A stretch of 64,000 nucleotides of DNA from contig BCIN01000002.1 in NCBI GenBank assembly GCA_039545335.1, positions 881,118 through 945,117 on the forward strand. The letters are read 5' to 3'. The notes beneath the pieces were generated by a model that was not told where the DNA came from, made no database searches, and worked only from the letters and a program-made list of their open reading frames with translations. This stretch comes from Kondoa subrosea (Eukaryota). Position 1 is the first letter of the stretch. Every line of letters begins with the position of its first letter. Positions 1 through 64,000 of the stretch are shown here, in pieces. Made by a program: the position numbers and the translations under genes.

Positions 1-1499
1 GGTCATTTTGATGGACCAAATGGTTTGCAAGGAGGTGTACAAATGGTTGATAGCCCTTCAAGTGCCAAGAGCTTCGCGGAACAAATGTTGGGAAAGAAAT
101 TAATCACTAAACAAACTGGAGCTGCTGGAAGGATATGCAATGCTGTTCGTTGCGGATCTTACTGTTCAGCTTCAAAGTTGATTCGTAGAGCTTTGCATCG
201 GACAGGTCATGCTAGCTGCTAGAAGGCAACCAAAGAAGGAATACTATGCAGCCATTCTCAACGACCGATCAATGAACGGACCAGCTCTAGTTTCTTCTTC
301 TCGAGGCGGTATGAACATCGAAGATGTAGCCAGAGATGAGCCAGATCAAATCATTACTACCCCAATCGATTTCCACAAAGGTCTTTCATCAGATCAAGCT
401 CTAGGTGTTGCCAAACAATTGGGATTCGAAACCGCTTCCACTCAAAAACAAGCTGCCGATATCTTCCAGAAACTGTACAATCTATTCAAGGAGAAAGATG
501 CGACTCAGATTGAAATCAACCCTTTGGCAGAGACTGAAGATGGTGAAGTACTTTGGTGCGTCCTATATCCCATTCCCTAAGATATTGGCATTGTCAACTC
601 ATGGCGATTCCTTGTTAGCATGGATGCCAAACTTGGTTTTGACGAGAACGCTGCTTTCCGTCAACAAGAAATCTTCCAAAACTTGCGAGACAAAACTCAA
701 GAAGACGCAGCCGAGGTCAGTTCTAGACGCTCTACCTATCTCAAGAAAGGGTTTTAAGCTTCTGACGATTGACAGGTCGAAGCTGCCGAACATGATCTGA
801 ACTTTATCAAGCTCGACGGAGATATCGGTTGCCTCGTCAATGGTGCAGGATTAGCTATGGCTACTATGGATGTTCTCAAACTACATGGTGGTTCACCTGC
901 AAACTTCTTGGATATCGGAGGTCAGGTGGTTGACACCGCTTTTCAGACTCAAAATCTGATGCGTGGGTACTATCCTGACAGGAGGAGCAACTCCCCAGAC
1001 TGTCAAGAAGGCTTTCGAGATCTTGCTCAAGGATCCAAAGACCAAATCTATCTTCGTTAACGTTCGTCAGGGTTGACCTATGTAGCGTGTCATTCGCTTA
1101 CTGGTATTCCTCCGTGATGAACAGATCTTCGGCGGAATTATGCGATGCGATTATGTAGCAGAGTGAGTCTTTCGCACTTGACGATTGTATCAGTCTGAAC
1201 ATGCTGCTTCAGGGGTATCATTGCTGCTACAAAAGCTCTAGATATGAAAATTCCTTTGATCGTTCGTCTGCAAGGCACGAAAGTGGAAGAGGGAAAGAAG
1301 TGCGTATTGACATAATTCGTAGCATGTCAATGCTTACGTTTAGATGGATACCACAGATTGATCAATGATTCGGGCATGAAGATCTTTGCGTAAGTGTCGC
1401 GCAGCGCAGCATGTTGCATTGCTTATGTTTGGCCGCGACATTCACAGTTACGATGGATTAGATGAGGCTGCTGAAGCTGCTGTGACAAGAGCTGCTTAG
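1..1499 (+). CDS. LSC2: Succinyl-CoA ligase beta subunit (5' end outside the window, multi-exon)
   Basis: Spliced motifs [73 protein letters not shown]; stop TAG 1497-1499. Confidence 0.95.
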
Positions 1500-1659
1500 G
1501 GAATATGTTTTAGATATGGTTGTATGGGTCTTTTGCAAAAAATCGTCGACATGGCCAAATCACGTTCGTCAGCAGTGATTACTATAGAAATCGCTTTGAA
1601 TGTGCATGGTATTAGTACCTCTGATATTACCTGCTAAATGCTATACAACAATAACCACC

Positions 1660-4110
1660 TTACATTGAAACCCAAAATAAACGAATGTCCACTGTCCCTC
1701 CTTCTGCGAGCATCATTATTTCCCTTTCTCACCTTCTGCCTCGTTCGCAGCAAAGGCTTCATACAGAACAAACGCCTCTGCATCCTTTTCAGCTCTACTA
1801 GTATCCCTTGGTGCCGCGCCAGGAGGCAACAATCCTGGACTTCTCATAGGTTCATTCGTAGTATCTCCCATTTCAGATGGTGTCCGAGGAATAGTAGAAG
1901 AAGCTCTTCTTAGTGGAAACTCTTCTTCGAATTTGATTTTTGCTTTCGAAACGCCGAACCCTATTCCTGATGAAGAGCGCGAGCGTGTTTGAATAGGATC
2001 GGTATGTTCTGTATCTATATGCTGAAGAAGAAATTCATGTTCCTGTATGAGTGTTTCAGCAATGATGTCCTTCTCGGTTGATTTCTGTTGAGTGAATCAG
2101 CTGACACACAGTGGTTTTTCAATAATACATACGGTAGTCGGATCAGGTAGCATGTCTTCATCCATACCAAAGAAACATGGAGAAAAGCAGACACCCAGAT
2201 TCGATGCGTTCATGAGCATTGTCTCTTCGTAAGCAGATAAATGAGAGAGATGTGCTAGAACAGCTAGAAGTGTTGCTTTGTGAGCTTTGCTAAGTCTGTT
2301 CATTCGCTTGGCGAGACTGATTAGAGCTGCCTGCCGTTCTTCTTGGTCGCCAAGCAGAGATTTAGATAAGTTGATACGCCTGAAGACCAAATCAGATCGA
2401 TCAAAGCCACAGCACGAGATCAGCTCACTCTGTATGCGCAAACAAGAAGAGAGGAATAGGTAATTGGCGAAGATAGAGCTTCAGTACAGCTGCGACAGTA
2501 TGCACATCCGTTGCTGGATCGAAAGTGAACGCATCTTCGTCCTTTTCTAGGTGGAGTACTTCTTTTTGAACAGCTTGCATTTTGGCCGAGACTCGATACA
2601 GGCCTTCCGCTTTTGGTGAAGAAAGATCCCGAGATTCAATCTGTTCTATACAAAGATGGACTAGTCGCGGAACAGGTCGAGGTGGTTCGAACGAGGTAGA
2701 GTAGGCATCAAGATTGACGCCGAAGAGAAGGGATGCACAGCGACCGACGAAGTCTATAGGTGTATGCGTATCCGTTGAGCTACGTATAGCAAAAGATAAC
2801 GCAAACCTACAGTTCTCATAGTAGACGATTTGATCCACTGTTGTTTCTGCTGGGAATTTAGTTGCGTATTGTCCCGCTGGGAGCGATTACAATGGTGAAC
2901 GTGAGCACCGAGATGAGACGCGAATGTATGCGCTTACCATCTATAGCCGGCTGTATACACTGAACCGAAGCTGAAGTGTCATCAATGATACTAGCTATTA
3001 AGCAATTGCTAGCTTTCATAGTGAGACAATATTGTTCCAACGAGTCTGCTTGTGCATTGCAGTCAGCAAGAAAATGTGACTCCTTGAGGAAGATGCCCAC
3101 CTTTCATAGTCTGACCCAAATCAGCAACTAATTCTAAAACATTCGTAGAAACAGCTTTCTGCACTCTTTCCCTTTGCATTCTCAACGTTTCAATCTGATA
3201 AACTGCTCTACGATATTCCACGTCAGCCGTCTCCGCTTCCTTCTTAGCTTTGTAACTTTTGTTTAACGCAGAATTGCTGCTAGGCGGTAAAGGTTCGTTA
3301 GGAAGTGCTGCAGAAGAGAAAGAGGGAGGTTTTCCATCGCCATCTCCTCCTAATCGATGCATAAGATTAGTCAATTGATTGCGCGATGTCTTGATGGCGT
3401 CTTGAGCCGCTACGCGAGCTTTGGAACTACCAGGTTGAAGAGGAAGAAGCGGGTCGCGTAAAGAAGCCGCTGTTGCGCCTGTGATAAGATCTTTGCTTCG
3501 CAGAGGTGGTGAGGAAACGCCGGAATTCCCATCAAGATGAATTTCAGTCACAGGTGGATTGTCTTGCATTGATTGCAAGTTCAGGGATTGGACATTGTCG
3601 CATGCTCTGTGGTAGTTTTTCTGTAGTCGAGCAACAGTCGCCCTATCACTGGTGAATCAGGAAAGGAAAGAATACGTGAGGTATTCAAGACCCGCTCACT
3701 TGTAATCAATATGCTCCGAACTTGCAGTTCTCAACTGCTCTTTACACCTTTTTGCCAACTTCTCCTTGCTCACACGAAAAGCCAATAGGTTCTCATATAC
3801 GGCTTGCATGTTTTCACACGTCGTTTGATGTTCTTGAGCTATTCGCGCCGTGTCTTTCCTCACGTCGCTCCAAGCTGATCTCAGGTACGAAGTAACACCC
3901 CTGAAGATCTCTTTGTCCAGCTCTTCTTGCTTAGTTGATAGCTTCTCTAGCGACTCCGCATAAGTTGCTTCTATTTCTATCCGTTTACGCATGAATGTTT
4001 GATAATGTTCTAATTCGGCCAGCAGTGCACCGAAGCTGATGTTGACTGTGTTGTCGTGAGCCCAGGATTTGCAAGCTAGCTAGCACAAACTTACGTTTGA
4101 CATCCGACAT
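1660..4110 (-). CDS. F-BAR/FCH plus RhoGAP domain protein (Rgd1-like)
   Basis: N-terminal FMRKRIEIEATYAESL coiled coil; RhoGAP motifs LFGVNL, PVPRLVHLCIEQIE, EGLYRVSA, VAAVLKLYLRQLPIPLF, MNASNLGVCFSP. ATG 4110 is inferred. Confidence 0.88.
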
Positions 4111-4582
4111 GCTGTATGCGTATGCGTAGTGCAAGTAACTCAAGACAGGAAGCAGAGAAGAAGAGAAGCCAGTGCAGGCCGCAAATTGACAGGCAAGGAC
4201 AGTGTTTCCAGACTTAGAAAGAAGCTATAATCCAAGTTGGAATGGAACACGAGGAATTCGCTTGCACAGTAAGGCTGGGGAGATTTCAGACCAGTGGTAT
4301 CTTAGAGAGTCTTATCAAGGGCAGCCTACAGCAGCAGCAGCTGTGCTTTTATGCGGGGTATATCGAGTGCTTGATCAGAGAAGAGCCTGGCTTGATCGCA
4401 TACGTCCAAGTCCTGCTCACCCTCTTCGGCCGTTGCATCTACGCCTTCACAAGGCTGTGTCCAGTGACTCATAGTCAAGATAAGCAGCGCCTCGACGCTA
4501 GAGATTTTCGCATTCAGCGAAGTCGCCTGGAACCTGCCTGGACATCTGCCTTTCAGGCTGCCTATAGATTGTCAAGATGGTA

Positions 4583-6616
4583 ATGGGCCTAACCAACCCC
4601 TTACCGGTTAACCTAAGCCAAGAATGTCGCAAGGCCGAAAAGATTTTCAATTCGTTCGTAGAGTACGCTGATCGCTGCATTGGAGGTCAGCAAGATGCTG
4701 ATGGATTAACTGCAGCCCGGTCAAGGGCTTGGATAACATCATTCCTACGCAAGTCATGCGTCAAGCAAGAGGATTCTGTGTGTTCACTGTAGTCAAGGTC
4801 AGTTCAAGAAGTGCTCCTGACCGGTTCCCCGATGGATTCTGATGTATCTTCAATATCTCTTCGCTTCCAATCTATAGGCGGGATTCATGTTCAGTATAAG
4901 AGCCGGTACCGGAATAGTTATTGCTCGATTAGATAACGGGAGTGGGTTGCATCATCTTTCGCATCCGCATTATCGTGCTAAGGACCTACTTCGCAGGCTG
5001 GAGCGCACCTTCTGCGATGTAGATTATCACAAGCTTTGCTATATGCTCAAGCTCACGATCGAATAGTGCCACAACGGGTATGGGCTTTGGAGCTCAAGGT
5101 GGTGTCGAGGAAACAAGCTTCGTAGGTTTCGATCGATCTGTCTTTCCAATATTGCTGAAAGACTGCTGATTTTAGATCATTGTGAGCTTCTTCTCGTCAG
5201 ATCCAATTCCGGTCTCTTACTGTCTTTCAGGTACTCAACTCGAAATCTGCTGTCAAAACTTTCATGTCTGCCGGATCTCTCAGTCTGGGAGGTAACTTTA
5301 GTCTTGCTGTCGGACCGCTGGGACGTAATGCAGAAGGAAGTGGATCCCTTAACACGTAAGAATGCTCATTGTCGACTGTAATACCTTGACCAATTGATCA
5401 TTACCTACAGAAAAGGCAAGATAGCAGCCATGTATAGTTATTCCAAAACAAGGGGTCTCTTCGGTGGAGTTAGTATAGAAGGAAGTGTGATTGTCGAGCG
5501 ATCAGATGCCAACGCGAAAGCCTATCGAGCAGATGTGACAGCCAAACAATTGCTCACGGGCATGGTCGATCCGCCTCCATTTGCCGAAGGTCTAATCAGC
5601 GCAATTTCTCGTCGAGCTGGATCAGGAATGGATGCTACTTGGATTGACGATTCGCCAGGACCGGCATCACCTGAAATGGAGAAGAGTGGTGGTAGAAACA
5701 GAGGTTATTCTTTTGGTTCGCCCAATTCAGCTTTGGGGAGCAGCACAAATTCGAATAGTGGTCGATCAAGTCCTTTGTTCAAACCAAAGTTGCCTTCTTC
5801 TTTCTCTTTCAGCGGTAGACTAGGTGGAAACAGTCCAAAGAACAGCCCAAAGAATCCGAAAACGTCGAGCAAAGACTACTTTGAAGCTAATGACGATGAT
5901 CTCACATCCACTAATACTGCTGTCATCCAACATCAAGCGGAAGAAAACTGGCGAAGTAATGGGAAACAATCGTTCGATCTGTCAGATGATGAAGATCAAA
6001 GCTATTCTACTAAAACAAGAGGTCGTTCTGGTACCTTGCTAGCCAACAGCAGTACTCCTGCACATAGCGATCCTTACAAGAAGTCAGACCCTTTTGCTGA
6101 CGAGGAAGCTTATCAACCTCGACATTCCCTAGACTCGCTTGCTTCCGCTTCGACAGCTTCTGATTTCGGGGACAGCAAGTTTAACTTCAATGGATTGGAA
6201 ATCAAGCAGAATCAAGTCGATTTAGATAGACCTGCTGTTGATAGCAGACCACCTTTGCCGAAACGGCAATCAACTTTTGGCGGACTTGATAGAGTCCTTG
6301 CCATGTTTGACTTTGCAAGCGATGAGGTGCGTAAACATCTTATTGATTGGATGAGAGTTTCGTTTACAGATTTAATAGCCTGGTGATCTGCCTTTTGTTA
6401 AAGATGATGTGATTATAGTGGTCAAACGCCCAGCCGGCGAAGATTGGTGGCTAGGTCAGCTAAAGGGCAAAGAAGGCATTGTTAGACTTTTTAATCTCCT
6501 TCTGTTTACGGGTAGCTGACTCATTCTTGTGTTCAACAGTTCCCGAGCGTAAGTCTACGAGTGATCGAGGCATGCAGTTCTGACTTTTGATATAGAATTA
6601 CGTCAAGGCGCTCTAG
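4583..6616 (+). CDS. YSC84: Ysc84/Lsb3-type SYLF-domain plus C-terminal SH3 actin regulator
   Basis: MGLTNPLPVNLSQECRKAEKIFNSF start; GGNFSLAVGPLGRNAEG; YSYSKTRGLFGGVSIEGSVIVERSDAN; SH3 with AMFDF...DWWLG...FPANYV; TAG 6614-6616. Confidence 0.92.
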
Positions 6617-6739
6617 ACAGCGAAAAGAAAAGAGATGTAGAGAATAGACAAAAGTGGTGTGCGTTATAGTGTCTAATAAATATGCTTTGACGGCAACAAA
6701 CACAGAAAGCGTACAGTACTACGACAGTACACTTCATTT

Positions 6740-8178
6740 CTAGCTGTAAAACTCATCATCTGCCTTGTTCCTTTCATCCACAAATACGCTCAACCCATCA
6801 TAAGCCGGTCTCAACCAATGATTTTTTCCTCTTTTCTCATCTTCTTGAACCCAACCAGCTGATTCCTCTATACTTGCATTGGCGAAGGCTTCAAAATCTT
6901 CTTTTATTTTGCTATGCAGCGTTCGTTCAAACTTTTTGCATTCTGGTTTCCCTAATGGCCAAGCTGGTTCTCCTTTCCGTTGAGTGTATGATCTCGATGA
7001 CAATTTCTCGCAACAATACGTCCAGCAATCATGAGATATTCGATGAGCTGTTCACTTGATCAGACTCTGATTTTGATTTGCGTAACAAAAGTGAGACTGA
7101 CCGAATCCGAGTATATACGTTCGCTGTGGATTTAGTCTGACTATAGCTTCCATTGTCTGCCCTATCCCGAAATGTGACGAGTGCGGTATAATCTTGAGCG
7201 CATCAATGACCAGTACAGGTAATTGCTCTTCTTGCTCTTGCTTGGCATGGCCGTTCGTAAGAGAGAGCTTGCCAAGATCGGGTAGAGGTGATTGAATAAG
7301 TTCGTAGACTTCTTCAGGTATATAGCTGACATCTGATAGGTAGACTATCGATTTATCAAACATGAAGCCATTGCAATAAAAAGGTTTTGGAGGTGTAGTG
7401 AAATAACTGCCGTGATGAACTGGAAGAGGAGTGACTGTAAGACCGCATACTTGGAAAGGCTCGCTCCGTTCGAAAATGTGCCAATTGATTTCGGGCACAT
7501 CACCTCCACCAGTGATGTTCTTTTTGCTAGTGAGATATGGAAAAGATCTGGATACGCCATCAAAAGTATCTTGATCGCAGTGTATGTCGATGGATGACTG
7601 AATGATGCCTCCAAGAGTCCAGCTCCGAAGACTACATAATGTATCAGCTCAATGAAGGTTCCAAGCGGCATTAGGCATACTCATCAAGTCCATTCATAGC
7701 ATCCGCATGCGCGTGTGTCAGTATGACAGCATCAATCTTTCTCAGTCCTTTTGCAGGAAAGACTTGAAGTGCATCGCGATAGAAGGACTTCCCACAATCC
7801 ACAAGAATAGTCTTGGATTGTTTACCATTTCCTTTCACGCGTAGTACAGCGCTTGTATTCCCTGAGTAGTCGGCATAAGATAGTGAAGAGGATCGACACA
7901 AGCTTGTGGTCAAACCTCTTTTGTTCTTCCTGCCATCGGTAGATAGCGTTGATCCAGCTATGGTAGATCTACAGCATACGCAACCATTCACAGGATCTGT
8001 CAGACAAGCCAGAGCAGCTGTTTTTGCCTATCAGATATCCATTTCTGCATATTGAGATTTCTGAGATTCACGCAAGGTTGACGAGCTGCCTTCATTCTTA
8101 GCCTAGCTGGATACAACTGTGAATGGGCCATACTTACGTTCCAGTTCCGAGAAACACAAGCTCGATCTCCTTGCCCAT
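6740..8178 (-). CDS. Metallo-beta-lactamase-fold hydrolase (PhnP-like)
   Basis: MGKEIELVFLGTGT first exon; ILVDCGKSF; HxHxD motif THAHADA; LPVHHG; YLSDVS; HSSHF. Confidence 0.9.
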
Positions 8179-8205
8179 AATCTCGGTCGTTCTTTAGATA
8201 CCGCC

Positions 8206-8771
8206 ATGTCATCGCAATCGTACCCAGTCTACCACATAGTGCTCTTCAAGTATAAAGACTCAGTCAGCGAGGATGAGAAATTGGAAGCAGCCCAGAAGTT
8301 CCGCGGCCTAGCAAAGTCATGCGTAAGGAATGACAAAGCGTATATTGGCTCAATCACCTCTGGTTCGCACTAGCTGTACCATGAGGATGACCCTCATAGT
8401 GTCAGAAAGGCTCGCAGAACAACACAGAGAGACGCAGTAAAGGTCTCGAGCATGGATTCACCGTCTTGTTCGCCAATGAGGATGATCGGTGAGCTCTCAC
8501 AGAGCTCATCTACTACTGCTTGGAACTGAATATACTCTACAGAGACTATTACCTATTCACTGATCCCGTTCATGCCGATTTCAAGGTGAGCGGCATTGCT
8601 GCTCATCTCAGCTCGCGCTTTAAGCTGACTCGGCTTAGAAATACATTATGACTCTGGTTGCGGATGTCGTGACATTCGACTACAGTAAGGCCTGCATTGC
8701 ACGAGCGGAATCCGATAAGCTTACATAAGCTTGTTTCAGCCGAGAATGTACACGAGAAAGCGTTGACGTAG
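8206..8771 (+). CDS. Stress-responsive A/B barrel (Dabb) protein
   Basis: Spliced VYHIVLFKYK...KGLEHGFTVLFANEDDRDYYLFTDPVHADFK...DVVTFDY; stop about 8769-8771. Confidence 0.85.
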
Positions 8772-8909
8772 AAGGCCTGGCTTGAGGATATTGCAACAAA
8801 TACATGACTATCTATTTCACTAGCTACAAATTTACACTCTGCCCATTGTCCGAGAAAATATGTTCGGAAGCTGTGTCTTGTCCTCAACGACCCATGTCGA
8901 ATTTGGGCA

Positions 8910-11900
8910 ATGGCTCACTACGATGTACTCGCAATGGGTCATCCTATACCCCGACTGACTATTCCCACTAGCAATTCCATAACAAAAGAGGAGAAGACGA
9001 CCACATCACCAGATTCTTCAAGGCTGGCCAGAGCCAAAGAAGCTATCTCAAATCGACTTGACAAGCCCTTACGGAGTGCGCATCGAAAAGATAGCAGTAG
9101 CGTGAGTCTCTGTGTCTGGAAATAGAAGTCTGAAACTAAAATCAGGTTCCGACCTCATGTGCAGGGCTCTTCGTTACAGGGACTCGCAGTAGCAGGTCTC
9201 GGTCTAGCATTGCCTCCAGATATGCCGCCAGCGTCTTCTACAGAGCCCACCCAAGTGCCGAATGGTGTCTCGTTACTTGCGACATTGGATGGAGAGCAGT
9301 TATGCCGTGTCGATATTTCTGGTGCAACAGATACTCGAATGGTCAAAGAACTAATCTACACAAGATTGCATATTATGGACGAAGATCATGCGCATTGTAC
9401 TGTTCACAAAGGTCATTTCAATCAAGTTGTTGAAGGTCCTGCTTTACCGGAATCCGAACTTTGGGATATTTGCCTATCTGCTGCAACTCAATCAAGTCCA
9501 CCTATCTTACTCGTTCGGATTGGTGGACCAATCAAAGGTTATGCCGCTCCTCTCCTATCTCCAAATGCACCAGCTGCTCTATCTCCTTCATTAGCCAAGA
9601 AATCAACGGAATCAACTCCTAGACCAGCTTCCTCATCTTCTCTATCAGAAGAATTAGTTGGCGGCTTCTTTCTTTCGGAAAACAGAGTTGCTCCAATAGA
9701 AGAAACAGATGAATCTTTGCGAAGTATAAAACCTCAATGGCATAAAGCTAGAACCTCAGATCCTTCTTCTTCTATGAAACGTCCTCAAGGTCTTATGAGT
9801 TCGAATGAATCTACTAGACAACCTGTTTCCTCACCTGAAAGACATATTGCTGATCGAACTTCTTCCGGATCAAGTACTAGAGGTTGGACTGGTGCTATGC
9901 CTGATGAAAGAAGGAGAACGAGTGCTACAAGCGATGACATGAATAGAAGAGATTTGAGAGAATTAGAATTGAGGAATAGAAGGCGACAAGAAGCTGAAGC
10001 CGCTCAACAGTTTCAACAACAACAAATGCAGAGGGATTTGGATCGACAAAGACAGAGAGAAGCTGAAGCTCAATACCAAGCACCCAGAATCAGAAGAACA
10101 AGCTTGGAAGATGTTCCAGATCGTGAACAGCAGTATATGAGAGAGATGGGTCATCCGAGAAGTCGATCTCATGCGCCAAATACAAGATCGGCGTCGGAAC
10201 AAGCTGTTGGGTTTGGTCCTTCTGGTCCTTACTATTCTGCTGGAGCTGCAACTATGCCGGGCCGATCCCAACCTGGTTTCAATACTTATTCTTCAAATCA
10301 GAATAGACCACCTCTGCCTCTTGGGTTTGGGCCATCTGGTCCGAATGCTGGTCCTTCACGACAAGCTCCTCCGCCTTTTGCAGGTCGAGTCCTGCCTCCA
10401 ACTTTCAATTTACCTCCTCCTGGCGCTTTCTCTCCGCAATTACATGCTACTCACCCACCTCGTGCAACACATATCACTAATGCCAAGTCCATGGATGATC
10501 TTCGACGAGTCGGTCGCAGCGTGCCGCCTCCCCTTCCTGCCAATCGATATGCTACACCTGAACCTGGTATGGACAGACGAAATATGAACCGATCGAATGG
10601 GCCTCAACTACCTCCTCGGCCTCCTCAACAACAGCAAAATCAGCATTCTGATTTCCAGGGTATCCAGCAATGGCGAGATCAAGCTGCCAGAGGGGAAAGA
10701 GAGCACTACGCAGTTGGATCTGGTTTACATCCTTCGGGTGCTCAACTGATGCGATTCAACCATAGCTCACAAGGAGTTATACGGAATCAGCGAATCGTTT
10801 CGCCTGAACAGCTTCGTCCTCAGACAGCCCCTCTTTCTCAAATAGATCGATTTGGCGGGCCTCAAGAGGAACATCACCGTTGGCGCATACCAACTACTCA
10901 AAGTATGGGACCTCCTTCTGCTCAGATTGATCTTGGTCAGCGACTTCAACTTCAGCCTGGCGGTCTGCTGCAAACTTCCATGAGACCACCTGCAGCAGAA
11001 CGCATCATGACTTCGCCCGAGTTGATTGAGAAAGGCAAACCTCGGAATCAGTTCATGAGCGCTCGAGATCCTTCTCTGTCCATTCCGAAAGAACAGCACG
11101 TACGAAATTATGATGTTGGGACAAGTGTTCCTGTCTTGCCAAACCACGAACGATCAGCTCAGCACCATACAGCTGCCAGACGCAGTGAGACTTCACCCGT
11201 CCAAGCACCTGTTCGTCCAGAGGTACAACACAGTCGATCGGCTCCCATTGGTCGAATGACACCCGCCGACGATTCAGCTGACGAAGACGCTTATGGTGGA
11301 ATGGACGACAGCAGCAGTTCTAGTCATAATTGCTCGAGCACACCTCATTCTGCTTCAAGTAGTAGTCCAATAACACCTGCCGAATCTACTTCTCCTGTAT
11401 CTGAGAGCGCGCCTCCTCCGCGCAGATCTCTCTTACCTTCTCCTACTGCACCTGTACTATGGGAAGATGACATATTTGACGCGACAAATTCCGCAGAGAG
11501 TACGCTTGTGCCGAAGTTGCCTGAGCTGAATGGTGTAGCGCAAACAAACGAGTGGGATGATATCGTTAGCCGCATCAGAACAAGTCAGCCGAACGATGAA
11601 GGGACCCTCAAAGGTCCGACTCTCGCTCCGTCGAAAATACTTGCTCAGGAATTGGACGTGGATCATCCTGCAGTACCGACTTTAAGCAATCACTTTGCTT
11701 CCTTTTCTGACGATGATGATTCGGACGATGGTGGAGGTGATACTTGGGCCAAACCGCTTGATCCAGTTGCGGCAACGTTGGTGAGGCAATCTTCTTCAAA
11801 ATCGTCAAAAGCTCTATCTCCTACAACACCTTCTCGCTCAACACCGAAACCAGCTCTTCGGATCAAAACAGGCGAAGAACCTCTTTCTCCCACAACAAAT

Positions 11901-13581
11901 ACTAGCGCTGCCTCATCTACAACTGCTGAACCCTCAAAACCTTTCGACAGCGAATCAGAAGACAAGTGGGCAGTTCGTCCGTCTGTAGAACATGTTTACG
12001 AGGACCTCGAACGCTTCTTTCCCGATCACGATCTTGATAAACCTATTGTCGATGCGCCTACTTCCCCAGGCCAAACTTCTCCATCTCAGCAAATGACTAA
12101 TCTGGATACAGAGGCCGCTCCGTTACTATCGCAAAAGCTTCGCCCCAAGAAATCTATCCGAGTAGTCGCCCAAGATCGCAAGAAGATATTACAAAAGAGT
12201 AATGGCACGTTCTCAAAGTCTAGCTCTTTGTCTACTTTGGCTGCTGGTTTGCTGCGCCGCAAGAGTACCAAATTATGGGGCAGCAGATTGGAAGAAGTCA
12301 CTCCTTCAAAAGGCAAACGCGCTTTACCACCTGTCAAAGAGGATACTTCAGACCCTCAAACTGGTATGTCTTGCTTTTAGGTATATTGATCAAGCTGACT
12401 TCGGCGATAGCATCCATTAAATGGGTCAAGGGTGAGCTGATCGGTAAAGGTAGTTATGGCAAAGTAAGTCTCAATTGACATCACTATCTGGCTGCTCTCA
12501 TACCGCTTTCCAGGTCTATCTCGCGCTCAATGTCAACTCTGGAGAAATGCTCGCGGTCAAGCAAGTCGAAATGCCTCAGACTAGAAGCGACAAAGACAAC
12601 GAACTTCAAAGTAGCGTTGTTGCTGCTCTGCGTTTCGAAATTGAGACGCTCAAGGATCTCGATCACCCCCATATCGTTCAATTCCTCGGTCAAGAACAGA
12701 CTACCCAATTTCTCTCCATTTTCCTCGAATACGTAAGTATAGGTTGTATCTTGCGGCCGACTCAATAACTGATAATCGATTCTAGGTTCCTGGTGGAAGT
12801 GTTGGTCGATGTATCCGAAAGCATGGAAAATTCGAAAAACCTGTCGTACAATATTTCACCGTTCAGATACTTGCTGGTCTATCCTATCTGCACAGTAAAG
12901 GTGTCCTGCATCGTGATCTGAAAGCAGACAATATTCTTGTCGACCTTGATGGGAACTGCAAGATTTCGGATTTCGGTATCAGCAAGAGAAGCGATGACAT
13001 TTATAGCGATAAACCTGAAATGTCTATGCAAGGAAGTGTCTTCTGGAGTGAGTCTTCTTGCATCTGCGAACAGATGTGACGGATGACTGAAGCGCGCTGT
13101 TCACCAGTGGCACCCGAAGTCATTCATAATGGCAAACGAGGTTATTCAGCAAAAGTCGATATATGGTCGCTCGGATGTGTAGCACTCGAGATGATTGGCG
13201 GCAAAAGACCATGGAACAATGAACAGCTCGTTCAAGCTCTTTTCAAGGTCAGCTTATTGATCGAACTCGCTTGATATGAGAGATGCTAATATGCCTTACT
13301 CAGCTTGGTGCTGAGAAGCTTGCTCCTCCTATACCTCAAGATGCGGAGCTATGTGCAGAAGGACGCGATTTTCTGGAACACTGCTTTACGGTGTAAGTTC
13401 ATCACTTTGATTTACGGGATAGCTTGACTCGACTCATCATTCTTTCGCATGCAGAAATCCTGAAGATAGACCGACAGCGGAAATGCTGCTCTGTCATCCC
13501 TACATGCTGCGCGATGAGAATTGGAAGTTCAGTCAATCGTCGCTTGCCAAAGCACTTTCTTCCAAAAGAAGAAGAGGTTGA
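8910..13581 (+). CDS. BCK1: MAP kinase kinase kinase, Bck1/Mkh1 type
   Basis: Long low-complexity N-terminus; [26 protein letters not shown] and RRKSTKLWG motifs; kinase [52 protein letters not shown] 13579-13581. Confidence 0.92.
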
Positions 13582-13780
13582 AGTGTTGAAATGTGTTGAA
13601 TAGTGGATGTAACGAGTTGATCTGTGTATTTATAAAGCATGCCTGTAATAATTCGAAGATTGCTTCTTAAGCCTTGTCAGAGAATAGATTCCCGTTTGCA
13701 TTGCTCGAACAGCCAGCAAGCGCTGAGTAGGATAACCTACGACAGCCTCGCGATACCCTAGCAGCACGTAGTGTCGAAGC

Positions 13781-16700
13781 ATGCTGGCGACTGCGTACGA
13801 CACTCGCCTTACAATCGCATCTTCCCAAGATAATTCTCGAGAAGCCAGTCCCGAGCTCGAAGATTCAGACCTACCTGGTCTGCCGTTACATCAACGTCCT
13901 ATGACCAATCTAGAGATCTCAGACGCGAGCAATGCAAGGCGAAGAGGTGCTGCAAACAATACTTCAACATTCGATACTACAGAACCTGTCTCGCTGCAGG
14001 ATCCGTATGCTGATCCTCGTGACTCTTACCCTGGCGAATCAAAAGAGCTCAAGCCTGGGCGGCCTTTGGTCAATGGGTCGAATAAATGGGTGCGCATGAG
14101 AACACGTCCAAAGAAACGCTTGCTGATTTGGTCGCTGCGCAGGACAAACTGATACCGAATGATATCGGGAAGCGAAGATTCAGTGGACAAGGGAAGAAGG
14201 GTCAGCAGACTTGGATGGAATCAGTGGTGCGTAAAACTCGAGATTTGCAGGATTCTGCTGAGTATCTTGTTTGCTACGCACAGAAAGACTTCATAGTGGA
14301 AAATAGAGATCAAGCGCCATTGGTCATCTACACAATACTCTCGCTGTGGACACGGCTTTACAAAATAGGGAAGAACAATTCTGTAGTTTGGGATGAGGTT
14401 TGCTCTTGTTTGCTCTAGCTCGCAACAATATGCTAAGATAACTCTGCAGGCACATTTCGGCAAGTTTGGTGCTGTTGGTAGCCCCCCTAGAACTATTCGA
14501 TATATTCTCACTCTTTGCGCGTAGTATTATCTCAACCAGACTTTCTACTTCGATGTGCATCCGCCGCTGGGGAAGATGCTTGTTGGATTAGCAGGAGCTC
14601 TGACTGGTTTCAACGGTTCTTTCGACTATCCTTCAGGCGCAACATATCCAGATCATGTACCTTTTCATGCTATGCGGATCTTAATGGCTTTGCCTGGTGT
14701 GGCCATGGTACCTTTGGCGTGGGGAACTAGTGTAGAGCTTGGTTTCACTTGGTATGGGCGGCATATCATCACGCTAATGGTTCTTTGTGGTGAGCATAAT
14801 CGGTACTTTCAAGCAGCACATTGCTAAAGAGGCAAATATAGACCTTGCCTGGATGGTCATCAGTCGATTCGTACTGTTAGATTCTATGCTTCTTTTCTTC
14901 ACTTTCTGTACTGTGTACTGCATGTCTGTTTTCCACAATCAACAACAATGGTAAGTCTTTGTCTGTCTTTGCTGACTCTCATTCAGACATGTAGGGTAGG
15001 CCCTTTTCGATAGACTGGTGGGCTTGGCTGGCACTGACAGGGATCTCGATTGGCTGTGTAGCCAGGTAAGCCGGCTCTTTTACAACTGCGCATTTGGCGG
15101 TGGGGTTGACGACGGTCTTACAGTGTCAAATGGGTCGGACTTTTCGTCACTGCTCTAGTCGGTCTATATACAGCTGAGGATCTGTGGGACAAGTTTGGCG
15201 ACACTAGGATGCCTTACGTAAGCACATCTTATGCCTATGGAGCTCAGCGCTCATTAGTTTTTGGTTTTGAATGCAGAAAACCTACGTCAAACACTGGATA
15301 GCTCGCATCCTCTGCCTCATTGTGCTTCCATTTACCGTTTATATGTTCTGCTTCAAACTACATTTCCTCATCTTAAATCGATCCGGACCTGGTGATGCGC
15401 AAATGTCTTCACTGTTTCAAGCTCACCTGTACGGCAACGATTTTGCGAACAATCCTCTAGAACCAGCTTATGGGAGCAAACTAACATTGAAAAATATGGG
15501 CTACGGAGGTGGTCTTCTGCATTCGCACGCTTCTACCTATCCAACTGGTTCTCAACAGCAACAAATTACATGCTATCATTACAAAGGTCAGCTGACTGTC
15601 TTAGGGAGACGAAAAGACCTGATCTCGATTAGACAATAACAACGAATGGATCGTCACTCCTACTTGGGAAGATCCAGCCGTCGATCCAGAGGGAGAACTA
15701 CGCTACCTTACCGATGGCAATATTGTTCGACTGGTGCACGCTGCAACCGGCAGACAGCTGCACTCTCACTCCGTCGCTGCGCCTTTGACCAAGAATCACA
15801 ATGAAGTATCGTGCTACGGTAATGACACAGTAGGCGACTCAAACGACTATTGGGTGATCGAAACAGTGGATGACATGCTTAGAGGAAGAAAGAATCATTT
15901 CGAAAGAGTGCATAGCTTGACTACTCGGTTGCGACTAAGGCATCAAAACAGCGGCTGTTATCTTCGAGCTGCTGGCACAACTCTACCTGCTTGGGGCTTC
16001 AAACAAGTGGAAGTCACTTGCGATAAAGAGAACAAGCCAAAAGATGAGCATACTTATTGGAATATCGAAAGTCATTGGAATGATCGACGTGAGTTCCTGC
16101 CTTGTTGTTTTGTAAGACTGGTTCTGATCAAAGTTATAGTACCCGCTGGCAATACTAAGCTTTACCGATCACCTTTCATGCGTGATTTCTGGCATCTCAA
16201 TGTAGCAATGATGCAGTCAAACAATGCTCTCGTGCCCGATCCAGACAAGGAGGATATTATCGCATCATCTCCCTTCGACTGGCCTTTCGTGCATCTTGGT
16301 ATGCGAATGAACGGATGGGGTTCTGGGAATACAAAGTCAGTCTCTTCGCTCAATGCGCCCTCTTCCATAAACGCTCATGCTGAGCAGGTACTATCTCTTG
16401 GGCAATCCTATCATTTGGTGGGCAGCAAGCAGATTTACAAAGTGTTCCTCCTGATTTGCCAAAACAGGTGGTCATCGACAGTCAGCTTGGGCGTTTTCCT
16501 GGCTACCTGGTTCTGGTATCTGTGTCGATTCCAACGGAAATTCAACGACTTCGTACCTGGTATAGCTATCCATTTCATCTGCTGGTCAGCCTCTGATGTT
16601 GCTCGTCAGGCGAATGGGAACATTTCTTGTATGTCGGTAAGATAGGTGTACTCGGCTGGGCTTTCCATTACAGTGAGTGAGCCCGTGCGTTGTTATGAAG

Positions 16701-17191
16701 CAATAGGCTTATCCCAGCTGCAGTTCCTTTCGTCATTATGGTGAGCTGATCGCCAGTCAAAACGTGCTTTGCTTACATCGACTCCAGTCTCGAGTGACGT
16801 ACATACAGTGAGTCGATGTTATATCTCGCAAAGTATTCTTACTGATGCTGCTGCTCAAGTCACTACTGTCAGCTTAACGCACGGAATCTAGGCATATACT
16901 GATTTGCTCTTGCAGTGCCGACGCTATGGTTCAGCGTGATTTTATGCGTTTTCCTGCTAGATCACTTCATCTTCGCAAGGAAGCGTGTAACGAATAGGAC
17001 GAAGAACATCGCTTTTGGCTTGTGGGTCTTTGCGATAGTAGGGACTTTCTGGTGGTTTCATCCAATCGCATTTGGTATGGATGGAGATGTGAACGATCAT
17101 TGGGGTCTACGATGGCGCAAGGTAGGTTACAGTTGCTTCTTATGACGCGTTTAAGGCTGATATCTCCGCTTAGACATGGAATATCTACTAG
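13781..17191 (+). CDS. PMT2: Dolichyl-phosphate-mannose protein O-mannosyltransferase, Pmt2 subfamily
   Basis: VVWDEAHFGKF, FYFDVHPPLGKMLV, SVKWVGLF, SGPGDAQMSSLFQA, MIR region GLLHSH...GSQQQQITCY, HHYLP, WNIY* at 17189-17191. Start codon uncertain (13781 or 13901). Confidence 0.92.
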
Positions 17192-17318
17192 ACCATTTTA
17201 CGAAAATAGATTGCATATCTCATCGTTACACGAGCACAAAGATTGCATCTGGATGCTTCTATACTATGCGCTATATCACAAAGCCGCTAAAGATATCCCT
17301 ATGTTTTACATTTTGGTT

Positions 17319-19484
17319 TTAGTATTTCTCTTGTCCTAGATCATCTTTGCTGTCAGATAACGCTTCCTTGTGCATTGGTTCGCCTAAAGTGTAGGTCGAT
17401 GCTGATCGGTCGATCTTGGGCAGAGGATGCTCAGAAAGAGAAATCTGAGAGAAAGCCGAGAATTTGCGATCCCCACCAGGTTCTGATCCTCGTCGAGACT
17501 CTTCGTCTGAGGTCCAGTCTGAGAAACGGCTTGAAGGCACAACTCCGTGAGGTAGTGAATCGGATGACTATGGTCGCGAAGTGCCGAATTTGAACGAGGA
17601 AGAATTGTCGATTATGCTAGACAAGACGAGCACGAATGTCAGCAAATAGAACACCTACCTGCAATTAACAAACTCATACATTGGAATCGGCGTTTCGATA
17701 TCTATCGAGGAGTTAACCGTGTCTGTCCAACCATCATAGCTCGAAGTAAAGCTATGCATAGGTAAAGGATCGTGTTGATCTACCGCATGCGTACTTGAGT
17801 AATTGGGCGATTTTCGATACATTGAGTTTTCATGAATAGGTGAGAGTCGAGACCCTAATTGGGCAGACCTTGGCATGGGAAGTGAAAGAGTGTGTCTTGG
17901 AGTTTTAGTGATGTGAAGTGTTGCTGTCTGAGAACGCTGGGAATCGAGTTGCATTGAAGAGTTGGGTACGAACTCGCGACCAGCGATTCGAATGCTCCCA
18001 GATTTGTTGCCTGTGTCGAAGTGCGAAGTAGTATCTAATGAACGAGAGCCTGCTCGAGGTTGGGCTGTCGAGACATCAGCAACGGGAAGACAAGAATATG
18101 TTGGACGACTCACTGACGGCAATCAAGAAGGATGATGCATACTGCGGAATGCGGCAAATTGAGAAGATGTCAAGTCAAAAATCTTGACATACAATCTTAG
18201 GTAACACAAGGACCACTGTTATTAGAAAGCGAACCTTAGGCCGCAACATCGAGACTGCTGTGTTTAGGCTTACTCGAGTAGACTGCCGTTGATCGGGGAT
18301 AATGATGACACCAGATAGAAAGAGTGATCAGTTGTAAGATAGAAACGAATCCGCCCTGTTGAAATTAGCCAGTCCAGTAGGTTTCTCTGGATGACAAAGT
18401 CAACGTACTGTTCCGATGAAGATAGCAAGATACGAAGTGAGGAGTCTCTGTAGTCCTGAAGGTCGTCTTCTTGTTGAATTTCCACGATGTCGTACAAGAC
18501 AAGCCATCAAGATGCTCGATAAAGACAAATCGACAAAGGTGGAAGAAGCCAGATGAATAGGTGTAGAGTACTAACAAGCCTTTAGCTGATGTCCAAGGCT
18601 CAAGTTAATGAGCTCACCCAGTAAAGATTAGTCTCAAGATTTTTGTCTGCCAATTTCGCCAAGCTGCCAATCAGGTAGACCTCGCTAAGAAATAGATCAG
18701 CGAACTTCTCATCCACTTTGAATAGTGAGACTGACAGAGACAGGATACATCCGGTAGTGACAGCAAGTAATATAGCCAGCGCAATTACAGTAGCGACACA
18801 TAAGCGGATGAATCGCTTTCCTCTCGTTCGTTCTGCTTGTTTTCCCAGTTGCGATAAAGTCCATGCATTGTAGGCTAAGTATAATTGACATTGCGATTGT
18901 AATAGACATCCAACGAAAGGTGCAGCTGCATCTTCCTCCCTGGGTTTGATGTAATAGAGGAAATCTCCATAATGAATAGCTGCAAGACAGGTCAGACTTC
19001 TTGATGTATCACAGACAGTTAAAACTTGCCAAAGATCTTGATAGCTCGACCTAGATCGAATGCTGTTTGACCACTGGCGATTAAGCATACACCGAAGCTG
19101 TGACAACCAGTCAATCAATAAAGTGATAGACCATCTCTGATTGGGCATCTAGCGCACATGAGGATCTTCATCTTCCTAAATCGCTTTTCTGGGAACAGCA
19201 TGAAGTAGCGTGCCGCTTGTAGCAGGATAATGCCATTGAGGATGCTAGAAACGACGAGTCTGTATTGCATTCAGCTAGCGTCGGTGATTCATGATACCAG
19301 ACAGACCCAACAACTATGCTTGACCAGGTCAGAGATCGAATTGTACTCGCGATTTGTACACTCACTATATGGAGTGTAGACAGCAGGGCAACCGATCTCT
19401 GAGCAAAGCGCCTTCATAGCTTTGGATAGCTGCTCCAGCATAGGACGAATCGCTGGGTCCTGCGTTATATCATTGGAAGGCATG
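17319..19484 (-). CDS. Multi-pass membrane protein with Ser-rich C-terminal tail (possibly DUF6534-like)
   Basis: Spliced IVGSVCILNGIILLQAARYFMLFPEK and several hydrophobic exons (LCVATVIALAILLAVTTGCILSL); low-complexity tail. Exon chain only partly resolved. Confidence 0.55.
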
Positions 19485-19963
19485 GCAGAGGCAAGATTGC
19501 TATTTCGGCGATAACGAGAAGCGAGCGGATTGGAAGAGAAAGAAGACAAGAGCTGGTCCAGCCAGGACTCCAGAACTTGGGCGCTCTCAGCACCGAATGA
19601 ATGGAGGTTGCAAGAGAATCACGAGTTCTTTTAAGTGAGCACCAGCCTTCGGCGATTCGGGTGTTGCTGCTCTTTAAGAGTCGCGATCGGTTCATTAGTA
19701 ACCAAGAGAGAAGACGAGCAGGTCGATGAACGCCCAAAGCAATCTGAAACAGCATGCATAGCAATCTGATCTTTCGCAAATAATATCATCGAGAGCTGTT
19801 ACATCGTCTGACAAGGGTGCACTGCAGGCTTTTGTGAAAGAGTAACATCGAGATGATCGAGACATCTCAAGCTGGCCGCTCCATGGCGAGGTCTAAGATT
19901 TGATAATTATTTCGATGAAGTTGTCTTGCACCACAACTGTTTGCATTCCCTTAAGATCCCAGC

Positions 19964-20997
19964 ATGTCATTCAGAGTCCCAGCACCTACCGGCACTGTGC
20001 GCCTTATTGCTGAGTCAGATTGTGTTCAGAGTCTAAGATTGCTCATTACGCGATCATCATAGTTTACTGCTCGCGAGCTCTTCACACTCGGTCAGCGCGA
20101 TATACGAAGCTTGTACTGTAGCAACAGGCTGACTCTGCTGCTTTAGGCCTCAATCTGCCAGCTGTCTACAATTTATCGTCATCTATCTTGCTTGGATCAA
20201 GTAAGTTGATCCTCACAAGCTGCTCATCGAGCTGACCTATGGCAAGCAATTTGGCATGGCTTTATCGCTGGACCTCTATCATTCACTGTTCTGCCACGAA
20301 TGCAATTCGGTAAGCTAATCTTCTTGCTTGATCAATCGATTAATAAACTTCTTCTCCCTAAGGTAATCTGCAGGGCAAACTTTTCCCAGTCTACTTTGGC
20401 ATGCAGTTCGGTATCTCAGCAGCTCTTTACTTAGCTTGGCGTATGTCGAAAGTCCATCAAAACAGCGCTTTTAGCTCATGTCATGCGATAGTTTATATGC
20501 ATCCAAGTCTTACTAAATCACCTGAACTTCTTACTCATCTTTCAAGACCTGATTCTTTCAACGCTTTCATGCTCATGACCATGACTATTACTGGAGCTCT
20601 GAATGCGTTTTTTGTAGGTCCTGCTACAACAAAGTGAGTGTACAAGATCGATAGATCCAATTGATCTAATGCGCCAATCTTCACTTCACAGAGTCATGAA
20701 GATTCGTCATAAGCTTGAAAGAGAAGAAGGCAAGAAATACACTGATCCGGATATCTCTGGTGATATGTATGTTTTCAATCGCTTGAATACGCGCAGCAGT
20801 CATTTGATTGCATATTCATCATTGTAGGAAAGCGCTCAACAAGAAGTTTGGTATCCTCCATGGCATAAGCTCACTGGTCAACATTGGCTTCGTTCTAGCG
20901 GCGTAAGTATTCTTTTACCTTCACTTACAGTCAACGCTCTGACACAGCTGACAGAATGGTCAACAATGCCTACACTGCCAAATACGGGATTCTATAA
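19964..20997 (+). CDS. TMEM205/DUF4149-like membrane protein
   Basis: GFIAGPLSFTVLPRMQFGNLQGKLFPVYFGMQ, ALNAFFVGPATTKVM, KALNKKFGILHGISSLVN; TAA 20995-20997. Confidence 0.85.
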
Positions 20998-21099
20998 TTC
21001 ATAAAATGTCTCGTGACATCGCATTGTAATGTAAAAAAAAGTAACCCAAAAACGCATTTTGCCCTGCTCGATTGCACAAATTGTTCTATGATTTTCGAC

Positions 21100-23928
21100 T
21101 CATACATCGCTTCCTTCCGTTCTGAATGTTTGAGAGTATGCAAAGTATGCTCTGGGTGTATTAATCAGCTTAAAAGTACAATCAATCTTCCAAAAAATGT
21201 CAACGCACTGCATGATTTTGAGCACCTGATCCGGCAGGCGCATGCTGACTAAGGAGTAAGAGACTTTCGATATTCCTTCCTTTTGTATGAGGCGGAAGAT
21301 TTGATGGCCGACTGCGCTTGGGAACTGTAGGTTTCAGAGAATACGCACATCAGATCATGTCTGACAGGTTAACCGCGAAACCTACAGAGCTCTCATGATA
21401 CCATCGATGATTGTATGTCGCGATCCGTGTTGCCGCGTTGAGTGCTCGAGGAATATCTTTCTCGTCCACGTACATTGTGAGTAATTCTAACCAGGCTTTC
21501 GCAGAGAATTTCTGGTCGAGCGATCGCTGATATGCTTCTTTCGCCTGTAAATTTGGTTTAACGAATGTATATAAGAAATAGTGATATGGCCTACTTCTTC
21601 TTTTCGATGCAGCCGTAGCGCGAGATCACCTAATATTTCCCACTCTGTTGCTGTCTTTCGATATGGCATATGCTGAGCTTTGAAGTGTGCCATTTCGGCT
21701 CTCCACACAGTCAATACTCGTAGATCTGTCCAGCACAGCTTGACAAATGAGCTTCATACTCATGCGTCAACCTCTCACGGACCTTCATACAGAACCATGA
21801 AAAGGTTATCTAGCCATCTCTCGCACAAGCGCTTAGTGCTGAAGCTTAGGTTCGACATTCCATTCTGTAGCTTTTCTTGTTCCGATTCTTGATTAGCCGA
21901 AGACGAAGCAGAAACAGGTTTCTCCAAACCAGGCGCATCCGACTGCAAATCGCTCTTGATATCTCCTTCTTCTTCCTCTTCCAATGCTTCATTCAGATCT
22001 TCAGTTGAGATGCCTAACCCATCACCTGTTTCGTCTTGCGATAGAATTCCAGCTTTAGCTAATCGTTCCCTTTCGCCATCCGATTCGGAAGAAACTTTGA
22101 TAGTAGGTATGGGACTTGAAGGAACAGACATTCTCCCTCTATCCGTTTCTGATGTTATAGGCTGTTCATGTATAGCAGTAGTACTAGCCGTTTCATCCGC
22201 TGACGATTCCGTTTGCGTACTATTTTGAGTAGTTGCACTTTCAGGTAAACCACTTGCTCCTCCTTGATCTTCACTTCCTCCTAATCCGGTCGTTGTTGTT
22301 GTTTCTTCGGATTTTTGCATTCGATATTCTTCTTCCATTACAAACACTTGACTTCTCGCTTTCAGTAATTCATCCCAACCAATCACGCTGACTAGTTTAG
22401 TTAGCAACCGATAAGCTTCTTTGAATGTTCCTCGTAATGAAGGAGCAGGTAATCGTAAAAGAGTAGGATCGGCTAGGTTTTCTTCTTCCGCATCTTGAGA
22501 AGCGTTGGCATTGGTAGGTGGATCCAAGATACCAGAATCGGTGATGAATTGTTTGATGGGCAAATGAGTTCGGGCAGGAGTAGGCATGCGATGTAGATCT
22601 CTCTCGTTGAAGGTGAACATTGGGCATCTATAAATAATTTTGGATCAACAACTGTCTGCCTTATAGCATAATGTGGCAGCTCACGAGTTAAGGGTAAGAA
22701 GAGCTTGGTTCCAGTTCTGAAGATCGATATTGACTTCAGTCAATTTGGCCCAAGTGACGAATTCTGAAGGTGCGCAATTGACTGCCGATTTGGCTAGCTT
22801 GAGTGCCCAGTCGGTCTTGTTCTTATTCCGCAGGAAATCACATTGCACGTGTAGGAGATTGTAAGATTGAGGATGTTCTTTGAGTGCAGTATGTAAAACT
22901 TGGACAGCTTTTACTTCTTCGTCTGATATCACGTCTGAGCTATTGGAAGAATCCATAATTTAAATAACACGCACTCATGCCGACATATGCTTGACCAAGA
23001 AGGGAAGCAACTTCGCTATTCTTGACAACCAGCTTTTCGAAGAGATTCACAGCGGGCTGGAATCTAAAGCTTTCGCCAAAGTACTTTATAATGCCGCTTG
23101 TGAGATGATTGTTGACTATCGATGCGACTTGAATTTCAGGTTCGCTTCCAAGTTGCCAGCCTGTCAAGCAAAAGCAAAGAGTGAATATGGGAAGCCATAT
23201 TGGACCCGCCTTCCTGACCTTGAGCGAAGCATTGTTCTGCAGCAGACAAGAACCTAATCTCATCCTCCAGCGTCTTGATAGGGTCTAGTTTCCGATAACC
23301 CGCTAATCGATATGTCGCATCATCGGCATACAAGATTGCTCGAAGTAAAGCCGAAAGATACACTTCAGTCCACAGTCTCGGTGTCAAGGCATGTCTTTCG
23401 TTCCGTTGATCCAGGACATAAGCTTCCACACCACCTGGAATCTTGACTTCTACTCGAATATCCACTCGTGAGAAAGCGTTGAAAGCACAAAAACAAGCAC
23501 GTGAGATCTTCCATTCCGATTTCGCTTTGCCTCCTAGCCAGGTCGACGTGGTCTCAATATTGTAGGTGAGCGAATTGAGGTAAGCTGCTACTGAAGCTGA
23601 ACTTGAGGCATCTACGCCTGATATGTAGTGATACGAGCCAATCTGTACATCCGCAGAGGTCTCAGTAAACGCAATGTACTGGAGCCTACAAGAGCACGCA
23701 CGTCTTTTGAGCCAGATTTCCCTGATTTGATGATATGTACGAGATCAGGCGGACCCAATTCGCGAAATGTTCCTAGCGCATCCGTTCTAGCTTGCAGAGA
23801 TTCTCCAATATCAACCTGTTTATGTCCCATTCATGAGTCTTTGCGTTGACAACCATTTGCATTCGTAGCGCCCGAACCTCGAAGAATTCTGGCACATCTC
23901 GCAGCGTTTGGCTTGTGGACTCTGACAT
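21100..23928 (-). CDS. Exomer cargo adaptor, ChAPs family (Bud7/Bch1/Chs6)
   Basis: FRELGPPDLVH, GVDASSSASVAAYLNSL, CAFNAFSRVDIRVEVKIPGGV, AVNCAPSEF, ALLTLNSCPMF, KRLCERWLDNLFMVLYEDLR, EWEILG. Confidence 0.93.
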
Positions 23929-24490
23929 AGCAAGGGTATACACTGCCGCGTGCTAAATCTGTATTCCGCTCGAGCAGGCTTTGGTCGTCAGAATCAAGCA
24001 GCAACTCGCTTCCTCAGCTACGGCGGCCAATGGAAATTGAACTACTTCTTGTCCACTCAGGAAAGCTCAGTATTGCCTTCTCGAGGCTGTGCTACGGCAC
24101 TTTGAACAAGGCAGTCTAATTTTGCGTGCGATTCGGTGCATATTGTACCACAGAGTATGCGTTTTATTTGGCATGCTTGCGCTCTGTTCTTGCGCGTTGA
24201 GGATTCTTTGATGGTCTACACTGCCACAATCTTTGCTGTATAGCAGTATATCGCATATTCCGTCAGCACTTGTGTTTGCTAAAGAAGCTGCTTCAATGTA
24301 TCATGCTTAAGGCATTCCGTCCTCCCCTTACACTTTCAGGATGTCTTCCTCAGCTACAAGTTACCTTCTTGCCCCTTTGTTATGGGAAGGTTCTGAAACG
24401 CAATCGTCGAACGACTTTCAGATTATCTTGATTCTCCCTCTTCTCCTTGTACCAATATCTTCTTGAATATCTCAACTGGGCATAACAATC

Positions 24491-27354
24491 ATGAATCCAA
24501 CTCACAATCAACCAAGTCCCGGTAAGCAGGCGCCTGAATCTTCCTGCATTGAGTCTGATTTTTTTTGCCTTGTTTCTTCAGCAGCTGGCAATCAGACTTC
24601 AGGAGCAGGTGCTTATCACGTTGTCTCTACTTCTGGGCATCGAACTGGTCCAGTAACTGGTAAGCTACTCATTCGTTCGCCTCTGTATACGTTGAACACC
24701 AGTCGTTGCACCAGGCCAACTCCACGGTCAGGCTCCTGTTGCATCAGGGAGACCTGTAACCCCAGTACCTACCGGGAGACCAGGTAAAAGACTTCTCATC
24801 CCCTTTGTCTGTCATTTTTCTGAATTCAATCTGTTCTTCGACAGTGCCTCGTTCGAGCGCTACCATTCAGCAATATGTGAGCCTTGGTTTCGGTAGCCTC
24901 CAATATATATGCTAACGACAGGATGGCTCTCAGCCCCTATCGGATGCAGAGAAACATGAACTAGACAAGGAGAGAAAATGGCTCAGCGATCGATATCCGT
25001 CCGAACGAGTAGATCAGCAATGCAGTGTCGTCACTATCATCAATCATATTCCAGTCAGGGTAGTCGTTGTCTGTGCAATCATGTATTGGGTAGATCATGC
25101 GCTTACGGTTTCTCAGGATTGCACCGATAAAGGATTGACCGGACTCAAATGTCCATCGACGACCTGTCACGCAGAACATGATACAATGTCTCTTGGTCAC
25201 CACCTGTGGGTCTGCCTTGAAAGCCACGGAACCAAGCCCGACCAAGGCGATTACACCAACATGTCACGGAAACTGGTATGAATGCGTTATTCAGGTCCGC
25301 ACTCACTGATTATATATAACAGTGTATGCACCTGTGGCACGCAAGTTCGTACAACACGCATCGATTCGTCAAAGCAGGGAAACTGGAGGCTCTGGTAAGT
25401 CATTTCCATTAGCTGATCTTCACCTGCTGAAAGATGAAGCATACAGCCTGAACCACACGTGTACGGTCCGACGCCTGCTACACGACAGATCATACACACA
25501 TCTGTGCAAACTGAGGTAACTCATCCTATCGCAGTCCACCTCCGAGCTGACCCGGACCTAGGCCATACCTCCTCATGTGTCTACTTCAGGGAACAATCAC
25601 ATCGCACCTACAGCAAGTCTTGCCCATCCTGCCGTTTCTAGTCCCGTCGGCTCCTCTACTCATGTTGGACCAGTCCCCATTCCCAACACATTTCGAGCAA
25701 TTCTACCTCACGCTATCGGTCCGTCGGTATTTCTCAACAGCCTTGCAACAGAGCAAGCGCATCATGGCGCTGGAACATCTACTACGACAAGTCGTGTCAC
25801 ACTTTTAGCGAACGAGGTCATTGATTTACGGAACGAGAGGAAGGAAATGGTCAAAGCTCATCCAGAGCAGCCGAAAGCTGGCCACAATTATGACATTGTG
25901 ACCTTGCTCAACAAAATTCCGGTATTGATAAATGTCGTCAGCGAGATTTTTCCATACGAAGATCAAGCATTGATATTTTCTTTAGAGTTGCGTTGCTGAA
26001 ACCCGTCCTGCTGTTGGTAGTCGCGTTGGTCAAATCTCTCAAGGCTTCAAGTGTCCTGCCAAATCTTGCACTGCGATCTACAACACACAGGGTCTTTCTC
26101 AGCATCTTTGGCCTTGTCTTTTAAGACATGCTGGACGTGTTCACCAAACAGACTACTCGGAAATGCTTCAAAAATTGGCATATACATTTCGGAATGGTGT
26201 CCTGCTCGTGCTAATTGCAAGGTATAGAACATCCGCATCAAGAATGGTCAGCAATACAATGCGCACTATCTGGTCAGCAGTGGCAGATTGGAGCGTCTAG
26301 TATGTAGACCCAATTTGAGCTTAGCCTGTAACTGACGTAGAATACAGCCCGATGACACTAAAGTTACGCACCTCTCAGCTAATAGCGAGGTCTCTTCGGA
26401 AGATCAGCTATCGGCCGAAAAAGACAGACTAAGCGATCAATACCCTACGCAACAAATAATCGGGCAGCAAAGCAACTTTGTGACTGTGTTGGATACAATC
26501 CCGGTCAGGGTGACACTTGTGAGCCAAGTATCATACCTAGCAGACCGTCGTGTCCATGCCCTGCAGGATTGCGTACGCCTTTTGGTCAACGGCACAGAAC
26601 GATCGGGATTCAGATGCCCCGGAAAGATGTGCGGCAATTCGACTCACCCTGCAATATCAATATGTCGTCATGTTATGTCGTGTCTCTACAATACACACAA
26701 GTACGACAGTGCCGAAAGTTATGCGGCGATGCTCAAAAACTTGGTTAGATTGTAGCTGGCGAACTTTAACTGTGCTGATGATATTCCTAGACCATTTGTA
26801 TCGACGGCAATAAGCCGTACAATGAACACTGGCTGGTGAAAGCGGGCAAGAAACCTGCCTTGTTGAGGAATATCGACATCAGCTTTTGCGCGGGTACTTA
26901 CCCTCATACAGCCTATTCCAGGGCCTTCTACACCTTCTTCGTCTTCCTCCGGTCCTGTACCTGTATGTTCACATTACTGAAGCCTGTCTGCTTGTGTATA
27001 ATTGCAATAGGCATACCAATCTTTTGAATATGATGGCAAGGAGTGGAATATTAAACTGGTACGTTGTTCAGCGGGGCTTTTGATCTCGTTCAAAAATCCT
27101 CGCAGTCATTCAAAAACGGCAATTTCAAATGTCCGCTAAGTAAGACAGAAAAGGACGCCTGTTTCAGCTCTGAAAAGGAGGGCTTTAAGTGGTTGGAATA
27201 CCGTCTGATACAAACCCATATCAAAGCCCATCTGTGGAGAATTCGGAACGAACACGCAGCCACTTACAAAGCAGAGTGGGAGAAATTGGTATGTCGCTTC
27301 CCTCATGCGAAGCCACTCTGAGCGAATGGCTTCCAGCTTCCTCAACCCAAATGA
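24491..27354 (+). CDS. Uncharacterised multi-exon protein with three tandem ~115-aa C2HC zinc-finger-like modules and a divergent fourth finger; may be a decaying gene
   Basis: Hand-spliced exon chain from ATG 24491; fingers CPSTTC-x11-HLWVC, CPAKSC-x11-HLWPC, CPGKMC-x12-HVMSC; 72-nt exons at 25323-25394, 26228-26299 and 26791-26862; lesions near 25985, 26178 and 26863. Confidence 0.75.
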
Positions 27355-28439
27355 AGTAATGGTTTTGTGGAAGCATAAACGGACAATTTCAATTTCCTTA
27401 CTTTTCCTTTCCATGTATAGTAGCATTCTCAAATTCTATATCAGTATTATCATTCTTTTCTTCACTGATCCTTGCAGCTTTTGCGCGCACTGCTGTATGC
27501 CTTCACAACAAAACTTCTATCCGAGATCACACTTCGCTCTGTCTAGACGTTCACCCAGAAGAGTGTGCTGAAAATCGCCTATCGGCCGCATCAGTAGTAA
27601 TGTACAACGCATAGCAAAAAGGTCAGGCGTTTAGTTTTAAGCGAATGAGCGGATTCAACTGTTTGATTAGTCAAGCGAGAAGGGAAAGATTCACCTTTGG
27701 TAGAGTTTTAACGCACGGAAGGCAAATCAAGGAAATTGCAGAGCGGGCTTATCGCAAAATATGGATGAGCCATCGCAAGGGAGTCAACAAGCGCAACAAG
27801 CAGATAAAGGAAGGTAGTCACAGATCAAGACTACCAGTCGCTGTAGAATCCCGGACTGATTGATTTTGCTTCAAGAGAAGATAGCGATACTGCAGACAGA
27901 CAGAAGAAACGAGAGCAAAGACAGTACAGCGATTCCTCAGCCCATGCCGAAGCTGCATCGAATCTGCGTTGTATAGAAATTTGTGAAAAATGACTTGGTG
28001 ATCCTTAAAGATTGCAGATAGACCGAAAGACACGAAGAAGCAGAAGAGAGAAAAGCAACGGCTTATAACCAAGTCCAATCAAATCAGTTCGCAAATTTGG
28101 ATTACTACTGTCAACGTAGATCGACAGCTTCTCTACTGATGGCGTTGAGTCCGTTCTGATGCAAAGCATCCTTCTTGCTGTTCCGGAGCCTTATCGCCTT
28201 CAATCAAAATCGATATCTTGCAGGGCAAAGCTCGAGCTTTCCAAGAGTTTCTTCGCTTACTAGTAAGCACAGCAAGGGTATGCACTGCCGAGGCTTATCT
28301 CTCTGTATTGATCCGCTCAAGCAGTGTTTGGCGGTCAAGAACAACCGAGGTCCTGGCGAGAAGTGCTTCTTTTCTGCTATCAGCGCGCTTCAGCCGAGTC
28401 ACTTATCTCTGTCTTGTGTGCACCAACTCTTCATCTGAC

Positions 28440-29974
28440 ATGCCTGGCCGTCTCAATAATCGGTAATCCTTTGCTTCTATTCTGGCCTCGCTGCTTGCGT
28501 TTTGACTCGTCATTGATAGCGTGGCCTTAATCACTGGTGCTGGCTCAGGCATCGTCAGCGCTCCTTTGAGCTACCTTGATTTCTTTTGATTGGATTGATA
28601 GGGACTGGAAACCTCTTTGCTCTTTGGTCGAGAAGGTGCCAAAGTTGTTGTTGTCGACTTGAACTTGGAAACTGCTACCAAATGCGCTCAACTCGTCAAC
28701 AAACGTTATGGTAGCGGATCTGAAATCGCTGTTCCTGTTCAAGCAGACGTTGCCAAAGAGGATCAGATTGAAGCTGCTGTGAAGAAGGCGGTCGATACTT
28801 TTGGTAGACTAGATATCATGTGTGCGTGAACATGTAGGGTCCTTTCAGTTATAACTGATTTGCTCTTTTACATGACGGCACAGTCAACAACGTAAGCTCA
28901 TCCTTTCGCTCATTCCCGCTTGATCTGGCATTTACAACTGATTGTAGGCTGGTATTATGCATCCTAAAGGTATATTTCTCCTTCTACATCTCTCTTGCAG
29001 TCTCTTACCACATGGTGTCAGACGACAACGCGGAAAACACACCAGAAAGCATCTTTGACCTGACCTATGCGATCAACGTCAAAGGTGTCTGGTATGGCTG
29101 CAAGCACGCAATCAGAGCAATGTTAGCCAACCCAACGGATGAAAGCAAAGGTTTGAGGTCTGGCGGATCGATCATCAACACTGCTTCTTTCGTTGGTCAA
29201 TTAGGAGCGGCTACACCTCAATTGGCTTGTACGTTTCCCCTTATTTCGGCTATTAAGTATCACATCTGATGATGATACGATAGACACTGCCTCAAAAGTA
29301 CACTTTAGTTGCGTTCTGTTTAGTGAGAAAGCTGATTTGAGCCGAAAATAGGGAGCCGTTCTAGCTATGACAAGAGAATTGGCAGCAGTACATGCAAGAG
29401 AAGGTATCAGAGTCAACTCTCTATTACCGTCAGTCTTTCTTTCTCGCCTTTGCCTCCAATCGTGCTGAATAGCTTGTAGTGGTCCACTTCGAACACGTAT
29501 GTCATATATCTACCTAGCTTAACTCAAACTGAAGTTGGTTTGATGACGTACAGCACTACTCATGGATTTCCTCGATACACCAGAGAAGAAAGAAAGACGT
29601 TTGGTACATGTTCCAATGGGAAGATTTGGTGAAGCTATCGAACAAGCTCAAGCAGTCCTGTTCTTGGCTAGTCCTGAGAGTTCTTATGTCACTGTATGTC
29701 AATACTTCCATACGATATGGAGATGGATGCTGATTTGTTGATGGTAGGGAATGGATATGAAAGTGGATGGTGGATTGACCGCTGCTTGTAAGCAACAGGG
29801 ATCAAGTACCAGCTCAATGTAGCTGACCTGATTCTTGATTCTTACAGATGTCGTAAGTGTACTTGTTATTTCTGCGAACCGGACAACTGATACTCAATGC
29901 AGACTCCATTGGGCGAACCTCATGGCATTCCTCCAACCAACCTCTCTGCTGATTCAGCTGAAGGAACTCTTTGA
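28440..29974 (+). CDS. Classical short-chain dehydrogenase/reductase
   Basis: VALITGAGSGIG, FNNAGIMHP, SIINTASFV, catalytic YTASKGAV, DGGLTAAYVTP; many small exons. Confidence 0.93.
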
Positions 29975-30429
29975 GAAGTACAGGATAAGAAGTGATAGTG
30001 ATAGAGGCTAGAGAGGTAATTACATATAGACAGCATTTTGGCATATCATACCAAAAACATCATATGTCCTTTACGCGATCATCAGCTAATGATGCGCATC
30101 TGGGACTTCGCAATCAAACTTGACTGCTACAGAGCTGTCTACTTTGCTTTACTGCTGTTTCGAAATTTCGAAGGTTTCGGAAATCCATGTCGAACACCCT
30201 TGTTCTAGCACGACGATACCAAGATCTAGCCTGACACCCTTCTCAACGTCGGAATAGCAGTCGGATGCGCGCGCTATAGCTGGAGAAGTACTGCAGAAGC
30301 TGGACAGTCTCAAGCTGACTCGGTGAAACCGTGAACAAGACAACGCAGCAACTTCTCTCTATGTGTCCTGCTTCGCTCTGCCTCTTTCATTCAGTTGCAA
30401 GTTGTACTGTCCTTGCTTATCCCTCGAAT

Positions 30430-30690
30430 ATGGCTGGCTTTGACCTGATCACTCCAGCTCGTTTGGTTCTACCGTATACATTTACTTGATGGAACCTTTC
30501 TTTACATCTACTGCGAAGCGATGGACAAGCTGTATAACGAATCTTTGACCGCTCTAGCTAGTACGCTTTCCGAAAGAAGACCAGTCGAGCCTACTTTAAT
30601 TAGCTGTGTGGTCATCTAACGGACGAACTTTCAAAAGTCGCTGTCAGCATGCAAGAGCGTTGAAAACAGTCTTCGACCCGTTGTAAAAGT
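30430..30690 (+). pseudogene. Possible gene remnant
   Basis: ATG 30430, a putative intron, then an exon-like frame ending at donor gtaagc with one in-frame TAA (30617-30619). No family recognised. Confidence 0.3.
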
Positions 30691-30719
30691 AAGCGAGCAT
30701 TTCTTCTTGAGCTCTGTAT

Positions 30720-31085
30720 ACTCGCCGCTATACCTCAAGAAGCCTCATTTGGTCCCTCTGTGCTCGGTCATGCGGTAAATGTTCTGGGTTGTACTCTGCG
30801 GAGGATCGTCTAGATATCACCTGGCTTGCATTTGAAGAGGGACTTTCTCCATGAAGCCTTCGATAGCGAAGTGCTCATGGTGGATTTCTTGGTCTTTTGG
30901 CATGCTCTCGCCCGCTATATCCTAAGGACCCTCACTCCTTCCTTAGTGCTTGCTCATGCGGTAAATGTACTGCGCTGTTCTCTGCGGAGAATCACTTGGG
31001 CGTCACCTGACTTGCATCTGAAGAGGGATTGCCCCATTGAGCCTTCCATAGCGAAGTGCCTTTGGGAGGCATCTCGACCTCTTGG
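30720..31085. repeat. Diverged tandem duplication, period about 186 bp
   Basis: catgcggtaaatgt at 30769 and 30955; shared blocks ctctgcggag, cttgcatYtgaagaggga, gccttcSatagcgaagtgc. Confidence 0.85.
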
Positions 31086-31289
31086 CCTTCTGCATCCTCT
31101 TTCCGCTTCTTCGGATTTTATAGCATTCTCGGTCATCTAGACTGACTTTGCACTTTATACAGTTGCGCGTGTGGAATCGCTGGCATGAATACCTCCTAGG
31201 AAAGCGCCTTCATTTGTTTACTTCTCTTCCTGGCTTTTCTGTAAGCCCTTGTGTTTCTCCGCTGTTGTATTATACTGAATGTACCCTTC

Positions 31290-32123
31290 GCACGCTAAAG
31301 TCCAATTCTATCTCAGCGGCCTCAGCATCAAGAGGACAGCGCTCAAATAGAGAAGAAGAAGCAGGACGTTCAGCTGGCTCCTCAATCTCCAGTCGTGCAT
31401 CGACCTCTTCTCGATCTTCTTCAGAATCTTCGTCCCTCTCAGTGTCACTTCCTTCCATACCGGACGCTCGTGGGCCTAAGGCTTCCAATTCAAGCTCAGT
31501 AAACGCAAGTCGTCCCGAGGAGTGTCATCTCGCAATCGCGCGCAAGTTTTGCAAAGAGATCGAGAGAATAGCTACTTTCTACGCCCAGAACGCAATAGAT
31601 GAGGACGGGGAGCTCTCAAGGCGCTTCCGAAACTTCCAGAGCCAAATTTGGCGGTTAAAGTAAGTGTCTTTGTGCAAGCTCTTCTCTATTGTACTGATCA
31701 ATTTCTTCAGATTGATTAGTCGAAAACTCAATCGCAAGCTATACTATGGTCGCAACTACTGGACACATGCCGATACCTACAAAGAGCCAATTGTGGTGCA
31801 ACATGCTTTAAAGTTCTTTGAGGACAACACGATTTCATGAGAGCTTAAGGTGAAGGTGAGCAGTACTTCTATGATTGCTAGATCCGGCTGAATGTGCTTC
31901 TTCTCTAGGCATGAGCGAGTCTTTGGAAGCCCTCTTTGACAGCAAACTTCTCTTCTTTCACGAAATTGAAGAAGCTCGGAGAGCAGCAATGCGATCACTT
32001 AAGCCAGCAGATCTCACTTTCGAGGCGATCAAAGCAGCAGTCGATCCAAAGTGTCAAAAGCGCAAGGCTGACGAAGACATGGTTGCTGGTTCTGCTGAGA
32101 AGAGGAGCAAGTCTGACAAATAG
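31290..32123 (+). pseudogene. Spliced gene remnant with premature stop
   Basis: Ser-rich exon, intron 31660-31710, exon LISRKLNRKLYYGRNYW... with in-frame TGA 31838-31840, intron 31856-31908, out-of-phase last exon ending KRKADED...KRSKSDK*. Confidence 0.55.
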
Positions 32124-32319
32124 AATCGGGAATAGTAGGTATATTGAAGTGAATATGTATAAACAGGTGTACGAAGAGGTGTTCAGTTGGGTTGTGGATG
32201 TATTGATAGTATTGCATTGAATTGCCCTTGTCTGACATTTGCTGGTTCCCCGCTTGACTCTGCTTTTATTCCTTCTTGCGTATATAGCTTCCTCTTGGTT
32301 CTGTTGTATACTGAGCTTC

Positions 32320-32860
32320 AGAGCCTGGCTTTTCCTTTGCTTTGAGAAGCAACAGCTACCCCTAAAGTGGTAGTAACAGAGCCATATGTAGCTGGAATAC
32401 CTGCTTGGATGACGGTAAGGTCGGCAGGTGAGACGGAAGAAGAGCTGGAAATCAAAGCACTTGTGAAAGAGCTCGAAGAAGACAAAGAAGGAGCTGGAAG
32501 GATGTCTGTCTTAACAGCTGCAATTGAGTTCATAGGAGTGTGCCGTTCCCAATGTATGTGAGTCATTCCACAGCCAATGTATTGTTCAGAATAACAGTTC
32601 TACAAGAAACGTCAGCCGATTGCTTCTCAATACTAGAGGAAAGCAAATACACTCTTCAACTCAGCCACAGCTTTCGCAGCGAATACACCACAATTATTCG
32701 CTTCATTTGCCTACGCAACATTGCATGAGCATATTTTCGACAAGAAGCTCTGGAAAGCAACTTACGGCCCAAACGAATACATCAGTAGGATCATCGAGCT
32801 TGATAAAGAAGCTCTGAACGTAGGTATTGATGCCTGCCATCCAATCGCCGTATTGACCAG
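32320..32860 (+). pseudogene. Gene remnant with in-frame stops
   Basis: Coding-like exon (VRSAGETEEELEIKALVKELEEDK), then a frame ...HEHIFDKKLWKATYGPNEYISRIIELDKEAL... interrupted upstream by TAA/TAG and ending at donor gtgaga. Confidence 0.45.
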
Positions 32861-33454
32861 GTGAGATGCTAGGCAAACTGTCATAGGTGTAGACAACCGA
32901 ACCACTAGAGCTTCTCTTTCAGTAGCAAGCCGAGGTGTGACAGCAACACAGAGACTCACGTGCAATTGACACCCATATAGGTAGTCAATTGAATTGCCAT
33001 AGCAGGAGCAAGCATGAAAAGAAGTGTTATGGGAAAAAAACATGATGTATGCGAGTCAGAGGTGCAAAGAATGAGAAAGAAAACCGAATGAGATCAAAAG
33101 AGACACAGCGACATCTTGGGAACAGAATGCGTGCAGAAGGTGTGAGCACAACATATGGGCATGCGGCTGGACATATTCCCTTTGTTGACCAGACTGCTTG
33201 ATACATCCGGTCAGGCTGGACTGAGGATTAGAGCGTCAACTCTTTGTGATGTGAATACCGAAGTAATCATGTGAGATGACAGGTCAAAAAGAGTAAAGGC
33301 GTTTCATCGGAAGGATAAGAAGCAGTCCAAACAGAAAGGCTGGCTTCGACGATACAATTCGGATATGAGTGCCATGTAGGACAGTGGGCCTAGAGAAAAG
33401 GAATTAGCGCGTTTCGTACGCGAGCTGAAGATGCTCACAATGTTGAATGTTGGA

Positions 33455-35220
33455 CTACTTCTTAGCGAAATGAGGTAACATGTACAAAACCACCTTGCCT
33501 TGCTCATTGCCCAAAGCAACATATTCACTCCTCTTGGAAAAGCTAACGCTAGTAACCACACCAAGAGGTGTTTGAGCTGTTGGCCAATTGGAGAAAACAG
33601 TCATGCTAGGCAAATGTACCATCTTGAGTGCGTCTTTCTTCTCGTTTGAAGCTAAAGCTAGAAGCTGAGAATCGTGATTGAAGGTCATTGTCGTTGCAGC
33701 TGTTGTCAAATTGGTAATCGTTTTCAATGGTTGTCTTGTTCTCGGTGCTGATGTAGGAATTGATGAAGTAGCTACTTCGTGCGAATAGATATTGACAATA
33801 CCAGTTGCGGTTCTAAACTTTGCATCAGAGAAGCATCATAAACCAGTATGACGAGGACTTACGAAGCAGCAACATATTCTTCCTTCTTATCGCTTTCTAA
33901 CCCTAATGAACTGAATCCACCTTCATCAATCCATCTACTCAAACATCTTCCCATCCTCACGTCCCAAACATAAACTTGCGAATCTTTGCCCAAAGTCAAG
34001 AGTTCCAATCCACCTTTCGTCCAACACAAGCCTTTAAGCGGACCATTGGCTTTCAAATCGCCTACTACGCTTTGACTACTTTGATCGATAAGATAAACAT
34101 GACCTTGATTCCCAACTGCAGCTAAAACACTACCATCGGGTGAATATTTGTAAGTGGATTGTAAGAGAAAATGATCTTGGCCTAATCGAAGGGAAGAAGG
34201 TGATTTAGTGATTTTGCCAGCTTGGAGATCATAGGTGAGATAAAAAGGTTTATCGTGACCTGTAAGTATGACGGAAGAACCTGATGGATGGAACAAAGCT
34301 GAAGAAATAGGTAATTCTGGTACATGAATAGATTGCAGAAGTGGATTAGTCGTGCCGTTGATTTGAAAGAGACGAAGTCGACGATCTGAAGATGCAGTGA
34401 AGAGAACATCTGCCGAAGGGTGAAATTGAGTTGAGAGAATAGGTGCCTTCGTGAAAGGTTCAGCTTATAAACCAATATAATCAATAGAAGGCTTACTTTG
34501 GTATCTGAATCGTGATTCGCATTACGAACTCGCTCGACATCAAGTAATATAGAAGGCAGAGGTCCAGTTCGGGCTAATTTCTTCAGACCCACAGAAGTAC
34601 TTTGTAGAAGCCTATCTCCATCGTCTTTTTCGTCATCGGGCTGATCTCTCAGTCTTTTCCGAGCGGATGCAGCCCAGGCAGGAGTTCCATTGACTTTCTG
34701 ATAATATGCTCGCAATTTCGCTTCGTATTGAGTGCCATTGATTGTATCTTCTGCAGCAGATGTACGAAGTTTCCGCAACCGTGCATTATCAGCCAAAGAG
34801 ACAGACAGAGCAGCGTCAGCTGGATCGTGCCAAATCGCCTTCTTCTTGGTCGAGGTTATTTCTGACGCTAGCTCTTGCTCTTGGATGTCTTCTGATCCAT
34901 CTTCTCGAGCATCAGGTGCATCAATGAAGAACAGCTAGAGCCAATGTAAGCCTGCGAGAAAAAAAATACTTTGAGAGCTGTCATGAGCTGACCTGCTCAT
35001 CATCTAGGTTATCTAGCTCTGCATCTTCATCAATCACCGCCCGTCCTTTGCCTTTGCCTGATACACCGCTTGGCTGAAGACTGCCAAACAGTTCTGCTTC
35101 CAAGGCTAACTCTTCAGCTGACTTTTCATTCAACCCTGATACAGCTGAGCCCAAAGGTGCGATACCCTCTTTAGGTTGTCGATGCTTCTTCTGCGTCTTG
35201 CCTGTCTTTCGGGAGATCAT
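33455..35220 (-). CDS. UTP18: U3 snoRNA-associated WD40 protein Utp18
   Basis: RLRKLRTSAAEDTINGTQYEAKLR, TPAWA, RLFQINGTTNP, C-terminal VHLPSMTVFSNWPTAQTPLG...GNEQGKV. Confidence 0.93.
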
Positions 35221-35457
35221 CTGCTTGTCACAGGTCAAGCTATATTTCGTGGTGCGCGCACAGGTTGTTTCGAACGCTCATCTGCTCGGCTGGCTATACC
35301 TCTGGCCTGTATGATACCTCCATTCATGTGATACACTCCCACAGATTACCCTTGTCCTTGACTCTGATACACTTCGAGCGAAAAGCCTACCTACCGCTTA
35401 TTGTTGTCGCTCGTCTTTAATCGGGAATCCACAAATACAACCTGTATCAATGCAATA

Positions 35458-37062
35458 ATGCAATCCTATTCAAACATTACTCCTTCTCAGCTCTTATTAG
35501 CTAGAACTCCTCCTGTACCATCAACAGGTCAAGCTTCTTCAACACCTTTCCTTTCACCCAAATCCAAGAACTTATCCAACGCGATCATAGAACAAAGACC
35601 TTTCACCGTACATCCTACTTTCTTACCTAACGCTTCTAATCCGGGTACAATTTGTATTCAAGTAGAAGATGTGGAATTCTATTGTCATAGAGATCTTTTG
35701 ATTTTTGCTTCTCCCTTTTTCGAAGCGTTGTTGCAAGGTGGTTGGAGAGAAACTAGCTCGAGCATTTTGGAGAAAAGGCAGAGTAGCGCGATTGATCGGT
35801 CATCAGTTTATTTACCTGAAGAGGTGCAAGAAGTAGAAGATTTGGAGCCTAGGATCAGTACGGATGAAGATGTGGAGGAAACAGGAGATAGAGATATTCC
35901 AACATTAGTTGTAACGCCAACAAAGAACTCGTTCGAAAGGGAGTTGGCTGCAACTGATGAAGATGGAGCTGGAACGATTGCGAGTGTCAAATCCTTTGCG
36001 GAAGAGATGAGTGAAAATGGTGTAGAGGTACTGGAAGATCGAGAAGATTCTGGCAGCAAGATTGAGGCTCGGATCAGATTGACAGAGGAAAGGCCTGCCA
36101 GCTTTCAGGATGCCTTGTTCTTCATATACCCACAGTAAGTGACTTTTCTGAATTCTGACTCCTTGACTGATACGCCAACAGTCTTGAGATGACTGTGAAC
36201 TGGTCTTCAGTCGGCGAATTAGTAGCTATTTCTCGTGGGTTGGCGAGATTTCCTGATTCGTGTGCATGCTCACTGTGTCAATCACAGGGAAGTTCTTGAT
36301 GCCTTTTCTCGAACGACACTGTGTCGCTTTTCTGATGAGCTCCGCTGCTGGTCGGCCGATTATGGCAATGAAGATTGCAGAAGATCACCAACTCGCAGAT
36401 CTTTACAAAGAGAGCTCTCGCTTCTTGCTCGACAACTATAGTCATTTTGAGCAGAAAGAGTTGAGTGTTCTGACGGAGGCGACTCTACTGAAGCTGGAGA
36501 AACGAAGATCTTGGTTTCTCGAGCGATTGCAAGCACTATCATAGTAAAGCTTTTATAGTAGCTAAAACAGTTTCTCACAGACTCAAGCTCGGCCTTCTTT
36601 CTGCCTCGAGAGACTACACCTGCTGCGCTTCCTGTCCAGACAACGCAGTCTGCGGTCGCCTACTAGAAGAAAAATGGCGAAGTGCTTGGTCTTCCTCTAT
36701 GCGCTTCGGTACTCCACAGCCGTCCATCATTTATCGATCTTTGCGACAACTTGAACCTTCGCTGGCTTCTCCTGCCTTACATTTGCCTCAGACGGCTTGT
36801 CAATTGCATGCTCGAAATTGGGTTGCAGATCTGTGAGTTCTAGGGATCCAGACTGCCGCATTTGAACTGAAGACGTCGAAACAGCTTCGATAGGATGTTC
36901 CAGTTGGCAGGATCGAGCTCATTTGGGCGAAGTTACGGGTCTAGGACTTACGGAGATGCTGGGAGTGCAAAGCAAGGAGCAAAGGTAAGCTAAATCGGCC
37001 TAGAACTGTTAATGCTTCTAATCTCTTAACAGTATTTCCTTTGCTGCGAAATGCGTGGATAA
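35458..37062 (+). CDS. BTB/POZ-domain protein (basidiomycete type)
   Basis: ICIQVEDVEFYCHRDLLIFASPFFEALLQGGWRET; EERPASFQDALFFIYP; KLEKRRSWFLERLLKL; TAA 37060-37062. Confidence 0.85.
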
Positions 37063-37150
37063 TTACAAGGGCTGCTGTTTTTCCCTACATTCAGAACGAT
37101 TGCGTGTATTACTATCTACAGCCCTTATTAACAAGAATATATAATGCAAT

Positions 37151-39138
37151 TTATAACATTGCTTTCGATGCCGAAAACGAGATAGAGGAGATTGACGAGG
37201 AAGCAGTTGAAGTTGCAATTGATGTGGAGGCGAGAGAGGTCAGACTGCTACCTGCACTTGACAGGGTCGAGCTAGATGATGTTGGAGATGTGTCGTTGAT
37301 CAATGCGATTTTAGGAAAAGCAATAGCAGGTAGTGCATTCTTTTTGAGATCAGAAACAGATTTGGCAAAGAAAGGCGTTCGACCAGTGAGAGCATATGCA
37401 TGCCTCGTGAGAGTCAGTATCCGATTTTGCATCGCTCCATTTGTTGTGCCATAGTGAGAAGTATATCCGTCATTGTGCTGGACAAATTTACACCCGGTGT
37501 CGTCTCGACCAAAGAGACTATACAAGCTGATCAAACAACAGCATGAAGAAGATGAAGCGGACGGACCTCCAATACAATGAGCCAGCTATGTTCTGGTCAT
37601 CTTCCACTTTGTCCAAAAAGCCCTTGAGTCGCCTGAACTTCAAGAATTAGCCAAATCAAGACTCCATATATTGAAGTCAACATACGAAGGGCCAAAGGAC
37701 AAGACTATGCCCTCAACAATCGGAATCCATAGCAAGAAGAAGATTGAAAGATGCCATCGTTTTAAGGTGAACTCTATTTGATCAACAGTAGCCTTTGTTC
37801 TGTTTTCTCATTAGACAGCCTTTCGATTCAGCACATCAGAACACGCACGGATTGTCCATATCGATGTACGTTTCGGTCAACTGTTTCCGACTTCTCATAT
37901 ATCTCGGCACAGGGATCATATAGCGTCTTTGGAACCATTTGCGAGGTAAGATGAGACATAGCAATGCCTGGGACATAAGGCTAAGCTGCATGCGACCGTT
38001 AAGCCAGAGTAGTACGTACCAGTATGAGCGGTATCAAGCCAGCTAGCAAAGGTAATCTCGTATAGCGGTCTGCGTCGTCCAATTCGCCTATTAGGAACGC
38101 TTTTCCATGCCTTGAAGCCAATTCCGCATCTTGAACTACTTGACTTTTCCAGAGTGGGTAATAATGGTTGCTGAGAAAATCAGTTTCTGGTATATCTAAG
38201 GCTGCCTTGGTTCGTATGCCGTATGATCCATCGATACACAAAGTCTGGGGAGCGAAAAATTTGATTTGCCGACATACGCGTTGTGTCCATTCTGGAGTAG
38301 CGTTCAGAAGCTCGTTCCCAGTTTCCCAAGCAAGAATAGTAGGATTATCTTTCAGAGCTATATGCTCGATGGAAGAAATGTGGTTCATGATCGTCCCTAA
38401 ATAGACAAGGAAAGAGTTGAAGACATCTTGAGTCGTGTCGTAAAAGAGAGTTTGGTTTTTGCTGTCGGCGTTGTGTACTTGCATGAATCTGCTGATACCA
38501 CCGCTACCAGAAGTATCAGCATGCAAAGCAATGTTGAGCTCTCGACTCACTGGTAGTAATTATATTCATCCATTAGCGGAATGATGAGCTTCAGATTGTA
38601 CATGCCGGCAGCATATACCGCTAAAGAGGATATTAACACTATCCGGATGGAGAATGCAGGTTATAGCTGACCAAAATCGACCACTCGAAGCGCCGCTTGA
38701 CTGTAGGTTCCGTTTCCTCTCAAAATACACAGATCGCAGCCTATACTGATGCCTAAGGTATGCGCTCTGATTGTTGTCGCACCCATTGCTATATTTCGCA
38801 AGATCAGCGTAGGCGAGACTGGCAAAACAGATAACTGACTAGCAGCGGTAGCTACAATTTCCAACACACGCTGTTGAGAAGGATAGCTTGGAGAGCCATC
38901 AGGATTGATATTCTCATCCTGCTCCTGAGTTAGCTATCGTCAAGATGACAGAATACCAACGCACCAAGCCTAGCCAATAAACGTTTGGTCCAGCGATTCT
39001 GAACTTAGCAGTCCCATCTTCAAGGTAAAGACCAGACACATTCCGCTGAACGAAGAGATTCGACTGAGTGATCCCAAGGCTTTCAGGCGAAGAGACTGTG
39101 AAAGCGTTGTTGACACTGAGAGGATCGCATTTGCTCAT
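37151..39138 (-). CDS. Glycoside hydrolase family 5 (endo-beta-1,4-mannanase-like) with an internal hydrophobic hairpin and Ser/Thr tail
   Basis: AGPNVYWLGL, MGATTIRAHTLGIS, acid/base ILAWETGNEL, SNHYYP, nucleophile FLIGE, YWSLFGRDD...QHNDGY. The 5' end is uncertain. Confidence 0.85.
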
Positions 39139-39434
39139 CCTGGGTCGCTGCGCTTTGCTGCCAGTGCTTTAGCTGAAGAAATGTTGCATGTCCCAAATAT
39201 TGGTGGACCAAATTCAGCGTCGCCTAGCTTTGCGCTTCAAGCGAGCAATCCAGAGAGCCACAGGATATTGTCCAGATGACAGAGACTACAGATGATCGTC
39301 TGGGATCAACACACGTTTGTAACTCGATCAAGAGGGGACATTGTATTACGTAATCTACAGACTTTCAACTTCAAGCTGTACTAGACTAAGATAGACTCTC
39401 GCATATGCTATATACACCGCCACGGTCCAGTGAT

Positions 39435-41694
39435 CTAGGTCGAACTGTACAACTTCTTGTCGTAGCTGACAAGACCTACGAAAGCGATTCAGCTGCCCAG
39501 TTCAGAGCGGAACTGGTAGTATAGCTTACCATGCACATTGCCCTCCACTTGAGCTGAACTGCTACGTAACTCAAAGCGTACTGCCAAAAGTGGTTAGAAA
39601 CGAGCAACCGTTCGAGCATCCCACTCACGTTCGCCTGATCGAGCAGCTGCCTGCAGCTCTCGTAACGTTTTGATACCCATATCTTGCATACTATACACTA
39701 AATGAGCGACTTTCGTGTCATCTCATGACAAAGACGTACCTGTGCTGCAAACCAGTGTGAAGATATGGCAAAAACTTCCTCAATGATCCCTTGTCTTGTA
39801 CAGCACCAGTAACACCCTGTATCCCCTACATCAGCTGATGTCAAATGAATGGACGCATAGTATCAACCTGAGCAACTCTGACGACTGCATCTTCCGAAAA
39901 GTATCGTGATGCGGCAGCGTTATCGACAGCAGCTCCAGCTTTGCCCGCTTTTTGATGCTCCATAGCATCGATTGATCCCATACCACGGTACTTCTTCAAT
40001 CGTTGACCTGTACGATGACCAATATCACCAAAAATGCGCAACGCATAAAGGACAGGTTGCCGCACCTGCATTGTAAAAGTATTCTCCAGGTGTTTCTGAT
40101 GTTCCAGCAAGCAGACCACCCATCATAACGGCTGAAGCACCGAGCGAGAGGGCTTTGGCAATATGACCGACATTGGAAATGCCGCCATCAGCAATAACAG
40201 GTACACCAAACTTGTGAGCGAATTCGGCAACGGCATGCACAGCAGTTGCTTGTGGTCTTCCAACAGCAGTAACTTCTTGAGTAATACAGATTGATCCTGA
40301 ACCCATGCCTACTCTTAATCCATCTGCTCCTGCTGCAATCAATTGAGCTGCTTGTTCTCTTGTGACAACATTGCCAGCGATGACTTCTAATGTTGGATAA
40401 GTGGATTTGATCCATTGTATCATTTCAATCTGATAGGTCGAATTGCCTTGGGATGAATCGAGAATAACAATATCCAAACCAGATTCAACAAGTAAAGCTA
40501 ATCTCGCTCGATCGGGACCCCTTGTGCCAATAGCAGCAGCGCAGAGAAGTTGTTTGCTATCTGGTTTCTTGGAAGCGAGAGGGTAATCTTTGTTCTTGAG
40601 CAAATCAGATCGAGCTAATAAGGCTTGCAGCCGGCCATCGGAATCGACTACTGGCAATTTGCCCTTCTTGGAGTTGCGCAGAATCTTGTTGGCCTCCTCT
40701 AATGTCATGCCTTGTTTGCCGGTGACGAGATCGGTAGTCATGACTGATTCAAGTGTTGAGGAAGGCGAGCACCATTGGATATCGCGAGCAGTAACTATGC
40801 CCAAGAGTTTGCCTTTCAATTTGCCGGTATCTGTCGTACACGACTTCTCTTAGCTCTGAGCTTGTGAAGACATAGTGGCAGTGAGAAAGGTGAATCAGGG
40901 TTTAAATAGATAATGATCGGTCTCCACATGTTGGCCCAAGGAGGTTATACACCATCGCAAGATAATACTTTCGGAAGAACGAAGGTCATTGTGATATTTA
41001 GGTTGTCATCAAGAGAAGATCGAGATGGGAAAGAAGACGGAAAGCAGGAAGTCAGGCTTACCTGTTACTGGAATGCCGCAAAAACCGTATTTCGCCTTAA
41101 GTTCAAGGACGTCTGCTACAATATGTTGCGGTGTCAAACAGACTGGGTCGTTGATGAATCCGTTTTCGAATTTCTTGACTGCACGAACCATATCCGCTTG
41201 TTCTTGAGGTGACATATTGTGATGTATTACACCAAGACCGCCCAAGAGCTGTCAACCATGAACAAATCAACACCTTCGTAGCCGGTAATGAAGGCCAGTG
41301 ACTGACCGCCATAGATATTGCTGTTTCTGTCTCGGTGACTGTGTCCATCGGAGAAGAAAGGAAAGGTGTTTTTAAGGTAACGTTCCTTGTGACATTAGTG
41401 TCGAGAGATACAGCAGAAGCAGGGAAGTCAATGTGCCCAGGCTGTTGTGCAAAAAATTTGCAACAAGTTATTGCCAGTCATGCCGCACGTGAAAGGCTAG
41501 CGAACCAGGACGAGAAAATCGTTGTAAGTTACTCCTCCAGCTCTACCATCTGTCAATTCCTTCAAACTTAATCCGTCGCGCTTTTCGTAAGTCTGCAAAT
41601 GTTTCAATGCTTCCGAAGCAGGCAGGAAAGAGGTGCCATTGGTCAAAGGCTGCTTGGATGTAGAAGTGGATGCTTGCGGAGTGTCGTTGACCAT
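39435..41694 (-). CDS. IMD: Inosine-5'-monophosphate dehydrogenase
   Basis: [22 protein letters not shown] pair, [41 protein letters not shown]. Confidence 0.97.
40890..41017 (-). ncRNA. snR54: Intronic box C/D snoRNA, snR54/SNORD59-like (18S rRNA Am974-equivalent guide)
   Basis: Inside the unusually long IMPDH intron 40831-41061: box C TTGATGA (41012-41006), guide ACCTTCGTTCTT directly before D' CCGA (40986-40971), box D CTGA (40898-40895). Yeast snR54 is hosted in an IMD4 intron. Confidence 0.85.
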
Positions 41695-42000
41695 ATTGAG
41701 CATCAGATGAGAGTGGTCGAATGAGAGAAGCTTCATAAGAAGAAAAAAAACGCAGATGCTTGACGAGCGTCGGCGAGGCGAATGTCTGTATTGCACCTGC
41801 GAATGCTTGAATAGATGCTGCTCTAGAGATGCTATTCAGCAGAGCCCTTCCTGTTTCCTCCTGCGTCTGTAGTGCTATGATTCGAATCTTTGACTCTGCC
41901 TCGCTTAGCTGTTCTTATGTATACTGTTCAATAACACTGCTCTCCGCTCTTGATTTCTCTTTTTCTCTTGCCTTACTCTGTCGTGCCGCTTTCACGAGAT

Positions 42001-44000
42001 ATGACCTCTCTTGCGGAAACTATGGGCAGCGACTCTGTCAAGCTAGAAGAACCTGGCATCGACAGCAAAGCTGCTGTACCAGGCAAAAACAAGATTGATA
42101 GCAAGCCCGATGGAGGGAGAGAAGCTTGGTCGTGAGCAATGTTACCCTGCATGCATCGAGAGCAAGCTAACCGCTAGTTTTCAGTGTCGTATTGGGTGCC
42201 TTCCTGCTCAACATCACCAGTATCGGCTTCTCGAACGCAATAGGAGTATATCAGGAAATCTTCACTACCGATTTCCCAGCAATCTCATGGTCCAAAATCG
42301 CTTTGATCGGTTCGTCTTAAACTTTCGCCGTCTTCACCCCTCTGAGTCTCGTCATGTAGGAGGGTTGCTCATCTTCTTTGCTGATGCGATGTAAGATATA
42401 TGTACTGGACCTAATACGCAGACTGATGAGATGAAGTAGCGCTCCACCTTCTGGCGCTGCTTGCGACTCGTTTGGTCAACGCAAGGTCGCCTTCTGTGGG
42501 TTGATAGGAATGGCCCTAGGACTCCTACTTCTTTCCTTCTCGCATGAGTATTATCAAATTATTTTGACTTTAGGTAAGTCAAGTAATTCTGGCCATGAAA
42601 GCAGCTGAGCAAGGTTCATCCAGGCGTTTTGACCGGTATAGCTGAAGTGAATCGAATTTCTAGGCTTGCTCCTACTGGACTGATAGATGCTATCTAGTCA
42701 GCAGTCATCATGGCAAGCGTTTCCATTATCACCCAATGGTTTGACAAGAAGAAGAGCCTCGCTCTAGCCATTGTGTTCCAGGGGACCGGTACAGGTGAGC
42801 TGTACACTTCTATTCTCTTTGGTAACGCTTCCTAAAGCCAGATGAAGGAGGTGTAATCTTCTCGATTCTCATTCGTCAACTTCAAGACCATACACCAGAA
42901 TGGCGAGATCGGATTCTAGCTCTGATTTTGTTGGTTTTGGGTCTACCTGGTGCTTATCTAGTCAAGAGTCGGAATCCTGTTCGACAACCTTTCAGTCTGA
43001 GAAAAATCATACCGAGATTCTCTCATCTAAGAAGACGCTCGTTCCTATTCTTGTGTCTCAGCAAGATGACTGGATTCTTCGGGACGTGAGTGATTGATTT
43101 CCTCCCTTTGCAATCGTGACTGATCCAGTGCTCAGATGGGGTGTACGTTCGATCTTACAGTACAACGACTTTTCATTGAGTGATGATTGTAGTTCTACAT
43201 CTTCTGTGAGTAGAGTCTACGTCTTTCGTGTGCGTGAAGCTAGAGATCTGTTCAGTCCCTACTCTGTCAAAACAAGTCGTACATAGCCCTATAGAGCCTT
43301 ATCTGTGGGCTATCAATCAGGCAGGTCATATGTATACTACCATACTGCTTTTCTGACAATGTAAAAGGGGGTAGGTAATGTTGGCCGAATAGCTGGAGGA
43401 CTACTAGGTCAGCTTCTTGAATACTCGTCCATCTGGCGCCTTACATCGAGCTAGGCGATCGGATTGGTCAATGCAACGCATATGTGGTTTCCGCGTTACT
43501 GGTCACAGCAGTATCATGGGCGACTTTCTTACCAATATCTGATACTCCAACTGCTGTTTCATTCGCTGTATTGTTTGGCTTGACTCAGGGTGGATGGTCC
43601 CTCTTGGTCGATTCAGTCAGTACTATTTCATATCATACCCTTTTCACGGAGCTAATTGCTATCTGTAGGTCAGCATGCATGTAACAGATGGCATAGAGCC
43701 AGGGTAAACCATATCAATTCCTCTTAGCTGTTGTGCTGATGCACTTATAGCTCCGCTGTGGGCGTCGCTACTGCTTTTTGCTCTTGGACACCTATCGTCG
43801 CGGCACCACTTGGCGGATTGTTGGTACGCTACACCGAGAAGAGGCCTTTTCTGTAAGCTCCTCAGCGCCATGGTGTACTATCTACTGACGAGTTGGGTAG
43901 ATACGCTGGAATCATGTGGTGCTCTGGCTTCACATTGTGCTCTATTACAGCTATCTTATGTCGACTAGCACACGAAAGGGATTGGAAACAGAAAGTGTAA
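42001..44000 (+). CDS. MFS transporter, monocarboxylate porter (Mch-like)
   Basis: PDGGREAWVVLGAFL, TQWFDKKKSLALAIVFQGTGTGG, GRIAGGLLGDRIG; many short exons; TAA 43998-44000. Confidence 0.88.
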
Positions 44001-44151
44001 CATGCGAAAAACGAATTGTGTAATGTATGCATTCAACGAAGAAAAAACCCTTGCAGAATTGCAGATCCCCCAAAAATGTGAAAACTATTGACAATCAAGA
44101 ACCCCTTCTCTACCCTTATCGCCCTTTAACCCCTAAGTCCCCTGTTTCTGT

Positions 44152-44958
44152 TCACAATTGAGATGCAGCTGGCAACTCCGACGATGGCTCTTCCGAATGT
44201 AGTGCGGAGTTTCGCGAGACAGGTGGTAGGAATGAGTTAGGTGAAGCCGAAGCGGAAGGAAGAGCTGATTCCGAGGGAAGAGCTGACGTAAAGGCTGAAG
44301 CACCAGATGCAGCTGATGAAGGTAGCTCAGATCCAGATGAGAGATCGGCGACATCCACATATTCGACTTTGGTAGCAGTGTATCGTGGACGAGATGCTGA
44401 ACCAGAGCCAGAAGCACGAATTTCCACAAATCTGGTAATTGGCTTCATTGTGCGAGTTTGAGTGATAGTGATGGTCGGATATTCAGTCGCTGAGACTTGA
44501 GCTGATGCAGTGGGTAAAGATAATGATCTGTCAACATAAGATGAGTTGATGATCGAGACATGGCAAGTAAGCCAAACTCACGCATCGGCACTTTCAACAA
44601 GTGATTCAGAAGCCTCAGTATCCTGTCTCCTCTTCAATTTAAGATTTTGTGTTCTCGCTAGAGCAACAAAAAGTGCTTCGTGTTCATCGGAGCTGGAGGA
44701 AGAAGCGATTTTGCGAGCAGCTACTACGATGGAGCGCTTGGGCTGGACTGGTTTGATTGGTTGGGACTTGGATAACCATCGCTTCTTGAGAGAGAGTAAA
44801 GCATTGGCCAGTGGTGTTGCTGGAAGTTGAGACTTCTTGACAAGGACTGGTCGGACAGCTCTAACAGCAAAGCGACGAGTAGGTAGAGCTGATACTGATT
44901 CGATTGAGATCAGGGCAAGGAGAGCAACAGCAATGAAGGTGAAGTTGAAGCGAGCCAT
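44152..44958 (-). CDS. Secreted Ser/Ala-rich protein with several dibasic sites
   Basis: Signal peptide MARFNFTFIAVALLALISIESVSA-LP; intron 44528-44581 joins the two ORFs in frame. Confidence 0.75.
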
Positions 44959-45457
44959 TATATAATGATTTGATTGTTCGAGTGATAAGTGGATGAGAAC
45001 AAGCCAGACAGAATGAAAAGACTCTTATATAGCGGATGCATAATGGCTTGCATGATATGAGAGGCAAGATACGGGATGGCAAGGTACTAGCAGGCTTTAC
45101 GAGGGAAGTCAAAAAGATGGCTTGTCGAGTTGCAGCGATATACGACTACCAGTGGCTTGCGGCTGCTGCGACTATACCATATAGAGCAGCTCGCAATTAT
45201 GCAGAGCTTACAGCATGAAGCGATCAAACAGCTGAATGACAGTTAAACGTTACTCCCTTTGTCGTTTTCTCGATTCCCCTCTATGTCGCCGTTCTTGCGA
45301 TTTCTCTTGTACGCCAGTGTTCCCGCATTTGTCTCTCGCTCTCTTAAGACTTCTCTGTCACTTCCTTTGCTAATTACACCGGCCTTTGCACCATACAAAG
45401 CTCCAGTTTTCAGCTTGTTATTTCTTTGTCTCTGCTTTCTTCTGAGCTATTAGCCAG

Positions 45458-46239
45458 ATGGACCATCAGCTGCATCATTCTGCTGCGAAGCAAATCATCG
45501 AGCATCATGCAACTGCCGAAAGCCATCCAAAGCTGGACCAATTGAAGTTCGCTAGCTTTGGTTCGAATGTCGAAGGCGCATTTGCTGACAGTCAGTCTGG
45601 ATTTTCGTGCAATCTTTGTCCATACTGAAGTGGATCCAGATCATCTTCGCTGGCTCTTATGGAAGAATGAGCAAGGCATGGCTATCAAGCAATATCCAGA
45701 TCCTTCCGCAGCTACAGTCCAGGCCTCGAAAGAGCTCCATGCCGCGATGAAGCGAGATGCCGCTGGCTATGGCTTGACAAATTCGTTCATTGTCGTCTTT
45801 GAAGGCGAGACTTTGGTTGGCTACATGCATCTCTACATTGACCACCCAGAGAAGTATATCTACATTATGGGTACGGGCGTAGTGCGTGAGAGGCGTGGAA
45901 TCGCTACATATCTCTCGGAGTTGGTCATTAGGGACCCAAGATTTCAAGGTTACACTTTAGCGGTCAGTCTACCTTCGGCAGTATGGACCTATTGATTGAC
46001 TCTTTGTGCTATAGCGGGATCCAACCGGGATTCACGAAGCTCCGACACCTGAAGGAGGCAGACAGGCCTTTCTTCAGAGGTGGCGAGCATCTCATAGCAA
46101 ATTAGGTTTCAAAGTCTACCAGCAAGATAAGACTTGGGTGCCTTCTAGTCTGGCTCCGGTCCCAGCGAAGGAACACTTCACTCTTACTTATGAGCAAAGC
46201 ATGGTGATGCGTCTCGGCCAGCCCGCCCAACAGAAATGA
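45458..46239 (+). CDS. GNAT-family acetyltransferase-like protein
   Basis: FIVVFEGETLVGYM, acetyl-CoA motif A GVVRERRGIAT, HSKLGF; two introns. Confidence 0.7.
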
Positions 46240-46416
46240 GGCAGAATAGACTAGCATTCCCTTCATTACTTTGCATATCTACATTTTCAAGTGCCAGCTT
46301 TGATAGCTTTGACTTTCCAAGGGACTCTACCCGACCTCATTCGATACGAAAGCAATGAAGCTGTATCACTCTACATCAGATGTCCCTCCAAGATTAGCAC
46401 AAGCTCAGCATTCACC

Positions 46417-47615
46417 TCAGAGCAACCTCATCTTGAGCGTCAAGTCTTCATCCACTTTCCCATCTTGGATCGCTTTCTCCAACTCCTCGACATCCCAATT
46501 CGCACTCACATATCGACCTCTAAGCTTCTTCGCTGCCTCATTGGTAGCTAACCAGAGTACAAATCCGCCAGGTAATTTTTCAGTATCGGTTAGGATATGA
46601 TGAGTTTCTTTGGGCATGGCTTCAGCTAAAGCGGTCATGATCGCCCCTGGGTGGAAAGCGATTGCGATGACGCCTTTGTAAGAGTATTCGATATCGATGT
46701 ATTCTGTAAATCGATTCAAAGCGGATTTAGTTGGTTGATATGCTGAGAATCCAGGTCGGGTGGTAATCGAGCCTATGGAGGAAGTGGAGATGATGTAGAG
46801 TGGCTTGGGAGAAGGCGAATCAGGAGAAGAGAAACGACGTTTGAGAAGATGATGGGTTGGTAAGTAGACACCTTTCTACTTACCTTCTCAGCGTTTAGGT
46901 AAATGAGAGCAAAGAAGACCGACAATATTGACCGACCAAGTATTCCACCAGGTTTCTGGGTCGCTTTCGTGTATAGGCTGATTCTTCTCCAGAACGCCAG
47001 CGTTGTTGACAAGTACTGCGCTACCGTGATTAGAGATAATTCCAGCAGTGGTCAAAACATACCGTCTACTTCAATACCCTCCTGAGCCAACCTCTCGAAT
47101 AGAGCCGCGACAGATTCGTTCGAAGTAACGTCTGTAACTTGGGTGATGACCTTTGGGGTGTGATCAAGTTTCAGCGCTTCGATGTCTTGCTTGACTTGGT
47201 GTAGCTACTCGCGACTGTGAGTTTTTTTGTGCATTGGTATAAGTACAGCATCCTACCTGAGATTCAGTCCTTGAAGCCAGAACTACCGAAGCTGCCCCAG
47301 CGCTGACACCTTAAAATCAGCTGCCTGAGCAACAAAATCGAATAGAACGGACGTGGCAAAAGCCTTCGCGATCTCTTCGCCAACTCCGCGGCCAGCTCCG
47401 CTATTTCGCAAGTCAGCTCGTCACCATTCGATGAGAATGGAATAGACTTACGTAATCACTACGTTCAATCCTTTAGCAGTCTTCTTCAAGGCTGTCTTCG
47501 CATCAATAGCATCGTAGACGCTTGTATATCTTCAGCGGTGCTCAGACCAGCGGACTCCGAGGGCTTACTCATGGCGCAGAGTTTTGATGTGTTCCTTCTC
47601 AAATCTACAGGACAT
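46417..47615 (-). CDS. Short-chain dehydrogenase/reductase
   Basis: VVITGAGRGVG, VNNAGVL, AYQPTKSALNRFTE, FHPGAIMT, LRGRYVSANWDVEEL. Confidence 0.9.
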
Positions 47616-47908
47616 GCTGGGCAGATATACAGTACCTCTTTAGCGAAGATCCGCAAAGTGCTGACAAGAGCTTGCGAGCGGCTGTTCGTTAATGAGCTCC
47701 AGTACCTATTTTCAGCTTCTTATTGATCTGTAACAAGCCTTATGGCAGAATTCAAGAGCAATTATGCATTTCTCGCTTATCACCTTCAAATGTATACTAA
47801 ACTGTGTTTATGTGCAAGAATAAGCGACCCTTGGCAAGCCTTGATATCGTCTGTTGTTGGTCTCGACAGAACCAAAAAGTCGACGCTCGAGCCAATCAGC
47901 TGATTGCA

Positions 47909-49805
<1,897 letters not shown>

Positions 49806-50109
49806 GGCGAATCTGGCAAATGTAGACGGATGGGGAAGAACAAAGAAGCAAGCTGCACAAAGAAAGCACGGAGCGAGGAAGTGGATCAAGACAAAGGATG
49901 ATTAACCAAGAAAACAAGGGAAACGCGAAAAGACGCAATCGATCAATTCCGGGGAAATCAAAGTGTCTCGGAAGCTCCTGAAATCAAACTGCACAATACA
50001 TTCAGCTTGTTAATCAGCTCATAGCTTGTTACAAAGAGACCCACGTTTGCTAATGTGTATCTCATGATCTTAGCAAGAACCAGCTTGCCCTCTTCTACTT
50101 GTCCTCAGT

Positions 50110-53062
50110 CTAAGCATTTCCATTCTCTTGCACTCCATTTGTTGTGGGAGCAGGCGAATTCCTCTCTACAGCTTTCAATCTCTTGACTTCATCCGAATTC
50201 CTTCCTCCATCCGCTTCGTCCGCACTTCTCTTCAGAGTAATTTTCAGACTAGGTGTGTTTGGTATTGCAGCAGGCTCTGAAGTAACTATCGGTCCAGCTG
50301 AAGATGAAGCAGAGGCTAGTGCCATGAGTGAATCTGCTGGTTCCTCCTGATCATAATCTTCATCAACTTGTCTAGTTACAGAAGCGGAATCTTCAGGTCC
50401 TGAATGAGCTGTTTCCGCAGGAGAAGGATGTCCCGATGTCGTCGCTGAAGAGTCGTTAGCTTGTCTTGTTGGCGTGCTTGTGCCTGCTTGAGATCGGGAA
50501 GAAGAGGTAGGAGCTTTCCGGCTGGTCGTAGCAGAGGGCGGTTTTACAGCGCTGTTTACTGGTGATCGAGCATTCTGGACACTATTCCCGCTTGCAGGTT
50601 TGTGCGATCGAGGTGACGCTTCTTGCTGCTGCTGCTGCTGTTGCTCAGACGGTGTAGGTGGACTACCTCTCATTTGGGAGTCTTGACTCATGCGAGGGTT
50701 CTGAAGATGAGGAGGTAAACCAGATCCACCAGAAGTGAAACTATTGAGAGCAGCTGGCGCTCGAGCTCGATATCCAGGTTGAGTAGATACAGGAGGCGAA
50801 ACTGTATGTCTTCGATCCATTGCTTCAGCAGGTGTTGATCTCCGCTCCCATTCTTCAATGCCCTGTCTTGAGACACTTGGACCTGGTGCTTGTCTTCTAG
50901 CTAATTCATGAGCCATAGGTCCAGCGGATTGTGGCATTCTTGCATCATTGAAGGATTTCAAATGAGGTAAATGACCATTGTTAGGTTGACCTGAAGCGTT
51001 GCTTATGGAAGTACGCAAAGATCCACCAGGTGAAGGTCGAGGTGCTTCCATTTCTCTTCTTCTGTTCAACATGCTCAAATCAACCGATTCTCTTTGGTTC
51101 GCTCTTTCCTGCATTCCATTAGCTGGGGAAGGTATTTGAGCATGACCATTCCTTGGGGGTGAGTTCATATGAGGACCACCACTATGTTCAGTCCCGAAAG
51201 CCATGGCTGGACCAGGTGGACCTAATGCACTAGCGCTATTGGCAAAAGTCCAACTCGAAGAGCTTGGTGAAATATCTTTAGGTTTCGGTGGAGGTGAAAG
51301 AGGACTGCCACGTTTTCGATGCGCTTCAATATGATCCAACCTTTGTCGAACAGCATCGTTCGTTTCATCCAATTGCAGAGTTCTTCTATATGCATCGATC
51401 GCATCGTTCATTTGATCGTTGCAGCTTTCGTATAACGCTCCAAGGTTATGCCAAACTTCAGAAAGGTAAGGATTGATGCGAATTGCTCTGGAATAAGCAT
51501 CGAGCGAATCGTGATATTGATTGATTTGATAATAGAGCACGCCGATCGAGCACCAGAAAGCTGGGTTCTTGCCATCTCGGTAGACAGCTTGTTGATATGC
51601 TTCATAGGCTTTCCCATAGTTTCCGCCGGTCATATAAGCTCGACCAAGTAGATACCAGCTAAAGGGATCGTTTGCGTCTGTGAACAAAGGACTGCAGAAT
51701 CAGCAGATGCTAATATTATGCAAACCTTCTGCTCACCTTGTTCTAAGCTTTTTGTGAGGATGATGACTGATTTCTCTGGGTCATAGAAAGATGCCGGCCG
51801 ACGATGATAAAGACCGCCAAGTTGTTGCAGTACTTTGGCATGGTTCGGATTAGCAGCCAACACTCGATCATAGGCGTCTTTGGCAGAATCGTACTGTGCA
51901 TAAAAGCCACAAATTCAGCAATGAACCTTGCAGATTGTGACTTTGCACGCACATCTTGTATTTGTTCGTAAACATGACCGATCTGGAACCAGATATCAAT
52001 CTCAGTAAGTGGACGAGGAGGGTTATGTAAGATGTATTTGAAGCATTGTAAACTGGCATGCGAGTTCTTTTGCTGTTTGTAAATAATGCCCAATCGGAAA
52101 TAGATTTCGTTTGCTTTTTCGAATTCTGCCAAGACGATTAAGAGGATCACTGAAGCGATAAAAAGGAGGATACGTACTAGGATCTGTGTTAATTACGCTT
52201 GCGAAAGCTTCTTCTGCGTGTTCCAAGCTACCGTAGCGATCGTAAAGTATGCCGATTCCATACCAAAGCTTTGGTTCATTCTGTTCGCACACTTAGACGC
52301 CATTCTCAGCAGAAAAGCAAATCGAGTAAGCGAACCTTTGCATCTGGGATATGATGAATCGCTTGCTGATAACAGGTGTAGGCTTTTTGCAGGTCATCGA
52401 TCATAAGATAGCAATGTCCTGTACCCTATGTGAGCTCCTTTGGTAATTATACGGTCAGCAAACTGACCGAGAGCACCCCAAACTTCTCCAGCTGTATCGT
52501 TCAAATGCAAGAACCTCGTAAAGTATTCCGAAGCTTCAACAAACTTCTCTTGCTGCCTCAGTATGTTTCCCGTGCTCGCTAAAGCTTCAGTATTATAAGG
52601 AGAATGCCTTAAGGCGGTTTCATAACTCGATAAAGCTCTTGCCCAATCACCGATAGCTTCAGCAACTCTTCCAGCTTGAACCCAAGTAGCCTCAATTTCC
52701 GCATCCAATTTAGCTAAGACTGGGGTAGTAAGTTTCATAGGTCCACCATGTTTGCTGTTATCTCGGCCTAAACCGAGCATTTGAGAAGCTTGCATATTTC
52801 TTTCTGCACCCAATTGTAAGATGAGGGAAACAGTTTGAGAGATTGTAGGTTGATTAGGACCACCTCCTAAACCTGCACCACCTGCATGAACAGTAGTTGA
52901 AGCTTGTTGTTGTTGATGATGAGGTCCACCAGGTAAATGACCAGAAGGTGGATATGGTCGGTTGTTAGCTTGAGATTGAGGTGAATTGTTGTAATTTGCC
53001 ATGGGTCCACCTAAAGGTCGAACCATGTTCGATTGAGGAGGTCTTTGATGTGACATTTGCAT
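50110..53062 (-). CDS. CYC8: TPR transcriptional co-repressor Cyc8/Ssn6
   Basis: EPKLWYGIGILYDRYGSLEHAEEAF, ANEIYFRLGIIYKQQ, DIWFQIGHVYEQ, AYEAYQQAVYRDGKNPAFWCSIGVLYYQINQYHDSLDAYSRAIRINPY. Confidence 0.96.
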
Positions 53063-53497
53063 TATCAATTATAAAGGCCAAAGAGCGGACTCCAAAAAAG
53101 GCTTGGTGCCGCCTTTTCCAGGTGATGTGCGAAAAGTCAAGGTATACAGTTGAGACTCGCGTGGTCTATGATTCGAGCATCCAAGCCAGAAGAGAGAAAA
53201 AGACGTGATTCCCAAGGCCAATCGTCGGCAAAGGCACCAAGAAAGTCTATTTTCCACAAAGACTGAACTTGTTCGCACTACTGGGAGGCTCAAGATCAGG
53301 TAGTGGGAAGGTAAGGTCGGATTGGCGGTGCTTCGTCACTGGTTGAGAAGGAGAAAGGGCTTTCTCGGCAAATCCTACAAAAGCCGGGATTACCCCAGGT
53401 TTCAAATTCGAAGCTGCCGCGTGACTTTGTCTTTGATGCGAAAAAAAACTAAAGAGATCATCGATACAGCCTACAGTACAGCGGTACCCTATATATC

Positions 53498-55091
53498 ATG
53501 GCTGGATTCCAAGCAGCGCCAGTAGCTTCAACATCTTCGGGATCAAGCGAAACCAAGTCTAGATTATTGAGATTTCAAGGCAGTGCCAGATTTCGACACA
53601 GGCTTGTATTGAGCTTGTTGTCACGAAGACCAGTCAGGATAGATAATATTCGATCAGATGACGACGAGCCTGGCCTGAAAGGTTAGCCTCAAATGCGCAT
53701 GAATTGAACAGAATGCAAATTTGCGAAATGCATGATGGAACAGATTTCGAAATCTCTTTTTTGCGCTTGATGGAACGGATCTCCAATGGAACAGTAGTAG
53801 AGATCTCTTACACTGGTCTGCTTTGCCTTTCCTTCTTCAGTTTGTTCCGTCAGATCTCATCCATTCGATACAGGTACTTCTATTCTCTTCTCACCTGGAA
53901 CTCTACTCGGAGGTCAACATACAGTCAAACTTCCTCTCTCTCGATCTGTTGGATGGTTTCTCGAACCAATATTACCGCTCGCACCTTTTTGCAAGAAACC
54001 TCTTGCAATCACTTTTCAGGGTATAACAACGGATGGAAGAGATGCAAGCGTGCGTGAGATATCGGAGTATGCTATCTTGTAGCTAACTTTCGTACCTTCC
54101 TGTGCACAGGTCGATACTCTGCGATTATCCTGTTTACCTCATCTAGCACTATGCCTTCCCTCTTCAGATGGTCTAGAACTCCGAGTAAAGCCATGCTCTG
54201 ATGTACCTTAATATATTCTGATGTCCAGACGCTAGATAGCGAAACGAGGTCATCCACCGTTAGGAGGCGGAGAAGTAACTTTCCGATGTCCGGTAGTGAA
54301 ACAGCTCAAACCGGGGTTGGATTTCGTTTCCGTTGGTCAAGTACAGAAGATCCGAGGAGTAGCGTGCGTCAATCGCTCTTTCTAAGCATGGTTTCATGCT
54401 AAGAAGACAAGATTGGTTCGCACAGGCACTCCTTGAGGGTTTCACCGCAGTTTTCAAATCGACTTGTTAGTGCTGCAAGAGGTGTACTGAACAGATTCAT
54501 ACCCGATATCTACATTTACACCGATGTCTTTAAAGGTGACGAGAGCGGAAAGTACGTCTACACCCAGGCTTGCTTCGATTACCTCCATCCTGAGCGCTGT
54601 ATTGAATCAGATCACCCGGATATGCTCTAACACTCTTATCGACTTCAACTACTTCTGTTCTACATTCAGCAGAAACTACTTCTTCCACACCAACGGGGGA
54701 TGATCAGCAAACACCTGAAGATTTAGGAACAGCTGCTGCTTATGCTTTATTGTACGAGATCAACAGAGGAGGATGTATTGATCGGGGTAACGAAGTGCTC
54801 GTTACTACGCTCATGACATTAGGAAGAGAAGGTGATGTAGTCAGATGCTTGATCGGTGGTCCGATGGATGCTTCATTGTAAGTTCCCCTTCTTGACTAAA
54901 GCTAGTACGCTGCAAAACACTCACACGAATTTGGTGGCAATAGAATACAACATCTGAGGGATCTAAGGGATTTTACTGGAGTCTCGTTCAAGATCAAAGA
55001 TCTACCTTCTTCTATCGAACAAGGAAGGGAAGAGATTCAGCTTGCTTGTGTACCATTCGGTTTCGCTTCAGTAGCAGCAAAGACTTCGTGA
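53498..55091 (+). CDS. RCL1: RNA 3'-phosphate cyclase-like protein Rcl1
   Basis: FRHRLVLSLLSRRPVRIDNIR, SFLRLMERISNGT, RGHPPLGGGEV, RVSPQFSNRLV, FIPDIYIYTD, KSPGYAL; TGA 55089-55091. Confidence 0.93.
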
Positions 55092-55128
55092 AACGTCGGC
55101 ATATCTTGTACAAGCATATATAATAGAT

Positions 55129-56067
55129 TCACAAATACCCGGTTGCTGCGCCTTTTGTCCATATTTTAGGTCCGGCTTCTTCTAATTTATACTGTATCGT
55201 ATGCGCGTAGGTCGTCACTGGAATATTAGAGCGATCTAGTAAACCAGGAGCTCGGTTGATCGTGAACTGGAATAGGTTGGTCAGATCGACAATTGGGAAA
55301 GAGGGAAAATGAAGGGGAAAACTCACTTCACCCATCTGCTGTGATCTCAGACTTCGAGTAGAAATCCATATATCAGTAGAGAAGAGAATATGTTGTAAAG
55401 CTGAATCATCTTCTGCATCCGGCGGATGTTCTTCCGAAGCGTTCGTGAATGTGGTATCGCCATGAAATAAGGTGACGAGTGAGATATGCGACTGAAGATA
55501 TTGAGACAGGTAGGCTTGAACGAGACAAGACTCACGTCGCATGTCAGAACCCGAAGAGCGTTTGTCAGTTGAATCACTTCCGGTACTGAGACTAAGCCGT
55601 TCCAGAGTAATACGGTAAGATCATCGATGAGGATCAAAGGAGGTGTTAAAGATTCTTCAAAGCCTGCTAGTTCTTCATGAATAGCCTGAAGTATGTCTTT
55701 CCGCGAGGTGAAAGATCCTTGGGTAAGCGAATGAAGGCCATCGATGAACCGAAAGTGACCCGTTCGTTTGAAAGTGGATAGTTGCACACTCTACGAGCAG
55801 AAGATAAGCAATCCGAGCTAATTGATTGCCAAAGTCATGACTTGCATTTTTCTTGAGAATGCCTTCATAATGTTCCACGATGTCCCGAAACGATACCAAC
55901 AAGCAATTGCGGCCTTCTTTGAGTCCCCGAGCAAGGAAATGAGTCAACAAGAAAGTACCAGGCGAGGCCAGAGTGTCTGTAATGAGCAAACTTAATCCGG
56001 GCGGAAGTGAAGCTCCTGGTCCGTCTTGGAAGGCCAGGATATGTTGCAGTGTTGTGTTGGATGTCAT
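55129..56067 (-). CDS. ELP6: Elongator subunit 6-like protein
   Basis: LLITDTLASPGTFLLTHFL, FRFIDGL, LILIDDLTVLLW, WISTRSLRSQQMGE, IWTKGAATGYL. Confidence 0.8.
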
Positions 56068-56418
56068 CTGTACAGCTCTCTGCTACTTTCACTCTGGTTC
56101 TGTTGCTTGTGCAATGCAAACATGTTGAAATCGGCAAAGTCTTTTACGTGTTCTCTTCATGTCTGGGATCCCCTACTACTGTCATCGACTGTGCTCCTGC
56201 TATGCTATTACTATAATATGACGCGCCGCATGAAAATGGCATTCCCACAAAAAGATGGCTGATCCGCTTGCAACATCTCGCCATCCGATTTGCATCCTGC
56301 CTACTCTGTGGAATGGCAAAGCTAGCATATATCTACTGCTAGAATGAACTTTGCTTCTTTCTTTTGCATTCATACCTTTTATACTTGTGCTTCATCAAAT
56401 CGTTGACATTAAATCACA

Positions 56419-57920
56419 ATGCCTTCAACTATGATGCCTCGTCCTCGCACTGCCTCCAATGTGGAACGTATGAATGGTACCACACTTGCTTTCACCAACA
56501 GCAAAGGTCTCTGTGGTCTCGGCCTTGGTCTTCCTACTTCAACCTCGACCAATTCACCTGCAACCTTAGCTGCTCCCATCAAAGCACCTCTTCGAGTTCG
56601 TTCAGTGCCATGCATCAAGGTTTCTTATGAAACTATTCTCTTCTCGCCGGAATCATCTATCGAAGACAATGCAATGGAAGCAATCATCTCCAAACCTGCT
56701 GATTTCGATTTCCCCATGCCACCCGCTGCAAAGCAACAGATTCCTTCCATCCGTATGGACATCAGCTATTGGAGCCCTGCCAGTCCTATCATCAGTGAAC
56801 AAGCATCTGATTCCGATTCGTGAGTCTTCTTGCTCCGTCATTTTGAACATTTGCTGACCCGATTGTTAGGCCTGCTTTGAGCACTCCCGAATCTATGGCG
56901 CAATCCACCGAATATTCTCCAGTCCAGAGCTCATCGGTCGAAGCTTCACCAATTGAAAAGCCTTCTCCAGCCTCTGGCAATTTCTCCCTCAACCTTCATC
57001 CTTGTCTACATCTTCTTTCTCCCAAAGCTGAACCTTTGGCAAGAGCGGCATCTCAAGCCGGCATCGATACTTCGTCCGCTCTGGAAGCAGCTCACGAATT
57101 CGGTTGGATCGTTTCAATGGTTGAAGCTGGTTCCGTTTCACAAGATTTACCTACTTCAGTAATCGAATCACCTCTTCCTTCACCAGTTTCAATCATCTCA
57201 ACTGCTTCTGTTGCATCTGTTGCGTCTTCCTCTCCATCAGATCATGACATGTCAAGAACCCAATCCATCATGTCTGCTTTCTCAAACTCTCCCGCTTCGA
57301 CTGCACGAACTTCTATTTCGAGTCAATCAGAAAAGGAAAGCATGGTTTCTCGCAAACGACCTATTCAAACTTCTTCTGCATCAGCAATGAGATTCGGAGG
57401 AGCAAGAGCTGGAGATATGAATCATCAACTCCGGTCAAGAGCTTTAGGAGCAAGAAGAGGTTCTTCAATGACTTTAGCTTCTGCTACTTCTTTTTCTTCT
57501 TTCTCGGAATCAAACAATTCACCTTCTTCTTCTTCTTCCTCATCTTCTTCATCTTCATCTTCACCTGCTCAACAACTTTCAGCTCAATTGAGATCAGTTC
57601 AATCAATGTATCAAATCAGAGAAGAAGGTACAACTACACTCGCAACGATCAAAATTAAGAAATCTTCACCTACTCTTTCATCTACCAAAACGGGTACAAC
57701 AAGACAAGATTTACTTCGTTTATGGGCAGAAGCAGAACAGTCTTCTTCAGTACAACCTCAATTGAAAGGGAAGAAATCGTTTGGTGTACTGAAATGGTTG
57801 GGTGGTTTGAAAAAGGAGAAATCTTCGCAACCTCAAATTACTTCAGCGATGAAAGAAGTGAAAGAACCTAGTGTGAAGAGAACTAGATCGATTGAAAATA
57901 TGTTGATGCAGAAGAATTGA
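56419..57920 (+). CDS. Ser/Pro-rich low-complexity hypothetical protein
   Basis: Two long ORFs joined by one ~50-nt intron (about 56820-56869); poly-Ser run; no recognised domain. Confidence 0.7.
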
Positions 57921-58299
57921 TTGGTTTGCTTACTTTTTGGTTTTTTTTTGGGCTATTTGGGATTGTATCATATAGACTTTTCGATGTAACAGATATAAGA
58001 ATCTATTCTTTTTTGGTCCACTATCGTGCTCTGCTCAGTCTATCTTTACACTGCTGTTATCCGCTTTCTGCCATTTTTGAGTCAATGACTCGAAGATTGT
58101 GTTTGATATACTTTCGATTGCATGTATTTATCACACGAAGGCTACTATTTGTACTTTTTTCCCAATCCCGTTCAATACAGAGTCAACAATCTTCCAGCTA
58201 GAGCAGTGACATCGATCACTGTGAAGGCAGTGTTGCTGAGTGTGACCCAATCTGACAGAAATAACGTCAGTTCCAATTCCTTCAATATACAATCGCAGA

Positions 58300-59030
58300 A
58301 AAGAGATTACCTAATCCATGACCCAAGGTCCATCTGTGAGAATTGTGCCTTCTCAGCATCTTGATACAGATGATGACAGCCCGACTCACCTTCCAGTTCG
58401 AGCGGTTGAGAAATAAGTAGTCAACATGCTAGTCAAGTGAATAGCAACCAAAGGAGCAAGAGTGATGACGTCCAAATAAGCTTCAGTAGTGGATGAAGGT
58501 CTTTCGGTTTGATAAAGGTAGTAAAGACGAATCAAGCACATGGTAGCGGTTGAAAGGTTGTTGATTCCTAAGTATTTGATCATATCTGTGAGTACCGACA
58601 CCACTGCTATCAGCTATGCTGAATACAAGTGCCAAGTAACTCGCCTATGCTGCCTGGCTCGATTTTGCCTTGTGCTGAAATCTTCTCATAGACGGTTTCA
58701 GGGTAGTACATGGAAGTGAATCTGTGATACCAAACAATCTGGACACCCAGCATACGGGTGGTTCAACTTGTAGGACTCACGCTGCAGTTGCATGGTAGGC
58801 CTATATTTTGTGATGTCAGCTTCGTCTTGTGCGACTATAAGGGAGCGTACAAAGTTGAGGCCATAGATTGCTCCACGACCAGCTAGAGAGCAACAAAGGC
58901 ATGAGCTTTTGCCAGCTCGGATCCAAGTATTCTGGTGAACATACGTTGCGAAAGTGCGAGACTGCGAGCAGAACTTTGAGCCCAGCTCTGAGACCTGTGG
59001 CTGAAGAGGCTCACCCAACGATAGCAGACA
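58300..59030 (-). CDS. Small hypothetical membrane protein, possibly degenerate
   Basis: Exon chain GAIYGLNF|AYHATAAF...|VVSVLTDMIKYLGINNLS...VAIHLTSML...TGR; first and last exon phases do not resolve cleanly. Confidence 0.4.
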
Positions 59031-59142
59031 TGAGTTTAGGATAGATACTAGTGAATTGTTCAAGAACAAGCTCTGAATGCATCTCAAGCTTGCGAGGCTC
59101 TTGCTTCAACCGCGACCCTTCTTTCCTGGCTACCTGCTCAGC

Positions 59143-60193
59143 ATGTCTAATCCTCTAGAAGTAGCCTCTCCCCCTGTGCTTTGCAACCCCCGCTGATTTG
59201 GACTGCACTCTGTGTGTTATAGATTGTTCGTCAGCTCTTATGTTTCGAGCGTTTCACAGTCTCATCATGACCCTCTCTCTCTTAGAATGGAGGCTCCTGT
59301 ATTGCAATGAAGGGCAAGAACTGTGTGGCTATTGCTTGTGATCTCAGATTAGGGAATCAAGCGTTGCTCATATCGACCAATTTCGAAAAGGTGCGTTCTC
59401 GTAGCGAGACTGCTTTATGTACTGTTGTACTCAGTACTTATGGACATGACGTACAGGTCTTTCAAATCACACCAAAACTCTTCCTTGGTTTACCTGGTCT
59501 TGCAACAGACACATTAACAGTGTCAGTCCCATCTTGCTGAACATCAGACTCAGCTCTGATTCTTGAGCAATCCGGACGATAGATTTGAGAAGCTCAGACA
59601 CAGAGTTAACATGTACAAGATGAAAGAAGATCGTTCTATCGCTCCTCGAGCATTCGCATCTTTAGCTTCTTCAACGTTATACGAAAGACGGTTTGCTGCA
59701 CTTACCTTCTTCATCAGTCTTTCGGCTGATGAACGGGTATGGTGACGTAAACAGATTCGGACCTTACTTCGTTGAACCTGTGATTGCTGGACTGGAAGAA
59801 GATGGAACACCTTTTATCGCAGCAGCAGATCTGATCGGGTGTCTCAATTTCGCAAAGGCAGGTTTTCGTTACTCGTTTAAGCACAGTAAACGTGCTAAAC
59901 GATGAGACCACCTGCAGGACTTTGTGGTCGCTGGTACAGCGGGAGAGAAACTCTTTGGTATGGCTGAAGCACTTTGGGAACCGGATCTAGAACCAGAAGA
60001 ACTCTTTGAGACTATCAGTCAATCTTTATTGAACGTATGTCCTTCCATGCTGCGTTGCATAATTTATGCTGAGAACAGAATGACGGTCACACAGGCGGTA
60101 GATCGAGATGCTTTCTCAGGTTGGGGTGCACATGTATGGGTGATTGAGAAAGACAAGGTGACGAAACGTATACTGAAAGCTCGCATGGATTGA
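59143..60193 (+). CDS. PUP3: 20S proteasome subunit beta-3
   Basis: [67 protein letters not shown]. Confidence 0.97.
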
Positions 60194-60314
60194 AATGACA
60201 ATACTCAAAGTTTTGCATATTCCTCTCTAGGTGAGAAGTCCATGATTTCATTCGCATGCTATATTACATTTTTTCCTTTATGTGAAAGATATCATAATGA
60301 TTTGTTTGCCCTAC

Positions 60315-63300
60315 TTAGACTTGTCGAGGTTGTTCTAATTTCCTTTGTACTAATGCTAAAGCGTGATCTACCACCTTCATACCAGCCACATCTTTGGCTG
60401 CATTGGCTCGAAGGATTGCTTTCGAACAGAGTCAGCTCACTCCGTACTCATGAAATTGAGACACTCACTGCCATTCAGAGCTCGGTAGGCTATCTGAAGT
60501 ATTCTTGGAATGTATTCCCTTGTTGCATAATCCGCGTCTTGCAGGAAATTAGCATGACGGATTGCGGGCAAAAGGAGAGACTCACAATCCAAATGCATAA
60601 CACAAGCAACGAACCATCTTAGATATGTCATCTCTCTTGGATCAAGAGGTCCTTGTCTAAGAGGTAAGTTATCCACCAAGCGATGTGCCAAAGAAAGGAG
60701 TACAGTTTGCGATACGACTGGTTTGCCTTCTCTATCTCTGGCGAAAATTGCATCCATTCGATAAGGAGGAGCTTCATGAGTGAATTGAGCTAAATCGTTT
60801 GGGTTAGTTGAAGAAAGGATCATGAGCAGGATATCTTCATATTGAGCGGGAGGAGTCCTAGATCGCTCAGGAACAGGTGCTGCATCGCTATTGTAGATTT
60901 CTCTTTGTGAGGGCAAAGCTTCAACAGCTACTGTAGGACTTGGTTGTAGAGATTGGATTTGCAGTTGAGCGACAGCAGAAGAAAGGTTTCGCATCTCTAC
61001 CGCTAAAGCAGTCAATGCGCCATGATTTTCGCCAACTAGTTCTTTGCGAATGGATACCATTTCTTTTTGCATCTCTCGAGACATGTGATCCATCAATTGC
61101 TTCGTTGAATGTTGCATAGCGGCATGGATCGACTTTTCGATGAGCGGGCCTGTTGTATCGGTCAAAGCTGCCGCGAGAGCATTAACATTCTCATCGTCTG
61201 CTAGAAGAACAGCAATTGCGTCAGGAAGTGCCTGTGAGAGTACGAATCAGATTAAGAACCCTTACAGTCCAAATGATGCAAGCTCACCTTCTGCAAAGAC
61301 TGCCGAACTGCATCGCCAATCTCCTCATTGATCGATTCGCGCATGATTTTAGTGATTGAGGGAATCAACACATCGCGCACTGTGACTAGTATTAGCCAAG
61401 CTGTGTGCCTAGTCTAGCATCACTTACTTTCGCTCTTGACGGACTGCTCGAGCGTCTTGTTGGTCTGAGTTCCGAGTGTCTTGCTGACACTGTCAGAGAA
61501 GTCTCTGCATAAGCTTAAATCGAGCCAATGCAGATGATCACTGACAGTGCAAGAAGGTTCTCCTGTCTTGAGATTTCGCCCACACTTTGTTGAGCGATCG
61601 CCTTTTGTAGTGTATTGCCTATCGATGATTAGTTCAGGTTCTAGCAACGAAGGAATAGCTCACTTTGTTCTGTTATCTGAGAGGTAACCAACCCTGACAA
61701 GCTCGATTCGAGAGCCTTCAACTTAGCCTCAAGATCTACCTGAGGTGTTACTGGAGCAGGTTTCTCTTTCTTTACACTCTCCGCAGTGAGTACAGGAACT
61801 TCAGTGGTCTGAGCTGCCTCTTGCTCCCTCTTAGCTTCTTCGGCTTTCGCAGCCTTCTTCTTGCTCTTCTTTGAAACGGTCAGCGTAGGATCTTCATGAT
61901 CGCTAGCCGTAGCCGTCTCCTTCTCTACTAAAATTCGATCTTTCAAGTCAATCTTGGGACTTTCTTCTTTCGTTGCTTCCGCTTTGACTTCAACTTGACT
62001 TTCCCTTTCCGCTTCTTGGACCATAGTCTTGATTAATGAAGAAGGCAGATGTAGTTCTGATATTCCATCCAAAGTCATACAGAACAAACTCGGTTCTGCA
62101 TGTCGCAGTGAAGCAGCAAAAGAAACGACTTGTTTTGGTGCTGGAATCTCAAGAATTCGATCTATCCGAGGAAGGAGAGCAGTCGTATCTGGTTGTTCCG
62201 CTTTAGATCCCAAGTATGTTTTGACGTATTCAAGAGCTGAAGTGGAAGTAGCTTTTGCAACTGGAGAAGTGACTGGCTGAGGTAAAGAAATATGCAGCGC
62301 AAATATAGATCCACGCAGAGTGTTGCTCCAAAGAAGAAGCTGTGAGGCGGCGTCATACGAGAGGAAGTTGTAGCATACTTCAACTGGTTCTCTAGCTGGT
62401 CGAACCAATTCAGAATGAGATAAGAGTCTACCGGAAAGAGAGAAGATATTGATCTTGGTAGCTGAATCGTAAGCTACTGCTAAACCAGCTGGATGACCTT
62501 CTTTATCACTCAACAATACAATCTTGGCATTGAATTTTTCGCTTGAAGGCTCAAGGCAGAAGAAGGAAGAGATTTCCGACAAGTCAGATCCAGATAGTAG
62601 ACGCAAGCGGCCATTATCCAACACAGCCAGAAGTGATGCATCTTCCGAGATGGCGAAATCGGAAGAATCGGATTGCGAAATGTTAGCTGGGTTCTTTGAG
62701 CTTGTCAGCTGCTTCTTCGCAATCCAGCAGCCTGAAGAGTATCCTTGATCGACTTGCATAGGGCTGCTCGCCTGTTGTGGGATTTTGCTGTAGTCGAAAG
62801 CGAGAAGATAACCATCAGTTGCAGCAAAGAAGATCTTGTCATTGTTTTGCGGATCAAAATGAACTGAATAGAGGAGCTTTTCTGGGTAGCCAGCATCTGA
62901 ATCCAATGACTGCCAAGGCAAATTCATCTGCAACAGCATTTTATGCCTGTACCTCAAGAAATTCGTTAGCGTATTATTCGCAGATAAATTAACGTACGCA
63001 CGGAGGATGATCTCTTTGGAATTCAGGTGGGAATTTCCAAAGTATGCAACTCCCATCGAGCGAAACAGAACACAATCGAACTTGACCATCTTGCGTCTTA
63101 ATTTGGCCGAACTCCATATCCAGAACAGCAGCTTGATGACCTTTCAATAACAACCTCGCACCAGAATTTCGATCCAAAACTCTAATGCTTCCTCTTTTCG
63201 TTGCATAAGCAATCAAGTTCTCCCTTACTGCGACTCTGCGTCCAGTTTGATACGCATTGAGTGTTTCAAAGAGAGTGACAGGCGTGATCTTGAGGTCTTC

Positions 63301-64000
63301 TTTCAATGTATATTCAAGAGCCGAAGCAACTTCGATTGAGAGGGAGGTGGATGAGATGTCTAGCTGCTTGCCTGAGAAGGTAGACACTTGTGAGGAAGGA
63401 CGTTTCTTGCTGGCCAGATAGAGGTCAGGAACGGCCAGTTGAGGAGCAGATGGAGCAGAATTCGGTGTAAAAGGGGGATCATTGCCTTTGAAGATCAGGC
63501 TTGGTTGCAGTTGAGCTACTTTCGCTGGAGTTGTATCACTCTTCCTTTCTGAAGAAAGAGCGCTGACTGGATCTTTCGGTTTCAATGAGCTAGACTGGGA
63601 GACTGTGGGAGACTGTGCGCGAGATGATTGTTTAGAGGGCGAGCGAGAGCCGGATGCCTGTACCTCTGAGACAATTGGGCTCGAGATTGAAGGCTGATTA
63701 GTTTGTGGCTTGCTAGGAGAAGCAGCAGCATTTGTGTTGCCATTCGCTTTGTCTAGCGATTTAAGTTGTTCAGATGAAGATTTTGCCGGGCTTTCATCCT
63801 GCTGAGAATTGGAAGGTCCACGAGCAAGAAGATCAAACGGAGAAGTGAATGTGAACATAGAAGCTTGCGGAACCTGAGCGGAAGACGCTGGTTTGCTCGA
63901 ATCCTGAGAAGGCGTTGTCGGAGCAGAAGCTTGCAGCAACTGTTCGAGCAAGAGAGTACCTTGAGACGGTTTGGTAGGCACTGAAGCTGGTGCAGGACTG
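60315..64000 (-). CDS. EDC4: Enhancer of mRNA decapping Edc4/Pdc1-like protein (WD40 plus coiled coil); 5' end outside the window
   Basis: FTFTSPFDLL; LIAYATKRGSIRVLDRNSGARLLLKGH; SNTLRGSIFALH; C-terminal VSQTVLLSLAHRL; TAA on the minus strand 60317-60315. Confidence 0.78.

Follow-up and report, generated by a model that had tools for sequence, protein, structure and literature searches.

The window, that is the whole 64-kb stretch of Kondoa subrosea DNA that was analysed, contains a predicted gene with three copies of a module of about 120 amino acids (135 aa if the 57-nt segments listed below are coding), each built round a C2HC finger. The gene model was assembled by hand from the sequence alone and checked by script. 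A preliminary description of the locus had placed the gene at 24922..26862. The modules are indeed found there, and the strings and coordinates quoted could all be recovered from the sequence, but the gene starts further upstream and probably continues to 27354. Its parts are as follows:

24491..27354, + strand: predicted whole gene, 18 exons and 660 codons, from ATG 24491 to TGA 27352-27354
24491-24521, 24582-24659, 24715-24783 and 24845-24876, + strand: four small 5' exons, encoding an N-terminus of about 70 aa
24922..25059, + strand: module 1 N-part exon, ...LDKERKWLSDRYP...VVTIINHIPVR
25060..25116, + strand: module 1 segment of 57 nt, intron or coding; in frame and stop-free, donor GTAGTC
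25117..25275, + strand: module 1 finger exon, DC...LKCPSTTC-x11-HLWVC...YTNMSRKL; finger-profile E 7.8e-29
25323..25394, + strand: module 1 72-nt exon, translating to CMHLWHASSYNTHRFVKAGKLEAL, including ...YNTHRFVKAGKLEAL; donor GTAAGT
25447..25801, + strand: linker of about 103 aa, made up of all of exon 25447-25515 plus exon 25562-25921 as far as 25801
25802..25921, + strand: module 2 N-part, ...LRNERKEMVKAHP...IVTLLNKIP
25922..25985, + strand: module 2 intron of 64 nt, donor GTATTG
25986..26177, + strand: module 2 finger exon, SC...FKCPAKSC-x11-HLWPC...YSEMLQKL, followed by a GC donor
26228..26299, + strand: module 2 72-nt exon, translating to NIRIKNGQQYNAHYLVSSGRLERL, including ...YNAHYLVSSGRLERL; donor GTATGT
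26348..26509, + strand: module 3 N-part exon, ...LSAEKDRLSDQYP...FVTVLDTIPVR
26510..26566, + strand: module 3 segment of 57 nt, intron or coding; in frame and stop-free, donor GTGACA
26567..26743, + strand: module 3 finger exon, DC...FRCPGKMC-x12-HVMSC...YAAMLKNL
26791..26862, + strand: module 3 72-nt exon, translating to TICIDGNKPYNEHWLVKAGKKPAL, including ...YNEHWLVKAGKKPAL; followed by TTGAGG, not GT
26912-26962 (PIPGPSTPSSSSSGPVP), 27011-27058, 27106-27288 and 27337-27354, + strand: tentative 3' exons of the hand model

The 17 introns of the model are 45-64 nt long and all end in AG (17/17). GT donors are found in 15 of them. The module-2 finger exon is followed by GCATAT and the module-3 72-nt exon by TTGAGG, and at these two donors the preliminary description needs correction. 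By codon usage, 13 of the 18 exons score highest in the frame of the model; in the other five, among them the 72-nt exons of two modules, another frame does better. Finger exons give negative scores (-4.4 and -6.2 bits), and the in-frame scores of the second and third 5' exons are +7.6 and +4.9 bits. The branch-site motif CTRAY, tried as a test of three doubtful introns, gives no discrimination because nine of the 17 model introns lack it. The N-terminus encoded by the four 5' exons is rich in Pro, Gly and Thr, free of Asp and Glu (0 D+E), and has a pI of 11.6. The linker is rich in Pro, Ser, Thr and His, and from this composition it is probably disordered; exon 25562-25921 has no match to a Pfam family. 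The full protein would be about 560-660 aa long. Searches with Rfam on 23500-28500 and with ARAGORN on the whole 64-kb window gave no matches.

In the N-terminal part of each module L-x2-E-[RK]-[KD]-x-[LM]-x3-[YH]-P precedes the hydrophobic stretch V-T-[ILV]-[IL]-[ND]-x-I-P, and a conserved [DS]-C lies further on. Then comes the finger, C-P-x3-C-x11/12-H-x3-C-L, and after it Y-x-x-M-x-x-(K/N)-L. A phase-0 intron separates this last stretch from the 72-nt exon, which encodes YN-x-H-x-x-V-x-x-G-(K/R). As first described, this order of finger, phase-0 intron and 72-nt exon is the same in all three modules, and each of the 72-nt exons is preceded by an AG acceptor in phase 0. Invariant in the alignment of the finger exons are C2, G20, C23, P24, C28, H40, C44, L45, Y57, M60 and L64. 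Seven potential ligands are conserved per module, namely the Cys of [DS]-C, the three Cys and the His of the finger, a His 4-5 residues past the last Cys, and the His of YN-x-H. Since this is more than one classical site needs, the module may contain a second or extended metal site. The pI values of the modules are 6.6, 9.5 and 7.3, and the fingers are about 170-300 residues apart.

Mutual similarity of the three modules had been set as a test of their homology, and it is significant in every pair. The spliced modules give Smith-Waterman scores of 173, 160 and 124 (z = 21-31), where shuffled sequences average about 27 (sd about 4.8), and none of 1000 shuffles reaches any of the three scores. 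The N-part, the finger core and the 72-nt exon are each alike in three of three pairs (0/2000 shuffles). Identity between modules is 0.53-0.61 at codon position 2, 0.47-0.50 at position 1 and 0.32-0.36 at position 3, and of the 36-40 identical residues per pair 22-25 are encoded by different codons. The DNA is also as highly diverged as was claimed, equivalent introns being no more alike than shuffles. Because identity falls from the second over the first to the third codon position, these comparisons bear out an old duplication under purifying selection. Read from these alignments, the three-exon unit is the product of a triplication long ago, with third codon positions by now nearly randomised, and all three module parts, beyond the finger alone, have since been kept by purifying selection.

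A module profile run against the 2651 six-frame ORFs of the window, as had been suggested, matches this gene only. The next-best match, at 18403-18570 on the - strand (E 0.016-0.04), has no Cys and is noise. The tentative exon at 27106-27288 looks like a degenerate fourth copy (FKCP...C...H...H, ending in Y..EWEKL and a phase-0 intron). It was rejected as a module, as shuffled sequences attained its pairwise scores of 31, 31 and 25 in 128, 89 and 411 of 1000 cases, and its profile E is 18-25. The term "domain family" used in the preliminary description is too wide for what was found, three copies within one gene.

When it comes to intron placement, the phase-0 introns are identically placed, as stated before, but the first internal junction of module 2 is found 6 nt upstream of its equivalent in modules 1 and 3. 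Removal of the 64-nt intron of module 2 is needed for the frame, and read-through meets a TGA at 25997-25999. The translation of the 57-nt segment of module 1 resembles those of modules 3 and 2 (scores reached by 113/5000 and 92/5000 shuffles). Codon-usage scores of the three first internal segments are -3.1 (module 1, intron-like), -5.0 and -0.4 bits, a measure that cannot discriminate coding from intron for the 57-nt segments because the finger exons score negative too. In each module, the stretch treated as the first internal intron could instead be coding sequence.

The full module had not been recognised, and it found no significant match in Pfam, PDB, Foldseek or 1.84 billion representative proteins. 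No Pfam family is at or near its gathering score for the module or the exons; the only rows at E <= 1 are GCM (E 0.11) and AbiEi_4 (E 0.066), both with about 13 bits against cut-offs of 25. A second Pfam scan at E <= 10, which included the three 29-31-aa finger cores and the finger exons, returned no families. Searching PDB sequences with the module profile gave three non-significant matches at E 0.78-2.1, headed by 2l7x_A ("Envelope glycoprotein"). Foldseek found nothing in the PDB for a 64-aa model at E <= 0.001 (best E 3.3), and the best ESM Atlas neighbours of the 118-aa read-through of module 1 are SH3/amidase clusters at 0.79, i.e., noise. Among the representative proteins there are only two matches (P0001 and P0002), both of them translations of tandem repeats and discarded as junk. 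Literature searches for a C2HC finger in basidiomycetes, for C-x4-C-x11/12-H-x3-C spacing, and for TRAF-type and UBZ4 fingers did not retrieve such a module.

The protein collection includes hundreds of basidiomycete proteomes. Neither this genome nor its close relatives are represented in it, and the lineage restriction of the gene is for this reason a matter of sparse sampling; for a neighbouring 1084-aa ORF the best relative in the collection is 57% identical. Judged from these sparsely sampled predicted proteins, and not from fungal genome DNA, the gene is rather likely to be lineage-restricted.

By its pattern, F/L-x-C-x4-C-x3-aromatic/His-x5-hydrophobic-x2-H-x3-C, the finger fits the classical beta-beta-alpha C2H2/C2HC type, and its core is not exotic. 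In classical fingers the ligands are spaced C-x2-4-C-x12-H-x3-5-[HC]. Modules 1 and 2 have C-x4-C-x11-H-x3-C, with a middle spacer one residue short of the classical 12, and module 3 has C-x4-C-x12-H-x3-C. Hydrophobic core residues are found in all three modules (L, F and F at Cys-2; L, L and I at His-3). No Pfam model of the C2H2 clan reaches its gathering score. Structure prediction, which had been proposed, gives strand-strand-helix over the finger with AF2, but at low confidence (mean pLDDT 47.9 and 64.6). A complex prediction of the module-2 finger exon and zinc with the module-2 N-part gave no answer (score 0.02, mark 0.34).

Several known finger types share features with these modules. 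Classical C2H2 fingers with C-x4-C, such as those of TFIIIA, have the pattern [LF]-x-C-x4-C-x3-[HY]-x5/6-[LI]-x2-H-x3-C in common with them, but here the last ligand is Cys and C2H2-clan models are without a match even at E <= 10. The classical fingers are joined by short TGEKP-type linkers, whereas here they are far apart, and each is part of a unit some 120 aa long that is itself conserved. The UBZ4 consensus (Rad18/WRNIP1/SLX4-type) has a C-x2-C knuckle and H-L-D-x-C, where the Asp contacts ubiquitin. UBZ4 and the present fingers share their C2HC ligands and end alike in H-[LV]-x-x-C-L. UBZ4 fingers, too, are found singly, as interaction modules of long proteins that are partly disordered. 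SLX4 has been presented as carrying two N-terminal C2HC (UBZ4) fingers (PMC3260432). In the present modules, however, the knuckle is C-x4-C and the endings are HLWVC, HLWPC and HVMSC, with Trp, Trp and Met in place of Asp, and no sequence-level match to UBZ4 was found in the Pfam, PDB and protein-library searches.

The consensus of TRAF-type fingers (PF02176), C-x2-6-C-x11-12-H-x3-7-[CH], often with C-P-x-x-G-C, accommodates the spacing C-x4-C-x11/12-H-x3-C. PF02176 itself gives no match, though, and in the exons scanned there is no RING or MATH/TRAF-C domain and no tight tandem array. The JAZ/zf-met (U1-like) dsRNA-binding fingers also have long linkers between several fingers, and Atlas neighbour clusters at 0.87-0.88 include zf-met in 11% and zf-C2H2_jaz in 14% of their members, which, with scores under 0.9 and such low shares, is a lead only; the spacing of these fingers is C-x2-C...H-x5-H, against C-x4-C here, and there is no Pfam match. 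The preliminary description had compared the modules with UBZ4 and TRAF-type fingers. The UBZ4 Asp is missing and the x4 knuckle is present as it said, but x4 spacing alone is no distinguishing mark since TRAF-type and TFIIIA-type fingers use C-x4-C as well. The unit described here appears to be a new kind of module formed around a finger of known type, and it matches no known protein family.

The core fits the classical pattern, and the three fingers could simply be ordinary members of the C2H2 superfamily (UBZ4-, TRAF- or TFIIIA-like), with the flank similarity being a residue of duplication that has no fold or function of its own. Several C2H2-type clusters, at 0.86-0.89, are among the neighbours that a language model gives for the 48-aa finger core, which is only a lead in this direction. 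Further, the post-finger helix is significantly alike in one of three pairs only (0, 100 and 1001 of 2000 shuffles), and the AF2 model of a longer piece is poor outside the finger (pLDDT < 50 for residues 28-73). Nevertheless, third codon positions are nearly random and yet the N-part and the 72-nt exon have been kept as well as the finger, which argues that the flanks are under selection. The Pfam zinc-finger models remain silent even at E <= 10, and the PDB search with the finger profile also gave no matches at E <= 10. Ordinary fingers without a new domain are for these reasons considered unlikely.

The irregular splice sites raise another question, namely whether a triplicated gene that was functional for long has become a young pseudogene, now decaying via splice-site mutations. 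Both GCATAT and TTGAGG are one base away from a GT donor, and in module 2, whose donor is displaced by 6 nt, read-through of the first internal segment is blocked, unlike in modules 1 and 3. Unspliced at 26863, the frame would end at about 27027, after a hydrophobic stretch. GC-AG introns are, however, a recognised minor class, and an in-frame canonical donor, GTGAAA at 26836, could stand in for the TT site by a 76-nt intron at a cost of nine residues. Exon 26912-26962 still scores +10.0 bits in the spliced frame, and all 18 exons of the model are free of stops and frameshifts, so that a decaying gene is given only a small chance. An origin of the modules in a mobile element or in some multi-copy family of this genome, with the gene as a domesticated or passenger copy, is highly improbable. 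No further module copy, terminal repeats or transposon signature were found in the 64 kb, Tandem Repeats Finder reported no tandem DNA repeats in 24000-28000, transposase, RT and integrase domains are absent from the scanned ORFs of the gene and its flanks, and the representative library, rich in phage, virus and transposon proteins, holds no genuine match. The "accessory island" suggested earlier finds no support either because the neighbours are housekeeping genes of a basidiomycete, probably one of the Pucciniomycotina (the flanking genes in the window are Ysc84, PMT, ChAPs, SDR, WD40, BTB, IMPDH, a Cys/Met PLP enzyme, TPR and RhoGAP), and GC is even, at 0.43-0.50 across all 32 windows of 2 kb.

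The reading we favour, with reasonable though not high confidence, is that of a genuine, intron-rich, lineage-restricted protein-coding gene amid ordinary housekeeping neighbours. Its product would be a string of probably disordered segments rich in Pro, Ser, Thr and His that bears three paralogous modules. Each module would consist of an N-terminal helix-like stretch, a strand, [DS]-C, the C2HC finger, a helix with Y-x2-M-x2-[KN]-L, and a tail encoded by a separate exon of 72 nt. The finger would hold one zinc through Cys, Cys, His and Cys, and the module may fold as one unit. The protein could then act as a multivalent, zinc-stabilised binder of nucleic acid or of a protein such as ubiquitin; the modules are not strongly basic, and their pI values offer no clear indication that they bind nucleic acid. 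More tentatively, and at somewhat less than even chances, the unit of about 120-135 aa is an undescribed zinc-binding domain from a poorly sampled basidiomycete lineage, with a C2HC beta-beta-alpha core, an N-terminal helix-strand and a C-terminal YN-x-H-x2-V-x2-G-K, present in three copies under selection.

Fungi commonly have orphan genes with repeat modules of their own, and this one is of modest interest and touches on no long-standing question. Should the module be a self-contained fold, it would be another lineage-specific elaboration of the classical zinc finger. The gene is also a clean example of how a three-exon unit was triplicated within one gene long ago and kept its intron phase. 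Intron-dense genes of this sort escape ORF-based protein collections, and this is relevant to the annotation of under-sampled basidiomycetes.

Candidate exons were translated from 24000-28000 and spliced by hand into one model on the + strand. The predicted gene has 18 exons and 660 codons, and it runs from an ATG at 24491 to a TGA at 27352-27354. Its 17 introns are 45-64 nt each; all end in an AG acceptor, and 15 start with a GT donor. The model frame is the best by codon-usage score in 13 of the 18 exons, the five failures being short exons and one finger exon. Exons 5-7, the second part of exon 9 to exon 11, and exons 12-14 form three units (modules 1, 2, and 3) of like layout:

N-part exon
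Finger exon with the C2HC zinc finger, ending in Y-x-x-M-x-x-(K/N)-L, phase 0
25323-25394, 26228-26299, and 26791-26862, + strand, 72-nt exon with YN-x-H-x-x-V-x-x-G-(K/R)
Second phase-0 intron, with Pro as the first residue of the next exon in all three units

All strings quoted in the preliminary description were reproduced from translations of the window. The finger spacing is C-x4-C-x11-H-x3-C in modules 1 and 2, and C-x4-C-x12-H-x3-C in module 3. The N-terminus of the predicted protein is basic and free of acidic residues, and the protein has long low-complexity linkers.

When the spliced modules are aligned pairwise (Smith-Waterman, BLOSUM62), they score 173, 160, and 124, values reached by none of 1000 shuffles in any pair (shuffle mean ~27, sd ~4.8, maximum 50-52), confirming that the three modules are homologous. 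Taken separately, the N-part, finger core, and 72-nt exon reach significance in all three pairs (0 of 2000 shuffles), and the short post-finger helix in one pair only (0, 100, and 1001 of 2000). Compared with each other at the nucleotide level, the modules have an identity of 0.47-0.50 at first codon positions, 0.53-0.61 at second positions, and 0.32-0.36 at third positions. Each pair shares 36-40 identical residues, 22-25 of them encoded by different codons, and introns at equivalent positions resemble each other no more than shuffled DNA does. In addition to the Cys/Cys/His/Cys set, three more Cys or His positions are conserved in each module. The codon-position pattern, the unlike introns, and the separately significant parts together show that the three-exon unit was triplicated by an old duplication, as had been proposed, and has since been under purifying selection on the protein; this selection covers the whole module and not the finger alone. 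Neither tblastn with the modules nor two profile searches of 2651 six-frame ORFs revealed a further copy in the 64-kb window, the next best profile hits having E 0.016-0.04 and the top one lacking Cys.

Exon 27106-27288 is finger-like (FKCP…C…H-x5-H) and ends in Y-x-x-E-W-E-K-L followed by a phase-0 intron, as do the finger exons of the modules. It was considered as a fourth module and rejected, as it displays no statistical relationship to those exons. The ~1.1 kb from the model stop to the next recognisable gene, an SDR from about 28600, contains only short ORFs (27360-28500; 82-105 codons), which have no Pfam match.

Two donors are non-canonical, GCATAT (26178-26183) following the module-2 finger exon and TTGAGG (26863-26868) following the module-3 72-nt exon; both are in the same gene, and each differs from a GT donor by one base. 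A canonical in-frame substitute for the latter, GTGAAA at 26836, gives a 76-nt intron and would cost module 3 its last nine residues. Left unspliced at this point, the frame reaches a stop near 27027. Codon usage in exon 26912-26962 favours the spliced frame (+10.0 bits vs. -4.6 and -7.4 in the other frames), and some frame-restoring splice is therefore expected before it.

The segments between the N-part and finger exons of modules 1 and 3 (25060-25116 and 26510-26566), modelled as introns, may be coding now, or may once have been. Each is 57 nt long, keeps the reading frame, and contains no stop; the donors are weak (GTAGTC and GTGACA, respectively). In-frame translations of the three modules' segments are mutually alike (scores reached by 113, 92, and 789 of 5000 shuffles), and in every pair frame 0/0 outscores the other eight frame combinations. 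Neither codon usage nor the CTRAY branch motif discriminates between intron and coding sequence here. The module-2 segment needs removal: read through (25922-25996), it meets a stop at 25997-25999, and it is spliced as a 64-nt intron whose donor is shifted 6 nt upstream. If the segment is or was coding, module 2 may have been rescued by this shifted intron.

No Pfam family lies at or near its gathering score for the scanned pieces of the gene. At E <= 1 only GCM (E 0.11) and AbiEi_4 (E 0.066) appear, at ~13 bits vs. cut-offs of 25, and three finger cores, exon 27106-27288, and two read-through ORFs (n = 6) match no family at E <= 10. Against PDB sequences the finger profile has no hit at E <= 10 and a longer profile three, none significant (E 0.78-2.1); a word-indexed search of longer proteins left none of 67 candidates at E <= 0.01. 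Searching 1.84 billion representatives with a HMMER profile yielded two hits at E <= 0.001, both of them tandem-repeat translation artefacts. A lone diverged finger scoring under about 40 bits would escape this search, and ORF-called proteins represent intron-dense genes badly; the lack of a multi-module relative is meaningful because the scores of such a relative would sum. Modelling with AF2 from window-only alignments gave poor results (pLDDT 47.9 over 118 aa, 64.6 over the 64-aa finger exon), and in both low-confidence models the finger is modelled as two short strands and a helix. Foldseek against PDB found no match at E <= 0.001 for the 64-aa model. In ESM-Atlas the 48-aa finger core has C2H2-type clusters as neighbours, with scores of 0.86-0.89 that fall short of the 0.9 mark and are thus a lead only; neighbours of a longer query were noise. 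No description of such a module appeared in the literature searched. The suggestion of an undescribed domain family is supported as regards an unrecognised module, and not supported as regards a family beyond this one gene.

With the pattern hydrophobic-x-C-x4-C-x3-[YH]-x5/6-[LI]-x2-H-x3-C, the finger core conforms to the classical beta-beta-alpha type. The H-[LV]-x-x-C-L at its end resembles UBZ4, but UBZ4 has an x2 knuckle and an Asp in the H-…-C ending where the module finger has x4 and Trp or Met. C-x4-C is also used by TRAF-type and TFIIIA-type fingers.

The proposed accessory island is not borne out, the gene being located in a normal, gene-dense chromosomal stretch with GC of 0.43-0.50 throughout and no tRNAs in the window. 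Genes in the window encode RhoGAP, Ysc84, a metallo-beta-lactamase-fold protein, PMT (MIR + 4TMC), ChAPs (Chs5-Arf1-binding), two SDRs, WD40, BTB, IMPDH, a Cys/Met PLP enzyme, and TPR proteins. The ChAPs gene (-) and the zinc-finger gene (+) are divergently oriented and have at most 0.75 kb of intergenic DNA in common (23136-24491). Several long ORFs match no Pfam family at E <= 0.001:

9126-12380, + strand, unbroken ORF of 1084 codons
34182-34934, - strand, ORF of 250 codons
56847-57920, + strand, ORF of 357 codons
60437-61246, - strand, ORF of 269 codons
61641-63143, - strand, ORF of 500 codons

At E <= 1e-30 the IMPDH exon has 7530 protein matches, and the top-ranking named ones come from basidiomycetes, chiefly Pucciniomycotina (Rhodotorula 84% identity; Mixia and Rhodosporidiobolus 82%; Cystobasidium and Microbotryum 81%). 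A search of 5.8 billion clusters with the 1084-codon ORF gave as its best relative a single unnamed protein (57% identity), followed by a weak match to a Phenoliferia kinase-domain protein covering 11%. Together these matches point to a basidiomycete host without a close relative in the searched protein collection.

We lean towards a real, selected gene centred on zinc-finger modules. Each module would be a zinc-stabilised binding unit, and the whole protein a multivalent binder or adaptor with its modules strung on the low-complexity linkers. Any particular ligand is a far less probable proposition, and the pI values of modules 1, 2, and 3 (6.6, 9.5, and 7.3) favour neither nucleic acid nor protein partners. 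The gene bears on no open question, and under-sampled fungi often carry orphan repeat genes. What is new here is the private ~120-aa module; the classical C2HC finger within it is already known.
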